IMG/VR virus record: IMGVR_UViG_3300021090_000023
Span: 1-56,902 of that record
From: a virus
Taxonomy: Duplodnaviria; Caudoviricetes
Reading direction: 5' to 3' (one strand)
Length of the DNA stretch: 56,902 nucleotides
The translations under genes and the position numbers were made by a program. The notes below the pieces were generated by a model that was not told where the DNA came from, did not search any database, and saw nothing but the letters and a program-made list of their open reading frames with translations. Shown piece by piece: positions 1 through 56,902 of this stretch (within the stretch, counting starts at the first letter, position 1; each line of letters starts with the position of its first letter).

Positions 1-81
1 AAGTGGAAGGACGCCCAGAAGCTCCCGGGCGACCTCTACGTGATGAAGGAGTGTATCGAGAGCTTTGGCTGCGTGAAGTAG
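1..81 (+). CDS. 3' end of a truncated phage hypothetical protein (…KWKDAQKLPGDLYVMKECIESFG)
   Basis: Open frame from the window edge to TAG at 79-81, directly followed by the next ATG. Confidence 0.6.
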   Translation, partial: KWKDAQKLPGDLYVMKECIESFGCVK

Positions 82-207
82 ATGCGACGCTCACGTAAGC
101 AGAAGTATTGGAGCTGGAGCGGGAGCGGGAGCTGGAGCTGGAGCGGGAGCTGGAGCTGGAGCGGGAGCTGGAGCTGGAGCAGGAGCGGGAGCGGGAGCGG
201 GAGCTAG
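82..207 (+). CDS. 41-aa low-complexity peptide with a basic N-terminus and (W/G/R-S)n tail
   Basis: ATG at 82; MRRSRKQKY then WS/GS/RS dipeptides; TAG at 205-207. Confidence 0.6.
   Translation: MRRSRKQKYWSWSGSGSWSWSGSWSWSGSWSWSRSGSGSGS
109..204 (+). repeat. 16 tandem hexamers (T/G/A)GGAGC
   Basis: Direct reading; only the first base varies. Confidence 0.95.
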
Positions 208-241
208 AGGGGTAAACGTCCAGAGAGAGGAGGTACGAGAG

Positions 242-544
242 ATGCCGTATCTCAAGGTCGAGCGGGCGGTCCTGGTCTACCAGGCGGGGATCGCCAACGT
301 CTTCGGAGTCGAGAGCTTCAACCTCGCGGACTACGGACGGGACGCCATGAGGCTCGTACAGTCGGACTTCCGCTCGTGCGAGAGCTTCGCCCGGGGACTG
401 GCCGCTGCGGGGGTCCACGTCGGGACGGCGGCCTGCAACGAGGCGGGGGACATCGTCCACTCCAGGTGGTCGAGGGAGCTGGACGAGATGCCATTCTCGA
501 TCTCGTTCCACCCGGTGTTCTCGGGCGTCGCGGAGGACGCCTAG
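242..544 (+). CDS. hypothetical protein
   Basis: GGAGG RBS upstream; 100-aa ORF. Confidence 0.75.
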   Translation: MPYLKVERAVLVYQAGIANVFGVESFNLADYGRDAMRLVQSDFRSCESFARGLAAAGVHVGTAACNEAGDIVHSRWSRELDEMPFSISFHPVFSGVAEDA

Positions 545-546
545 CT

Positions 547-816
547 GTGGCCGCGAAGGCGCGGCGAAAGGTGGAGATGGTCCGGGTGCGGTTCACGCCG
601 CAGGCGTGGATCAACGACTACGCAGTGACGGTGCACGCGGACGGACCGATAGAGTTCGAGATCCCCGTCAGGGACGCCAGGGGGCCGGACGGGAAGTGGC
701 TCTCTAACCACGACTACCCGAGCGACGTCCTCAAGGATCACGAGAATGCCCCGATGTGGATTCGGAGGCACAGGGGACCGTTCGAGATCGAGATTCTGCA
801 CGGGGAGGAGGTCTAG
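547..816 (+). CDS. hypothetical protein
   Basis: Tightly packed ORF; start may be GTG 547 or ATG 577. Confidence 0.65.
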   Translation: MAAKARRKVEMVRVRFTPQAWINDYAVTVHADGPIEFEIPVRDARGPDGKWLSNHDYPSDVLKDHENAPMWIRRHRGPFEIEILHGEEV

Positions 817-818
817 CC

Positions 819-1061
819 ATGGTCCTCAAGCGGGAGAAGGTCGAGCAGCTCCTCGCGCTCAAGAGCAGGCTGAAGGCTAGGGAGCGGGAGGTCGGCAGGA
901 CGGTAGCGCTCCGCGCCAAACCGGGACCGGGGTACGACAGGAGGTCCAGGATCGTCGTCGTCACGCGCGAGACGGACGCGGACTGGTGGGGCTGGCCGCT
1001 CGCGAACCCCAGGTGCCCCGTGCTCCAGTGGCCGAAGCTCGCGTGGGAGGAGGCTCGATAA
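819..1061 (+). CDS. hypothetical protein
   Basis: GGAGG RBS, ATG at 819. Confidence 0.65.
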   Translation: MVLKREKVEQLLALKSRLKAREREVGRTVALRAKPGPGYDRRSRIVVVTRETDADWWGWPLANPRCPVLQWPKLAWEEAR

Positions 1062-1064
1062 TCT

Positions 1065-1439
1065 ATGAATATCTACAACGATGGTCTTACGGTAGGATCC
1101 AGAGGAGGCGTCGACTGGGTCAACCCGAGATACACGAAGGGTAAAACGTCGAACCCATACTCGTACAGCGAGTTCTACCTCGCCCGATCCGTCCCGGTCG
1201 CCGACGTGAAGAAGTACGACGGCGTCTACTCCGACAGGCTCCAGGAGTGGAACCGGGAGAAGTTCGAGGAGGCCGGGAAACCATTCCAAAAGCGGTTCGA
1301 TCAATTCTCACTAAAGGACTGCTCGGCGTTCCTCACGGCCTACTACGGTAAGCCCGTCACCGCCGTCGCCCTCGCCGAGGGTTGCAACGTCAGCAACGGC
1401 TACCCATACTGGATATTCTGGTTCAAGGATAAGTATTGA
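1065..1439 (+). CDS. hypothetical protein
   Basis: RBS, 124-aa ORF with protein-like composition. Confidence 0.75.
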   Translation: MNIYNDGLTVGSRGGVDWVNPRYTKGKTSNPYSYSEFYLARSVPVADVKKYDGVYSDRLQEWNREKFEEAGKPFQKRFDQFSLKDCSAFLTAYYGKPVTAVALAEGCNVSNGYPYWIFWFKDKY

Positions 1440-1717
1440 AAAAGGTTAAGAAGCGGCGCGTACGGCGAGTCTCAGTCGAGCGGCTCTGGAAGGAGCACGA
1501 AGAGTTCCTGACGGCGCACGGCGGGGAGTTCCTCAACTCCGGATGGGGTCAGGGCCCCAAGTTCGTACACTCGAAGACCGACATCGGACGCCTCTACTCG
1601 GAGGTCGTCAAAGGTAAGGTCCTGCACTGGTGGACTCCGGGAGGCGGGCGCGGATACTCGCAGGGCATCGACCATCCGGTACGGGCCAGGCTGCCCAGAA
1701 AGGAGAAGATAAGATGA
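1436..1717 (+). CDS. hypothetical basic protein
   Basis: 4-nt overlaps with both neighbours. Confidence 0.55.
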   Translation: MKKVKKRRVRRVSVERLWKEHEEFLTAHGGEFLNSGWGQGPKFVHSKTDIGRLYSEVVKGKVLHWWTPGGGRGYSQGIDHPVRARLPRKEKIR

Positions 1718-2112
1718 AGAAGGTCAAGAAGCCGAAGCCGGCACCGAAGCGCGACCCGTACCTCGACGGCATCATGAAGCGGACGGAGATCAGGGCGGCG
1801 CAGCTCACGCCGGAGCAGAGGAAGGAGTTTCAGCGTGCGGCGAGGCGGACGTGGCAGGCGATCGGGAGCGACATCCTCCACTCGGTCGCGGACTCGGAGG
1901 GGAAGGACGTCAACCGCGTCACGATGAAGCGGGCCGAGGTGATCGAGGTGGTCCTGGACGCGGATCACCTCACCACGCACGGCGGGACGATGGGCGGCCT
2001 AGACTGGAAGCGCACCGACCCGCTCCTCTACGAGTTCTATCACAACGGGAACCACCGGGACCAGGAGCGGCTCCTCAGGGAGGTCTTCAGCCCCGGCGGG
2101 GAGGGGATGTAG
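1714..2112 (+). CDS. hypothetical protein
   Basis: AGGAG RBS, ATGA overlap. Confidence 0.7.
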   Translation: MKKVKKPKPAPKRDPYLDGIMKRTEIRAAQLTPEQRKEFQRAARRTWQAIGSDILHSVADSEGKDVNRVTMKRAEVIEVVLDADHLTTHGGTMGGLDWKRTDPLLYEFYHNGNHRDQERLLREVFSPGGEGM

Positions 2113-2437
2113 CCGTGGCGCGGCGGCGGTGGTACATAGCGGGGAACAGGTACGAGGGGTGCGGGCACAGGCACAAGTCCATAAGGACGGCGCGGCGGTG
2201 CCTCCCGAGGATCGACGCGGGGCACGGTCCGAGGAGGGTCTACAGGGTGAGGCCGCTACCGAAGGTAGTCATCTGAGGGGAGGGCCTGATAAGATGAAGG
2301 AGAAGGATTGGGTAGTGGTACTGATCGTAGTTACGCTCGCCATCGGGCTCGTCGTCTACGGGGCGCTCGGGTACGCCGCGGTGCACTTCATCCGGAAGTA
2401 CTGGTAGTATCTCTACTCTTAGAAAGGGGGTAATTAC

Positions 2438-2608
2438 ATGAGCGAATATCGCTTCTTACTCGGCGTCTGGGCCATCGTAGGAATTACCATAGTAAGCGTT
2501 GCAGCTATCACGACCTACAGCAGCTACAAGCACAGCCAGCTCTTCGTCGAGGGCAAGTACGTCGAGTGTATGCTCCCAGGGAGTAACAGTGCTAAGTGGT
2601 GCCGATGA
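2438..2608 (+). CDS. small membrane-anchored protein
   Basis: RBS; hydrophobic N-terminus FLLGVWAIVGITIVSVAA; lower GC. Confidence 0.5.
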   Translation: MSEYRFLLGVWAIVGITIVSVAAITTYSSYKHSQLFVEGKYVECMLPGSNSAKWCR

Positions 2609-2636
2609 TACATATTCTAACTAAGAGGAGGTACTC

Positions 2637-3041
2637 ATGGCTCAGCACAAGTCCGTCAGGGAGCTCGCGGGTGCGCTCGCCGAGGTCAAGAGGTCGGTCG
2701 GGGATGCGATGCACCCCAAGCGGGAGTTCGAGGTGCGGAACGCCTACCCGTGCGGGTGCACCGCCGTCGTCTGCCGGTGCGGCTGCGAGAACCCACCCGA
2801 GATCAGGGAGTGCCGCACGCACGCCAGGGCAGAAGCGATGAAGGAACTTCTGAAGGAGCTGGCCCTTCCCGCGTCCGTCATCGTCGAGACGGGGGGCGTC
2901 GACAGCAAGTACATCTGCGGGATCTGCGAGGCCGAGGCATACGTGGACTCGAAGGGCGTCGAGCGGGGGCACGAGCCGGACTGCCTCGTACTCCGCGTCC
3001 GTGCGCTCTTCAAGAATAAGGCGAAGTACATCCTCAAGTAA
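2637..3041 (+). CDS. Cys-rich hypothetical protein, possibly Zn-binding
   Basis: GAGGAGG RBS; CxC and CxxC motifs. Confidence 0.7.
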   Translation: MAQHKSVRELAGALAEVKRSVGDAMHPKREFEVRNAYPCGCTAVVCRCGCENPPEIRECRTHARAEAMKELLKELALPASVIVETGGVDSKYICGICEAEAYVDSKGVERGHEPDCLVLRVRALFKNKAKYILK

Positions 3042-3200
3042 GAGAGTAGGCACCTCGCGCTCCTCATGGACGGCGTCATGATCGCGGGCGATGTACTCGA
3101 GAAGTGGAATGAAGGTGACATCGCGGGGGCGGTCAGGGACCTCGGCGGGTGGATCGACGAGGTGCGCGGAGTTATCAAGAAGTAGTGAGGAGGTGAGAGG

Positions 3201-4652
3201 ATGACGACGACCTACGACGTCCAGCTCGGACCGGTCTACTCCAGGTTCGGGGCGGACCTCCCATGGGAGCTCCGCGAGTACCTCGACGCGGCGATGGCGC
3301 TGGAGGTCAAGAACGCGCGGCACACGCCGCAGTTCCGGGCCGGGGTCTGGGACGGCTACCAGCGCTTCTTCGCCCCGGCGACGGCGAGCTTCCTCACCGG
3401 CCTCCTCTCCTGGGTCGAGGAGCTGCTCGCGCGGGAGGGAGTCGAGGTGCGACAACTCGCGGACAGGCTCCCGGCATGCGAGCCACGCGTCCCGGAGCCG
3501 AGGGCGCGCGTCACGCTCCGGGACTATCAGGAGAAGACCGTGACGGACGCCATCCGTCTCCGGCGGGGGATTATAGAGGCGGCGGTCAATGCGGGAAAGA
3601 CCTCCATGGGCATCGAGATTATCCGGCGGCTCCGCATCCCGACGGTCTACGTGGTCCCGGACAAGGGGCTCTACGCGCAGGCCCTGAAGTCGTTCCGGGA
3701 GGAGCTCCCGGACATCCCCCTCGGGGAGCTGAAGGCGAGTGACTTCCGCCCGGCACTCGTCACCGTGGCGATGATACAGAGCCTAACGCGGGGGCTCGCG
3801 GCGGTCGGCGGGTCGGAGCGGATCAGGAGCTGGATCAAGACCGTCGAGTGCGTAATCGAGGACGAGGTCCACCACGGGGGGGCCAAGAAGTTCAGCCTCG
3901 TCTTCAGGCGGGCGGTCAGGGCACCCTACCGCTACGGACTCTCGGCCACCCCGCTCGGGATGAGCGAGGTCCGCGACCGGATGCTCGTCGGGCTCATCGG
4001 CCCGCCGTTCGGGAAGATCACCGTCAAGGACCTGGAGGCACGCGGCCTCTCCGTCCCGATGGAGGTCAGGTTCGTCAGCTACGCGCAGGACGTCAACGCG
4101 CTCCGCGCCTACTCCGGGCGCGACTACCGTGAGATATGGACATTTGGCGTCAAGGAGAATGCCGACCGGGCGGCGGCGATGTACGCGGCGCTCGCCCCGC
4201 ACGTCGCTGCCCGGGAGCGCGTCCTGATCTTCGTCGATCAGGTCCAGCACGGGCAGTCGCTCGCGAGGCTGACCCCGAGGGGGGTCGCGGCGGAGCAGCT
4301 CTACGGGATGGAGGCGGTCGGAGACCGCGAGCTCATCGAACGGGCATTCAGAGACGGGCGGGCGCCGCTCCTGATCTCGACGCTCCTCAAGGAGGGGGTA
4401 AACATCCCGGAGATCGACGTCATCGTCAACGCGAGCGGCAGGAAGTCGGAGTGGGTCGTCCGCCAGCAGGGGGGGCGCGGGGTCAGGCTCCGGGCGGGGA
4501 AGGAGCGCGTCGTCCTCTACGACTTCATCGACGCGATGCACCCGGTACTCCTGAAGCACAGCCACGCGCGGCATGCCGCGTACAAGAAGGAGGGCTACCC
4601 GATCACGCTCGTCGCGCCGATGGAGCCGGAGTTCGCCCCGATCGTCACGTAG
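3201..4652 (+). CDS. superfamily II DNA helicase (UvsW/ResIII-like)
   Basis: Q-motif LRDYQ, motif I AVNAGKT, DEVHH, GLSATP, EGVNIPEID, QQGGRGVR. Confidence 0.92.
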   Translation: MTTTYDVQLGPVYSRFGADLPWELREYLDAAMALEVKNARHTPQFRAGVWDGYQRFFAPATASFLTGLLSWVEELLAREGVEVRQLADRLPACEPRVPEPRARVTLRDYQEKTVTDAIRLRRGIIEAAVNAGKTSMGIEIIRRLRIPTVYVVPDKGLYAQALKSFREELPDIPLGELKASDFRPALVTVAMIQSLTRGLAAVGGSERIRSWIKTVECVIEDEVHHGGAKKFSLVFRRAVRAPYRYGLSATPLGMSEVRDRMLVGLIGPPFGKITVKDLEARGLSVPMEVRFVSYAQDVNALRAYSGRDYREIWTFGVKENADRAAAMYAALAPHVAARERVLIFVDQVQHGQSLARLTPRGVAAEQLYGMEAVGDRELIERAFRDGRAPLLISTLLKEGVNIPEIDVIVNASGRKSEWVVRQQGGRGVRLRAGKERVVLYDFIDAMHPVLLKHSHARHAAYKKEGYPITLVAPMEPEFAPIVT

Positions 4653-4673
4653 TCAGCCATGGGAGGAGGTTAG

Positions 4674-5039
4674 ATGAGCCTCTACGTTCAGGAGTCGTTC
4701 GTCAACAAGACGGAGGGTTACAGGATCGGCGAGTCCGACGTCTACGAGACCAGGTTCGACACGCCGTCAGATCTCTACAGGTCCTGCCTCCGGGAGTACG
4801 GGCGATGCACGGGGAAGGTCTACGTCACGAGGATGGACGGCGCGACCGAGGAGAACCTCCACGTGGGGTGGACGTTCCTCAGGTCCGAGGGGTACGAGGA
4901 CGACCCCGAGAAGCGGTACCTTAGGGAGGTCTGGGTCACGGTCCACGACGGACCGCCCGAGAGGAGCACCTCGTACAGGTACCGCGACGTCGGGAAGGGA
5001 GGGGGGAGAGATGACGCGGAGGGCGCCGAAGTCAGTTGA
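4674..5039 (+). CDS. hypothetical protein
   Basis: Strong RBS GGAGGAGG. Confidence 0.75.
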   Translation: MSLYVQESFVNKTEGYRIGESDVYETRFDTPSDLYRSCLREYGRCTGKVYVTRMDGATEENLHVGWTFLRSEGYEDDPEKRYLREVWVTVHDGPPERSTSYRYRDVGKGGGRDDAEGAEVS

Positions 5040-5211
5040 GAAGCTGGCGAGCGACTATATCACGGCGGCTGCATTTATTGGACAGCAGTACGAGACGGCA
5101 ACCAGGGAGGAGGCGAACAAGCTCGACAGGGAGCTTGACGTCCTCGCGGCGCAGCTCGCGAGGGTCATCTGGAATTACGGAACCCCAGTTACGGGGAGGA
5201 CAAAGAGATGA
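5011..5211 (+). CDS. hypothetical protein
   Basis: Short ORF with purine-rich RBS. Confidence 0.5.
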   Translation: MTRRAPKSVEKLASDYITAAAFIGQQYETATREEANKLDRELDVLAAQLARVIWNYGTPVTGRTKR

Positions 5212-5347
5212 ACGAGGTGGTCGTCAGGGCGGTCGAGGCAGCGATCCGAGATCACATCAGCGGCACCGGCGGCTACTATGCAGGTCCAGGGACGCCCGCA
5301 TACCTTCAGGTGCGGGCGCTCCTCAACACCAGAGAGGAGGAGCGGAT

Positions 5348-5827
5348 ATGGGAACGAGGTGCCTGACGGTCTTCGTAGACGGCGAGACGGAGATCGCGGT
5401 GCTCTACCGACAGATGGACGGCTACCCGATGGGGCACGGGAAGGAGCTGGCGACGTTCCTCTCCGAGGCAATGGTAAGTAACGGGATCAGACTCGGGGAT
5501 GTAGGGACCGTCTTCAATGGCATATCCGACTGCGCGGTTCGGACAATCTCCTACCTCAAGAACGAGAACGGTGGACCAGGAGAGGCAGGAATGTTCTACC
5601 TCTATCCGGCCAAGACCCGCGATGTCGGCGAGGAGTACATATACTACATAACTGCCGCAGTAGCCTCCGATATACGTCCTAACGAAGACAACTTCATCGT
5701 ACTCAGAGGATTTACGGTCAACGGTGGGTACGACGGCCATCCCCGTGAAGAGGTGGAGCTCGACGCCGAGGAGGCAGCCTATCTCAAGGTAGGTATATCA
5801 GAAAACAAGAGGGGGAAGAGGAGATGA
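5348..5827 (+). CDS. phage hypothetical protein (MGTR…YRQxDGYP type)
   Basis: RBS GAGGAGG; N-terminal pattern recurrent in phage early genes. Confidence 0.75.
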   Translation: MGTRCLTVFVDGETEIAVLYRQMDGYPMGHGKELATFLSEAMVSNGIRLGDVGTVFNGISDCAVRTISYLKNENGGPGEAGMFYLYPAKTRDVGEEYIYYITAAVASDIRPNEDNFIVLRGFTVNGGYDGHPREEVELDAEEAAYLKVGISENKRGKRR

Positions 5828-6243
5828 ACGAGACGGTCGTCAGGAGGCTCGCGAGCGCGGTCGACGCGTACCAGAGATGCATCAAGACCGAGAACTCCGA
5901 GTGGACAGGGAGGCACGAGGAGATGATCAGGGAGCTGCTCGACCATCTCCCATCCGGCTCTGGGTGGGACTGCGGGACCAAGATCGACCTGGACCGCTCG
6001 ACCGGGGAGAAGCTCGTCCTCTACGGGAGCTTCCATCACATGAACGAGGGCGGGATGTACGACGGCTGGACGGAGCACGAGATCTGGGTACGGCCGAGCC
6101 TCCGGTTCGGGATCGACCTCAGGATCACTGGGCAGAATAGGAATGATGTCAAGGAGTACCTCCACGAGACGTTCCACTGGGCGCTCCTAGAAGTCCTCCT
6201 AGAATCAGGAGAGGACAAGGCGGTCGCAGATGCCGGAGGCTAG
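5824..6243 (+). CDS. phage hypothetical protein (LPSGSGxD motif)
   Basis: ATGA overlap; conserved-looking LPSGSGWD and FHHMNExGxYDGWT. Confidence 0.8.
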   Translation: MNETVVRRLASAVDAYQRCIKTENSEWTGRHEEMIRELLDHLPSGSGWDCGTKIDLDRSTGEKLVLYGSFHHMNEGGMYDGWTEHEIWVRPSLRFGIDLRITGQNRNDVKEYLHETFHWALLEVLLESGEDKAVADAGG

Positions 6244-7045
6244 GACCTGCGGCCTGGAGGACTGCGACAGACCGGCCCTCCTGAACCTCGAGGTCCTCGA
6301 CTCGGGTGACCTCTACGTCCCGGTCTGCCGAGAGTGCGCCCTCGAGTGCATCGAGCACGGCGTCGGCGACGCGCTGCGGTTCCGTCAACCAGCAATAATC
6401 GAGAGGGGGCAACCGATGAAGCTCAAGCGGGACTTCGTGAAGGCGATCGCGCAGGCGGTGGCGGACGGTCTGGACGACGACGAGATCAAGGAGGCCGTGG
6501 TCGAGGAGGTTGCCGGGGACGTCGACACGCGCGACGTCGAGCAGAAGGCGGTAGAGCAGATCGTCGATGAGATCAACTCCATCGAGATCGTAGATCGGAT
6601 CGAGCAGCTACTCACGGAGAAAGTCTACGGTGAGATAGACTCCGAGGACTACGAGAGGATGGAGGACCTGGTCGTGGATCGGGTCTACGACGCCATGCAC
6701 GATGACGACGGGTTCCTCGACAGGCTCGTCGGGGCCGTCGCCGAGAGGGTGATCGCGGCACTCATGGAAGACGAGAGGGAGGACGAGGCGGAGCCGCCGA
6801 GCATGATAGGGGGGCCCCAGAGGCTGAGGATCAGGACGGCGGAGGAGATGACGAGGGAGATCGAGAGGAGGATGAAGGAGACGGAGGACAAGATCACGGC
6901 CCCGATAGTCGAGACCGCGGAGAACTCGACGGATGGACCGGGGGCGGCGGCGTGCAGGCTCTGCGGCGGCTCCGCCTTCCTCCACCGGGACGACGGGAGC
7001 TGCCCGGAAGTCCCGGCTGCCCTGAAGCTCATGAGGATGGAGTGA
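6230..7045 (+). CDS. acidic helical protein with N- and C-terminal Cys motifs (second possible start at 6416)
   Basis: 271-aa ORF; internal RBS plus ATG at 6416. Confidence 0.65.
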   Translation: MPEARTCGLEDCDRPALLNLEVLDSGDLYVPVCRECALECIEHGVGDALRFRQPAIIERGQPMKLKRDFVKAIAQAVADGLDDDEIKEAVVEEVAGDVDTRDVEQKAVEQIVDEINSIEIVDRIEQLLTEKVYGEIDSEDYERMEDLVVDRVYDAMHDDDGFLDRLVGAVAERVIAALMEDEREDEAEPPSMIGGPQRLRIRTAEEMTREIERRMKETEDKITAPIVETAENSTDGPGAAACRLCGGSAFLHRDDGSCPEVPAALKLMRME

Positions 7046-7046
7046 G

Positions 7047-7244
7047 ATGACCGACGACGACGAGCGGAGGCGGTGCGAGATCGGCGTCATGTGCGAGGGG
7101 AGGGACGACGTGGAGGTGGTGCAGGAGGCGCAGATCGCCGGGGACCTCTGGGTCCCCGTCTGCCGCGAGTGCGCCGCCGCCCTCACGCTCCTCCGGAAGC
7201 AGGCCCTGACGAAGGGGAATGGCGGGGAGGTGAAGGACGAATGA
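7047..7244 (+). CDS. small Cys-motif protein
   Basis: C…C…CxxC; shares GDLxVPVCRECA with the 6230 ORF. Confidence 0.65.
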   Translation: MTDDDERRRCEIGVMCEGRDDVEVVQEAQIAGDLWVPVCRECAAALTLLRKQALTKGNGGEVKDE

Positions 7245-7474
7245 GAACGCCGGATCAGAAGTTCGGGGCGCACCTCGCCCGCAGGCTGCTCGAGAGCTAC
7301 GACGGCTCGTGCGCCCCGGTGCGCGGCGCCAGGATAACCGTCGAGGAGGCGGACACCTACATCGAGAAGCTAGAGGGAATTATACAATCCTTCCGAGACA
7401 GAGAGACGAGGAACTTCGTAGATGCACTGGTCGCCGCGCTCGACGCGTTCATCAAGAAGGGAGCTGGAGGATGA
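7241..7474 (+). CDS. hypothetical protein
   Basis: ATGA overlaps on both sides. Confidence 0.65.
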   Translation: MRTPDQKFGAHLARRLLESYDGSCAPVRGARITVEEADTYIEKLEGIIQSFRDRETRNFVDALVAALDAFIKKGAGG

Positions 7475-7830
7475 GCTACTGGGTAAGCCTGCGCGACGCG
7501 GGCGGCGAGGTCTGCACGGTGCCGAAGTTCGAGGACGGCGGAACCAAGGTCGCGGGGGGCTCGGAGGAGGCGGAGCTCAACGTCACCTACAACTACGGCG
7601 AGGTCTACCGCCTGGTCCCCAAATTCCTCGGCTTCGAGTTCAGCATAGGCTTCCTCAATAACAGGAAGGCGCTGTATACAATTGCATATCTGGAGCACGT
7701 CGTCGAGGTCCTCGGGGACAAGACGTACCCGGACTACTGGGCCCCCACCCCCGGGAACGCCGGGCACGCGGCGGCGATCCTCCTGAAGTGGGCCCGGCTC
7801 CACCCGGATGCGACCTTCGAGGTTCACTAA
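7471..7830 (+). CDS. phage hypothetical protein (NxTYNY motif)
   Basis: RBS, ATGA overlap, LNVTYNY…DYWAPTPGN. Confidence 0.75.
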   Translation: MSYWVSLRDAGGEVCTVPKFEDGGTKVAGGSEEAELNVTYNYGEVYRLVPKFLGFEFSIGFLNNRKALYTIAYLEHVVEVLGDKTYPDYWAPTPGNAGHAAAILLKWARLHPDATFEVH

Positions 7831-7842
7831 AAGGAGATCGAG

Positions 7843-8130
7843 ATGCGGGTCCTGATGCTTTTCATATTCTTCTTCGATGAGTACCGGACGTTTGAGGGCT
7901 GGGCTCCCTGGAGGATCGTCCTCTGGAGACTCGGCTACGTCGCCTCTACAGTAGTCTGGTTCTCTCTCTTCATATTCGTAGGCGTCTACTGGATGATCGC
8001 GAAGCCCCTCTATCACGGGACCGGGGTGGAATTCTTCTGGAACGACTTCTTCGATGATAAAGGGACCTCTCTGAGGGAGCTTAGGGAGAAGGTCGCAGAG
8101 ATTGACAGAGACTCCGGGGTCGGGGCCTAG
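7843..8130 (+). CDS. membrane protein
   Basis: AAGGAG RBS; long hydrophobic segment. Confidence 0.65.
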   Translation: MRVLMLFIFFFDEYRTFEGWAPWRIVLWRLGYVASTVVWFSLFIFVGVYWMIAKPLYHGTGVEFFWNDFFDDKGTSLRELREKVAEIDRDSGVGA

Positions 8131-8375
8131 GCGGGGTACCCCGAGGCGCTGTGCCGGAGGCCCTAGGACGCCCGGAGAATAGACGCGAGACCGGGCTAAA
8201 TCGGGCCGTACGCGAGACTTTAAGCGGCGAGCCTAGTTCCCCCTACTCCGGAGCCTAGCGCGGCGCTACGGGGAGCCTAGCGCGTCCCCGTAGGGGGGCT
8301 GACAGGCGGGGGCCGTATCGGGCCCTAGGCTAGACTTCGCGGCGCGACCGATACCCTACCCCTAGGCGGGAAGCC
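8121..8375. repeat. CCTAG(G)-rich intergenic element, copy 1
   Basis: Non-coding, dense CCTAG/CCTA; shares CCTAGGCGGG, GGAGGCCCTAG and CCGGAGCCTA with other copies. Confidence 0.6.
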
Positions 8376-8401
8376 GTGGCACGAGAGAGGAGGACGAGGG
8401 C

Positions 8402-8590
8402 GTGACAGACGAGGAGGAGGTCCGGAGGCTGATCGGGATGCTCCAGCGCGCCAAGCGGGCGATCGGTCCCGTAGGAGGTGTAGTGCATAAGATGAAGGGG
8501 CTCACGGACTCGCAGCGTCGGAGCTATCTGAAACAGCTGGACGGCGCCTATCAGGCACTGAAGACGGTTCAGGACGACATCTCGAGGTGA
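8402..8590 (+). CDS. hypothetical protein
   Basis: GAGGAGG upstream of GTG. Confidence 0.55.
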   Translation: MTDEEEVRRLIGMLQRAKRAIGPVGGVVHKMKGLTDSQRRSYLKQLDGAYQALKTVQDDISR

Positions 8591-8720
8591 CATCAAGTAT
8601 GCAGCTATAGCTCAGTCGTTCCACGACCGAGAGGAGGTAACTACCCGAGGGCGGCAGTCGAGAGGGCCTAAGTATGGAGGAACGGAGGAACTTCCCCACG
8701 AACCTGGGAGGGACAGAGCA

Positions 8721-8912
8721 ATGAACGTCAGACAGCTCATAGAGAATTTGAAGAAAGCTCCGGCAACGTCGGAAGTGTGCTTCGAGGGGAATGGGATCTG
8801 GCCCATCTCGGGTATCAGAATAGGGAAGATGCCGAAGAGCAAGGTTGGGTACGTAAAGCTTGTCTCGGCAGGCGAAGGATTTAAACACTTCCCCGTGTCG
8901 AGGGAATCATGA
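8721..8912 (+). CDS. hypothetical protein
   Basis: RBS; MNVRQLIENL start. Confidence 0.6.
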   Translation: MNVRQLIENLKKAPATSEVCFEGNGIWPISGIRIGKMPKSKVGYVKLVSAGEGFKHFPVSRES

Positions 8913-9412
8913 GCCCGCGAGCCAGGAGGGTCAGGCTCGTCGTCGGGGAGTCGGAGCCGAGGACGTACGAGCTGGAGTCCGTGAGGTTCCGCGTCGTCAG
9001 GGAGGTAGACCCAAGAGAGAAGCAGGCACTCTCATCTCCCGGAGATAGCTTCTCCTTCATCAGGGACTCGGGGTTCATCCCGGACGACGCGAAGGAGCAC
9101 TTCGGCGTCCTGCTCCTCGACGCCCAGAACGGATTCATCAAGCACCACGAGGTCTCGGTCGGCTCGCTCTCGGCGAGCATCGTCCACCCCCGGGAGGTCT
9201 TCGCCCCGGCGCTCAGGGTCATGGGCGTCTCGTCGATCATCCTCTTCCACAACCACCCGAGCGGCGACCCGACGCCGAGCCGCGAGGACCTCAGGCTCAC
9301 GCGTCAGCTCGTCGAGGGCGCGAGGCTCCTCGACCTCCGCATCCACGACCACCTCGTCCTCGGCGACGGGACGGGGAGGTACGTCTCGCTCGCCCAGACA
9401 GGGGCGATCTGA
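8909..9412 (+). CDS. radC: RadC-like JAB/MPN domain protein
   Basis: E(H)FGVLLLD, VHPREVF, HNHPSGDPTPSRED, IHDHLVLG. Confidence 0.95.
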   Translation: MSPRARRVRLVVGESEPRTYELESVRFRVVREVDPREKQALSSPGDSFSFIRDSGFIPDDAKEHFGVLLLDAQNGFIKHHEVSVGSLSASIVHPREVFAPALRVMGVSSIILFHNHPSGDPTPSREDLRLTRQLVEGARLLDLRIHDHLVLGDGTGRYVSLAQTGAI

Positions 9413-9414
9413 TC

Positions 9415-9729
9415 ATGGGTATGCTCAGCGTTCTCTGGAACGCGATGAACAACCCCAACCCGCACTACAGGCAGCCTCCATGGACGGTACCAGCGGTGCA
9501 GGAGGTAGCCCGAGAGTCCGTGGACTCGGTCCGCGACTCCATCGAGGCCGAGGCGATGGAGGCCATCCTCGGGGAGATCACACCGGAACAGGTCGTCGAG
9601 CGGGCGGCGGAGAAGTGGATCGCCTCGATGCAGAATCCTGCAGAGTTCGAGTCCAAGGTTGCAGCTAAGATCACTGAGAAGTGCAAGCCGTCCGCGAGCA
9701 GGAGTAAGAAGTGCAAGAAGAGGGGATAA
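9415..9729 (+). CDS. hypothetical protein
   Basis: Packed ORF. Confidence 0.6.
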   Translation: MGMLSVLWNAMNNPNPHYRQPPWTVPAVQEVARESVDSVRDSIEAEAMEAILGEITPEQVVERAAEKWIASMQNPAEFESKVAAKITEKCKPSASRSKKCKKRG

Positions 9730-9733
9730 GATC

Positions 9734-9919
9734 GTGAAGAAGAGAGAGCAGAAGGTGATCGTCGAGGAGTCTGCAGGTATGGACGAGCTGTACGGGGAGT
9801 GGTTCGTCTGCCCGAAGTGCAGCGAGGCCGGGGTATTCTGGAAGACCAACTTCTGCCCAGACTGCGGTGTCGAGCTCGACTGGTCGAAGGTCGATAAGAA
9901 GAGAAAAGGAGGTCAATAA
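9734..9919 (+). CDS. zinc-ribbon protein
   Basis: CPKC…NFCPDCG. Confidence 0.7.
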   Translation: MKKREQKVIVEESAGMDELYGEWFVCPKCSEAGVFWKTNFCPDCGVELDWSKVDKKRKGGQ

Positions 9920-9922
9920 GAT

Positions 9923-10153
9923 ATGAGCAGTATGGAGAATTCCAGCTGGCAAAAAAATTGGCGGGAGGAGCGAGATGCCCTGAGCGCCAAGCTCGGCTTC
10001 GACTGCAGGAACGGCGGCCGGAGGATCGGGGAGATCATCGTCGAGCCGCTCCCCGACCTCCCCGGGAAGTGCCACCTCTCCGTCGCGGGCTCGATCGTCA
10101 CGGTCGATCAGGCCATCAGGATCAGGAATATCATCTATGGAGGAGGTGAGTGA
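9923..10153 (+). CDS. hypothetical protein
   Basis: RBS; packed ORF. Confidence 0.55.
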   Translation: MSSMENSSWQKNWREERDALSAKLGFDCRNGGRRIGEIIVEPLPDLPGKCHLSVAGSIVTVDQAIRIRNIIYGGGE

Positions 10154-10389
10154 TGAAGCTCTGGATACTTAGACCAATAGAGGGCGAGGGAGACTGGAGT
10201 GACGAATACGATGTGGCGCGCAGCTTCGTCGTGAGGGCGAGGTCCGAGAAGGATGCACGGAAACTCGTGCAGCCTTTTGCCGGAGACGAAGGGAGTAGGG
10301 TATGGACCCACCCGAAGAAGAGCACGTGCACGGAGCTCAAGGTCACGGGGAAGAAGGAAGTAATTATCAGAGACTTTCACGCTGGATAA
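10150..10389 (+). CDS. hypothetical protein, tandem paralog A
   Basis: MKLWIL…YDVARSFVVRARSEKDAR…CTELK…FHAG. Confidence 0.8.
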   Translation: MMKLWILRPIEGEGDWSDEYDVARSFVVRARSEKDARKLVQPFAGDEGSRVWTHPKKSTCTELKVTGKKEVIIRDFHAG

Positions 10390-10402
10390 TAAAAGGGGGC
10401 AA

Positions 10403-10651
10403 GTGATGAAGCTCTGGCTCCTCCAACCAGTTGATATGACTTCCCCGCCGTGGTACCGTAAGTACGACGTGGCGCTCGGCTTCGTCGTCAGGGCGGAGTC
10501 CGAGAGGGATGCACGGTCGCTCGTGCGGAAGCCCTTCGGCGTGGGGGACGAGGGCGACGACGTCTGGGCCTCCTCGAATATTACTACGTGCACGGAGCTA
10601 AAGGCAGAGGGACCAGCGAAAATCATAATATCAGCCTTCCACGCTGGATAG
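10403..10651 (+). CDS. hypothetical protein, tandem paralog B
   Basis: MKLWLL…YDVALGFVVRAESERDAR…CTELK…FHAG. Confidence 0.8.
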   Translation: MMKLWLLQPVDMTSPPWYRKYDVALGFVVRAESERDARSLVRKPFGVGDEGDDVWASSNITTCTELKAEGPAKIIISAFHAG

Positions 10652-10666
10652 AGAGGAGGAGGAAGA

Positions 10667-11020
10667 ATGAAGAAGGCGGCGCATCCAAACTCGACGCACC
10701 TCGGCGTCACCTGGCTCGAGCCCGAGGAGCTGACCTACCCGACCGGAGGGTTTACGAGGCGGGCGGTCGTCGTCATCAGGTCGAACGAGCACCACCCGAT
10801 CGAGGGCCTCCCGGTCGGCTCGACCCACGTCGTCACGTGCAGCGTCCCCGACACCTACTTCACGATCCCGGCGAGGCTCCGGCTCGGTGGGCACCGGCAC
10901 GGCGGGCGGACGATCCGGGGCTACGTCTCGGAGGTGGACGGGTTCTTCGCGTTCACCCCGGAGGCGGACCCTGCGCTCTGCACGACCTGCGAGGAGGGAG
11001 AGGGGTGCAAGAAGAAGTAG
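10667..11020 (+). CDS. hypothetical protein
   Basis: GGAGGAGG RBS; PDTYFTIPARL motif. Confidence 0.75.
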   Translation: MKKAAHPNSTHLGVTWLEPEELTYPTGGFTRRAVVVIRSNEHHPIEGLPVGSTHVVTCSVPDTYFTIPARLRLGGHRHGGRTIRGYVSEVDGFFAFTPEADPALCTTCEEGEGCKKK

Positions 11021-11056
11021 TCGAGGAGTTCACACTCAAGCAAGGAGGTCGGGGAG

Positions 11057-11470
11057 ATGTGCATGCTAGGAGCTGCTCTCGAGGTCAAGACGGTCCCGAG
11101 GGGGAAGGCCATCGGGGCCGTGAAGAGGATGTCGAGGTCCTACAAGGAGGGGGAGGGGGGTCGGCTCCAGGCAGCCTGCTTCACGGAGATACGGTTCTTC
11201 CTCGGGAGGAAGCGCGTCAAGCTCTACGAGATGGGCGGAGTGCACAGGACCGTGAAGCCGACGTGGGGTCGGCTCGAGAGGGACTGCTACGGGACCGCTC
11301 TCCGCGACCCGGAGGGGAACGGGCGCGGGTTCTGGGCCTACAAGAGCAAGTACGTGGAGAGGGAGTACTTGCAGGGCACGTGTACCGCCGCCGTCCTCCT
11401 CTGGGGGAGGGTCGTCATCCACGAGAAGGGGTACAGGGCAGAGTTCTGCAAGGTCGTCCGGCTGCTGTGA
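11057..11470 (+). CDS. hypothetical protein
   Basis: RBS; GFWAYK…LWGRVVIHEKGYRAE. Confidence 0.7.
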   Translation: MCMLGAALEVKTVPRGKAIGAVKRMSRSYKEGEGGRLQAACFTEIRFFLGRKRVKLYEMGGVHRTVKPTWGRLERDCYGTALRDPEGNGRGFWAYKSKYVEREYLQGTCTAAVLLWGRVVIHEKGYRAEFCKVVRLL

Positions 11471-11512
11471 GCGAGAAGGAGTGGTACCTCATGACCAGAG
11501 AGGAGTGGACCG

Positions 11513-11740
11513 ATGCCTGCCGAGAAGCCGTCCGGAAAGAAGCGGAGAGAGTCGCAGCTCAGCGAGAAGTGGTTCGTCCACAAGTCGAGCCGGAACAAGT
11601 TCAGGGTCACGAGGCTCCATGATCTCCACGCCGAGATCCTCAACGCCGACGGGACGGTGGGCCTCGTGAACCTGGACCTGCTCCTCCACGACATCGAGGC
11701 CGGGCTCTACGAGACGGAGCCGGTCAGGAAGGGAGGGTGA
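11513..11740 (+). CDS. hypothetical protein
   Basis: RBS and overlap with next gene. Confidence 0.55.
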   Translation: MPAEKPSGKKRRESQLSEKWFVHKSSRNKFRVTRLHDLHAEILNADGTVGLVNLDLLLHDIEAGLYETEPVRKGG

Positions 11741-12018
11741 GAATGGGCTGGTCTATAGTCCTAACGTCGGACAGAGAGATAAGTCCAGAGGAAGTCGAGG
11801 CGATACTTATTGAGAACGGCGAGTACAAGGGGTTTATGGGATTTAAACCGAGACAGAACTGGGGATGGTCCGTCGCCGTAGACGTCAGTAATCCAGAGGG
11901 CAAGAGGCTCCGCCTCGGCGGATCGTACGGCATAAGCGGGAACATCGCGGAGTCGTTCGCGGATGCAATGGCAGCCGGGCTCGTGAAGCGCGGTCATAAA
12001 ATCAAGAGATGGAGGTGA
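11737..12018 (+). CDS. hypothetical protein
   Basis: RBS GGGAGGG. Confidence 0.65.
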   Translation: MRMGWSIVLTSDREISPEEVEAILIENGEYKGFMGFKPRQNWGWSVAVDVSNPEGKRLRLGGSYGISGNIAESFADAMAAGLVKRGHKIKRWR

Positions 12019-12023
12019 CAAGA

Positions 12024-12296
12024 ATGGTAACGAGGCCGCTGAGGGGAGGAGATAGGGAAGACTGGATCAAGTGGTTCGAGACGTTCGGCGCGGGAAGGTT
12101 CTACGACAGCTTCGTCGCGAGCGCGCAGGACGCGCGTGGGACGTGCCGGCACTGCGGAGAGTACATCTACCTCGACATCGTCGAGGGCGGCGGGGTCCCG
12201 GACTGGCGCACCGCCGACGGCGACTATGGATGCGGCGATTCACCAGATACATGCGACGAGGGGACCGGCTCGCACATTCCACTCAAGAGGAGGTAG
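12024..12296 (+). CDS. Cys-motif hypothetical protein
   Basis: GGAGG RBS; CRHCGE. Confidence 0.65.
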   Translation: MVTRPLRGGDREDWIKWFETFGAGRFYDSFVASAQDARGTCRHCGEYIYLDIVEGGGVPDWRTADGDYGCGDSPDTCDEGTGSHIPLKRR

Positions 12297-12301
12297 TCTC
12301 C

Positions 12302-13876
12302 ATGACGAAGTTCATCGAGAAGTTCCTAGAGCACAGGTGCGCGGGGTTCCCGATCCTCTATGTGCAGACGCACGAGGAGCAGCGCCTGATCGCCGAGTTC
12401 GCAGAGCTCTTCGGCGCGGCGGACTGGCAGGACCCGATCTACCACTGGTCGAGCGTGATAGGCATCCAGCAGATCGGGAGCGACGCGCCGCCGGAGCACG
12501 AGACGAACGCCGTCGAGGTCCTGAAGCGGGTCGTCACCCTCCCGGGAGGGAGCGTCGTCGTCTTCAAGGACGCCTCGATCCCAACCCTCGCCCGGAACCT
12601 CAGGGACATGCTCGGGCACCTCGAGGGCACCGGGAAGACGCTCGTCTTCGTGAGCCCGGCGATCTCCGTCCCCCTGGAGCTGGAGAAGGACGTCACCCTC
12701 CTCGCGTATCCGCTCCCGACGAGGGAGCAGCTCAGGGCGATCCTCGGGAAGATCGTCCTGGAGCAGGAGGGAGCGCACAGGGTCACGATAGACATTAAGG
12801 AGGGGGCGAGGGTCGCGGACGCGGCCTCGGGCCTCACGGCGAACGAGGCGAAGAACACCTTCTCGCTGGCGATCGCCCGGCACGGGAGGCTCGACGCGGC
12901 GGCGGTCAGGACGGTCCTCGCGGAGAAGGCCGGGGCGCTGAAGAAGTCGCGGCTGCTCGAGTGGATCGAGTCCGACCAGCCCCTGACGAAGCTCGGCGGG
13001 TTCGGGGCCGTCAAGGCGTACCTCGACGTCATCGCTCCGATATTCTGGAAGCCCGACGCCGCCCTGAAGTTCGGCCTCAGGCCGGAGGACTTCCCGCGGT
13101 CCATCCTCTTCACCGGACCGCCGGGGACGGGGAAGTCGATGGCGGCGCAGCTCATCGCGAACCACCTCGGCATCGGGTGCGTCAGGACCGACTTCGGGAT
13201 GATCTTCTCGGCGGGCGGCGGGCGCGTCGGCGCGGCGGAGGAGAACATCGTCCGGAGGAACGACCTGGTCGAGGCGATGGAACCCGTCGAGGACTGGTGG
13301 GATGAAGCGGAGAAGGGCCTGACCGGCGCGAGCGGGGCGAGCGTCCAGAACCCATGGGAGGCGCGGGTCGCCGGGACGCTCCTCACGTGGTTCGAGATGC
13401 ACCGGGCGCAGGTCCTCGTCGTCGCGACGGTCAACAAGCAGGAGATCCTCGCCCCGGAGATGCTCTCGAGGTTCCAGAAGGTCTACTTCGTGGACCTCCC
13501 GACGCTCACGGAGCGGGTAGAGATCTTCCGGAGTCAGATCGGCGACCGCCCGGTAGTCAAGGGCTGCCTCGGGGATGGGGAGCTGAAGCGGCTCGCCGAG
13601 CTCGCCGAGAAATTCTCGGGGCGGGAGATCAGGAACGCCGTCCAGCAGGGGTGCAGGCTCGCCTTCTCCAGGAAGGCGAAGGCCGCGGGGTACGACGACA
13701 TCTTCGATGGGATCAAGTCGATCACACCGGTGGCGAAGATCAGGAAGGGGGAGATCGAGCGGCTCCAGGACTGGGCGACGGAGAACAACATCGAGTGGGC
13801 GTCGAGCGCGCCCGACAACCCGCACGCGGTGCAGACGGCGAGGCCGCGCGCCATCAGGCTACCCAACAACAAGTAG
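12302..13876 (+). CDS. AAA+ ATPase, Ycf46-like (inactive N-terminal module plus active AAA domain)
   Basis: YVQTHEEQR N-terminus, P.ELEK, Walker A GPPGTGKS, Walker B WWDEAEK, VATVN, FFVDLP-like, FSGREI. Confidence 0.9.
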   Translation: MTKFIEKFLEHRCAGFPILYVQTHEEQRLIAEFAELFGAADWQDPIYHWSSVIGIQQIGSDAPPEHETNAVEVLKRVVTLPGGSVVVFKDASIPTLARNLRDMLGHLEGTGKTLVFVSPAISVPLELEKDVTLLAYPLPTREQLRAILGKIVLEQEGAHRVTIDIKEGARVADAASGLTANEAKNTFSLAIARHGRLDAAAVRTVLAEKAGALKKSRLLEWIESDQPLTKLGGFGAVKAYLDVIAPIFWKPDAALKFGLRPEDFPRSILFTGPPGTGKSMAAQLIANHLGIGCVRTDFGMIFSAGGGRVGAAEENIVRRNDLVEAMEPVEDWWDEAEKGLTGASGASVQNPWEARVAGTLLTWFEMHRAQVLVVATVNKQEILAPEMLSRFQKVYFVDLPTLTERVEIFRSQIGDRPVVKGCLGDGELKRLAELAEKFSGREIRNAVQQGCRLAFSRKAKAAGYDDIFDGIKSITPVAKIRKGEIERLQDWATENNIEWASSAPDNPHAVQTARPRAIRLPNNK

Positions 13877-13895
13877 GGACGGAGGACGAGAGACC

Positions 13896-14471
13896 ATGTC
13901 AGACTACTCGGTGACGCTCAAGAGGTCGGACTTCAGGAACGAGACAGCCTACCTCATCGAGGGTGGGATCTCGAACGGGAAGTGGGCGATCCGGACGGGG
14001 GCCGTGAGCAACGCGGCACTCTTCAAGACGGAAGCGCTGACGAAAGCGTTCGTAGGGGACATCGGGTCCGGGGCAATAGCGAAGACGCACGCCAGCTTCG
14101 AGTCCATCGCGCCGGGAGGCCAGCTTCACGAGTGGACGGCGACGCCCTTCCTCTTCGAGGCGGGGAGCGGGACGGCGCGGATATTCAGGAGCACCAAGAC
14201 GGGCGAGCTGACGGGGATCGACAGGCGGTTCCTCGCCCTCTTCAGGGAGGATAGGAGGTTCGCCTCGCTCTACGGTAGGGGACCCAAGTACCCGTTCCTC
14301 TTCGGGGGAAAGACGATCAAGGAGGCAGCGGCGATCTTCATGCCTATGGTACTCGACCTGCTTCCGAGGGAGCCCGCAGTAGTGGGGACGGGAGAGGAAC
14401 CGATACCGGGAAGGACAGAAGACCCGGGAGTAATCGCAGCTGCACAGAGACGGCGGTTGAAGAAGCGGTGA
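13896..14471 (+). CDS. hypothetical protein
   Basis: GGAGG RBS; 191-aa ORF. Confidence 0.7.
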   Translation: MSDYSVTLKRSDFRNETAYLIEGGISNGKWAIRTGAVSNAALFKTEALTKAFVGDIGSGAIAKTHASFESIAPGGQLHEWTATPFLFEAGSGTARIFRSTKTGELTGIDRRFLALFREDRRFASLYGRGPKYPFLFGGKTIKEAAAIFMPMVLDLLPREPAVVGTGEEPIPGRTEDPGVIAAAQRRRLKKR

Positions 14472-14502
14472 ACCATCAACCACCTCAGGGGAGGTAACAA
14501 GC

Positions 14503-15486
14503 ATGGCGAGCAAGAAGGGGCAGACGAAGGCGAGGCCCAAGTCCAAATATAAGTCCAGGGAGCAGGCGGACCCCATCCCCGTAGAGATGGCGGACGCCCT
14601 GGAGCGGGGCGTCGTCCTCTACGTCAAGATGGGGGCGCCGGGGTTCCTCAGTGGGATTGACGTCGAGAACGTCGACGCCGGAGACGTGGACCCGGAGATG
14701 CTCCGCCTCTCGAAGAAGACGCTCGACTGCACGCAGTACAAGGCCATGAAGAGCATCCACGGGCAGGTGAAGAAGTATCTCCGGGCGCGGACCCTCCCGA
14801 CGCCGAGGTGGCTGAAGAGCTCGTACTTCATCCCCGACGGGCTGGTCGCGGAGACGATGGCGGGGGTGCAGCACTTCATCGACCTCCACGACGACGAGTA
14901 CCTCCCGGCCTTCCTCAGGGTCTACAGGGAGGAGAAGGCGAGGGCGAGGGAGCGGCTCAAGAAGCTCTACGACGAGTCCGACTACCCGAGCGTCGAGAAC
15001 CTCCGGAGGTCGTGCTACATCAGGCAGGAGGTCATAGAGCAGCGGACGCCGACGAAGCTCGAGGCCATCAGCCCCTCGCTCTACAGGGAGCAGCGGGAGG
15101 CGCTCCGCCAGAAGGCGGCGGAGACGATGCAGGACGCAAAGCTCTACCTCAGGGACACGCTCTTCAAGCTCCTGACGCACCTCCACGAGAAGCTCGCCGC
15201 GAGCGACCCGGCCACGGGGAGGCCGATGGCCATCCGGAAGTCGGCGGTCGAGAACATCGAGGACTTCCTGAAGTTCTTCGAGCCGAGGGACGTAAACAAG
15301 GACGCCCCCATGCAGGCGATGATCGAGAAGCTCCGGAGGAGCATGACGGGGCTGGACCTGGAGACCGTCAAGCACGACGAGAAGTACCGGGCGTCGATGG
15401 CGGCGGCCGTCGGCGCGATCACCAAGGACCTCGGCGCGCTCGTCACGGTGGCGCCGAGGAAGATCCGCCTGCCGAAGGCGGGCTAG
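14503..15486 (+). CDS. DUF3150-like helical protein
   Basis: LSKKTLD, SYFIP, LYDESDYPS motifs; location downstream of a Ycf46-like AAA gene. Confidence 0.65.
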   Translation: MASKKGQTKARPKSKYKSREQADPIPVEMADALERGVVLYVKMGAPGFLSGIDVENVDAGDVDPEMLRLSKKTLDCTQYKAMKSIHGQVKKYLRARTLPTPRWLKSSYFIPDGLVAETMAGVQHFIDLHDDEYLPAFLRVYREEKARARERLKKLYDESDYPSVENLRRSCYIRQEVIEQRTPTKLEAISPSLYREQREALRQKAAETMQDAKLYLRDTLFKLLTHLHEKLAASDPATGRPMAIRKSAVENIEDFLKFFEPRDVNKDAPMQAMIEKLRRSMTGLDLETVKHDEKYRASMAAAVGAITKDLGALVTVAPRKIRLPKAG

Positions 15487-15492
15487 AGGGGG

Positions 15493-15675
15493 ATGAAGGA
15501 CAGGGGGAGGGAGTATCTAGTCCAGAAGATGGAGAAGTCGAGGTGCCCCGACTGCGGCACACCGGTCGACCTCCTCATTCGCCGCGACGGGGGCGGGCCG
15601 ATCTTCTACATCTGCTTCGCGGACCGCATGGTAGCCCAGGCAGGAGCCGGGAGAGTCCCGAGGGAGAAGGGGTGA
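15493..15675 (+). CDS. small zinc-finger protein
   Basis: CPDCG…FYICFAD. Confidence 0.6.
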   Translation: MKDRGREYLVQKMEKSRCPDCGTPVDLLIRRDGGGPIFYICFADRMVAQAGAGRVPREKG

Positions 15676-15676
15676 G

Positions 15677-15871
15677 ATGGAGGGAAGAGGTACCGAGGTC
15701 GTGGTCGGGAGGTGGTACTTCCGGCACCTGGCGGAGGAGCAGCGGCGGGAGTACGAGGGGCGGAACCCTAGGTGGACGGTCGAGGTCCGGGAGGTGCTCT
15801 ACCCGCAGACCCAGTCGACGCGCCCGACGTACGTCGTGATCCTCGTCGTCGAGGGGGAGGGGGGTGCGTAG
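15677..15871 (+). CDS. hypothetical protein
   Basis: Packed ORF ending 4 nt before array 1. Confidence 0.55.
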   Translation: MEGRGTEVVVGRWYFRHLAEEQRREYEGRNPRWTVEVREVLYPQTQSTRPTYVVILVVEGEGGA

Positions 15872-15875
15872 GGGG

Positions 15876-16679
15876 GGAGGAGCCAACGTCGCCGAGAGTA
15901 GCAAACCGGATGATCGAGTCAGGTGGCGAGAAGGTTCCAAGTCGAAAGAGCGAGTCAGAGTTTCAGAAGGTAGCATGTCGAGAGAGCGAGTCAGATCGCC
16001 TCCAGGGGCCAGATCCCACGAGCGAGCCGGGATCAGAGAGAGCAACAAATCCCAAGAGCGAGTCACATGAGAAGAGGGAACCAACGCAGAAGAGCGAGCC
16101 GTCGTCCGAGAGCGCGCCATACACGATCAGCGAGTCAAGTACTCCGAGGGTGCCAATGAGGCAGAGCGAGTCAGGTGCAGAGAGAGTAGCACACTACTTG
16201 AGCGAGTCAGGTCGCAAGAACGTAGCAATAGCACAGAGCGAGCCACTTGGTCATAAGGTATCAGAGTTCGAGAGCGAGTCATGCGAGGGTAATGTACCAC
16301 AATAGGAGAGCGAGTCAGCGTCCGGGAGAGTAACCAAAGAGGGGAGCGAGGCAAAGTCGAGGAGGGTACCACACCGGAGAAGAGCGAGTCAGTTCATAGG
16401 AAAGTATCAGAGTTGGGGAGCGAGTCACGTGAGGAGAGGGCATCAATCAAATGGAGCGAGTCACCGAGGCAGAGGGTTCCAAACTAGCGGAGCGAGCCAT
16501 TAGGTGTAATAGTAACAACTACCAGGAGCGAGCCACGTTAGGAGAGGGCGTCAAACCAAGTAAGCGGGCCAGTAACGGGGAGTGCACCAATCATGGAGAG
16601 CGAGCCATGGCGCGCGAGAGTACCGAGAGATGGGAGCGAGCCAGAACGACAGAGGGTAGCAATATTCGTGAGCGCGCAG
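15876..16679 (+). ncRNA. TIGR-type dual-repeat guide RNA array 1 (22 units of ~36 nt)
   Basis: GAGCGAG(T/C)CA at 15948, 15984, 16020, 16056 … 16634 with 36-nt period, alternating with GAG(A/G)GTAnCA; 8-nt variable segments between them. Confidence 0.9.
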
Positions 16680-16710
16680 TAAACCTAGAGAAGAGGAGGG
16701 TAAGGAGGCA

Positions 16711-17238
16711 GTGCCTTATGGCGTAAAGATCTTACCGAGGACAGATGATACGGCTAAGTTGAGACGTACAATTAGGAGGATAAAAGTAGTTACAGATAGA
16801 GGATGCTGGATCTTACCTCCTCGATTATCTACCCAGCAAGGCCGTCCGATGCTAACAGTAAAAGGATATAAGGTAAGACTAGCACGTGCAGTCTACGAGA
16901 TATGGTATGGTCCATTAGGGAAGAAATTTGCTCTTCACTCATGCGATAATGAGCGATGCTTTAACCCAGTCCACCTATGGAAAGGTACCCAGAAGCAAAA
17001 TATAAAGGACGCCGCTAAGAAAGGGAGGATGTATCGAGGACCTCATCCATGGGCCCCTAGAGGTAAAGATCATTTTGCATATAAAAACCCCAAGAAATGG
17101 AAAGTACACCTAAAGAAGATGATACTCGGACAAGAAGGGAGGCGACCTACTGGTAGTAATCACTGGAGTAAGCGTCATCCTATAAGATGGAAAGAGATGT
17201 TACTCGAACGAGAAAGGAAAAGAAAATCAGTCATATAG
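16711..17238 (+). CDS. stand-alone HNH endonuclease (HNH_3/homing type)
   Basis: GCWI, ARAVYE, ALHSCDNERCFNPVHLWKGTQKQN; AT-rich relative to flanks; AGGAGG RBS before GTG. Confidence 0.9.
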   Translation: MPYGVKILPRTDDTAKLRRTIRRIKVVTDRGCWILPPRLSTQQGRPMLTVKGYKVRLARAVYEIWYGPLGKKFALHSCDNERCFNPVHLWKGTQKQNIKDAAKKGRMYRGPHPWAPRGKDHFAYKNPKKWKVHLKKMILGQEGRRPTGSNHWSKRHPIRWKEMLLERERKRKSVI

Positions 17239-17669
17239 TCAGGGTGGAGTGCAAGGTCGAGGACGAGGAGCTGGTCGCCCGCGCGGCGGAGCGGCTCGGC
17301 CTCGCGGTCGAGCGGAACGCCGTCCCCCGCTACTGGGGGAGCGCCTACGGAGGCGGGGAGAGCGAGACCTGCGACCTGGTCGTGAAGCTCCCCGGGAAGT
17401 ACGACCTCGGGGTCAAGCGGGGGGAGGACGGGACGTACCGGTGGGTCTGCGACACCGAGCTGCTCGAGGGGGCCTACGGGGCGGACGACCCCGGGCGGAA
17501 GCTCCTGGGGGAGCACGCGGAGCACCTCATGACCGCCTACGGCTGCGCCGCCGTCGAGCGCGACCTCCTCCAGGGGGCGGCGTATCAGACCTCGGTAGGG
17601 GCGGACGGGACGGTGTACTACGACGTCGATGAGAGTGAGCTCAACCGGATCGGGTATCAGAGGGACTAG
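17187..17669 (+). CDS. DUF1257 (Ycf35-like) protein; true start uncertain, near 17226
   Basis: SHIVRVECKVED…AAERLGL…YDLGV…YRWVCD; AAA/DUF2997 context. Confidence 0.7.
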   Translation: MERDVTRTRKEKKISHIVRVECKVEDEELVARAAERLGLAVERNAVPRYWGSAYGGGESETCDLVVKLPGKYDLGVKRGEDGTYRWVCDTELLEGAYGADDPGRKLLGEHAEHLMTAYGCAAVERDLLQGAAYQTSVGADGTVYYDVDESELNRIGYQRD

Positions 17670-17671
17670 GC

Positions 17672-17884
17672 GTGCACTTTACGTTCGTCGTCGAGGTGGA
17701 GGTCGAGCGCGCGCACGGGAAGTTCGCGACCCGAGAGGAGATAGCGGTGCAGATTCAGGAGGCGCTCGAGGGGGCGGACCCGGGGCAGTACGACGCGGAG
17801 AACGAGGGGGAGTACGGGACCACGTCGTGGGACGTCAGAGATCACTCGGTACCCAAAACCAAACAGAGGAGGAAGAGGACATGA
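17672..17884 (+). CDS. hypothetical protein
   Basis: Packed ORF, ATGA-coupled to the Tas gene. Confidence 0.65.
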   Translation: MHFTFVVEVEVERAHGKFATREEIAVQIQEALEGADPGQYDAENEGEYGTTSWDVRDHSVPKTKQRRKRT

Positions 17885-19176
17885 GAAGGGGTGGCATCGC
17901 GAGGCAGGACGTCGAGGACCTGGAGGAGCTCTCTGGGGTGGCGTGGGCGAAGCTCTCGAAGGACCTGAAGACGGCGGCCGACACGCTCACGGTCGAGCAG
18001 GTCAGGTACCTCGTCGATACGTTCTATCAGGTGCAGCAGTTCCGGATCGAGTCGGCGGGGCAGGAGCGGGCGTCGCGGGCGGCGGGGGAGCCGACCGACT
18101 TCGTGACGTGGATCTCGCGGTCCATGAAGACCATGGAGGGCGCGATCCGGACCGCGCTCGACCGCTACACGGACACGCGGGCGGAGGGACGGTGGGCGAA
18201 GTCCATCGTCGGGATCGGGCCGGTCCTCTCGGCGGGGCTCCTGGCGCACATCGACGTCGAGCAGGCGCACACCGCGGGGGCGATCTGGCGCTTCGCCGGG
18301 ATCGACCCGACCGTGCGCTGGATCGGCAAGGAGGAGGCGAAGGCGCTCGTGAAGGCGGGCTGGGAGAAGTCCAAGTCGGCGGAGGAGAACGCCCGGGCGC
18401 TGGCGCTCCGGCTCGGGCGGAGGCCGGAGTACCTCATCCGGGACGCCACGCCGAGGCCGACGGTGCCGGTGGATAGGTCGGCGGACATCGTCTGGATCGT
18501 CCAGAATCAGTGGATTTCAGGTCAGACGTTCGAGCAGAACGTCGGGACGCTCCTCGGGCGCTTCGTGGGCGAGGAGGAGAAGCTCGCCGCCGCAGCGAAG
18601 CTGATCATGGAGCACGCGTCCGACTGGACGTGGGACCCGAACCTCGACCCGGAGGGGAACGGGCGGTCGATGGCGAACCTCGTCACGCTCAGGGACCTCC
18701 CGGTCCAGAAGCCGATGACGGCGGCGACGGTGGAGAAGGCGCTCTCGAAGCGGCCGTGGAACGCGCGGCTGAAGGTGCTCTGCTACAAGATCGGGGAGTC
18801 GTTCGTCAAGCAGCAGAACCACGCGGACGACGTCTACGGCAAGGTCTTCGTCGCCCGGAGGGCGCTGGAGGTCGAGCGGAACCGGGGCGGGCTCTTCGCG
18901 GATCAGGCGGCGGCGGCGCTCGCGGCGAAGAACTACAGCCGGGAGACCAGGGCCAAGGCGGCGTACGAGAGCGGGAGGCTGCCGGACGCCCACATCCACG
19001 CGCGGGCGCGGCGCTACGCCGTCAAGATCTTCCTCTCGCACTTTCAGCACGTCGCCTACGAGGTCCGCTACGGCGCGCCCCCGCCGCGGCCGTTCGTCAT
19101 CGAGCACCTCGGGCACACGGAGTACGTCAGGCCGCCGAACTGGCCGATGCCCTCGGCGGAGGGGAGGGTCGCGTAG
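17881..19176 (+). CDS. TIGR-associated Nop-domain protein (TasA-like, no nuclease domain), 431 aa
   Basis: Coiled coil RYLVDTFYQVQQFRI; WAKSIVGIGPVLSAGLLAHID…AGAIWRFAG; KRPWNARLKVLCYKIGESFVK; HIHARARRYAVKIFLSH; no N-terminal DEDD RuvC; flanked by dual-repeat arrays. Confidence 0.88.
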   Translation: MRRGGIARQDVEDLEELSGVAWAKLSKDLKTAADTLTVEQVRYLVDTFYQVQQFRIESAGQERASRAAGEPTDFVTWISRSMKTMEGAIRTALDRYTDTRAEGRWAKSIVGIGPVLSAGLLAHIDVEQAHTAGAIWRFAGIDPTVRWIGKEEAKALVKAGWEKSKSAEENARALALRLGRRPEYLIRDATPRPTVPVDRSADIVWIVQNQWISGQTFEQNVGTLLGRFVGEEEKLAAAAKLIMEHASDWTWDPNLDPEGNGRSMANLVTLRDLPVQKPMTAATVEKALSKRPWNARLKVLCYKIGESFVKQQNHADDVYGKVFVARRALEVERNRGGLFADQAAAALAAKNYSRETRAKAAYESGRLPDAHIHARARRYAVKIFLSHFQHVAYEVRYGAPPPRPFVIEHLGHTEYVRPPNWPMPSAEGRVA

Positions 19177-19955
19177 TCAGGTTTTAGGAGCGTATCAAGT
19201 ACAGCGAGCGAGTCAAAGTACGAGAAGGTAACAGCGAAACTGATCGAGACAAAAGCAGAGAGGGCATCAATACGCGAGAGCGAGTCATTCATGAGGAGAG
19301 TATCAAACTCTATGAGCGAGTCGAGCGTCCAAAGAGTACCAAGGCTGCTGAGCGAGTCATTGTTGAAGAAAGTAGCAACGTAGATGAGCGAGTCATCTTT
19401 GTTGAGAGTACCATAGGGAGAGAGCGAGTCACAGATCCGGAAAGTATAATAGAGGGCGAGCGAGTCATACCCCAAGAGCGAGTCACAGCACACGAGGGCA
19501 TCATCGAGAGGGGAGCGAGTCAGACAAAAAGCAGGTATCATTGTCCGTGAGCGAGTCAGACGAAGGAAGGGTGCCATGTACCAGGAGCGAGTCAGAATCC
19601 GAGAGAGTACCAATAAAGTAGAGCGAGTCAGATCACGTGATAGTACCAAAGAGATCGAGCGAGCCACTTCGGGAGATAATAACATAAACGCGGAGCGAGT
19701 CAGAACACCAGACAGTTACATGAACAGCGAGCGAGTCAGAACATGAGAGGGTAGCAATACTGACGAGCGAGTCACACGTCCGAGAGCGTAACAGAATACG
19801 TGAGCGAGTCATAGTGAGCGAGAGTAGCATAGATATAGAGCGAGTCAAGCAATGCAAGAGTTTCATGGCCGTGGAGCGAGCCGTATCCAATGAGAGCACC
19901 AAGAAGATCGAGCGAGCCATATCACGTAAGAGTACCAACTCGACGGAGCGGCCCC
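19170..19955 (+). ncRNA. TIGR-type dual-repeat guide RNA array 2 (21 full units plus one 18-nt half unit)
   Basis: GAGCGAGTCA at 19206, 19278, 19350, 19386, 19422, 19458, 19476, 19513 … and variant at 19910; second repeat GAGAGTACCA-like 18 nt later. Confidence 0.92.
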
Positions 19956-19966
19956 CGAAGGGGCGC
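19948..19966 (+). other. GC hairpin closing array 2 (processing or termination element?)
   Basis: GCCCC-CGAA-GGGGC right after the terminal half repeat; no U tract. Confidence 0.4.
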
Positions 19967-19974
19967 GACACGCG

Positions 19975-20065
19975 GTAGGGCGGCGGCCGGATTAGGCCCT
20001 AGGGGTAGGGGTAGGACCCCGCCCTAGCGGGCCGCGCCGGGCCCTAGACGAGACTTCTAGCCGGG
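19975..20065. repeat. CCTAG/TAGG-rich intergenic element, copy 2
   Basis: GGCCCTAGGGGTAGGGGTAGG, GCCCTAG twice more, CTAG. Confidence 0.5.
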
Positions 20066-20157
20066 AGAGGGCCCGGAAAGAGGGGAGAGGGAGCGAAGTC
20101 GATGGCAGCAGCGAACCCGAGAGCCCCAGAGGAGCGGGGAAGAGAGCGAGGCGAGAG

Positions 20158-20346
20158 ATGAGCCGGACGGTGCGGATAGCAGTGGCGAGGGGCGGGGCGG
20201 TGACGGTGAAGGCGGAGGGCTTCAGGGGCGAGGGCTGTCAGCCCCTCGTCGAGGAGCTCTCGGCGCGGCTGAAGGGGACGGCGAAGAGCACGGAGCACAC
20301 GGCGGAGTTCTACGAGCAGGCAGACGTACAGGAGCAGAGGCAGTGA
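20158..20346 (+). CDS. DUF2997-like small protein
   Basis: GAVTVKAEGFRGEGC…TAEFYEQ; context with DUF1257 and AAA. Confidence 0.8.
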   Translation: MSRTVRIAVARGGAVTVKAEGFRGEGCQPLVEELSARLKGTAKSTEHTAEFYEQADVQEQRQ

Positions 20347-20513
20347 AGCTGAAGGTCTTCCTCTACCTCCTCATGCTCGACACGACGGTACCCGGTGAGG
20401 TCGAGAGGATCGTAGCGATGGCAGAGAAGAACGCGGACCCGAAGTTCCTCAACGCACACCTGGCGGCATACGCGGAGGAGCTGTCGAAGAGGCTCCTCGG
20501 ACAGGAGGGCTAA
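20343..20513 (+). CDS. hypothetical protein
   Basis: GTGA overlap; FLYLLMLD…GEVERIV. Confidence 0.55.
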   Translation: MKLKVFLYLLMLDTTVPGEVERIVAMAEKNADPKFLNAHLAAYAEELSKRLLGQEG

Positions 20514-20515
20514 GA

Positions 20516-20749
20516 ATGTACCGCATAGCAGTGAAGCCGGGTGGGCTGATCGTAGGCGTCTACACGGACAAGATCCAGTGGAGGCGACTCGGTGAGATCA
20601 GCGTCGAGCGGGCGGCGCACGTCGAGTACGACAACAAGCAGGAGGGGTGGACCGTCGAAATGGCAGACGGGGCGGTGCTCCCCGGAACCTGGACGCGCCG
20701 CGAGGACGCGCTCGCGGCGGAGCGGGAGGCCGTAAGTGCCTCGCTCTAG
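20516..20749 (+). CDS. small protein of the type found with DUF1257/DUF2997 clusters
   Basis: GVYTD…LGEISVERAAHVEY…GWTV…RREDALAAE. Confidence 0.7.
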   Translation: MYRIAVKPGGLIVGVYTDKIQWRRLGEISVERAAHVEYDNKQEGWTVEMADGAVLPGTWTRREDALAAEREAVSASL

Positions 20750-21005
20750 CAGGCGGCTCCTCTCACCGGCAATAGCCAGGGCGCTAGAGCGGGCGCCGTC
20801 GGGGACTAACTCCAAGGGGTTCGAGCTGGGCTTCCAGGCGGGACGGGAGTATCAGCACGACCTGATCCGGAGGCTGCTCTGCAGGCACTGCATGAACGAG
20901 AGTCCGGTGGTAGATGAGGATGGAATGGCGGTGCACGAGATCCAGGGACAGGCAAGGTTCCGGGTTATATGCGAGGCGATCCAGATATACAAGTTCAAGC
21001 CATGA
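20736..21005 (+). CDS. hypothetical protein
   Basis: ORF with CxxC. Confidence 0.5.
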   Translation: MPRSSRRLLSPAIARALERAPSGTNSKGFELGFQAGREYQHDLIRRLLCRHCMNESPVVDEDGMAVHEIQGQARFRVICEAIQIYKFKP

Positions 21006-21030
21006 GCACCTCCACCGAGCAACTTTTAGG

Positions 21031-21059
21031 TAGACGCGCACCGTCCACTAAAGTAGACT
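21031..21059 (+). promoter_or_regulatory. putative sigma70-like promoter
   Basis: TAGACG-N17-TAGACT in the intergenic gap before the HTH gene. Confidence 0.35.
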
Positions 21060-21089
21060 CCTCCTACACCGAAAGGGGGTGAGCGGAGG

Positions 21090-21338
21090 ATGAAGAGGGC
21101 ATCGAGTGCACTCCAGAGGCTCCTCACGAGGCAGGAGGACAGGTTCATACTCAGGGCCTGCAGGGTAAACAAGTGGAACCTCACGAAGACGGCGAAGTAC
21201 CTGGAGATGGCCAAGTCTCGGCTCTATCAACTCCTCAACGAGCACCCGGAACTCCGCCGGGCATGGAAGGCGAAGCGTGGAACATCGACCGAGGGACGTC
21301 CGAGAGGTGGCAGAGCGGTACCTAGACGACGCACTTAA
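21090..21338 (+). CDS. Fis-type helix-turn-helix protein
   Basis: ILRACRVNKWNLTKTAKYLEMAKSRLYQLL resembles HTH_8. Confidence 0.7.
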   Translation: MKRASSALQRLLTRQEDRFILRACRVNKWNLTKTAKYLEMAKSRLYQLLNEHPELRRAWKAKRGTSTEGRPRGGRAVPRRRT

Positions 21339-22488
21339 CGCGACGGGAGTCCTCGAGTACAGGGACGCCAGGGTCGAGCCCCGCGCCGTCATAGTCAAGA
21401 CGCACGACGTCGCGGAGGACCTCAGCGGGTTCCGGGGGTGGCGCTTCTCCGTAACCAAGAGAGGCGTCCTCCAGGAGAAGGTCGAGCAGGTGGTATGGGC
21501 GACGCTCAGCACGATCGACTTCCTCTACTGGGCGAAGGAGCAGGAGCCAGAGACGCTCCGTAAGTACCTCGGGGTGAGGGGGATCGAGGCGTCCGGATCG
21601 TCGCGGTACGTCCTGGCGGCGCTCCTCACCTACAGCTACGAGGAGGGGCAGCTCAAGGCGAGCGGGAGCTGGCCTCTCTCAGAGGATGCGATGGACCTCC
21701 GGCTCCGCCGAATTGCAGCGATCGAGGCGTATAAGAACGCGAAGGGGGGGATGTCGGATGAAGAGATAATCGTAGCGGTGAACCTCAGGGTGCAGGGGTA
21801 CTCTCCATCATCTCACCAACCAGAACCAAAGAGGGGGCATTCTATGACCGGGGAGAAGTCAGAGGAGAAAGCCGAGACGCCGAGTGAGATCAGGGCGCGC
21901 CTCCGGAGGCAGGCGGAGGAGGAAGGGGGCGAGGACGCCGGAGATACGGAGGGCAAGGGAGAGGACAAGGAGCGGGGAGAGGAAGCCGAGGCGCCGGTCA
22001 GGGAGAGGCCGGGGAGGGCTATAGACCCGGAGGCGGCGGCGGTGCGTAGCGGGAAGAAGGGGGCGGTTGCAGCAAGGGAGTCGAGCGACGAGAAAGGGCG
22101 GTCGGCCCCTCCGACCAGGAAGACCACCAAGGCCAAGGAGAAGGCGACGGCCAAGGCCGAACCCGTTGGCGAAAGGGAGAGCGGAGAGATGGCGAAGAGG
22201 GGCGCGAAGAAGGCGGCAGGGGGGAAGAAGGGATCCAAGAAGGACGGAGGGAAGAAGGCGGAGGTGAAGCACAGGGTCAAGTACGAGGGGAACATCGAGA
22301 GGGACTTCCCGGTAGGGAGCAAGATCAAGTACATCGGGACGAGGCTCGCGAAGTACACCGGGAAGATGGGCGAGGTCACGGGCCACAAGAACGCCGACGG
22401 CCTGAACATCAAGTACAGCGACGGCTCGAAGGGCACGGCGACCGTAGGCGCGGTCGAGATCGTCAAGAAGGGTAGCGGCAAGAAGTAG
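21277..22488 (+). CDS. hypothetical protein with acidic/Lys-rich linker and small C-terminal beta (SH3/KOW-like) domain
   Basis: 403-aa ORF; internal RBS-ATG candidates at 21844 and 22189. Confidence 0.6.
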   Translation: MEHRPRDVREVAERYLDDALNATGVLEYRDARVEPRAVIVKTHDVAEDLSGFRGWRFSVTKRGVLQEKVEQVVWATLSTIDFLYWAKEQEPETLRKYLGVRGIEASGSSRYVLAALLTYSYEEGQLKASGSWPLSEDAMDLRLRRIAAIEAYKNAKGGMSDEEIIVAVNLRVQGYSPSSHQPEPKRGHSMTGEKSEEKAETPSEIRARLRRQAEEEGGEDAGDTEGKGEDKERGEEAEAPVRERPGRAIDPEAAAVRSGKKGAVAARESSDEKGRSAPPTRKTTKAKEKATAKAEPVGERESGEMAKRGAKKAAGGKKGSKKDGGKKAEVKHRVKYEGNIERDFPVGSKIKYIGTRLAKYTGKMGEVTGHKNADGLNIKYSDGSKGTATVGAVEIVKKGSGKK

Positions 22489-22510
22489 CTCCTTGGTAGC
22501 AGGTGAGATG

Positions 22511-22586
22511 CGCGGGGTCGTCTAGTGGGAGGACACGGGCCTGGTACCAGGCCCGAGACCCTGGGTTCGATTCCCAGGCCCCGTCA
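22511..22586 (+). tRNA. tRNA-like gene with non-canonical palindromic anticodon arm (Thr-GGT if read as a 7-nt loop)
   Basis: D arm GTCTAGTGGGAGGAC, T arm CTGGG-TTCGATT-CCCAG, acceptor GCGGGG/CCCCGT. Confidence 0.75.
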
Positions 22587-22619
22587 TCTCTAATCTCCCA
22601 ACATCAACGGAGGAGGATC

Positions 22620-23024
22620 ATGCCTATACCGAGAGCGATGGAGCACCCGGATACGAGTGCAGTAGGAGGGCTCTACCCGTCGCACCTTGAGCCCGGTCCG
22701 CTAGTAGCAGTATCGAGTAAGCCGTGGCTCATCAGGAGAGTGGCCAGGAGGGTCGTCCGTGCATGGATCTGGTTCTTCGGCGAGGAGGGCTTCGCGGGGA
22801 CGGAGTCCGCGAGGCACGAGGAAGAGCGGGGGAGGAGCATCCGCCTCACGGAGGTCGCCGTCGACGCGGCGAAGAGGCTCAACAGTCACCGCTTCAGCAT
22901 ACACCACGGCCCCGCCCTCGACCTCGGCGAGGACGAGATGGTCGAGGTCATCTGCGAGACCGCCCGCATCCTCCTCCTGGAGGCGAAGGTCCGTGCGCGG
23001 CTCGCGGGGAGGGAGAAGGCATGA
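22620..23024 (+). CDS. hypothetical protein
   Basis: GGAGGAGG RBS. Confidence 0.65.
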   Translation: MPIPRAMEHPDTSAVGGLYPSHLEPGPLVAVSSKPWLIRRVARRVVRAWIWFFGEEGFAGTESARHEEERGRSIRLTEVAVDAAKRLNSHRFSIHHGPALDLGEDEMVEVICETARILLLEAKVRARLAGREKA

Positions 23025-23284
23025 GGTCAGAAGGGGACGCGAGGCGGGGGCTCTACAAGAAGTACATCGTCTACCGGGAGGACGAGACCGACCTCATTGG
23101 AGGGAGGCACTCCAGGTGCAAGTACTTCGTCCTCGACCTCACGCACGACCAGTTCGCCGGGCCCGCACTCGAAGCCTACGCGAGGGCGTGCCGGAAGGAC
23201 TTCCCGCTGCTCGCCTCGGACCTCGGGAAGCTCGTCCGTGGGGACAAGAGGCCACTGCTGAAGCTCCGTCCGGGAGGGAAGTGA
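23021..23284 (+). CDS. phage hypothetical protein (GLYxKY…YFVLDLxHD)
   Basis: ATGA overlap; recurrent phage motif. Confidence 0.75.
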   Translation: MRSEGDARRGLYKKYIVYREDETDLIGGRHSRCKYFVLDLTHDQFAGPALEAYARACRKDFPLLASDLGKLVRGDKRPLLKLRPGGK

Positions 23285-23285
23285 G

Positions 23286-23525
23286 ATGGACTCGAAGTGG
23301 CTCGTCTTCGACCTCATACTCCGGGAGAAGGACCGCAAGACCGATAGGTGGCTCGTCAACAAGAAGGAGACAGAGGAACTCCTAGGAGAGGTAAGGTGGT
23401 TCGGGAGGTGGCGCCAGTACTGCTACTTCCCGGAGCCGGGGGTGGACGTGGTCCTCGCGGCGAGCTGCCTCGAGGACCTAGCGGAGTTCATTCAGAAACG
23501 CATGCAAGAGAGGAGGGTGAGATGA
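23286..23525 (+). CDS. phage hypothetical protein
   Basis: LGEVRWFGRWRQYCYFP…CLEDLAEFI. Confidence 0.75.
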   Translation: MDSKWLVFDLILREKDRKTDRWLVNKKETEELLGEVRWFGRWRQYCYFPEPGVDVVLAASCLEDLAEFIQKRMQERRVR

Positions 23526-23550
23526 AGAAGAGTAAGGAGGGAAAGGAGTA

Positions 23551-23970
23551 ATGCTCTCGCGCGTCCTCATCGTCGGCGAGAGTAACCCGTACGGGTCGGA
23601 CCCGCGCTACGCGCTCTACCCGCTCCCTGAGAACGCCACCGGCGGGCGGCTCTGCAAGATCCTCGGCCTCTCCAAGCGCGAGTACATGCAGACGTTCGAC
23701 AGAACCAACCTCGTGGCACTCGGCCTCGGGAATTGGCCGTCGAGCGTAGCGAAGGACAGGGCAGGGCTCCTCAAGCACCGCAGGCGCATCCTCCTCGGCA
23801 AGCGTGTAGCAGACGCTCACAGCGTCCCGTTCAGGCCATTCCGCACATTCACGACAGACAGGGGCGTCGAGGTCCTCATCCTCCCGCATCCATCGGGGAG
23901 GAACCTGATCTGGAACGACCCGCGCAGTGCAGTTAAGGCGAGGCGGGCGGTAGGGAAGTTTATACGATGA
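23551..23970 (+). CDS. uracil-DNA glycosylase-like fold protein
   Basis: LIVGESNP, TGGRL, ILLGK, LPHPSGRN. Confidence 0.75.
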   Translation: MLSRVLIVGESNPYGSDPRYALYPLPENATGGRLCKILGLSKREYMQTFDRTNLVALGLGNWPSSVAKDRAGLLKHRRRILLGKRVADAHSVPFRPFRTFTTDRGVEVLILPHPSGRNLIWNDPRSAVKARRAVGKFIR

Positions 23971-24809
23971 TAGACGTTCATCACGGAGACAACCTCAGGG
24001 TCCTCTCGGCGATGGCGAGCGAGTCGTTCGACCTGATCTACATCGACCCCCCGTTCAACACCGGGAGGGTCCAGTCGATGACGAGGATGAAGACGGCGCG
24101 GAGCGCCACCGGGGACAGGACGGGGTTCGGGGGGCGGAGGTACGAGACATTGGGGCTCGGAACGACAAAGGCGTTCGGCGATACATTCGGCGACTACATC
24201 GCCTTCCTGGAGCCCAGGCTAAACGAGGCACGTCGGGTACTCGCTCAGTTCGGCTCGCTCTTCTTCCACATCGACTACCGGGAGGCCCACTACTGCAAGG
24301 TCGTCCTCGACCGCATCTTCGGGCGGGCGTCGTTCATCAACGAGATCGTCTGGGCCTACGACTACGGCGGTAGGTCGAGGAGCAGGTGGTCGGCGAAGCA
24401 CGACACGATCTTCTGGTACGCGAAGGACCCGAGGAGGTACACGTTCAACTACGACGCGATCGACAGAATCCCGTACATGGCACCCGGGCTCGTCGGCCCC
24501 GAGAAGGCGGCGCGGGGGAAGACGCCCACCGACGTCTGGTGGCAGACCATCGTGCCGACCAACAGCCACGAGCGGACGGGCTACCCGACGCAGAAGCCGC
24601 TCGCAATCCTCAAGAGGATCGTAAAAGTGCACACGTACCACGGAGGCAGGGTCCTGGACTTCTTCGCCGGGAGCGGTACGACCGGGGAGGCGGCGTACTG
24701 GCTAGGACGAGACACTGTACTGGTCGATAACAATGAAGAGGCCATCCGAGTCATGAGGAGGAGGTTCAGGGATCTCTCGGACGTCCGATTTCATCCACGG
24801 GGCAAGTAG
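23967..24809 (+). CDS. DNA N6-A/N4-C methyltransferase (beta class)
   Basis: DLIYIDPPF catalytic motif, YPTQKP, VLDFFAGSGTT SAM-binding motif. Confidence 0.95.
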   Translation: MIDVHHGDNLRVLSAMASESFDLIYIDPPFNTGRVQSMTRMKTARSATGDRTGFGGRRYETLGLGTTKAFGDTFGDYIAFLEPRLNEARRVLAQFGSLFFHIDYREAHYCKVVLDRIFGRASFINEIVWAYDYGGRSRSRWSAKHDTIFWYAKDPRRYTFNYDAIDRIPYMAPGLVGPEKAARGKTPTDVWWQTIVPTNSHERTGYPTQKPLAILKRIVKVHTYHGGRVLDFFAGSGTTGEAAYWLGRDTVLVDNNEEAIRVMRRRFRDLSDVRFHPRGK

Positions 24810-24845
24810 GGAGGGGCATCTCACAACTCATCAGGGAGGTGTAGG

Positions 24846-25169
24846 ATGAAGACGCAGTTTCTCCTCGAAGAAGCTGAGATCAGAGACCTCATGGCAGGGA
24901 AGAAGTTCACGCTCGAGGTTGGGAATGGAACTACACTCGTGCTTCAGGCGGAGCACCCGGTAGTCTTCGGAAAGATCAAAGGAAAGATCCTCAAGTATGA
25001 GAAGGAGTTCTACGAGAAGGGGACCAAGAAGAGGCGGAGGAAGAACGCCACGCCGGGGGTGCGGACGAAGATCCTCAGGTACGCAGAGTCGCACGGTGTG
25101 TCGAGGGCCGCAGCTCACTTCAGGGTAAGGCCGGGACTCATCACGTCCTGGCGCAGAAAGGGGAAGTAG
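24846..25169 (+). CDS. protein with C-terminal HTH
   Basis: ILRYAESHGVSRAAAHFRVRPGLITSWR. Confidence 0.6.
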   Translation: MKTQFLLEEAEIRDLMAGKKFTLEVGNGTTLVLQAEHPVVFGKIKGKILKYEKEFYEKGTKKRRRKNATPGVRTKILRYAESHGVSRAAAHFRVRPGLITSWRRKGK

Positions 25170-25391
25170 ATGCTCGGGCTCAAGATCAGCCTATCGCGGA
25201 AGCCGAGGACGTGCGACCTCTGCGGCGGGGGCTACAACAGGCGGAACCTCGTCGAGGGTTGGAACGTCCAGAACCCCGGACACCGAGCGGGCTGGGTCAA
25301 GACCCGCATCCGGGTCTGCACGCGGTGCGGCGGCGCGCCGCTCGCGAACCGTATCCTCAGGGCCGTAACGCTTATCTCGGTCAAGAAGTAG
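25170..25391 (+). CDS. zinc-finger hypothetical protein
   Basis: CDLCG…CTRCG. Confidence 0.55.
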   Translation: MLGLKISLSRKPRTCDLCGGGYNRRNLVEGWNVQNPGHRAGWVKTRIRVCTRCGGAPLANRILRAVTLISVKK

Positions 25392-25686
25392 GAGAGAGAA
25401 AGGTGGAGGAGGAGGAGAGGGACAAGCCAGGGGAGTGTGAGGGGTGTGGCTCAGTAGGGTTAGAGTGGGTGGAGGGAGTAGCATTCACCTACTACTGCAT
25501 CCGACCGAAGGGTCACGACGACGAGCGGGGGCACCGGATAATCGTCGATGACCCGGACGACCCAACTGGGTTCGTCCTCTCGTCCATGGATCTCCGAGAC
25601 GCCCGGCCCTTCTTGAATCAGGGCAAGATCAGAAAAATCGAGGACTACAGCGCCTGAGAGGTACCACCACGAAGAGGAGGGAAGTA

Positions 25687-25932
25687 ATGGCGAAGCCGAG
25701 GAGGGTAGAGGTCGCGCTCGTTCAGATATCAGCGGGGCACATCGGACTCTACGGGCTCGATAAGAGCGGCGGAGTCTGGCAGTACTTCGCCGCGAAGGAG
25801 GAGATGGGGGTCAAGAAATATTCAGGCTGGTACAGGCTCACGGCGAGAGGTTGGGACGCGACCGGGCCGATGGACCCGATGGGGAGCGAGGGGGACGTAG
25901 ACGACTACGAGGCGGAGAGGAGGCTCAAGTAG
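25687..25932 (+). CDS. hypothetical protein
   Basis: GAGGAGG RBS. Confidence 0.65.
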   Translation: MAKPRRVEVALVQISAGHIGLYGLDKSGGVWQYFAAKEEMGVKKYSGWYRLTARGWDATGPMDPMGSEGDVDDYEAERRLK

Positions 25933-25934
25933 AG

Positions 25935-26237
25935 ATGGAGAAGATCATCGGAGACTCTGATACTAAGGTGACGATGACGGTAGACGAGGCCAGGGCGGTC
26001 TGCCGCATCGGGCAGGGCGTCAGGTGCTGCGCGTTCCTGGTCATGGCCTCGACCGGGTTCGAGTGCATCCGGATGAGCTACCCGAACAACTCGACGATCT
26101 TCGACCGCCTAGCGAAGGGAACCATGAACGCGAGGGGCGAGGGCGGCTGGGCGGGGTGCGCGTGGGCCGGTACTATCCCGAACAGCGACGGCGCAGAACC
26201 GAAGGGGGGAGAAGACATGACTCACCGGAGGACCTAG
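25935..26237 (+). CDS. hypothetical protein
   Basis: Cys-containing ORF, packed. Confidence 0.65.
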   Translation: MEKIIGDSDTKVTMTVDEARAVCRIGQGVRCCAFLVMASTGFECIRMSYPNNSTIFDRLAKGTMNARGEGGWAGCAWAGTIPNSDGAEPKGGEDMTHRRT

Positions 26238-26239
26238 GA

Positions 26240-26725
26240 GTGCTCGTGGAGCAGGAGTCCCCGGAGGACATCTGGACGTCCTACGAGAGGGGCCACTACG
26301 TCGTCGTCCCGACGAACGGGGTGGTGAAGAGGAGCGGCGAGGCGGTGATGGGAGCGGGGCTCGCGCTCGACGTCGCCCGCCGATGGGACTGGTTCCCCGC
26401 CCTGCTCGGGAGGTGGATCACGGATCACGGGAGCCGCGTCTTCGTCTTCGCGAACAACGTCATCGACGACCCGCTCCGAGTCTTCACGTTCCCGGTCAAG
26501 GAGGACTGGCGCCTCCCGGCGCGGCTCGACCTCGTCCAGCGGAGCGCCGTCGAGCTCAGGGCGCTCGCGGAGGACCTCGGGGACGAGACGGAGATGAACG
26601 TCGGCGAGATCTACCTCCCGAGGGTAGGGTGCGGGGCTGGCGGCCTCCGCTGGACCGATGTCCGCCCGACGCTCCGGTTCGCGCTGGAGCGGAGCAGGGT
26701 GACGTTCATCGTAGTGCACAAGTAA
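26240..26725 (+). CDS. macro-domain-like (ADP-ribose binding/processing) protein
   Basis: VPTNGVVK…AVMGAGLA…FTFPVK…LPRVGCGAGGL. Confidence 0.85.
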   Translation: MLVEQESPEDIWTSYERGHYVVVPTNGVVKRSGEAVMGAGLALDVARRWDWFPALLGRWITDHGSRVFVFANNVIDDPLRVFTFPVKEDWRLPARLDLVQRSAVELRALAEDLGDETEMNVGEIYLPRVGCGAGGLRWTDVRPTLRFALERSRVTFIVVHK

Positions 26726-26734
26726 GGGGGAAGT

Positions 26735-27035
26735 ATGGAGATCAAGACGTTCGTGCCGAGGGCGAAGAGGGTTCAGGCGGTACGGCTCTCAGCGGAGAAC
26801 AGCATCGACGTAGCACGTTGGTGTAACGCCCGCGTCCGAGAGCCCAAAAACGCTAGGAGCAGCGGGGGTGAGCATCGAGCTGGAGAACGGGGACTTAGCT
26901 ATCTCGGGAGACTGGATCGTAAAAATGGAGAGGAGGGACTCGGAGACGTCTCCCATAGTTACCGATTATAGTATATATATTAACTTACATTTTAGAGAGG
27001 TATTCAGCGAAGAAGGAGGGTGGGTGATAGAGTGA
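26735..27035 (+). pseudogene. frameshifted phage protein (VxAVR…GDWIVK type)
   Basis: GDWIVK motif and GTGA coupling to the next gene lie in the +1 frame after CCCAAAAAC (26843-26851). Confidence 0.6.
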
Positions 27036-27523
27036 AGACCTACGAGGCACCTGGAGGGGAGAGAATCGGCGAGACCGCGAGGAAGATGATCGCCCTCATG
27101 AGGAAGGAGGGAGACTCCGTGGAGACGGACTTCAACGGCGTCTCGCTCACGGCGAGCATGGGGGACGACTCGGACAGCATCATCGACGCGTACGAGAGAG
27201 AGATCGGGACGCGCGAGCGGAGGAAGAGGGAGGCGGCGGAGCGTCGGGAGCGGGAGAGGCTGGAGCGCGCGGAGGTCCTGGAGCTGCTCTACCATGCGGC
27301 GAGGGAGGCGCGGCCGCACGTCTACAACATCGGGCACCCGGCGGTCCTGAGGTTCTTCGCAGTACTCGCCGAGGCCGAGGGCGTGCCGGGAAGGCCGCAG
27401 CCCAAGTACCGCGAGGCCATCCGGCAGGCGAACTACCTCATGGGGCAGGACCGGAGGTTCTGGTCGGTCGAGCTATTCGAGAAGTGGCTCAGGCACCCCG
27501 CCGTCGTCGAGGCGATAAAGTGA
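27032..27523 (+). CDS. hypothetical protein
   Basis: AAGGAGG RBS; DFNGVSL motif. Confidence 0.7.
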   Translation: MKTYEAPGGERIGETARKMIALMRKEGDSVETDFNGVSLTASMGDDSDSIIDAYEREIGTRERRKREAAERRERERLERAEVLELLYHAAREARPHVYNIGHPAVLRFFAVLAEAEGVPGRPQPKYREAIRQANYLMGQDRRFWSVELFEKWLRHPAVVEAIK

Positions 27524-27741
27524 TAAGCGCCTGCAAGCACTGCGGCCTGAGATTCAGGTCCTCATACGTTCCGAGGCATAGCTGCATCGAGGTCATACCG
27601 ACGGAGTCGACGGCGAAGCCGATGGCACTGCATCCGTGGAGAAGCAAGGCTGCAAATAAGGCATCCGCAAAAGCCCGAACAGCCTCCAAGCTGCGAGCAG
27701 CTCTACGATACAAACTTCTCTAACAGGAAGGGAGGGGTGAC

Positions 27742-28011
27742 ATGGAGGACGTGTTCTGTAGGAGCTGCAGGTGGTGGGACCAGCGCTACCCGGGTAACAC
27801 GAACCTCGGGGCATGCACGAAGATGGGCGTCATCTTCGTGAGCGGAGACGCCGCAATCAACCTCAGGGAGGGCATAGACCACGGGAGGCCGACGAGCGAC
27901 GTCAGGGAGGTGCGGACGCAGGCGACCTATGGGTGCATCGGACACACGAGGGAGGGGACGCTGCTCACGTCGAGAGAGGTCCGGGAGTACGAGGAGAGGG
28001 GGCGGGCGTGA
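27742..28011 (+). CDS. Cys-motif hypothetical protein
   Basis: RBS; CRSCRWW…GAC…YGC. Confidence 0.7.
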   Translation: MEDVFCRSCRWWDQRYPGNTNLGACTKMGVIFVSGDAAINLREGIDHGRPTSDVREVRTQATYGCIGHTREGTLLTSREVREYEERGRA

Positions 28012-28292
28012 AGACCAAGAAGAGGGCCGCGGGGAAGGTGATCGCGAGGCAGTACAGGTGGCAGCTCGATCAGGCGAGGCGGGGGCTCTGCCGGAAGTGC
28101 ACGCGGAAGATCTCGCGGCGCTCCACGTACCTCTGCGACGCGCACCTCCTCGCCGAGCGGGTGCGGATGCGGATCAGGGCGGGGTACGCGCCGAGTGTGG
28201 CCGCGGAGGAGGGGAAGTTCAAGGTCGGGCGGAAGCTCGCCGGAGCGCGCGACCGGAGGGTGAGGCGGGGCGGAAGAGTGACCCCGAAATAA
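28008..28292 (+). CDS. basic zinc-finger protein
   Basis: GLCRKC…LCDAH. Confidence 0.6.
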   Translation: MKTKKRAAGKVIARQYRWQLDQARRGLCRKCTRKISRRSTYLCDAHLLAERVRMRIRAGYAPSVAAEEGKFKVGRKLAGARDRRVRRGGRVTPK

Positions 28293-28321
28293 GCAGAAAG
28301 ACCTCCAAAATAAGCAGAAAA
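28287..28321 (+). repeat. direct repeat AAATAAGCAGAAA x2
   Basis: Copies at 28287 and 28308 at the edge of the AT-rich tract. Confidence 0.8.
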
Positions 28322-28378
28322 AACCCCCGGAAGGGCTCCACTTCACTGCGAGCTACCTTATTAATGCTTTTAACTGTC

Positions 28379-28407
28379 TTGACTTTAACGCATTATATGG
28401 TTAAGGT
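28379..28407 (+). promoter_or_regulatory. putative sigma70 promoter upstream of the replication genes
   Basis: TTGACT-N17-TAAGGT in an AT-rich non-coding tract. Confidence 0.55.
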
Positions 28408-28599
28408 TTTTCTTTCTTTGGCTACCTTTCTTTCTTGGCACGAGGCAAGAGCACCGAAATCGTCGCGAGCACCCATGCATGCCTAGAACGGCACCGAAAT
28501 TTTTTCCTGGACGCACGCGCCCACCTCGCGTCTACTCGTTCCCGCGACGGACGGCGCGTCGACGAAAAAAACTTCCCGAGAGCGAGGAGGGCAGTGAGG

Positions 28600-29454
28600 A
28601 TGCCGAAGAGCGAATCGGCCGCCGAGGCGGCGGCCTCACCTCTCCCCACTGCCGTGGGTCGAGGCCGGGTACCTCCGGTGTCTACCCGGCGGACGCGGAA
28701 GCCGACGGAGGTGCTCCTGACGCTCCGGGAGCGCGAGGCGTGCGAGGTCCTCGCCTGGAAGTGGGAGGACTTCACCCGCACGCGCTTCGGGCGCGGAGTG
28801 CACGGCGTCCGCGTCATTGACCGTGAGACGCGGAGGATCAAGCCGAAGTACGCCCCGGCGTTCAGGCGCGTCCTCGCCTACGCCGTCCGCGAGAAGCTCT
28901 CGCCACCGGAGACGTACTTCACGCTCCTCGGCGAGGGGATGCGCACGCTCCGCACGCCGCGCATCCGGACGACGATGCTCGGGAGCAAGTTCTACAACGA
29001 GCTCGTCGAGAAGGGGCGGACGATGCGCCGGGAGCAGTTCGCGGGGCGTGAGGACCGGGAGACGCTCGCGTACCGCGCGGTGCGCCGCGCGGCGCCACCG
29101 GCGTCGCCCGACGCCCTGGAGCTGGAGTGCAGGAAGTTCCTCGAGAGAAAGGAGCAGTACGCGCACTTTCCACGAGGCCGGTTCTGGCTCTTCTTCGTTG
29201 GCGAGTTCAGCGGGACGTTCCTCCACGTCAGCGACGACTACCGGGACTCGGGACTCGACCTCCTCCTTCACCTCTCACCGAAGCAGCTCGAGGAGTGGCA
29301 GTCCCTCGACCACGATCCCAGGCTCGTCGCCTCAGTGAAGCGAACGGTTCTCGCGATACTTTCAGAGGAGCACCATGCCCCCCACGCCGGAGATAGGTTC
29401 GACGCTCCTTCCGCAGCTCAGGTCACTCAGGGATCGAGAGGCAGCGGCAGGTAG
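28600..29454 (+). CDS. hypothetical protein preceding the helicase (possible initiator/loader)
   Basis: GAGGAGG/GAGG RBS; role inferred from position only. Confidence 0.65.
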   Translation: MPKSESAAEAAASPLPTAVGRGRVPPVSTRRTRKPTEVLLTLREREACEVLAWKWEDFTRTRFGRGVHGVRVIDRETRRIKPKYAPAFRRVLAYAVREKLSPPETYFTLLGEGMRTLRTPRIRTTMLGSKFYNELVEKGRTMRREQFAGREDRETLAYRAVRRAAPPASPDALELECRKFLERKEQYAHFPRGRFWLFFVGEFSGTFLHVSDDYRDSGLDLLLHLSPKQLEEWQSLDHDPRLVASVKRTVLAILSEEHHAPHAGDRFDAPSAAQVTQGSRGSGR

Positions 29455-30913
29455 GAACGGGAAGCATCACGCAGAGGCGGAGGTCCCAGACGGACGACCG
29501 AAGGCGGCGAGCGACGCGCGGTACCCGTTCTCGCTCGGATACCAGAAGAAGCTCCTCGCGCTCCTCATCTCGCACCGGACGATCCTCCCGAGCTACGGGA
29601 CCCTCATCAGGGCGGGGCACTTCGGGACGGCACTCTACAGGGACACGGCGGGGGTCATCCTCGACCTCTGGACCTCGTACGGCGTCGTCCCCACGTTCGA
29701 GACCGTCGAGGAGCGGGTCGAGCGGGAGATCGAGCGACGCCGGAGCAGGCTCACGCGGGAGGCCGCCGAGGACTGGCGGACGCTCCTCGCGGAGCTCAGG
29801 GGGGTGCAGGTCCTCGACGCGAAGATCGTGCTCGGACAGCTCACGGAGTGGATTCAGGAGCAGGCACTCAAGGTCGCCCTCCGCGAGGTCGGCGGGATCA
29901 TGGACCAGGCGGAGCGGACGGGGGAGCGGGACTTCGGCAAGATCAGGGGGATCGTCTCAGACGCCCTCGCCGTGGGGGTCGACTCGTTCACGAACACGCT
30001 GAAGTACTTCGACGACGCGCACGGCCGGGTCGCCCGGCTCTCGATCGGCGACTCGGAGCTGGGGCTGAAGATCCCCCTCGTCATGTCCGGGGTCGACCGG
30101 ATACTCGACGGCGGGCCGTCCCGGAAGGAGCTGGTCGTCTGGGCCTCCCCGACAGGCCGAGGGAAGACCCACTGCATCCTCTGGGTCACCAAGACCGCCC
30201 TCTTCCAGGGCAAGAAGGTCGCCCTCGTCACGACCGAGATGTCCGCCGCCGCCCTCGCTCGACGACTCGATCGGTCGGTGGCGCAGATGCTGACGCGGGA
30301 GATACGCCGGAACCCGGAGCTGGCGCTCAAGCGCATCGCCAACCTCCAGCGGTTCCGGGGGGACCTCTTCATCATCGAGTGCATGGGGAAGCACGCGACG
30401 GTCGAGTACATCCGCTCGATGCTCGAGCGGTACAGGGCGCAGTTCGGGTTCGAGCCGGACGTCATCGCCGTCGACTACCCGGGGAACATGACGTCGGCGC
30501 GGCAGCGGACGGAGCGGCGCTTCGAGCAGGCCGAGATCTACCGGGACCTCCGGGCCCTGGCCTTCGAGTGGGACGCGACGGCGCACGCCCCGATGCAGAC
30601 GAACCGGAGCTCGCTGACCAAGAACATCGTCACGATCAAGGACCTCGCGGAGTGCTTCGAGGTCGCCTGGCACGCGGACCTCATCCTCGCGCTCTGCCAG
30701 ACCCCCGAGGAGGAGCTCGAGCAGCTCTGCCGCATCTTCATCGCGAAGTACCGGGAGGGGCAGGACCACTTCGTCGTCCCGTTCCACTTCAACAAGGACC
30801 TGGGGACCTTTACCTCCGCCGGGGAGGCGTCGCGGGCGACGAACCCGGACCTCACGGCGGCGCTCCGGCGGGCGCAGGAGGAGGGGCAGGCGGCGCTCGG
30901 GTCACCGGCGTAG
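29375..30913 (+). CDS. replicative DnaB-like (SF4) helicase
   Basis: SPTGRGKT, VTTEMS, VIAVDYP, PMQTNR, KYREG. Confidence 0.92.
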   Translation: MPPTPEIGSTLLPQLRSLRDREAAAGRNGKHHAEAEVPDGRPKAASDARYPFSLGYQKKLLALLISHRTILPSYGTLIRAGHFGTALYRDTAGVILDLWTSYGVVPTFETVEERVEREIERRRSRLTREAAEDWRTLLAELRGVQVLDAKIVLGQLTEWIQEQALKVALREVGGIMDQAERTGERDFGKIRGIVSDALAVGVDSFTNTLKYFDDAHGRVARLSIGDSELGLKIPLVMSGVDRILDGGPSRKELVVWASPTGRGKTHCILWVTKTALFQGKKVALVTTEMSAAALARRLDRSVAQMLTREIRRNPELALKRIANLQRFRGDLFIIECMGKHATVEYIRSMLERYRAQFGFEPDVIAVDYPGNMTSARQRTERRFEQAEIYRDLRALAFEWDATAHAPMQTNRSSLTKNIVTIKDLAECFEVAWHADLILALCQTPEEELEQLCRIFIAKYREGQDHFVVPFHFNKDLGTFTSAGEASRATNPDLTAALRRAQEEGQAALGSPA

Positions 30914-30925
30914 GTGGTCGGTGAG

Positions 30926-31126
30926 ATGAAAGAGTTATTAGTAGCGCTGCCCGAAGAGGCCGCGACGGTCCACTCCAGGCGGACGGGTCACTACCTCTAC
31001 GAGGGTTCACTAGCCAGGGACGTCGAGGTCTTAGAATATATCTACGGCAGACTAGTCAGAGAGACAGATCCGGTTATCGGCGTCCTGATCTGCGCCGCCT
31101 GTTCCCGGATAGTCTGGAACAGATGA
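30926..31126 (+). CDS. hypothetical protein
   Basis: Packed ORF. Confidence 0.45.
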   Translation: MKELLVALPEEAATVHSRRTGHYLYEGSLARDVEVLEYIYGRLVRETDPVIGVLICAACSRIVWNR

Positions 31127-31419
31127 AGAAGCTCTCGGCTGATCGGCCGTGTCACCTCGAGGAGCAGCGTCGGCGCGCCGCCCTGATTGAGTTGCTCGGG
31201 GGCGTCTGTCAGGACGGGTTCTGCTTCGAGATCGAGCGTCTTGAGTTTGATCATCCCAATGGCAGGGACTGGGAGCCCCGGTGTCTCTCCCGCCTCCAGC
31301 GTATCACCCGCTACGAGGTCGACGCGGAGGCCGGGCTCATCCAGCTCCTCTGCCGATCGCATAATGCCACGGACGGGAACGATAAGAGATGGATTCACCG
31401 TCCCAGAAAGAAGAGCTAG
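31123..31419 (+). CDS. small HNH-type nuclease-like protein
   Basis: LLGGVC…LEFDHPNG…QLLCRSHN. Confidence 0.65.
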   Translation: MKKLSADRPCHLEEQRRRAALIELLGGVCQDGFCFEIERLEFDHPNGRDWEPRCLSRLQRITRYEVDAEAGLIQLLCRSHNATDGNDKRWIHRPRKKS

Positions 31420-31427
31420 GAGGAATC

Positions 31428-31922
31428 ATGCCATCCGTACTCCAGAATTGGGTCGAGGGGCTCTCGTTTATGCAGCAGTCGGTGCTCATCTCCGCGATCA
31501 GGGGTCCGGATACGCTCCGGAAGGATCATAACTCGAAGCTCCTGATGCGCTGGCTCCGCCGCTGCGTCCTCTACTCGGCGTTCGAGACGTACAGGAACGG
31601 GACGCCCACGACGCTCAATACTCCCTTTACTCCTGGGGGTGGGTCGTTCACAGGGCCGGTAGAGGGGATCGACGCCGTCTTTACAGAGTACCTCCGAAAC
31701 GTCGACGAGCTACCGCATCACTTCCACCTCCACTTCATGCACGCAGCCGAGATCATTGGCTACAAGCACCCACTCCTCTGGACGCGGTCGTGGTGGCATA
31801 GAGCATACTCGAGGATCGTCAACGACATGCACCTCAACCTGGAGACCGAGACCGAGATGGACGATCGACTCACCGGGGACGAGGTGACGTGGCGGGCGTG
31901 GGAGGAGGTCACGGCGCTCTAA
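31428..31922 (+). CDS. conserved phage hypothetical protein
   Basis: AGGAGG RBS; SVLQxWV…QQSVLISAIRGPD…PHHFxLH. Confidence 0.8.
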   Translation: MPSVLQNWVEGLSFMQQSVLISAIRGPDTLRKDHNSKLLMRWLRRCVLYSAFETYRNGTPTTLNTPFTPGGGSFTGPVEGIDAVFTEYLRNVDELPHHFHLHFMHAAEIIGYKHPLLWTRSWWHRAYSRIVNDMHLNLETETEMDDRLTGDEVTWRAWEEVTAL

Positions 31923-32893
31923 TGTTCGACCTCGATCAGTACGTCGAGAACTCCTTCCCCGAGGTCCGGCGCTCCGGGGACGAGCGGATCGTTAACTGTT
32001 TCTATTGTTCTGGGAAGTTCAAGCTATACATAAACATCGAGAAGAAGCGGCACTTCTGCTACAAGTGCGAGGCTGGACGCGGCGCGACGGTCGTCACGCT
32101 CATCCGGGACCACCTGGGCGTGACGGAGCGCGAGGCGTGGGAGATCCTCCGGTCGAACCGCTATCAGGGCTACGAGCCCCGCTCCTACGGTGAGCTCTTC
32201 GCGGACCGACAGGACTCACCGCTCCCCGTCGAGGTCCTCCCCGTCGAGTACGTGCCGTTCTACCCGAGGGAGGAGCGGGGCGAGACCGTGCTCGGTGAGC
32301 GCGGGGTCGCGTACCTCAGGCGGAGGGGGCTCACGGAGGCCGACTTCATGCTCTACCGGATGGGGTACTGCGCCTCCGGCCGCTACCGGAACAGGATCAT
32401 CGTCCCGGTCGTCCGGGACGGCGATGTGGTCTACTTCCTGGCCCGGCGCTTCTTCGGCTACGGGGGGCCGCGGTACCTCAACCCGAGGAACGAGGAGATC
32501 AGGGAGCACCCGTCGAACCTCCTCTTCAACTGGGACGCCGCCCGTACGAGCGAGAGGCTGCAGATCACGGAGGGGGTCTTCGACGCCATCGGGCTCGGGG
32601 AGGACGCCACGTCCGTCTTCGGGAAGCAGATCCACCCCGGACAGCTCCAGCTCCTCGGGGGCGGGAGGTTCGAGCGCGTGGAGCTCTGGCTCGACTCCGA
32701 GGTGAAGGACCCGGAGATCAGGCGCGATGAGGAGTCGATGGCCTTCGCGCTCCGGGAGCTGGGGAAGCCCGTGACGATCTGCTCCCTCGAGTGGGGCGAC
32801 CCCGGGGAGACGCGGCTCGGGGAGATCCCGTCCACGTCGCGCGAGGGTGGGAGCTGGGCGTCGTTCTTCGGCTCGAAGGGCTCGCGGAGGTGA
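31922..32893 (+). CDS. DNA primase (Zn finger plus TOPRIM)
   Basis: CFYC…CYKC, RIIVPV, YLNP, ITEGVFDAI, WLDSE. Confidence 0.9.
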   Translation: MFDLDQYVENSFPEVRRSGDERIVNCFYCSGKFKLYINIEKKRHFCYKCEAGRGATVVTLIRDHLGVTEREAWEILRSNRYQGYEPRSYGELFADRQDSPLPVEVLPVEYVPFYPREERGETVLGERGVAYLRRRGLTEADFMLYRMGYCASGRYRNRIIVPVVRDGDVVYFLARRFFGYGGPRYLNPRNEEIREHPSNLLFNWDAARTSERLQITEGVFDAIGLGEDATSVFGKQIHPGQLQLLGGGRFERVELWLDSEVKDPEIRRDEESMAFALRELGKPVTICSLEWGDPGETRLGEIPSTSREGGSWASFFGSKGSRR

Positions 32894-33048
32894 ATATAAT
32901 ACCCGAGGCCCGTACTGCCACAAGTGGGGGCAGGACCTACAGGGCACACCGGAATCGTTCCGGTGAGGTTCCCCTCGGGAACAGTCAACGGGGAAGTGCG
33001 GGATACCCGTTGTTTTTATCTCTCTCAATCTTCTAGGGGAGGCAGGTC

Positions 33049-34200
33049 ATGAGCAAGCGCGTCGTCGTCCTCTACCCGTTCTACTCGCAGCAGAACAAGG
33101 AGACGGGGAAGTTCCTCTTCCGGAGCTGCGGCTCCACGAAGATGCTCAGGTTCATCGGCGAGCAGCTCCTCCGCGACGGACTCACCGAGAAGATCCGGTT
33201 CGCCGCCCCAGACTCTAGGCTCTGGGGGGACGACCTCTCCTCGGTCGTCCCGATAGAGTGGATCGTCGAGTGCGAGATCCCCCCGAATAATAGGCTCCAA
33301 CGCCTGACGTGGCCCGTCCGGTACTGGGACCCCATCTTCAACGGCGCCGACCTCGTCTTCAACATGCACGAGCTCATCGGCTGGCCCCTGAAGAATCTCT
33401 ACCCGGCGACGAGGGTGATAAGTATGTTCACCGTCGCCCCGACCGGCGAGCCCTGGCCGTGGATGACCCCACTTATAAACCTCGGCCTGCTGCACAGCGA
33501 TCTCGTCACGGTCCCATCCGAGGTGATGGCTCGTTACGTCAAAAGTAAGACGAGGGATAGTGGTAGCATGGTCGTTCCTAGTACGTGGCCGCTCTCCTTC
33601 GATCGGGAGCAGCTAGACTATCTCCTCTCCCTCCCGCCGTCCGGGCGCCGCCCTATGGACTTCCTCTTCGTCTTCAGGGCGTCGGCGAGCAACTACACGC
33701 ACCACAGGGAGTTCGTCCAGGCGCTGCGGCTCATCAAGAAGCCCAGGAGGATCGCGTTCACCGACACGACGCGCTACCTCCGGGAGAACCCCCGGGAGCT
33801 GGACGGCCTCTCCCTTCACGACGTCGAGATCCTCGACGACCCGGGGGATCAGAGGCAGTACGTCGACCTCCTCCGGCGGAGCCACATCGTCGTGGGGATG
33901 AACGACAATATGCACGGGGGTATGGGCGTCCGGGAGGCGATGTACACCGGTGCCGTCCCGGTCCTCCTCGACGCACCCTGCTACCGGGAACTCCTTCCGT
34001 CTGGATGGCCGGTATGGATACCGAACCCCGTGACGGCAGAGGGGATCGCTACCGCTCTCTCAAGGATGTTAATCCTCAGTAGGGGAGAGTCCGACTTCGC
34101 TCCTAAATTTCTCCAAACTCGAGCGGTACGGGAGTCGTTCCAGGAGACGTGGAAGGTAATGAAGCCGCAGATCGAGGGACTCCTAGAGAAGGGGGGCTGA
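33049..34200 (+). CDS. putative GT-B fold glycosyltransferase
   Basis: YVDLLRRSHIVV…GMGVREAMYTGAVPVL…YRELLP resembles the GT1/GT4 nucleotide-sugar binding region. Confidence 0.7.
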   Translation: MSKRVVVLYPFYSQQNKETGKFLFRSCGSTKMLRFIGEQLLRDGLTEKIRFAAPDSRLWGDDLSSVVPIEWIVECEIPPNNRLQRLTWPVRYWDPIFNGADLVFNMHELIGWPLKNLYPATRVISMFTVAPTGEPWPWMTPLINLGLLHSDLVTVPSEVMARYVKSKTRDSGSMVVPSTWPLSFDREQLDYLLSLPPSGRRPMDFLFVFRASASNYTHHREFVQALRLIKKPRRIAFTDTTRYLRENPRELDGLSLHDVEILDDPGDQRQYVDLLRRSHIVVGMNDNMHGGMGVREAMYTGAVPVLLDAPCYRELLPSGWPVWIPNPVTAEGIATALSRMLILSRGESDFAPKFLQTRAVRESFQETWKVMKPQIEGLLEKGG

Positions 34201-34384
34201 GGGATGAACGCGAAGCAGCGGAGAGTAGAGCACCGCTCTAGGATACGTGCACTGAAGAACTTCGGTCCCGCGCTCTCGCGCGTCGCCGAGTCGTCGAAGA
34301 GGACGGCGACGAGTATCGCCGCTATGATTCCAGCCCTCCAAGCCCTTGCCAGGACCGTCAAGGTCATGAAAGGATGAAAGTGAG

Positions 34385-35356
34385 ATGACCTACGAGCCGC
34401 ATCACAGCGCGACGCAGGTCCGGTCGGACCGGACGCCGCTCGATCCGTTCGAGATCATCGACCTCTCGGTCTTCTCGACGTCGATCTGCAACTCCGGGTG
34501 CCAGACGTGCGACATCTGGATGGAGAAGCGCCGCGTCGAGTTCCCCGCCGACGAGCTCCTCAGGCTCGCCGACCTCCCGCTCCTCAGGGACGTGGCCTTC
34601 GTCCTCCTCGGTGGTGAGTTCACGATCCACTCGGAGTACCTCCGGATCATGCGTGGGCTCAACCAGCGGGGGCACCCGTACTACATGTTCTCGAACGGCA
34701 TCCTCCCGGAGCGCATCAAGCAGGTCTACGCGGAGGCCGGAGGGATCACGAACCTCTCTATCTCCGTCGACGCCTTCGGGAAGAAGCACGACGAGATCAG
34801 AGGGGCTCCGGGGAACTTCGGCAAGATCTTCCAGATCATATCATGGATCAAGCAACATCATCCAGAGACGTTCCTCCGGTTCGCCTACACGGTCTCCCAG
34901 TACAACACTCGGGAGGATCTAGAGAAGGTCATCGCCTTCGCGAACGACTACGGGGTGGACGTCCGCGTCGGCTACGCGGCGGCCATCTACATCTTCTCGA
35001 AGTTCACGGAGCGTACGGTCCCGGCGTACTACGAGGTGGCGGACCTCTACCGGGACAAGTACATCTCACTCTACACGCCGTGGGCGAGTGGGTGGAAGAC
35101 GTCGTGCCAGGGGATCTACCATCACCCACTCGTGATGCAGGACGGGCGCCTGCTCCTCTGTCAGAACCTCGGCGTGGTCCTCGGGAACGTCCTCGAGCGC
35201 CCCCTCGAGGAGATCTGGGCCGACCCCGCCGTCCGGGCGACGATCCGATCCTACGAGAGCTGTAACCAGTGCTGGCAGAGCTGTGACAGGAAGTGGGACT
35301 CAGAGCGTCTCTCGTGGCCGGAGATAGAGAAGATCCGCGAGGACTATAAGGCATGA
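34385..35356 (+). CDS. radical SAM protein with SPASM/twitch domain
   Basis: CNSGCQTC, GGE, SNG, ISVDA…HDEIRG, C…DGRLLLC…GNV…CNQCWQSC. Confidence 0.93.
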   Translation: MTYEPHHSATQVRSDRTPLDPFEIIDLSVFSTSICNSGCQTCDIWMEKRRVEFPADELLRLADLPLLRDVAFVLLGGEFTIHSEYLRIMRGLNQRGHPYYMFSNGILPERIKQVYAEAGGITNLSISVDAFGKKHDEIRGAPGNFGKIFQIISWIKQHHPETFLRFAYTVSQYNTREDLEKVIAFANDYGVDVRVGYAAAIYIFSKFTERTVPAYYEVADLYRDKYISLYTPWASGWKTSCQGIYHHPLVMQDGRLLLCQNLGVVLGNVLERPLEEIWADPAVRATIRSYESCNQCWQSCDRKWDSERLSWPEIEKIREDYKA

Positions 35357-35643
35357 AGGACCCGACTAACTGGCGCGTCGTCTACCGTCACGTCGCCGGG
35401 GACCTCCGCTTCCTGGCTATTCTCCGGGAGGAGACGGAGCTGGCGGCGCGCGCCGTGGCCGCGGGGCTTCTCATGCGCTACGTCGTCGAGTCCGGGAGCG
35501 ACGTCTCGAACTGGGAGTACGTGAAGACGGAGCGCTGGGACGCCTCCACCCCCTCTATCTATCCTCCACCGGAGCCACGCGTCATAATTAAAAGTACACG
35601 TGGAGTAATCGAAAGGCTGATCGAAAGGCTAGGGGGAGAGTGA
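35353..35643 (+). CDS. hypothetical protein
   Basis: ATGA/GTGA coupled. Confidence 0.6.
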   Translation: MKDPTNWRVVYRHVAGDLRFLAILREETELAARAVAAGLLMRYVVESGSDVSNWEYVKTERWDASTPSIYPPPEPRVIIKSTRGVIERLIERLGGE

Positions 35644-36170
35644 TCTTCTGTATTGAAGGCCCGAACGGCGTCGGGAAGTCGACGGTCGTGGACTTCCTCC
35701 GCTCCGAGGCTGGAGTCTTCCCCCCGGGGACGTTCTGGATCCAGTTCCCGCACCGGCACCCGACCGACGAGTCCTACTGCTCCCTCGGTGCCGAGACCCG
35801 CGGGTACGAGGTCTTCACGGCTCTCTACCGCCCGGAGTCGGTCTACGTCTTCGACCGCTGGTCGACGATCACGTCCGTGGTCTATAACCGCATCCGCGGG
35901 GTCGAGAACCCAACGTGGCTCCTCTACCCCGAGTGGCTCCTCGACCTCAGGATCATCGGTCTCTCCGCCTCCCCGGAGGTACTCCTCGAACGACTCCAGG
36001 CACGACTCTGCTGTCGCGACCGCTACACGCTCAACCGAGTTAAGCTCGTCGTCGAGCAGTACGAGGAGAGGTATCGGGAGATATCACTACGAGGCATCCC
36101 GGTCCTCCGGGCGGAGAGTTTAGACTCTGAAAAGATTATCAAGTTCATAAGATTGGAGATAAAGTCGTGA
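35640..36170 (+). CDS. thymidylate/dNMP kinase-like P-loop protein
   Basis: [20 protein letters not shown]. Confidence 0.85.
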
Positions 36171-39100
36171 GTCGATGCACCGCGTGCGAGTGCTCGAAGA
36201 CGAGCAGTAGGGTTGTCTTCGGTATCGGGAACCCGAAGGCGAGGATCGCGTCCGTCGGCGAGGCGCCGGGGCCGGACGAGGACAAGCGGGGGGAGCCGTT
36301 CGTCGGGAGGGCGGGGCAGCTCCACGACGAGCTCTGGAAGGCGGTCGAGATCTCCCGCTCGCAGCTCTGGATAGACAATACCGCCAAGTGCTTCCCCGGT
36401 CGGAACGAGAAGGGCGGGATCGCGAAGCCTCCCGACGGCGCCGTCGCGACCTGCATGAAGAAGTGGCTCCTCCCCCAGCTCGAGATTATCAAGCCCCGTG
36501 TCATCGTCGCCTGGGGCCTGACCGCCGCCCAGGCGTTCGGGGTCTCGCGGAAGCTCACGATGGCCGAGGTCGTCGGGCGGGAGTTCGAGACGGAGCACGG
36601 CATCGTGATCCCGCTCTACCACCCGAGCTACTTCCTCCGGAACATGCAGGACTTCATGAACCGGCAGAAGGTCGTCGACGCGCTCGGGCGCGCGGTCGTC
36701 CTGGCGGGCATCCGGACGCAGACGATGTCAGGGGCGGATCAGGCGAAGACGGAGCGGCATCAGGAGGACAAGAAGGTCATCGCAGCGCTGGAGTCGAAGA
36801 GCAGCGTCTTCGAGCGCCGACCGTGGAACGAGGACCGCGCCTACTCCATCGCGTGGACGGACGCGACCGATGTGGTCCTCGTCTACAAGGACGCGAAGAA
36901 CCGGAAGCGGTTCGAGACGATCAAGGACTTCGAGTGGTACTTCTACCTCAGGACCAGCGACCTCGTCGAGAAGATCCCCCGGTCCTTCGTCTCGAAGTGG
37001 ATGCGGGAGGGGCTCCTTCACCGCCTCGTGGCAGACGACGTCAACCAGGAGTGGACTCAGGTCTACGCGGACCGACACGTTGTCCGGACGTGGGCGCTCC
37101 GCGAGCACGTCCTCGAGAGTGACCTCTCACTCTGGGACGACAGGGTCATCGACAAGTATAAGGAGGACAAGCGCCTCCGGACGATGCTCGACGAGATCGA
37201 GTCGTTCGGCGTCGAGCACTTCGAGGCGGACCTCACGCCTATGCGCCGCTTCATGACCGACTACGACATCAAGATCCTCGACGTCTACGATGAGATGTTC
37301 GTCGACATCGAGACGGACGACACCGTCCCCCTGACGGACTGGAAGACCCTCGCGGACCGGAGAATTCTCTCGATAGCGTGGGAGATCATCTGGGCCGACC
37401 GGACGCGGAAGCCGGAGCGGGGCTTCCTGCTCCTGAAGAAGGAGACCGACCGGGCCGAGCGCGAGATGCTCTTCGAGTTCATCCGTGTGATCGAGGGGAT
37501 CGACGTCATGTACGCGTGGAACGGGAACAACTTCGACTTCCCGATCCTCCGCCAGCGGATGCGGAAGTTCCGGATGGGCGCCACGTGCTGGGAGACGATC
37601 CACATCATCGACCTCCTCGGGGTCTGGCGCCGATACTTCCAGCGCGGGGCGTCCGTGAATACGTCGTACGCTCTCCAGAGCATCGCGAAGCACATCCTCA
37701 AGAAGGAGAAGCTAGACTGGCGGGAGATGGCGAAGGAGCGGGGCCTGAAGATCACCTCCTTCCTGGAGCTCTACCGGCAGGCCCCGGACATCCTCGAGGA
37801 GTACAACCGCTGGGACGCCCGCCTCCTCCTGGAGCTCGAGGAGCACATGGGGTTCGCGAAGATCGAGCAGGTGTTCTGCAGAATTGGAAATAGTTTTACA
37901 AAGGACTACCACATCGCGACGAAGATCGACTCCCTCCTCCTAAAGCGTGGGAAACAGACCGGCATCCACTTCCGGTCGAAGAAGATCCGGGCGCTCGGCG
38001 AGGCGGGGCGGGCGGCGTACAAGAAGTCGCACGAGTGGGAGGCGTACGAGGGCGGCTTCGTCCTCTCCCCGAAGACGGGGATTTTCGACGACGTCGCGGC
38101 GCTCGACTTCAAGTCCCTCTACCCGAGCGTCATGATAGGGTTCAACATCAGTCCGGAGACGTACGTCACCGACGAGCAGGCGAAGTCCCTCGGGCGGGAC
38201 GAGTGGATCGAGTGCCCTACCGGGGCGAAGTTCCTCGTCAAGACCCCGGGGTTCGTCCCGCTCATCTTTCAGGACACGGGGGAGAAGCGGAAGGTCTACC
38301 AGGAGCTCCAGGCGGCGGAGCCCGTTGGGTCTGACTTATTCCTTTTGTATTACAGACTTGCATATGCCTTCAAGCGCCTCGGGCTCAGCTTCTATGGTGA
38401 TCTCGGGAGTATTAGCAGTAGGTACTTCAACCCGAAGATCGCCGAGGCCGTGACGCTCTCAGGGCAGTACGTCCTGAAGCAGAGCCTCGAATTCTCAGAG
38501 CGTGAGGGAATTACTCCGCTTTACGGTGATACCGACAGCCTCTACGTGAAACTTCCGGCGTCTGAGGGCGAGGACTTCGTGAAGCGGTGCAATGAGTACC
38601 TCCGCGAGCACCTCCGGCGGAAGTTCGGCGTCCCCGAGGACCGCTTCCGCGTGGAGCTGGAGTACGAGAACTACTTCTCCCGGATGTTCTTCGTGCGGAA
38701 GAAGCGGTACGCCGGGCTGATGACGATGTACAAGGGGAAGGAGGCGTCGTTCACCGAGGTCAAGGGCCTCGAGTGCATGCGCTCCGACGGGATCGAGTAC
38801 GCGAGGCAGGTCCAGAAGACCCTGATCGAGATGATCGTCCGCGACCGAAGGAAGGTGCGGGTGATCCTCGACTTTATGCTCGACCAGCGCGAGCGGGTCC
38901 TCGGGTACGACCTCACGCGAGACGAGATCACGATCACGAAGGGGCTCATGAAGGGAATCGAGACCTATAAGACGAAGGGCGTGCACGTCAAGGTCGCGGA
39001 GGCGTTCCGGGCGAGGGGCGGCGAGTACTACGTCGGGATGAAGGTCCCGTACATCGTGACGGACGCCTCGAAGGCGCTCGTCGCCGTCCACGCCGACGAC

Positions 39101-39283
39101 TTCGACGGGACGTACGACCACCGCTACTACTGGGACAAGATCATCTACCCGCCGTCCTTCCGCATCCTCGAGGTCTGCTACGGGCACGTCGCCTGGCGCG
39201 ACCTCTTCGTGAAGAAGCCGCCCGCGAAGAGGGTCCCGAGTGAGAACGGGGACGGGCACGACGACGAGGAGGTGGATGAGTGA
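36167..39283 (+). CDS. family B DNA polymerase with N-terminal family-4 UDG-like domain
   Basis: CxxC…GEAPG…EPFVGRAG…KCFP…YHPS; Exo [18 protein letters not shown]; Pol [29 protein letters not shown]. Confidence 0.95.
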
Positions 39284-39999
39284 TGGTCTCGGACTACAGG
39301 CCGGACGCGGCGCTCCTCGCCAGGTACCGGAGGGACTACGAGGCGTCGAAGTCGAGGGGGAACCCCGGCGGACCGGACTGGCTTCAGCTTCAGGACGGAG
39401 TCAACGTCATCAGGATTCTCCCCCCGTACGCGGAGACCGACCCGTACAACTTCATCGTGGGGCAGCACTACAAGCTCGGGGAGGGGCAGAGGACGAGCGT
39501 CTTCTGCCCCCGGTTCACCTTCGGGGTCGACGGGAGGACCCCCCTCGCCGACTGGGACTGCCCCATCTGCGAGTACACCGACCTCGTCAAGGGGAGCGCA
39601 CGCCGTGGCAGCGAGCTGAGCCGCGCCCGAGACCTCGGCGTCACGACGCGGTGGGTCTGCCAGGTCCTCGACCTGGACGACGACGTCGACACCCCGCTCC
39701 TCTGGGGCTTCGGCCCCGCGGTCTACGAGCAGCTCCTCGTGCTCCTCACCGGGAGCTCCCCGGACCTCTACGATGTAGATGAAGGGCAGAACATCGTGGT
39801 CAAGAAGAGCAGGCAGGAGCGGTCAACGACGTACGTCCTCTCGCCGGAGGAGGGGGCGTCGCCGGTGAGCGACGCGGCGCTCGCGAGCGTCGTGGACCTC
39901 AAGGTCTACATCAAGTCCCGGATCTTAGGCTCCGAGGAGCTGGAGCGAATCCTCAACGGCGAGGAGCCGCCCGGGGATAACCGAGGGTCCGGAGCCTAG
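39280..39999 (+). CDS. gp32-like single-stranded DNA-binding protein, paralog 1
   Basis: GVNVIRILPP, CP…CPICE, LWGFG, GQNIVVKK. Confidence 0.75.
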   Translation: MMVSDYRPDAALLARYRRDYEASKSRGNPGGPDWLQLQDGVNVIRILPPYAETDPYNFIVGQHYKLGEGQRTSVFCPRFTFGVDGRTPLADWDCPICEYTDLVKGSARRGSELSRARDLGVTTRWVCQVLDLDDDVDTPLLWGFGPAVYEQLLVLLTGSSPDLYDVDEGQNIVVKKSRQERSTTYVLSPEEGASPVSDAALASVVDLKVYIKSRILGSEELERILNGEEPPGDNRGSGA

Positions 40000-40075
40000 G
40001 CGGGGCCCTAAGTCGTCTCCCGGGGGCGTTTACGGGGCTCCCGGGGGCTATTTTCGCCTAGCGGAAGGGGGGAAA
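39989..40075. repeat. CCTAG(G)-rich intergenic element, copy 3
   Basis: CCGGAGCCTAGGCGGGGCCCCTAAGTCGTC…GCCTAG. Confidence 0.55.
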
Positions 40076-40135
40076 ACGGGGTAGTCTACTCGAGCGCAGT
40101 TCTCTCTATCGTCGGAAGAAAAGGGGGCTCGTAAA

Positions 40136-40504
40136 ATGGATAAGGTCGTGGAGTTACTAGAGAAGTTCGCATCCCTTGCAGGATTTCAAGTAGAGCGGCT
40201 CTGGCCGCAGCTCGTTCGGGTGTTCTGGCTAGAGAATCTCCTAGACCTACTCTTGACGCCTGTCATCGTCTTCGTGCTCTCAGTCGCCGCCCTGAAATTC
40301 TTGAGGAAGTCTAAGGAGGCTGACGACCTCCCCGGTGACCATGATGCAGCGGCTATGCTCTATTGGGTTGTGTCTACAGTTCTCGCCATCGTCGTATTCG
40401 GCATCGGGTTCGTCTACATCTTCAACATCGGAAGCATGCTCGCAGCCGTCGTCTATCCCGAGGCGAGCTACGTGCAGTCGCTCTTAAAGTCGTCGTCGAA
40501 GTGA
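40136..40504 (+). CDS. membrane protein
   Basis: Two hydrophobic helices; lower GC. Confidence 0.75.
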   Translation: MDKVVELLEKFASLAGFQVERLWPQLVRVFWLENLLDLLLTPVIVFVLSVAALKFLRKSKEADDLPGDHDAAAMLYWVVSTVLAIVVFGIGFVYIFNIGSMLAAVVYPEASYVQSLLKSSSK

Positions 40505-40518
40505 AAGGACTCTGAGAG

Positions 40519-40887
40519 ATGATGTTTACGATGTCCGATATCATCGAGAAGCAGACAGAGTTCCAGCGGATCTACGTGCGGAAGAAGTACCACAAGGAGC
40601 TCGAGGAGCTCACCGAGACCGAGATCTCGGAGATCATCAAGCAGCAGGTCCTCTCGCTCGGCAGCGAGGTCTTCGAGTTCCTCGACCGCGCCACGAACTG
40701 GAAGGACCACCGCGCCCCCGCCACACTGGATCGCCACGCGATGCTTGAGGAGCACGTCGACATCGGTAACTACTGGCTCAACCTCTTCGTCTACGGCAAG
40801 ATCACCTCGCACGAGTACCTCCGGGTCTTCGCGGAGAAGCACGAGACGATTCTCAAACGCTGGAAGGAAGAAATGGAGGATAAGTAA
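40519..40887 (+). CDS. all-alpha NTP pyrophosphatase (dimeric dUTPase/MazG-like)
   Basis: SEVFEFLD…NWKDH…LEEHVDI. Confidence 0.8.
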   Translation: MMFTMSDIIEKQTEFQRIYVRKKYHKELEELTETEISEIIKQQVLSLGSEVFEFLDRATNWKDHRAPATLDRHAMLEEHVDIGNYWLNLFVYGKITSHEYLRVFAEKHETILKRWKEEMEDK

Positions 40888-41456
40888 TGGCTAAGGAGAC
40901 GATCTTCGACCCGAAGAACCTCGAGATCACGGTCCCGCCGCTCGACGGGCGCCCGTCGTGGAAGGTGAAGCCGATCCCCTACGTCGAGACAGACATCGTC
41001 AACATCAACGAGGACATGTCCCAGCACGCGGCGAAGGTGGCGTGGATCGGGCAGCTCTACGCGGACGCGAAGTACGAGCGGGAGGTCCTCAAGGCGCGGC
41101 GCGAGCAGGTGGAGGGTAAGCTCGTCCTGGAGTACCTCGCCTCACCCGGTCCCGATGGGAAGAGGCCGACGGGGGACGCGGTCAAGGCGTACTTCCCGCA
41201 GCAGCAGGAGTATATCAAGGCGGACCTTATCTACCTCGACATGGCCAGGACGGTCGACCGGCTCGACGGGATGCGGGACGCCCTGGAGCACCGGATGCAG
41301 CTTATGGTCTCGATCGCGAGTAACAAGCGGCGGGAGATGGACGGGGGCGATCCCGGACGGCTCGCCGAGCGAATTCACGAGAAGGAGGATAGGGAGGCGA
41401 AGTACAGGGAGCAGCTCCGGAGTGAACGCGGCACCAAACCCGAGAGGAGACGGTAG
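40887..41456 (+). CDS. UvsY-like coiled-coil recombination mediator
   Basis: Helical protein next to SSB and RecA; TGDAVKA…ALEHRMQLM pattern. Confidence 0.55.
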   Translation: MAKETIFDPKNLEITVPPLDGRPSWKVKPIPYVETDIVNINEDMSQHAAKVAWIGQLYADAKYEREVLKARREQVEGKLVLEYLASPGPDGKRPTGDAVKAYFPQQQEYIKADLIYLDMARTVDRLDGMRDALEHRMQLMVSIASNKRREMDGGDPGRLAERIHEKEDREAKYREQLRSERGTKPERRR

Positions 41457-41459
41457 ATC

Positions 41460-42497
41460 ATGGCACGCGAGGATCGCGGACGGAAGACCGGATTGGGCGT
41501 CGTCGACGACGAGCTCATGGCGAGGTACAAGGAGGATCAGCAGAGCGCGAAGGCGAGGAGCGGGGGCGGCGAGAAGGCGGACTGGATCTCGCTGCAGGAC
41601 GGGCTGAACATGGTCCGCCTCCTCCCCCCGCTGACGAAGGGCGACCCGTTCTACATCTACATCGGGCAGCACTTTCAGCTCGGGGAGTCGAAGAAGGGGA
41701 ACGTCTACTGCCCCCGGCTCTGCCTCTCGATGGACGGGAAGACGAAGATGTCCGACTCCCCCTGCCCGATCTGCGACTACGTCGCCGAGGTCAAGAAGCT
41801 CTCGAAGAAGGCGAGCGAGGTGGCGGCGGCGAAGGAGATGGAGGTTAGCGGGCGGTGGCTTGCGCAGGCCCTCTCCGTGGACGAGGACGACGGGAAGCCC
41901 CGGTTCTGGACTATGGGGCCTATGATCTACAACCAGATCATGGAGTACCTCACCGGGAAGTACCCGGACCTCTATCAGCTCGAGGGGGGGTACGACCTCA
42001 ACGTCAAGAAGACCGGGAAGGGTCTGGAGACCAAGTACCTGGTCTACCCCGAGAAGGACCCCACCGACGTGGACGAGGGGGTCGTCAAGGAGATGCTCGA
42101 CCTCGAGGAGTACGTCAGCGTTCGCCTCTTCACCACGAAGGAGCTGAACCGCGTCCTCGACGGCGAGGACCCGATGGAGATCGTCAATTCCAGGACGGCG
42201 GAGGAGAGGGACGAGCGGACCGCCTCGCGCGATCGCGGGAAGGAGGAGCCGGAGGAGCGCGCGCCGAGGCGCGGGGCGCGGAGTGAGCCTGAGCCCGAGT
42301 CGGATGAGCCGCCTGCACGGAGGGGTTCCCGTAGGGAGTCGGAGCCGGGGGAGGTGCCGACGGCTCGCCGGGTGCGCGGCGACGAGTACGACGACGCCGC
42401 CGAGAAGGAGATGGAGCGACTCAAGAACCAGTCCGGTGCCGCGAGGGGTGGTCGGCGCGAGCCGGAGCCGGAGCCGCGAGGGCGCGCTCGCCGCTGA
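41460..42497 (+). CDS. gp32-like single-stranded DNA-binding protein, paralog 2, with long charged tail
   Basis: GLNMVRLLPP, CP…CPICD, GYDLNVKKTGKGLETKY. Confidence 0.8.
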   Translation: MAREDRGRKTGLGVVDDELMARYKEDQQSAKARSGGGEKADWISLQDGLNMVRLLPPLTKGDPFYIYIGQHFQLGESKKGNVYCPRLCLSMDGKTKMSDSPCPICDYVAEVKKLSKKASEVAAAKEMEVSGRWLAQALSVDEDDGKPRFWTMGPMIYNQIMEYLTGKYPDLYQLEGGYDLNVKKTGKGLETKYLVYPEKDPTDVDEGVVKEMLDLEEYVSVRLFTTKELNRVLDGEDPMEIVNSRTAEERDERTASRDRGKEEPEERAPRRGARSEPEPESDEPPARRGSRRESEPGEVPTARRVRGDEYDDAAEKEMERLKNQSGAARGGRREPEPEPRGRARR

Positions 42498-42564
42498 GCG
42501 GGATGTGGACCTGCTCGTCGCATTATCGAGGTTCATCCTTCGAGACTAGGAGGCAGGAGAGGCC

Positions 42565-43593
42565 ATGGGGAAGCGCGACGTAGAGCAGCTCGCGGCGAAG
42601 CTCGTCGCGGAGCTGGAGAAGCTCGCGGCCGACAGGAAGAAGCGGGGGGTGAAGCTACCACCGGACCCGGTGCAGATCTACTCGGAGCACGTCCGGACGA
42701 GCCGCAAGAAGGAGTTCATATCTTCTGGGAACAAGGCCCTCGACCGCATACTCGGCGGGGGCCTGCCGGTAGGGAGGACCGTGGAGATCTTCGGGCCGTA
42801 CTCCTCGGGGAAGTCGGTGCTCTTGCACGAGGCGATCGCTCAGGCCCAGGCCCTCGGGGGCCTGGGCAATATCAAGGACTCGGAGGCGACGTTCGACGAG
42901 GACTTCGCGACGCGGATTGGGATCAACCTCAGGGCCCTGCTCCACAACGAGCCGGACACGGTGGAGGACGCGTTCCAGGAGGTCTGGGACGCGTGCACCG
43001 TCCTCCGTCGGCTCGACGACGACGTGCTCTTCGTGGTCGGCCTCGACTCGCTCGCGGCGACCTCGACGAAGCACGAGATGGAGGACTTCACCAAGGCGGA
43101 CATGACGAAGGCGAAGGCGATCTCCGCGTGGCTCCGGCGCCTTACGCGCCTCGTGGCCCGGGAGCGGACGATCTTCGTCGTGATCAATCAGACGCGGCAG
43201 AAGATCGGCGTGATGTTCGGGAACCCCGAGACCACGTCCGGGGGCGAGGCGATGGGGTTTCACACGTCGCAGCGTATCCGGATCTCGCAGGGCGCACTCT
43301 ACAAGGGGCACAAGGTGAAGATCTTCGACCACGGCATCCCCATAGCTGGACGCGCCCGCGTCGAGGTCGTCAAGAATAAGGTCGGGGCGCCGTTCCAGAA
43401 GTGCGAGGTCATCATCAACTTCACGGACGGCCTCGTCCCCTGGAGCGGCTTCGCCGACCTCCTCGCGGACGAGGAACGGATCAAGCGTGTCGGCGACTCC
43501 GATCTCTTCGAGTACGGGGGGGATCGGTTCCAGTGGTACGAGGTCGAGGAGGTGCTCGAGAAGCACCCCGAGATCCTCGAAGATCATGAGTAA
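42565..43593 (+). CDS. recA: RecA/UvsX recombinase
   Basis: LGGGLPVGRTVEIFGPYSSGKS, LDSLAA, INQTRQKIGVMFGNPETTSGG, VVKNKVGAPF. Confidence 0.96.
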   Translation: MGKRDVEQLAAKLVAELEKLAADRKKRGVKLPPDPVQIYSEHVRTSRKKEFISSGNKALDRILGGGLPVGRTVEIFGPYSSGKSVLLHEAIAQAQALGGLGNIKDSEATFDEDFATRIGINLRALLHNEPDTVEDAFQEVWDACTVLRRLDDDVLFVVGLDSLAATSTKHEMEDFTKADMTKAKAISAWLRRLTRLVARERTIFVVINQTRQKIGVMFGNPETTSGGEAMGFHTSQRIRISQGALYKGHKVKIFDHGIPIAGRARVEVVKNKVGAPFQKCEVIINFTDGLVPWSGFADLLADEERIKRVGDSDLFEYGGDRFQWYEVEEVLEKHPEILEDHE

Positions 43594-43930
43594 GAAGCGT
43601 GTCTTCCGCGTCTACGTCGCCGGGCCGATGAGGTCCGGCCTCGAGCGTGGGATTCACTCCGCCGTCAAGGCCGCGGATGAGCTTATGGCGGAGGGGATCG
43701 TCCCGTTCCTCCCGCAGCTCCAGGCGCTCTGGAATATGATTAGCCCGAAGGACGACATCTACGGGTACTTCCTCCCGTTCGACTACGCATGGATCGACGT
43801 CTGCGACGCCGTCCTTCGCCTCCCCGGTGAGTCGTGGGGGTCGGATCAGGAGGTCGCCTACGCGGAGAAGACCGGGAAGCTGGTGTTCTACTCCATCCCA
43901 GATCTTAGAAAATGGAGGGACTGTCTATGA
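43586..43930 (+). CDS. nucleoside deoxyribosyltransferase-like (DUF4406-type) protein
   Basis: VYVAGPM…PFLP…CDAVLRLPGESWGSDQE. Confidence 0.8.
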   Translation: MSKKRVFRVYVAGPMRSGLERGIHSAVKAADELMAEGIVPFLPQLQALWNMISPKDDIYGYFLPFDYAWIDVCDAVLRLPGESWGSDQEVAYAEKTGKLVFYSIPDLRKWRDCL

Positions 43931-44217
43931 TTCTCGGCGATTCGGAGTACGAGGTGCACTTCAGCTACGGGTTCAACAAGAAGGGGCAGGAGGTTACGTC
44001 CTGCGTTATTCATCGTACCCCCTGCCTCATGAAGGACGGTGCGTGCGAGGCGCTTCCGTTTGGGGAGGGGTATGCCAGGCGCAACCTCTCGGATCAGTAC
44101 AGGAAGTATGTCGGCCGGAAGCTCGCGCTCGCCCGCTCGATGCTCTCGCTCGGCATCCCGCGCCAGACGCGTGCCAGACTCTGGCCGGACTACTTCCGGC
44201 AGGTCAGGGACCTCTGA
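43927..44217 (+). CDS. phage hypothetical protein
   Basis: GEGYA…DQYRKYVGRKLALARS. Confidence 0.7.
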   Translation: MILGDSEYEVHFSYGFNKKGQEVTSCVIHRTPCLMKDGACEALPFGEGYARRNLSDQYRKYVGRKLALARSMLSLGIPRQTRARLWPDYFRQVRDL

Positions 44218-44220
44218 GGT

Positions 44221-44487
44221 ATGAAGACCCGGAGCCCGCAGGTCCTCGGGAAGAGGAGGTGGACCGAGGCGGAGCTTCACGTCGCGGCGACCTACGCGTC
44301 GCGCGTCTATCAGAAGAACCTGACCTACTACCGGTCCGCGAAGCTCTGTCACGCCGCCCTCCCCGCTCGATCCGAGGCGGGGTGCCGGGAGGTCATCCGG
44401 AGCTTCGTGAGCGGGAGGCGGAAGATCGACGCCGCTGACATCTGGATTCCACCTATTACTGGGGATATCTGGAAGGTCTTGCTATGA
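44221..44487 (+). CDS. hypothetical protein (possible Myb/SANT-like HTH)
   Basis: RRWTEAE…LPARSEAGC. Confidence 0.5.
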   Translation: MKTRSPQVLGKRRWTEAELHVAATYASRVYQKNLTYYRSAKLCHAALPARSEAGCREVIRSFVSGRRKIDAADIWIPPITGDIWKVLL

Positions 44488-45416
44488 AGACGAAGACTCT
44501 CATTGTGGATGGCCGCAATCTTATCATGCGGAACTTCCTCGCCTATCCCCGTCACCTCGCTGCCGAGGGTGGGGAGCGGACGAGCCTGATTCACGGCTCG
44601 TTCCTGGAGCTCTTCCGTCAGGTCCGGATGTTCGAGCCGGAGCGGATCGTGATGACGTGGGACTCCCGGTCTGCGTTTAGGCAGCGGCTCCTCCCGACCT
44701 ACAAGCTCGGGAGGGACGGGAAGCGGCGCGGGACGATGACGGAGGCCGACTACCGGGACCTCTCGGAGCAGCTCGAGATCTTCCACGGGGGCCTCGCGGC
44801 GCTCGGCGTCGCGGAGGTGAAGGTCGAAGGCGTCGAGGGCGACGACCTCGTGGCGCTCTTCTCGATGGCGCGCGTAGCCCGCCCTGTCACGATAGCGTCG
44901 ACGGACCACGACTTCTGGCAGCTCATCAGGGAGGACGTCCAGATCTACGACCCGAGGACTAAGGGGTGCTATAATCACCTCAACTTCAAGCGGCTCACGG
45001 GGTTCGACGACCCCGATCACCACCTCGCGTTCAAGGTCATCAAGGGCGACCCCGGAGACTCCATACCGCCCGCAATCCCGAGGCTCGGAGAGGAGAAGGC
45101 GAGGGTGCTGGCGCGTCTCCTCGAGTTCCCGGAGACGATAAGGTCCGGGGAGATCGAGCACCTCTCCGAGATCATCCTCGACGTCGAGCCGTACAGGACG
45201 GTGGAGATCCGGCGCCTCCTGGCGCGGAACTTCAAGCTCGTCTGCCTCTACGCCGCCGTCGTCATACAGCTCCCGCTCCTCGGGGACGTCGACGCTCCCG
45301 CGCCGAGGGGCTCGTGGGAGGGGTTCCTCAAGTTCTGCCAGCGCTACCAGCTCGCGACGGTCATGAAGGACTTCGCGGCCACGAGGAGTTCCATGCCACT
45401 GGATGGAGGAGACTGA
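44484..45416 (+). CDS. 5'-3' exonuclease/flap endonuclease (T4 RNase H-like)
   Basis: LIVDGRN, FRQRLLPTYK, EGDDL, STDHDFWQL, GDPGDSIP. Confidence 0.93.
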   Translation: MKTKTLIVDGRNLIMRNFLAYPRHLAAEGGERTSLIHGSFLELFRQVRMFEPERIVMTWDSRSAFRQRLLPTYKLGRDGKRRGTMTEADYRDLSEQLEIFHGGLAALGVAEVKVEGVEGDDLVALFSMARVARPVTIASTDHDFWQLIREDVQIYDPRTKGCYNHLNFKRLTGFDDPDHHLAFKVIKGDPGDSIPPAIPRLGEEKARVLARLLEFPETIRSGEIEHLSEIILDVEPYRTVEIRRLLARNFKLVCLYAAVVIQLPLLGDVDAPAPRGSWEGFLKFCQRYQLATVMKDFAATRSSMPLDGGD

Positions 45417-45540
45417 TGATGTCGTCGAAGTGTATTGCAATTACGATTTCACTTGATACGATCGAGTGGATCATACTCTGGATCACCTTCTTCGCCGTCG
45501 GCTGGGTCTTCGGAGATTATAGCCGTTATAGGAGGGGGTA

Positions 45541-46620
45541 ATGATTACCTACCCGATGAGCTACAAGTGCGGATGCAACTTCGACTACGACCTCCTCAGC
45601 GGCCTCGGCGTCCTGAACGCCAAGTATCCAGAACAGCAGTGGAGGATCACGGAACTCTACGGGAGCCTCCCGAGCGTCAACCCGATCGGGACGGCGAGGC
45701 CGGGGTTCAGGCTTCAGGACGGGGACAGGGAGTTCCTCGCGGCGTACGTCGAGGAGGCGAACGAGCTTGGCATCGGACTCAACTACACGATCAACACGTC
45801 GTCGGTCGACCCCCGAGTGCTCAAGGAGCGGGAGGCGGAGATCGGCGGCTTCCTCGAGTACCTCGGGGAGATCGGTGTGGTCCGGGTAACGGTCGCGCAC
45901 CCGCTCGTCGCCCAGATCGTCTCCTCGCTCTCCCCCTCCATGCCCATCGAACTCTCGACGATCCTCCAGCTCCGGCACCCGAGACAGCTCGAGCTCCTCC
46001 GGGAGCGGTGCCCGAGCATCCAGAAGATCTGCCTCGACGTCTTCGCCAACCGGGACGCCGAGAAGCTCGCCGCGTTCTCCGAGGTGGGCCGCGCGCTCGG
46101 CCTCGCGCTCGAGGTCATCGTCAACGAGTTCTGCATCTACGAGTGCCCCGACCGGAACCCCTGCTACGACCTCCACGCCCTGGACCTCTCCCAGGACGAG
46201 ACGCGGCTCTTCGGGCGCTACCCTATGGGGAACTGCATCCGGGAGCGCATCATGTCCCCCATCGAGTGGCTCTGGGCGAGGTTCATCCTCCCGCAGTGGG
46301 TGCGGACGTACTACGAGAAGTTCGGGATCACGTCGTTCAAGATCACGGGGCGGACCCACCCGACGGCGTACATCCTCCGGACGGCGGAGGCGTACATGTC
46401 CGGCTCCTTCACCGGGAACCTCCTCGAGCTCTGGGCCGACGTCGAGAACATCGGGAGGCTGGAGTCGGAGTACCGGCAGCCCCGGACGGTCCTAGACATG
46501 TCGAAGATCGAGGCGGTCCCCGGGACGTTCCTGGACTTCTACTTCTCCGGCCTCCCCGTATCGTACCGACGGGAGACGTCGTACCTTAACCGCGCCTTCG
46601 AGCGCTGCCGGGAGGCTTAG
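45541..46620 (+). CDS. peptidase U32-family protein (Fe-S hydroxylase-like)
   Basis: NYTIN, IELSTI, EVIVNEFCIYECPDR, FKITGR. Confidence 0.85.
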   Translation: MITYPMSYKCGCNFDYDLLSGLGVLNAKYPEQQWRITELYGSLPSVNPIGTARPGFRLQDGDREFLAAYVEEANELGIGLNYTINTSSVDPRVLKEREAEIGGFLEYLGEIGVVRVTVAHPLVAQIVSSLSPSMPIELSTILQLRHPRQLELLRERCPSIQKICLDVFANRDAEKLAAFSEVGRALGLALEVIVNEFCIYECPDRNPCYDLHALDLSQDETRLFGRYPMGNCIRERIMSPIEWLWARFILPQWVRTYYEKFGITSFKITGRTHPTAYILRTAEAYMSGSFTGNLLELWADVENIGRLESEYRQPRTVLDMSKIEAVPGTFLDFYFSGLPVSYRRETSYLNRAFERCREA

Positions 46621-46624
46621 AGAG

Positions 46625-47716
46625 GTGCCGAGTAAGGTAGACGTCAGGAAGAAGGACGAGGGTGGGTGTATCTGTTCCGCTGATTGGCACTGTAATTCTT
46701 GGCTCGAAGGTGGCGAGCCTGTAAATGGCGTAAATGGAAGACTCCAGGACTTTCTTAAAGCTATCGACTTCCTCCTGAACTACGCCATAGTGCATAAGGT
46801 AAGCAGGATTATTCAGCTCGGGGACGTCTATCACCTCAAGAAGAACATCCCGCAGGATGCCTACAACCTCCTCTGGCAGAAGCTCTACGACTTCGTCCAT
46901 GACTCTGATATAGAGAATAAGCCCACCCTCGAGTTTCTCGCCGGTAACCACGACAGAGAGGATGATCGGAAGGAGATAGTTACGATCCTCCCGTATTATG
47001 CATTCGCAGAGGTCAATACGGAACCTGCTATCTGGGAATCGGGTAGAGTCGTCTACGTCCCATGGCTCTACGATCAGGCGAGAGTGCAGAAGTTCCTCAA
47101 GGACCTCCCGAGGAAGGAGTATCAGATGCTCCTCTTCCACGGAGAGCTGGACGGGGCCCACGTAGGCCCGACGGACTACGTCCTAAAGTCGAAGATGACG
47201 GACGCGATCATACAGCCGAAGCGGTTCGGGCAGATCTTCGCGGGGCACCTCCACAGGCGACAGCACCTCAGGGGGGTCTGGTACCCCGGGTCCCTGATCC
47301 CGAAGGACTTCGGGGAGCTAGAGACCGACAAGGGCTTCCTTCACGTCCTCCCATCCGGGGAGGTGAAGGTGGTCCAGATCCCGTCGCCGTCGTTCCTCAC
47401 CTACGCGTTCGGGAGGCCGCTCGTCAACGAGCGGCAGATCGAGAAGCTCTGCGGACTCATCCGCGGGAACCTCGTCCGGATCGTCTCGAACGAGCCCCTG
47501 GACCCCGCGGTCGTCCGGCTCCTCGAGGACGCTGGGCCGCGGTACCTCAACCTCCGGCTCGCGAGGGTAGAGCGCGAGGTCCCGGTGGCGCCGCAGCCCC
47601 AGTCGGAGAGCTTCGACAGCCTCGTCAGAAAGTACATAAACGAGAGGCAGGTCCAGAGTGATCTCGCGGAGCCGTACTACGAGTACGGCATCGCGACGCT
47701 GAGGAGGTCGGAGTGA
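46625..47716 (+). CDS. Mre11/SbcD/gp47-like nuclease
   Basis: ADWH, LGDVYH, GNHD, FHG, GHLH, YPGS. Confidence 0.92.
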   Translation: MPSKVDVRKKDEGGCICSADWHCNSWLEGGEPVNGVNGRLQDFLKAIDFLLNYAIVHKVSRIIQLGDVYHLKKNIPQDAYNLLWQKLYDFVHDSDIENKPTLEFLAGNHDREDDRKEIVTILPYYAFAEVNTEPAIWESGRVVYVPWLYDQARVQKFLKDLPRKEYQMLLFHGELDGAHVGPTDYVLKSKMTDAIIQPKRFGQIFAGHLHRRQHLRGVWYPGSLIPKDFGELETDKGFLHVLPSGEVKVVQIPSPSFLTYAFGRPLVNERQIEKLCGLIRGNLVRIVSNEPLDPAVVRLLEDAGPRYLNLRLARVEREVPVAPQPQSESFDSLVRKYINERQVQSDLAEPYYEYGIATLRRSE

Positions 47717-48015
47717 GCTCCAAGATGAGGGTGGTCAATATAAGACAGGAGGAGTACGACGTCTACATCGGGCGACCGTCGAAGTGGGGCAACCCGCACG
47801 TGATCGGGCGCGACGGGACTCGCGAGGAGGTTATCGCGAGGTACGAGAACTACATCCTCGGTCGACCAGACCTCCTCCATGACCTATCGGAACTTAAGGA
47901 CAAGAGACTCGGGTGCTACTGCTCTCCGCTTCCGTGCCACGGCGATGTACTCGCCCGCCTCGTGGAGACAATGAGGGTAGGCACGTACCCGTTCATGGAG
48001 GACACGGACCTGTGA
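47713..48015 (+). CDS. DUF4326 protein
   Basis: DVYIGRPSKWGNP…LGCYCSPLPCHGDVL. Confidence 0.9.
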   Translation: MSSKMRVVNIRQEEYDVYIGRPSKWGNPHVIGRDGTREEVIARYENYILGRPDLLHDLSELKDKRLGCYCSPLPCHGDVLARLVETMRVGTYPFMEDTDL

Positions 48016-49790
48016 GCATCGAGCTCGACGCCGTCGTGATCGAGAACTTCATGCCCTTCATCGGTCGGTACGAGGTCCCCCTGGCGCGCCAGGGCCTCGT
48101 CTTCATCGTCGGCGAGAACCGGGTCTCGCGGATGGCCTCGTCGAACGGTGCGGGAAAGACAGCAATTACAGATGCAATCGCATGGAGCCTCTACGACAAG
48201 ATCCTCAGGGGGACGACGGGGGAGCGGTACGTCAACAAGCACTCCGACAGGGCCGTCGTCGAGACGTACTTTCACGTCGGGACGACCGGGTACGTGGCGA
48301 AGCGGGAGCAGAGCGGGCGGACCCGGTCCTGGGAGCTCTTCGAACTGGTCGGCGAGGAGCGTCAGAGACTCGGAACCGGGGAGCAGGTCGCGCGGCTCCT
48401 CGGTCTATCGTTTCAGGGGTTTCAGAGCACGATCCTCTTCGGGGTCTCGGATAACAGGAGGTTCGGGGGGCAGAGCGACGTGCCGAGGAAGCAGCTCTTC
48501 GATGAGCTCCTGGACCTGACGTTCTTCGGGCAGAGGCGGAGGGTCGTCGAGTCGGAGCTGAAGGAAGAGCTCGGGGGACTCCAGAGGGCCGAGGAGCGGC
48601 GGATCGCGATCACGGCGAGCATCGGGAGCCTCGAGACGGAGCGGACGGCGCTCGAGGAGAAGTACCACGCGATGCTTCAGGAGCAGTCGACGAAGGAGAC
48701 GGGGCTCCTCGGTGAACAGCGCGCCCTCTACGGAGAGCTGGACCAGCTCGTCCGGGCGTACCTCCGGGCGTACGAGGAGCGGCACGCCGAGAGTCAGCTC
48801 GTGGACGACTCGACGAGGATCGTGGCGCTGCGGACGCGGATCACGCAGCAGCTCGACGCGACAGAGGCGCAGCTCGCGAGGTTGAGGAGGCAGGCGGACG
48901 AGACGCTCGAGCTCGAGTCCTGCCCCGTCTGCCGCCGCGCCATGAAGGGCGCCGAGGACGAGATACGCTCGTACTTCGAGACCGAGATGCTCCCGCTCTT
49001 CACGACGAGGGAGGAGCAGCTCGCGCACGTCAGGGTCCTCGGGCATGTCCTCGAGTGTTGGCCGTCGGTCGACATCGCCGGGAACTACGAGAACCTCCGG
49101 GAGCGATGCGTGAAGGTCCTCGAGCGGATCAAGGCGAGGCGGTGGGACGAGGAGCTCACGGAGGAGCGGTACATCCGTACGGCACTCGACGACCTCGGGG
49201 AGCGCCTCGCCTCGCTCGCGGACGAGGATGCGCGCCTGGCGAAGGACGAGGTCTCGCTCCGGGACGCGGTCGCGCTCCGCGAGTTCTGGGTCGAAGGGTT
49301 CGGGCACCGGGGCCTCAAGGCGCTCCTCCTCCGGGAGTACGACGCCTTCATAGGCGGGCGCCTCGCGGCGTACGCAGAGAGCCTCACGGCCGGGGAGCTC
49401 GGGCTCGTCTTCCACTCCTACCGGACGCTGAAGTCCGGCGAGGTCCGGGACGAGATCGAGTTCGAGGTGAGGAACGAGCACGGCGCGGACTGCTACGACG
49501 ACCTCAGCTCCGGCGAGAAGCAGCGCGTCGACCTCTGCCTGGTCCTCGCCCTCCAGGACGTGGTCCGAGAGCTACACCAGAGTCACTTCTCGCTCGCGCT
49601 CTACGACGAGGTCTTCGAGCACTTCGACGAGACCGGGACCGAGCAGGTGATAGAGTTCCTCACGCAGCAGCGCCGGGAGGTCGGGAGCGTCTTCGTGATC
49701 TCGCAGAATGCGAAGCTGCTCTCGTATCCCTCCGATCACGTCATTCACGTCGTCAAGACCAAGGAGGGGAGCTCGATCCATGTCGACTAG
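48012..49790 (+). CDS. Rad50/SbcC/gp46-like ATPase
   Basis: NGAGKT, zinc hook CPVC, LSSGEKQR, LYDEVFEHFD, ISQ. Confidence 0.93.
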   Translation: MSIELDAVVIENFMPFIGRYEVPLARQGLVFIVGENRVSRMASSNGAGKTAITDAIAWSLYDKILRGTTGERYVNKHSDRAVVETYFHVGTTGYVAKREQSGRTRSWELFELVGEERQRLGTGEQVARLLGLSFQGFQSTILFGVSDNRRFGGQSDVPRKQLFDELLDLTFFGQRRRVVESELKEELGGLQRAEERRIAITASIGSLETERTALEEKYHAMLQEQSTKETGLLGEQRALYGELDQLVRAYLRAYEERHAESQLVDDSTRIVALRTRITQQLDATEAQLARLRRQADETLELESCPVCRRAMKGAEDEIRSYFETEMLPLFTTREEQLAHVRVLGHVLECWPSVDIAGNYENLRERCVKVLERIKARRWDEELTEERYIRTALDDLGERLASLADEDARLAKDEVSLRDAVALREFWVEGFGHRGLKALLLREYDAFIGGRLAAYAESLTAGELGLVFHSYRTLKSGEVRDEIEFEVRNEHGADCYDDLSSGEKQRVDLCLVLALQDVVRELHQSHFSLALYDEVFEHFDETGTEQVIEFLTQQRREVGSVFVISQNAKLLSYPSDHVIHVVKTKEGSSIHVD

Positions 49791-50760
49791 GTACGGCACG
49801 CAGGTCCTCGTACGATCGGACGCCGGGAGCCTCTGGCACGACGCCGTGGCGCTCGTCTCGAGCGAGGGTGAGGTCGTCGCCCCGGTGACGTCGGGCGGCT
49901 CCCCGTCGCGGGGGATCGAGACCCGGGAGGTCCGGGGGGTGAAGCTCGTCCTCACGGAACCCCGCGCCCGGTACATCTCGAGTCAGGCAAGGCCGCTGAA
50001 CAGCGCGTTCTGCATCGGGAACTTCCTCTACTTCCTCGGCGGGGGCGAGGGCGTCTCGCCGCTCGCGTACTATAACCCGAACGCCGGGAGGTTCTCCGAC
50101 GATGGGAGTACACTTCACGGAGCGTACGGGCCGAGGCTCCTCGAGCAGTTCGGCTTCATTATCTCCCTCCTGGCCGGGGACCCCTCGTCGCGGCGCGCCG
50201 TCACGCTCGTCATGGACACGGAGTCTGACCTCTACGATCTCGACTTCTCGAGGGACATCCCATGCCTGGTGAGTATGCAGTGGCTCGTCCGAGACGGGGC
50301 GCTCGAGGTCCACACGGTCCTCAGGAGTCAGAACGTCGCGATGGTCTTCCCCTACGACGTCTTCCTCCTGACGATGATCCAGGAGTGGGTCGCCGCGGAT
50401 CTCGGCGTCCGGTGCGGGGCGTTTGTCTGCTACGTCGCGTCGCTCCACTACTACGTCTCCGAGGAGGACCTCGCCTACAGGATTGTGCACGAGTCCACGA
50501 GCACTGTCGTGATGCCCCCCATGACGCGCCTCGGCGACCGGCTCCCGGCCCTCCTTCACGCGGAGGCGGCGTGGCGCCGGTGGGGGAGCCCCGGGGTCGC
50601 GTCCCGGCGCCCGGCCCTCTCGGAGAGGTGGTCCGACTACCCGTACTGGGAGGGTGTCATAAATATGCTCGTGTACATCGCGGTTAGGAAGCGGAGCGGC
50701 GCCGACGCGGTGCGCGACGACTCGATGTTCCGGACCGCGTGGGACCGGGCCGCGTCGTGA
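49780..50760 (+). CDS. thymidylate synthase-superfamily protein, probably dCMP-modifying
   Basis: GAYGPRL, SRRAV, DIPC, LRSQN…FPYD, SLHYY. Confidence 0.85.
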   Translation: MSTRYGTQVLVRSDAGSLWHDAVALVSSEGEVVAPVTSGGSPSRGIETREVRGVKLVLTEPRARYISSQARPLNSAFCIGNFLYFLGGGEGVSPLAYYNPNAGRFSDDGSTLHGAYGPRLLEQFGFIISLLAGDPSSRRAVTLVMDTESDLYDLDFSRDIPCLVSMQWLVRDGALEVHTVLRSQNVAMVFPYDVFLLTMIQEWVAADLGVRCGAFVCYVASLHYYVSEEDLAYRIVHESTSTVVMPPMTRLGDRLPALLHAEAAWRRWGSPGVASRRPALSERWSDYPYWEGVINMLVYIAVRKRSGADAVRDDSMFRTAWDRAAS

Positions 50761-51620
50761 TTACTCAGTGGATATCCGCGCTAGACGAGCCGACGATTGT
50801 ACTTGGCATTGATGTTCCGGGAAAGTACCTCGGGGGCTACGCGGTAGTAAATGAAACGGGAAAGGTCCTCGAGACAGGAGTAATAGATTTTAGAGAGTGT
50901 CGCTCGGAACAGATGGAATATCGAAAGCTTGGTAAAATATTTTCTAGACTTACACGCCTCTTTCCAGTTGACGTTCTCTCTATTGAAAGACCGTTCCTCT
51001 ATATCATCGCCCAATGGATCGGTGCTATTAAGATGTGGTCAACAGGAAAGAACCAGAGAAGTATAGTAGGTTGGTCTATGGTAGGGTCGTCCCAGGCAAG
51101 GAAGATCGTGCTCGGTTCTGGAGTAGTTCCGAAGGAAGGTGTTCTAAGCTATGCTATTCAATATACAGGGGACAATACTCTAGTGCAGCACCAAGCAGAC
51201 GCTATTTTATATGCGCATGCATATCTCGCGAAGCCTAGCCTACAGGAAGTTACACGAGATCGGCATCGGAATACTAAGAAGTACAGGGCGTGGAGGGATG
51301 GTGTAATCGCTAGAGACGGTAGGAGCTGCCAACGCTGTCAGAAGAAGAATCTATGGGGGAAGAAGCTACAAGTACATCACATTATCTCGGTACTAGAGCG
51401 ACCGGATCTACAGTATAGCATAAAAAACGGGGAGGTACTCTGTATACCATGTCATAGTTCTCATGAACATCTAGGAAGAAAGAAACCAGCCGGCTTCGGA
51501 GCTAAGGTATCTCTAGCTCTAACTGGTATACCAAAGACTCTAGAAGCTCGCGCTTCTATGAAGCGTGCTTGGAAGCGTCGACGCCTAGGAGCTCCAGCCG
51601 TAACTCGACGAAAGGAGTAG
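50757..51620 (+). CDS. RuvC-like resolvase fused to HNH and a NUMOD3-like tail
   Basis: VLGIDVPG…IERPF…HQADA; WRDGVIARDGRSCQRC…VHHI…NGEVLCIPCH; AT-rich. Confidence 0.85.
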   Translation: MITQWISALDEPTIVLGIDVPGKYLGGYAVVNETGKVLETGVIDFRECRSEQMEYRKLGKIFSRLTRLFPVDVLSIERPFLYIIAQWIGAIKMWSTGKNQRSIVGWSMVGSSQARKIVLGSGVVPKEGVLSYAIQYTGDNTLVQHQADAILYAHAYLAKPSLQEVTRDRHRNTKKYRAWRDGVIARDGRSCQRCQKKNLWGKKLQVHHIISVLERPDLQYSIKNGEVLCIPCHSSHEHLGRKKPAGFGAKVSLALTGIPKTLEARASMKRAWKRRRLGAPAVTRRKE

Positions 51621-51626
51621 CGCGCT

Positions 51627-51953
51627 ATGGAGAAATCGTCCGGGCAGGAGAGGACGAGGGAGTTCATCGAGGGGTTCGTCGCGCTCGTCGCGCGCTACCC
51701 GGAGAAGGTCCGGGTCGAGGTCAGGGAGGTGCCGCATCAGCACGTCCTGGACCGAAGCGTCACGACGTTCCTGATCGTGATCGAGGACCCGCGCGACGCG
51801 GCGATCCTCATCGGCGTCGGGGGGAAGAACGTCCAGACACTGAGGGAGATCGTGCACGTCATATCGTGCCAGCAGGGCTTCGCCCCGGCTAGGGTGGAGA
51901 TCGTCGACCCGCTCCGGTCGAGGAGAGCCCGAGAGGCGGGGGGTGGGGTATGA
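51627..51953 (+). CDS. KH-domain RNA-binding protein (KhpA-like)
   Basis: LVARYPEKVRV…DAAILIGVGGKNVQTLR (GxxG loop). Confidence 0.8.
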   Translation: MEKSSGQERTREFIEGFVALVARYPEKVRVEVREVPHQHVLDRSVTTFLIVIEDPRDAAILIGVGGKNVQTLREIVHVISCQQGFAPARVEIVDPLRSRRAREAGGGV

Positions 51954-52174
51954 GCGAGTTCACCGTAGAGGTCCGCGTCACGCAGGAGCAGGGGAAGCCG
52001 GACACCTACAGGATCAGCGCGCCGGGGATAGGGCTCCCGGTCCTCCACGACATCTTCCGGAAGCTCGGCGACGACTTCCTCGTCCGCTCCGCGGTCGAGC
52101 GGACGCTGCAGACCCTCTCGGAGATGCAGCGGCAGGTCGTCCTCGCGCAGCCCGGCTCGGTCCCGAAGCCGTGA
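51950..52174 (+). CDS. hypothetical protein
   Basis: ATGA overlap. Confidence 0.6.
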   Translation: MSEFTVEVRVTQEQGKPDTYRISAPGIGLPVLHDIFRKLGDDFLVRSAVERTLQTLSEMQRQVVLAQPGSVPKP

Positions 52175-52292
52175 CGAAGAGGAGGAGGTGGTGCATTCGC
52201 TGCTCCCTGCGGTTCGCGTTCTTTGAACTCTTCCCCTCACTCATGCTCTCGCGGGACGACGTACTCTGTAGTGATCATCGAGGAGGTTCGGT

Positions 52293-52625
52293 ATGACGGA
52301 GGAGCTCAAGGTAAAGGTGGAGGACGGTACAATACGATGCTCGTGCAAGACGTCGGACGAGACCGGGACGGCGAGCGGGTACACGTGCCAGTGGCACCGC
52401 GAGCGACTCCTTGCCGCTCTGAAGCTCCGGGAGACGCGAGTCTTGACGGCGGCGATCTCACGTGTCGCCGAGGAGCCCGAGCTTCCGGGCCCGATGCCTG
52501 ACGACATCTGGGCGTCCCTCAGTCTATCGCGGGAGAGCGCGGAGGAGGTCCTCCGGGCGATCGTCCGCGCGACGAAGGTGGCCATAGTCGCCGACTTCCA
52601 GAAGAGGATGGAGGGGACGAGATGA
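52293..52625 (+). CDS. hypothetical protein
   Basis: GAGGAGG RBS. Confidence 0.65.
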   Translation: MTEELKVKVEDGTIRCSCKTSDETGTASGYTCQWHRERLLAALKLRETRVLTAAISRVAEEPELPGPMPDDIWASLSLSRESAEEVLRAIVRATKVAIVADFQKRMEGTR

Positions 52626-52900
52626 CCGAGCCTGACGGGGAGGTCCTCAGTCTCACGCGGCGGGAGGGGTCGTACTTCTACCGCGACGAGCAGATCAAGG
52701 AGCCGAGCCCGATCATCAGTCACCTCACGGTCGTGACGGTCTTCGGGGAGAAGGGGCCGCAGACGTCGTGGAAGAGCAACGGGCTCATGGCCACTATGGC
52801 GGAGGGCGTCGCGATCTTCTGCTCCGCCAACCCTGGAATGAAGGAGGCCATCGACGGCATGTACGCCCTGATCCTCGCGAAGCATGGGAGGAGGCAGTGA
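52622..52900 (+). CDS. hypothetical protein
   Basis: ATGA overlap. Confidence 0.6.
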   Translation: MTEPDGEVLSLTRREGSYFYRDEQIKEPSPIISHLTVVTVFGEKGPQTSWKSNGLMATMAEGVAIFCSANPGMKEAIDGMYALILAKHGRRQ

Positions 52901-52901
52901 T

Positions 52902-53192
52902 ATGAAGTCTATCTTCTTCTTTCTCAGTGGAGCAGTACTGGCGCTCAGCATCGTCGTCCCTCGACCTATCCCACTCTCATCCTCGGAGGAGCGGCGGGAG
53001 CCGATCCGGGTCGAGCAGTTCGACGCGAGGGGGCGGCGGACGGGTCACGTGATCATCGACCCGAAGACGGGGAGGGTCGACCAGTACGACGCGAGGAGCA
53101 GGCACACGGGAACGGGGAGGGTCGAGAACATTCAGCCGTCGCTCCGGGAGCTCCGCGAGCTCACGAAGCCAAGGCCGGAGCCGTCTCGATGA
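52902..53192 (+). CDS. secreted/anchored protein with duplicated Q(F/Y)DAR…TG motif
   Basis: Signal-like N-terminus; internal repeat VEQFDARGRRTG / VDQYDARSRHTG. Confidence 0.65.
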   Translation: MKSIFFFLSGAVLALSIVVPRPIPLSSSEERREPIRVEQFDARGRRTGHVIIDPKTGRVDQYDARSRHTGTGRVENIQPSLRELRELTKPRPEPSR

Positions 53193-54097
53193 AGTGGGGT
53201 ATCTGCCTCTGCGGTCACGACTATTACGATCACTCACGCGGCCTCTCTTCAGAAGACTATTGCCGGCACTGCCCCTGTCCGGAGTGGCGCCGCGACGAGA
53301 GGAGGTCTCGGATGCTCTTCCCCGGCTCGTTCTGCCTCGGATGGAAGGACTGGTATCTGGATCACCTCGTACGCTGCCTCGGGAGCATCCGGAAGTACAC
53401 GGACGCGCCGGTGGTCCTCGCGGACCTCGGGAGCCGTCACTCCCGGGCGGTCAGGGAGATCGGGCGGGACTTCGCGGTCCGCGTCGTCGACGCCCCGCGC
53501 GAGGTCTGGTCTCGGAGCCACGCCCTCAACGTCGCCGCCGAGTCCCTCTCGCTCGGCGACCTAACTCAGACGACCGCGCTCGTCTTCACCGACGCCGACA
53601 TGCTCTTCTCCGCGAGGTGGTTCGAGGTCGTCGGGGACCTCCTGAACGCCCCCGGAGCTGCCGATCCCGACCGCGCGAAGCTCTACCTCACGCCGTCCCG
53701 GGACCTCGACCCAGCGACGACGGCGGACCTCGGGCTCTGGTGGATGGCGCACCCGCCCTCGGACGAGGCCCTCTTCGAGGCGTCGACGGCGCACCCGAGC
53801 GTCGGGGAGGGCGCTGCGATGATCGTCCCGCGCCTCTGGTTCATGAGGGTCGGGGGGTTCGACGAGGCGTACGAGGTTTGGGGCGGCGAGGACAACGATA
53901 TGGTGCTCCGCGCCGGATGGAGCGGCGTCCCGGTCGAGTGGCTCCCCGACGAGCGGGCGTGCGTCTTTCATCAGTACCACCGGAGGGACTGGCCCTCGGC
54001 GGAGGGGTTCGACCGGGTCCGGCGGAACCGGGCCTACCTCGCGGAGCGGGTGCGCGAGCGCGGGCCGATAGTTAGGAACAAGGAGGGGGAGAGATGA
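53189..54097 (+). CDS. GT-A/GT2 glycosyltransferase (second possible start at 53312)
   Basis: ADLGS, RSHALN, FTDADM (DxD), VGGFDEAYEVWGGEDND, HQYH. Confidence 0.9.
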   Translation: MKWGICLCGHDYYDHSRGLSSEDYCRHCPCPEWRRDERRSRMLFPGSFCLGWKDWYLDHLVRCLGSIRKYTDAPVVLADLGSRHSRAVREIGRDFAVRVVDAPREVWSRSHALNVAAESLSLGDLTQTTALVFTDADMLFSARWFEVVGDLLNAPGAADPDRAKLYLTPSRDLDPATTADLGLWWMAHPPSDEALFEASTAHPSVGEGAAMIVPRLWFMRVGGFDEAYEVWGGEDNDMVLRAGWSGVPVEWLPDERACVFHQYHRRDWPSAEGFDRVRRNRAYLAERVRERGPIVRNKEGER

Positions 54098-54227
54098 GGT
54101 GGTGGCTCGGGCTCGTCGTCGCCCTCGCGGGAGCCGTGTGGGCCGATCACGGCGGCGGCTGGCTGGCCATGTGGCTCTCCCTGCTCGGCGCGATCATCTG
54201 CCTCTCTGCGCTGTGGGAGGAGCGGGG

Positions 54228-54725
54228 ATGAGCGAACCAGATAGTTGTCCGTCGTGTGGGCACTGGACACCGGCGGGGCGCGAAAAGAGAGCAGCGCACG
54301 CACGAGAGCACCCCATTTACGGCACGGATTTCTCCTTGCCATTGAGCGCATTGGTTGAAGAGGCGCGCTCTCGGATCGCTGAGATTCGGGGGGCGTTAGG
54401 AGACATTTCCCGTGCTTATCCGGGCTGGGGAGGGCGCCTCCAAGATGTCGAGGGCCTCCTGACCTGCGGCCTTATCGCGCTCCACGCTGCCCGCGAAGAA
54501 ATGCTCGGCGTTGAGCGGCGGGCGCGTGGGCCCGTCGCCAGAGGGAGGAGACGAATGTCTAGGGTAATACGCATTGATGTATCTCCGCTGAATCCGAGGC
54601 GGTGGTGTCTTGAGCTGGATTGCGGACATGAGGAGTGGATTACGCGGAAGTCACGCCCGACACTCAAGACGTACTCATGCTCGACCTGCCTTTCTGCCCC
54701 ACAGGCGAAGGCTTCCCGCCCATGA
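54228..54725 (+). CDS. hypothetical protein(s); internal start possible at 54555
   Basis: RBS plus ATG; Cys motifs. Confidence 0.45.
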   Translation: MSEPDSCPSCGHWTPAGREKRAAHAREHPIYGTDFSLPLSALVEEARSRIAEIRGALGDISRAYPGWGGRLQDVEGLLTCGLIALHAAREEMLGVERRARGPVARGRRRMSRVIRIDVSPLNPRRWCLELDCGHEEWITRKSRPTLKTYSCSTCLSAPQAKASRP

Positions 54726-55039
54726 CCCCGCTCGATCCCGCCCTCCTTACGGCGGTGCAGCGGACGCTGGACCAGATACCGTGCTGCCAGTGTGGTGTGG
54801 CGCATGGGAGCTACGCCCTCGCCACCCTCGTCGCCTCGTGGGTGGGGCCGCTGGAGGAGGCGCTAGAACCGTTTGTCTCTAGGTCTCGTTACTTCGACGC
54901 GAAGATCAAAGCAAACGGAGAGGCCTGGTGCGACAGCGATGAGTATGTGGACGATCCGCCGTCGGAGATTTACCTTGGACAACTTCGGCAGGCAAGAAAG
55001 GCCCTCGACGACCTGCCCTGGCGGAAGGAGGAGTTATGA
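54722..55039 (+). CDS. hypothetical protein
   Basis: ATGA overlap. Confidence 0.45.
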   Translation: MTPLDPALLTAVQRTLDQIPCCQCGVAHGSYALATLVASWVGPLEEALEPFVSRSRYFDAKIKANGEAWCDSDEYVDDPPSEIYLGQLRQARKALDDLPWRKEEL

Positions 55040-55118
55040 AGAAAAGGTGCTACCACTTTTGGTTGTTCTGGAGAAGTTTGTACAAAGACGAGGGGCGTAG
55101 GTGCCTCCGGTGTGATCC

Positions 55119-55496
55119 ATGACCAGCCCGACCCCGGAGGCGGTGGGGAAATTGCCGAGTGAGTGCCTTGCCAATAAGATCATGGCGCTACGAGACCGCC
55201 GTTGCGAGGCGCATCGATATTATCTCTGTGACGTGTGCGGCGGGGAGTGGATCGACGCCTACGCGCAGGCGCGGGAGCGGGCGGTGCGAGAAGAGATCGC
55301 TGCGGAAGCGGAACTCTGGGGCGCGCTGTCGTCTCAGTCACACCAGCGCGTGCATCTCAACGCCTTCGCGCAGGCGATACGCGAGCAGGCAGGACCCTTC
55401 AGCGACGAGTCGCTCAATGCCTATCTCCGCGCCGCATTCACAGAGGATCAGCGCCGCCGCGCCGCCGCGCTGGGAGGGACGCGGATGGAAGAGTAG
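55119..55496 (+). CDS. hypothetical protein
   Basis: 125-aa ORF. Confidence 0.5.
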   Translation: MTSPTPEAVGKLPSECLANKIMALRDRRCEAHRYYLCDVCGGEWIDAYAQARERAVREEIAAEAELWGALSSQSHQRVHLNAFAQAIREQAGPFSDESLNAYLRAAFTEDQRRRAAALGGTRMEE

Positions 55497-55541
55497 TCTC
55501 GAAGTACCTTCGATGCATCACCGGGGAGGGGGTGATAGATC

Positions 55542-55703
55542 ATGGCCAAGGCCAAGAAGGTCCCGTTCGGGGGCTACAGCATCAATTTTAAGGGCGTCAA
55601 GGAGTCGATCGAGGACGTGATGGGGTCGTCCGACGTCGCGCCGTCCGAGATGACGAAGAAGCTCTGGGACTTCGTGAAGCGGAAGGGGCTCGCGTCGAAG
55701 TAG
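55542..55703 (+). CDS. small SWIB/MDM2-like protein (53 aa)
   Basis: RBS; SIEDVMGSSDVAPSEMTKKLWDFVKRKGL resembles the SWIB core. Confidence 0.65.
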   Translation: MAKAKKVPFGGYSINFKGVKESIEDVMGSSDVAPSEMTKKLWDFVKRKGLASK

Positions 55704-55900
55704 GCCCGTCGGAGCGGGGGGAGGCCCCTAGGCGGGTCGGGAGGCCCTAGAAAGTCGTCCTCTAGGCCCCTCCCGGCCCCCTAGGAGGCCCCCTCTAAGG
55801 GGGTTTCGGCCCCCCGGAGCCCTACTAGGACCCTAATGTACGGTCCACACGCGGCCCGTGTGAAGACTTCTACCCCGGAGACGGCCCCGACTAGGGGTCC
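55701..55900. repeat. CCTAG(G)-rich intergenic element, copy 4
   Basis: GGAGGCCCCTAGGCGGG, GGAGGCCCTAGAAAGTCGTC, CCCCTAGG, CCGGAGCCCTA. Confidence 0.6.
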
Positions 55901-55917
55901 CGAGTGAAAGGAGAGAG

Positions 55918-56070
55918 ATGATCTCCAAAATGCTCCTCGTGGCAAATGTAGTCTGCATGATCCTGGGGACGTACGCCGCGGCCATGAAGCAGCCGGACTA
56001 CGCAGCGGAGTTCTACGCCCTGGCGGCTGCCCTCATCGGGTCTGCGATCTGGATACGGGGCGACCGCTAG
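55918..56070 (+). CDS. small two-helix membrane protein
   Basis: AAGGAG RBS; hydrophobic 50 aa; stop overlaps the convergent gene's stop. Confidence 0.5.
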   Translation: MISKMLLVANVVCMILGTYAAAMKQPDYAAEFYALAAALIGSAIWIRGDR

Positions 56071-56902
56071 AGCGCGAGAGGGGTGAGGAGGCGCGCCCCC
56101 TCCCCGTCGGCGACGAACTCGCCCGTGTCGACCGCCGTGATGCTCGTCGCCCCCCCTCGCGCCGCGTCCTGTGTGATCGTGAGGACCCGGAGGACCTCGT
56201 TGACATATGGGTTCCCCCGCTCGCGGCGCGGGCCGTAGGGCCAGGAGAAGGCGAAGACGTCGCCGACCGTCGCGTGAACCATCTTGCTCCCCGTCACGCT
56301 GAACGCGAGCGTCGCCCCCTCGACCCGCTCCCTGAACGACTGCCGCTCGAAGACGATCTCCCCCCACGACGAGAGGAGCGCGTCGTCCCGGATGCCCCTG
56401 AGGGTCACGGACTTCCGGACCTCCTCGTACGCGTGAATCGAGGCGGCGTCCTCGAGCGCGACGAGTCGCGAGGCGGGGGCGCCCTCCGACCAGGAGTAGA
56501 GGAAGTAGGCCACGAGCTTGTTGACGAGGTTCGTCCGATCGGCGACGAACTCCACCCCGTCGTCGCCGTCGAGGCAGTCCCGGGCGGCGACGATCGACTC
56601 GACGATCTCCGACCTCGAGAACGCCCCGCCGGGGTCGAGCGTCACCTGAAGCTGCGCCGCGCCGGAGACGCGCCAGTACCCCATGACGTTGAAGAGCATC
56701 TCCGTGACCCAGTCCTGGACCTGCCGGTCGTCGGCGAAGACCCAGGCCGTCTCCCAGCCCATCGACGCGGCCCGCGCCCGCGCCGCCGCGAACGACGTCG
56801 CGTCGAAGTCCTCGTCGTGGTACCCTGCCCGGTCCCGGAGGAGGCGGTCGAGCTGCTCGATCGTGTTCGTGATGACGACCCCGTCGTCGTCCATGCGCCC
56901 CC
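56067..56902 (-). CDS. C-terminal part of a probable virion tail/baseplate protein (truncated by window)
   Basis: Only clear - strand gene; ASIHAY…TLRGIRD…VGDVFAF resembles phage tail hub proteins. Confidence 0.55.
   Translation of the reverse strand, partial: GRMDDDGVVITNTIEQLDRLLRDRAGYHDEDFDATSFAAARARAASMGWETAWVFADDRQVQDWVTEMLFNVMGYWRVSGAAQLQVTLDPGGAFSRSEIVESIVAARDCLDGDDGVEFVADRTNLVNKLVAYFLYSWSEGAPASRLVALEDAASIHAYEEVRKSVTLRGIRDDALLSSWGEIVFERQSFRERVEGATLAFSVTGSKMVHATVGDVFAFSWPYGPRRERGNPYVNEVLRVLTITQDAARGGATSITAVDTGEFVADGEGARLLTPLAL

Follow-up and report, generated by a model that had tools for sequence, protein, structure and literature searches.

In the account of Faure et al. (Science 2025, PMC12045711), TasA is without clear protein associations, apart from an occasional ParB-like partner; TasParB is described there as consistently operonic with tasA in a conserved operon structure. 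This pairing is the sole accessory association of Tas that we found in this paper and in that of Xu et al. (2026 preprint, 10.64898/2026.09.09.750476), the latter of whom report RNA-guided transcription repression by TasA alone. Genes of a different kind, ycf46, ycf35 (DUF1257), and DUF2997, are known from cyanobacteria, with a described cluster of DUF2997-ycf35-fed7 (PMC4284462).

Here, both kinds of genes lie interleaved in the window, by which we mean the whole 56.9-kb phage fragment analyzed (63% G+C). The window represents a replication arm, with genes for a helicase, DnaB, primase, polymerase, SSB, UvsX, and SbcCD. We consider it likely that the locus is a composite of three independent elements, in which a TIGR-TasA system and a five-gene module became neighbors by insertion and do not form one machine. 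The module (AAA+, DUF3150-like, DUF1257, DUF2997, and a 77-aa protein) is widespread and separate from TIGR-TasA.

Organization of the locus

All of the genes and both arrays are on the + strand, and the order originally predicted, from the AAA gene to a small associated protein, was confirmed with every element present. The module begins with an AAA+ ATPase of 524 aa (positions 12302 to 13876; PF00004, 2.3e-14; phrog_8638, 5e-67), homologues of which are named SpoVK/Ycf46/Vps4 family by their sources. A 191-aa ORF follows (13896 to 14471), without a match in Pfam, PHROGs, PADLOC, or NCBIfam or a relative among the loci compared; in phages SM1, RcTiptonus, and JP1, ORFs of 201 to 230 aa hold the corresponding slot behind the AAA gene. 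The module protein g03 (327 aa; 14503 to 15486) has no Pfam match of its own, and it owes its label as DUF3150-like solely to other members of its iterated family (n = 27), among which PF11348 (DUF3150) matches L126 (7.3e-15, 55.4 bits against a cut-off of 24.9), L217 (5.1e-5), and L048 (1.4e-3). The AAA and g03 proteins end in similar C-terminal tails (PRAIRLPNNK and PRKIRLPKAG, respectively) that co-vary and that Tas does not carry. Next come a 60-aa ORF with a CxxC motif (15493 to 15675), possibly a zinc ribbon (weak, sub-cut-off zinc-finger hints in Pfam), and a 64-aa ORF, g05 (15677 to 15871). The former is conserved only in L166 (58% identity) and the latter only in L165 and L166; these two loci belong to one phage, the nearest relative, with Tas 73 to 74% identical.

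Downstream of array 1, a free-standing HNH endonuclease gene (175 aa; 16711 to 17238) overlaps the start of the DUF1257 gene with its end. In PHROGs, its product hits seven endonuclease families, of which six carry the name HNH endonuclease (phrog_1872, 2.3e-19); the Pfam matches to HNH_3 and zf-His_Me_endon stay below cut-off. The gene is absent from L165 and L166, where both arrays and tasA are kept; it probably encodes a homing endonuclease and was inserted in this phage alone.

The DUF1257 (Ycf35-like) module protein (160 aa; 17187 to 17669) scores slightly below the Pfam cut-off (PF06868, 4.7e-4, 20.8 bits against 22.2), belongs to an iterated family of 57 members, and is 43% identical to its counterpart in the Tas-less locus L085. 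After a gap of 2 nt comes g08, an acidic ORF of 70 aa (17672 to 17884), which has a 50% identical homologue after the AAA gene in Tas-less L086 and whose stop overlaps the start of tasA by 4 nt. Beyond tasA and array 2 lie the DUF2997 protein (62 aa; 20158 to 20346; PF11211, 1e-9, 38.5 bits against 24.1), a 56-aa ORF (20343 to 20513) unique to this phage (missing in L165 and L166, with no relative in the compared loci), and g12, the fifth module protein (77 aa; 20516 to 20749; iterated family, n = 12). The last is 47% identical to its homologue in L085 and matches a 116-aa ORF of SM1 by tblastn (1.9e-4). Together, the five module genes most likely encode a protein-remodeling ATPase with its own adaptors.

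TasA and its guide arrays

TasA (431 aa; 17881 to 19176) is above the cut-off of the NCBI curated TIGR-Tas model NF052498 (TIGR_Tas_endo; 1.5e-45, 155.9 bits against 100), and its sequence matches in the PDB are 9mty and 21kl. The AlphaFold2 model is all-helical (mean pLDDT of 82), with only TasH and TasR among the top 10 Foldseek hits. With no HNH or RuvC Pfam match in the protein either, the earlier statement that this Tas has no nuclease is true for the protein itself. Sequence and model indicate a genuine TIGR-TasA, that is, a putative Nop-domain RNA-guided DNA binder without a nuclease domain. Unlike most relatives, which have about 270 to 290 aa, it reaches 431 aa because of a helical insertion of ~140 aa (residues ~148 to 290), seen in both the alignment and the AlphaFold2 model.

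Array 1 (about 15880 to 16679) and array 2 (about 19188 to 19951) have a 36-nt period according to Tandem Repeats Finder and a repeat finder, and they form dual-repeat TIGR arrays with about 22 and 21 such units, respectively. Anchoring on the edge repeat gave 19 and 21 units, nearly all of them at a spacing of 36 nt. Across these 40 anchored units, positions 1 to 10 (GAGCGAGYCA) and 19 to 28 (GArrGTAnCA) are conserved and positions 11 to 18 and 29 to 36 are variable, a 36-nt layout of edge, spacer, loop, and spacer. A scan of 42 guides revealed no natural target. Array 2 is followed by a 200-nt G+C-rich spacer with a hairpin, where transcription could end or restart.

Module and Tas apart from each other

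The original prediction offered as its main reading an effector role for the ATPase module, and hence a new TIGR-Tas subtype, and as its alternative an insertion hotspot. The former is not supported: in isolated phages, the module is intact without Tas or arrays. In Pseudomonas phage SM1 (KU245542, SM1_026-031), for example, AAA, a 201-aa ORF, a 319-aa ORF, DUF1257 (3.1e-5, passing the cut-off), DUF2997 (4.7e-8), and a g12-like ORF follow one another without interruption, and both Tas and arrays are lacking; phages RcTiptonus and JP1 have a similar module. The closest relatives of the AAA protein, in L085, L086, and L087 (45 to 49% identity), sit in loci that run collinear with the window, without Tas, arrays, or HNH. 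Among 79 AAA-bearing IMG/VR records searched whole, two had a strong Tas match and two a weak one (33 to 36 bits); strong matches were thus absent from 77, the three closest relatives included. An array with the edge motif was found in none of 80 AAA loci, and each gene between the arrays except tasA has a homologue in a Tas-less phage.

Most Tas loci, in turn, are without the module, and sister Tas lineages do not have it. DUF2997 occurs in 3 of 47 Tas-bearing viral records (whole records), core module genes in 2 of the 57 viral Tas loci that are well flanked (at least 3 kb on both sides), and any module family in 10/160 Tas loci. The commonest real neighbors of Tas, counted over 92 dereplicated clusters, are DnaB helicase and C5 methylase (7 each). 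When searched by HMM, g03-like proteins were near Tas in 9/160 loci (about 7/92 clusters), which is about the frequency of the top neighbors.

The data favor the insertion-hotspot alternative: the junction between DUF1257 and DUF2997 carries unrelated cargo in other phages. Both genes occur in 44 Tas-less loci, 22 of which have a gap of no more than 100 nt between them and 17 a gap exceeding 300 nt. Ten gap ORFs were scanned; six matched unrelated families (four radical-SAM/Fer4_12, one DUF2204 nucleotidyltransferase, and one STIV B116-like), and four had no family.

Tas and module as neighbors

Two observations had been named that would count against an effector role: relatives with the module intact but without Tas or arrays, and no enrichment of module neighbors around close Tas homologues. 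The former was found, as described above. The outcome for the latter is less clean, as the closest Tas relatives share the interleaved order and Tas abuts the module in further lineages. In L165/L166, the order array 1, DUF1257, g08, Tas, array 2, DUF2997, g12 is kept while every spacer differs from those of the window, and the arrangement is therefore not a fresh accident. In all, at least five separate Tas lineages have Tas next to a module gene, and the AAA proteins of these loci fall into three distant branches of the AAA tree.

There is no fixed gene order where the two meet; it differs in every lineage. In L048, Tas directly follows g03; in L171 and L216, it lies about 500 nt after DUF2997; in L126 and L129, it is 1.3 to 2.2 kb upstream of AAA on the opposite strand; and in L058, 7.5 kb separate Tas and module. 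The repeated adjacency probably stems from a shared home in the replication arm. A rough hand calculation on the five whole records with both elements gave a p of about 0.04 under uniform placement and about 0.3 with the two elements simply restricted to one half of the genome, so chance co-location is likely but not proven.

Interpretation of the locus

In the composite that we favor, the first element would be the five-gene module of the replication arm together with small lineage-specific ORFs. The second, the TIGR-TasA system, would fill two intergenic gaps of the module in one phage lineage, with array 1 between g05 and DUF1257 and with tasA and array 2 between g08 and DUF2997. The third would be the HNH homing endonuclease between array 1 and DUF1257, in this phage only. 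By analogy with published relatives, the arrays would be co-transcribed with the co-directional operon, and TasA would cut the precursor into 36-nt tigRNAs. A TasA dimer would then pair the two 8- to 9-nt spacers of each guide with opposite strands of an ~18-bp target and stay bound without cutting, so that a host gene or a competing mobile element could not be transcribed or replicated. TasA would act independently of the module proteins, and the module independently of TasA and its guides; the two would owe their proximity to the tolerance of this part of the replication arm for inserted cargo.

Alternatively, guide-loaded TasA could mark a DNA site and bring in the AAA+ module, directly or via DUF1257 or g08. 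The module would then act at that site, for instance by removing or unfolding a DNA-bound protein, and the locus would represent a new TIGR-Tas subtype with an ATPase effector. The order retained through complete spacer turnover, the tight packing of DUF1257, g08, and tasA between flanking arrays, the adjacency in at least five Tas lineages and three AAA branches, and the frequency of g03-like proteins near Tas are all consistent with such coupling. However, we regard it as improbable given the mutual independence of the parts: 77/79 module records have no strong Tas, 44/47 Tas records no DUF2997, and 55/57 well-flanked Tas loci no core module gene. Moreover, no module gene is a consistent neighbor of Tas, order and strand vary by lineage, the genes between the arrays other than tasA all have homologues in Tas-less phages, unrelated cargo takes the same junction elsewhere, Tas lacks the tail common to AAA and g03, and TasA alone is reported to suffice as a repressor (Xu 2026 preprint, 10.64898/2026.09.09.750476).

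Slightly less probable still is a coupling in cis only. With both arrays inside the operon of the module, their processing by TasA would sever the polycistronic mRNA at two points, ahead of DUF1257 and ahead of DUF2997, and the cassette would alter the dosage or timing of the module proteins without protein contact. Genes and arrays are co-directional with very short gaps, and dual-repeat Tas proteins are described as cutting array transcripts into 36-nt units (Faure 2025, PMC12045711; Xu 2026, 10.64898/2026.09.09.750476). Promoter-like sites are at about the shuffled level and terminator-like sites fewer, but a simple E. coli-type consensus was applied to a phage of 63% G+C, and few promoter matches therefore say little. 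The hairpin spacer after array 2, as a possible end or restart of transcription, also argues against this reading.

Finally, it is very unlikely that the HNH protein is the detached part of a split TasH that supplies a nuclease in trans and makes the system a DNA cutter: although its gene is co-directional with tasA and 640 nt upstream of it, and TasH proteins are described as natural HNH-Tas fusions (Faure 2025, PMC12045711), the nearest relatives keep both arrays and tasA without it, its matches are to PHROGs endonuclease families, no PDB chain, solved TasH included, matched it at E <= 1, and the compared Tas loci hold no relative except for one 54-residue tblastn match in L039.

Comparison with known systems

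The locus resembles the dual-repeat TIGR-TasA systems described for FpTasA of Flavonifractor plautii (Faure 2025, PMC12045711) and MbTasA (Xu 2026, 10.64898/2026.09.09.750476) in its nuclease-free Nop-domain Tas, its arrays on either side of tas in the same orientation, its phage-borne location, and the truncated edge repeats at both array ends. It differs in that array 1 is cut off from tasA by three foreign genes (HNH, DUF1257, and g08) and in that the variable segments seem to measure 8 nt instead of 9. With TasA-TasParB operons, as far as these are described, it has in common that TasA is without a nuclease and that further genes stand between or beside the arrays; however, the neighbors here are found at a small minority of Tas loci and in variable order, and for the most part they occur without Tas. 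No ParB-like gene was seen in the region by Pfam or PHROGs.

Nuclease-free guide complexes that recruit an ATPase are known from CRISPR-associated transposons (Cas12k or Cascade with the AAA+ protein TnsC) and from type IV CRISPR with DinG, in which the gene for the ATPase is always present and helps to define the locus. A guide-directed, nuclease-free DNA binder beside an ATPase is what the effector reading would resemble, but the ATPase module here is absent from nearly all Tas loci and autonomous elsewhere. Its counterpart in SM1 agrees with it in the five families, in their order, and in lying upstream of dnaB and a polymerase gene in the replication arm; the module in the window differs from it by three interruptions, namely array 1 with HNH, g08 with tasA and array 2, and the 56-aa ORF.

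Composition of the locus

The window has a CheckV completeness of 39%, and its genes lie almost entirely on the + strand. Annotation with PHROGs yields a helicase, a RadC-like protein, a DNA methyltransferase, DnaB, primase, a family-A polymerase, SSB, a UvsX-like recombinase, SbcCD, and thymidylate synthase, and from this replication gene set we conclude that the window represents a replication arm from a tailed phage. Two tandem open reading frames (ORFs) at 10150-10389 (79 aa) and 10403-10651 (82 aa) are clear paralogs, both starting with MMKLW and ending in FHAG; judged by their sequences, they are a tandem duplication of an uncharacterized phage protein.

Between 12302 and 20749 on the + strand, we found every element listed in the original prediction, and in the same order: an AAA+ ATPase gene, a hypothetical gene, a DUF3150-like gene (g03), two small ORFs, array 1, an HNH gene, DUF1257, a small ORF (g08, 70 aa, 17672-17884), tasA, array 2, DUF2997, a 56-aa ORF (20343-20513), and a gene for a 77-aa protein (g12). 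The AAA gene (12302-13876) matches PF00004 (2.3e-14) and phrog_8638 (5e-67), and several of its homologs carry the JGI name SpoVK/Ycf46/Vps4 family; its class is given here by these names and PF00004. The DUF2997 protein scores above the Pfam cutoff (38.5 bits), and the DUF1257 protein, a member of an iterated family of 57, scores slightly under it (20.8 against 22.2 bits). The g03 protein (327 aa) has no Pfam match of its own; of seven relatives from its iterated family scanned against PF11348 (DUF3150), one passes (from L126, 7.3e-15, 55.4 bits; L numbers denote viral loci compared with the window), two fall below the cutoff, and four have no match. A PDB sequence search with g03 gave coiled-coil noise only. 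PADLOC returned generic AAA-domain matches (IetA and TRIP13) for the AAA protein and nothing for the other proteins. The module is not classed here as a defense system.

The AAA and g03 proteins share a C-terminal tail (PRAIRLPNNK, encoded at 13840-13873, and PRKIRLPKAG, at 15450-15483), which no other ORF of the window bears, Tas included. The two tails covary in relatives from L085, L099, L126, L138, L139, L143, L149, and L158, with pairs such as SRAATLDL with SRASMLEL and GRKIRV with KRMIRLE. Because the tails change together, the comparison suggests that the common tail serves as a docking peptide inside the module.

TasA and its arrays

The 431-aa product of tasA (17881-19176) matches the NCBI curated model NF052498 (TIGR_Tas_endo) at 1.5e-45 and 155.9 bits against a cutoff of 100, and its phmmer matches in the PDB are 9mty_A and 21kl_A. 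Its AlphaFold2 model (mean pLDDT, 82) consists of helices only, and the top 10 Foldseek matches in the PDB are all TasH or TasR (probability, 1.00; target TM score, 0.30 to 0.65). No nuclease family was detected in Pfam at E ≤ 0.1. The curated model, the fold matches, and the 36-nt dual-repeat arrays bear out the TIGR-Tas identity given in the original prediction, and the Pfam result and all-helical model do the same for its claim that this Tas has no nuclease. Because the nuclease domain is absent, we assign the protein to TasA, a type described in 2025 (PMC12045711).

Typical relatives are approximately 275 aa long; TasA has about 140 additional residues in a helical insertion at approximately residues 148 to 290, where pLDDT dips to 52 to 69 in part and where other relatives carry shorter or different insertions in the alignment. 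A preprint describes processing of array transcripts by a Tyr/His pair in a C-terminal loop (Xu 2026, 10.64898/2026.09.09.750476). A conserved C-terminal stretch with an invariant His412, a possible counterpart of that loop, is present in 29/29 aligned relatives. The Tas family is large, with 4,504 proteins at E ≤ 0.001 among 8,000 scored candidates. In tblastn searches of 50,697 deposited phage genomes, the TasA query (P0001) had no match at 1e-5 and the AAA protein matched 37; scans of viral contigs with a single Tas or a single AAA protein gave no matches, and alignment queries were needed.

Both repeat tools, Tandem Repeats Finder among them, detected a 36-nt period at 15.9 to 16.7 kb and at 19.2 to 19.95 kb. 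With the edge repeat as anchor, array 1 resolves into 19 units and array 2 into 21, and inclusion of degenerate anchors brings these to about 22 and about 21, or approximately 43 guides. Across the 40 anchored units, positions 1 to 10 (GAGCGAGYCA) and 19 to 28 (GArrGTAnCA) are conserved while positions 11 to 18 and 29 to 36 vary freely, which corresponds to the dual-repeat unit of edge, loop, and two spacers in Faure 2025 (PMC12045711). Array 1 ends 1.2 kb upstream of tasA and array 2 begins 12 nt downstream of it, both on the same strand as the gene.

Downstream of array 2, positions 19946-20157 contain a truncated edge repeat and a G+C hairpin (GGCCCCCGAAGGGGCG) without a T run, and the array is separated from DUF2997 by noncoding, G+C-rich DNA of about 200 nt with TAGGGG repeats. 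This stretch could serve in termination or as a promoter of unfamiliar type. In a promoter and terminator consensus scan, promoter-like sites occurred at about the shuffled level and terminator-like sites were fewer.

Targets of 42 guides were sought in four trial geometries, two on opposite strands and two same-strand controls, with spacer gaps of 0 to 4 nt in the window and 0 to 2 nt in 3.3 Mb of loci. In these geometries, there was no target with ≤1 mismatch in the window and no exact target in the loci, and the single-mismatch counts in the loci (9 to 10) are within those obtained from five shuffled pairings of spacers (5 to 17).

The module occurs without Tas

The AAA, g03, DUF1257, DUF2997, and g12 genes recur in phages that carry neither Tas nor arrays, a finding that the original prediction had named, together with a lack of enrichment beside close Tas homologs, as one that would refute it. 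Among the 37 deposited genomes matched by AAA, Pseudomonas phage SM1 encodes contiguously an AAA protein, a 201-aa ORF, a 319-aa ORF, DUF1257 (24.6 bits, above the cutoff, and in the same iterated family as that of the window), DUF2997 (4.7e-8), and a 116-aa ORF resembling the 77-aa protein of the window; this module lies upstream of dnaB and a polymerase gene, and neither Tas nor an array accompanies it. Similar modules, also without Tas, occur in two further isolated phages, Rhodobacter phage RcTiptonus and Agrobacterium phage JP1. The closest AAA relatives (L085, L086, and L087, 45 to 49% identity) have AAA, g03, DUF1257, DUF2997, and g12 collinear with the window, L086 even with a 50% identical copy of g08, and all three are devoid of arrays, Tas, and HNH.

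An alignment of AAA relatives covered 80 viral loci from 79 records, and the records were searched whole for Tas. A strong Tas match was present in 2 of the 79 (G088 and G091) and a weak one (33 to 36 bits) in another 2, leaving 77/79 with no strong match, and arrays with the edge motif were found in 0/80 loci. By iterated profiles, DUF1257 accompanies AAA in 47/79 cases, DUF2997 in 49/79, g03 in 19/79, and g12 in 7/79, with DUF1257 and DUF2997 together in 44/79. These Tas-less occurrences lead us to conclude that the five-gene module stands on its own.

The junction between DUF1257 and DUF2997, which in the window holds g08, tasA, and array 2, also varies elsewhere. In 44 Tas-less loci that have both genes, the gap is ≤100 nt in 22 and >300 nt in 17. 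Ten gap ORFs were scanned, of which four are radical-SAM/4Fe-4S (Fer4_12) genes, one a DUF2204 nucleotidyltransferase, one STIV B116-like, and four without a family. The Fer4_12 genes lie between DUF2997 and DUF1257 in the Tas-less phages of L111 (12885-13460), L127 (12869-13552), L136 (12577-13161), and L160 (7586-8110) and are either cargo or a lineage-specific module member.

Tas beside the module

A new TIGR-Tas subtype, as the original prediction proposed, would have accessory genes that recur beside tas in a conserved operon and are rare without it. The module does not recur in this way: a core module gene was found in 2/57 viral Tas loci with ≥3 kb on both sides, DUF2997 in 3/47 Tas-bearing viral records searched whole (from 50 loci considered), and any module family in 10/160 Tas loci. 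Nor is the module rare without tas, as the 77/79 AAA records with no strong Tas match demonstrate. In 92 dereplicated clusters, the real neighbors most often seen beside Tas are a DnaB helicase and a C5 methylase (7 each), from which we conclude that Tas tends to reside in the same replication arm. DUF3150-like genes lie 2 to 4 kb upstream of tasA in L062 (5330-6238), L217 (1941-2864), L236 (4733-5686), and L237 (2221-3174), which represent three lineages and have no AAA, DUF1257, or DUF2997 within the locus; the DUF3150-like protein is therefore not tied to the AAA module.

True functional coupling of TasA and the AAA module nonetheless has points in its favor. The nearest Tas relatives, L165 and L166 (73 to 74% identical), whose identical spacers show them to be a single phage seen twice, have array 1, DUF1257, g08, Tas, array 2, DUF2997, and g12 exactly as in the window, with the 56-aa ORF and the HNH gene missing, and they keep this interleaved order though no spacer is shared with the window. 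A Tas relative (P0006) and an AAA relative (P0126), both at 76%, come from contigs of equal length (17,273 bp) and may thus sit together on one contig. The L166 arrays (1099-1423 and 3462-3967) occupy both of the array positions of the window and share its edge and loop repeats, and none of the 19 L166 guides agrees with any of the 42 from the window to within 3 of the 16 variable positions: spacer turnover between the two is complete, with array positions fixed. In other lineages, too, Tas adjoins module genes: it follows g03 directly in L048 and DUF2997 at about 500 nt in L171 and L216, and it lies divergently 1.3 to 2.2 kb upstream of AAA in L126 (Tas at 7449-8675, − strand) and L129 (1-846, − strand); the distance is 7.5 kb in L058 and about 22 kb in L036. 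Module-adjacent Tas proteins occupy at least five separate places of the Tas tree, where their sisters lack the module, and the AAA proteins of Tas-adjacent modules fall on three distant branches. No array was found near the Tas gene of L126 by Tandem Repeats Finder (4 to 14 kb) or near that of L126 or L129 by an edge-motif scan, and the L126 Tas may use another array kind or arrays elsewhere.

Against coupling, order and strand change among these lineages, which argues against an operon-level partnership, and the DUF1257-DUF2997 junction is permissive, with unrelated cargo elsewhere. By a hand estimate for five whole records with both elements, such closeness has a p value of approximately 0.04 under uniform placement and approximately 0.3 when both elements are confined to one genome half. 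A predicted complex of TasA with DUF1257, each supplied as an alignment, scored 0.18 against a mark of 0.32, a value that counts neither way for binding. We regard the recurrence of Tas beside the module as real, with a shared address explaining most of it, and functional coupling as unlikely. It is distinctly doubtful that, in this lineage and perhaps in others where tasA adjoins DUF2997, g03, or the AAA gene, the nuclease-free complex of TasA and guide acts as the targeting arm for a Ycf46-like AAA+ machine. If true, this would bring a protein-remodeling ATPase to a chosen DNA site, define a new TIGR-Tas subtype, and give a first point of functional entry to the orphan Ycf46/Ycf35/DUF2997 set.

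A purely cis effect, in which processing of the arrays alters the operon mRNA, is quite improbable. The HNH gene (16711-17238) is free-standing between array 1 and DUF1257, overlaps the start of DUF1257 with its last 52 nt, and has matches in seven endonuclease families of PHROGs, six of which bear the name HNH endonuclease. TasH, with HNH fused N-terminally to the Nop domain, was ruled out, as the window HNH is a separate gene dissimilar to solved TasH; a search of PDB chains, solved TasH included, gave no match at E ≤ 1. That the HNH protein acts as a trans nuclease for TasA is very improbable: its gene, 640 nt upstream of tasA, is missing in L165 and L166, which are otherwise collinear with the window, and it looks like a recently arrived homing endonuclease.

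A TIGR-TasA cassette probably lodged in a permissive module

We consider it likely that the locus is an autonomous TIGR-TasA cassette lodged in a permissive module. Beyond the parts, order, and distribution observed here, Faure 2025 (PMC12045711) and the Xu 2026 preprint suggest by analogy that the arrays would be transcribed and that Tas would cut the transcripts into 36-nt guides. A TasA dimer would then pair the two spacers with opposite DNA strands, stay bound, and repress transcription.

The locus offers a clean phage example of TIGR-TasA, with approximately 43 guides in two arrays, and illustrates that TIGR arrays and tasA can be scattered among unrelated genes; genes between two arrays should not automatically be annotated as Tas associated. 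It also yields a concrete negative result, in that a widespread orphan AAA+/DUF1257/DUF2997 module is autonomous and its internal junctions tolerate inserted cargo. If the recurrent closeness of tasA and the module goes beyond a shared replication-arm address, each system would gain a testable partner.

No mention of the Tas-module association was found in print. The terms "ATPase," "AAA," and "DUF" occur 0 times in Faure 2025 (PMC12045711) and Xu 2026, and the supplementary neighborhood data of Faure 2025 (fig. S14 and tables) might list the association. The titles listed for DUF1257 with DUF2997 include nothing on phages, and none for Ycf46 with phage is relevant by title. Compared with TasParB, the model case of an accessory subtype, the module falls short in both recurrence and dependence on tas. 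The locus is of a kind already known, TIGR-TasA, and its oddities are modest, namely, that its dual-repeat TasA bears a large insertion and that foreign genes part arrays from tasA.
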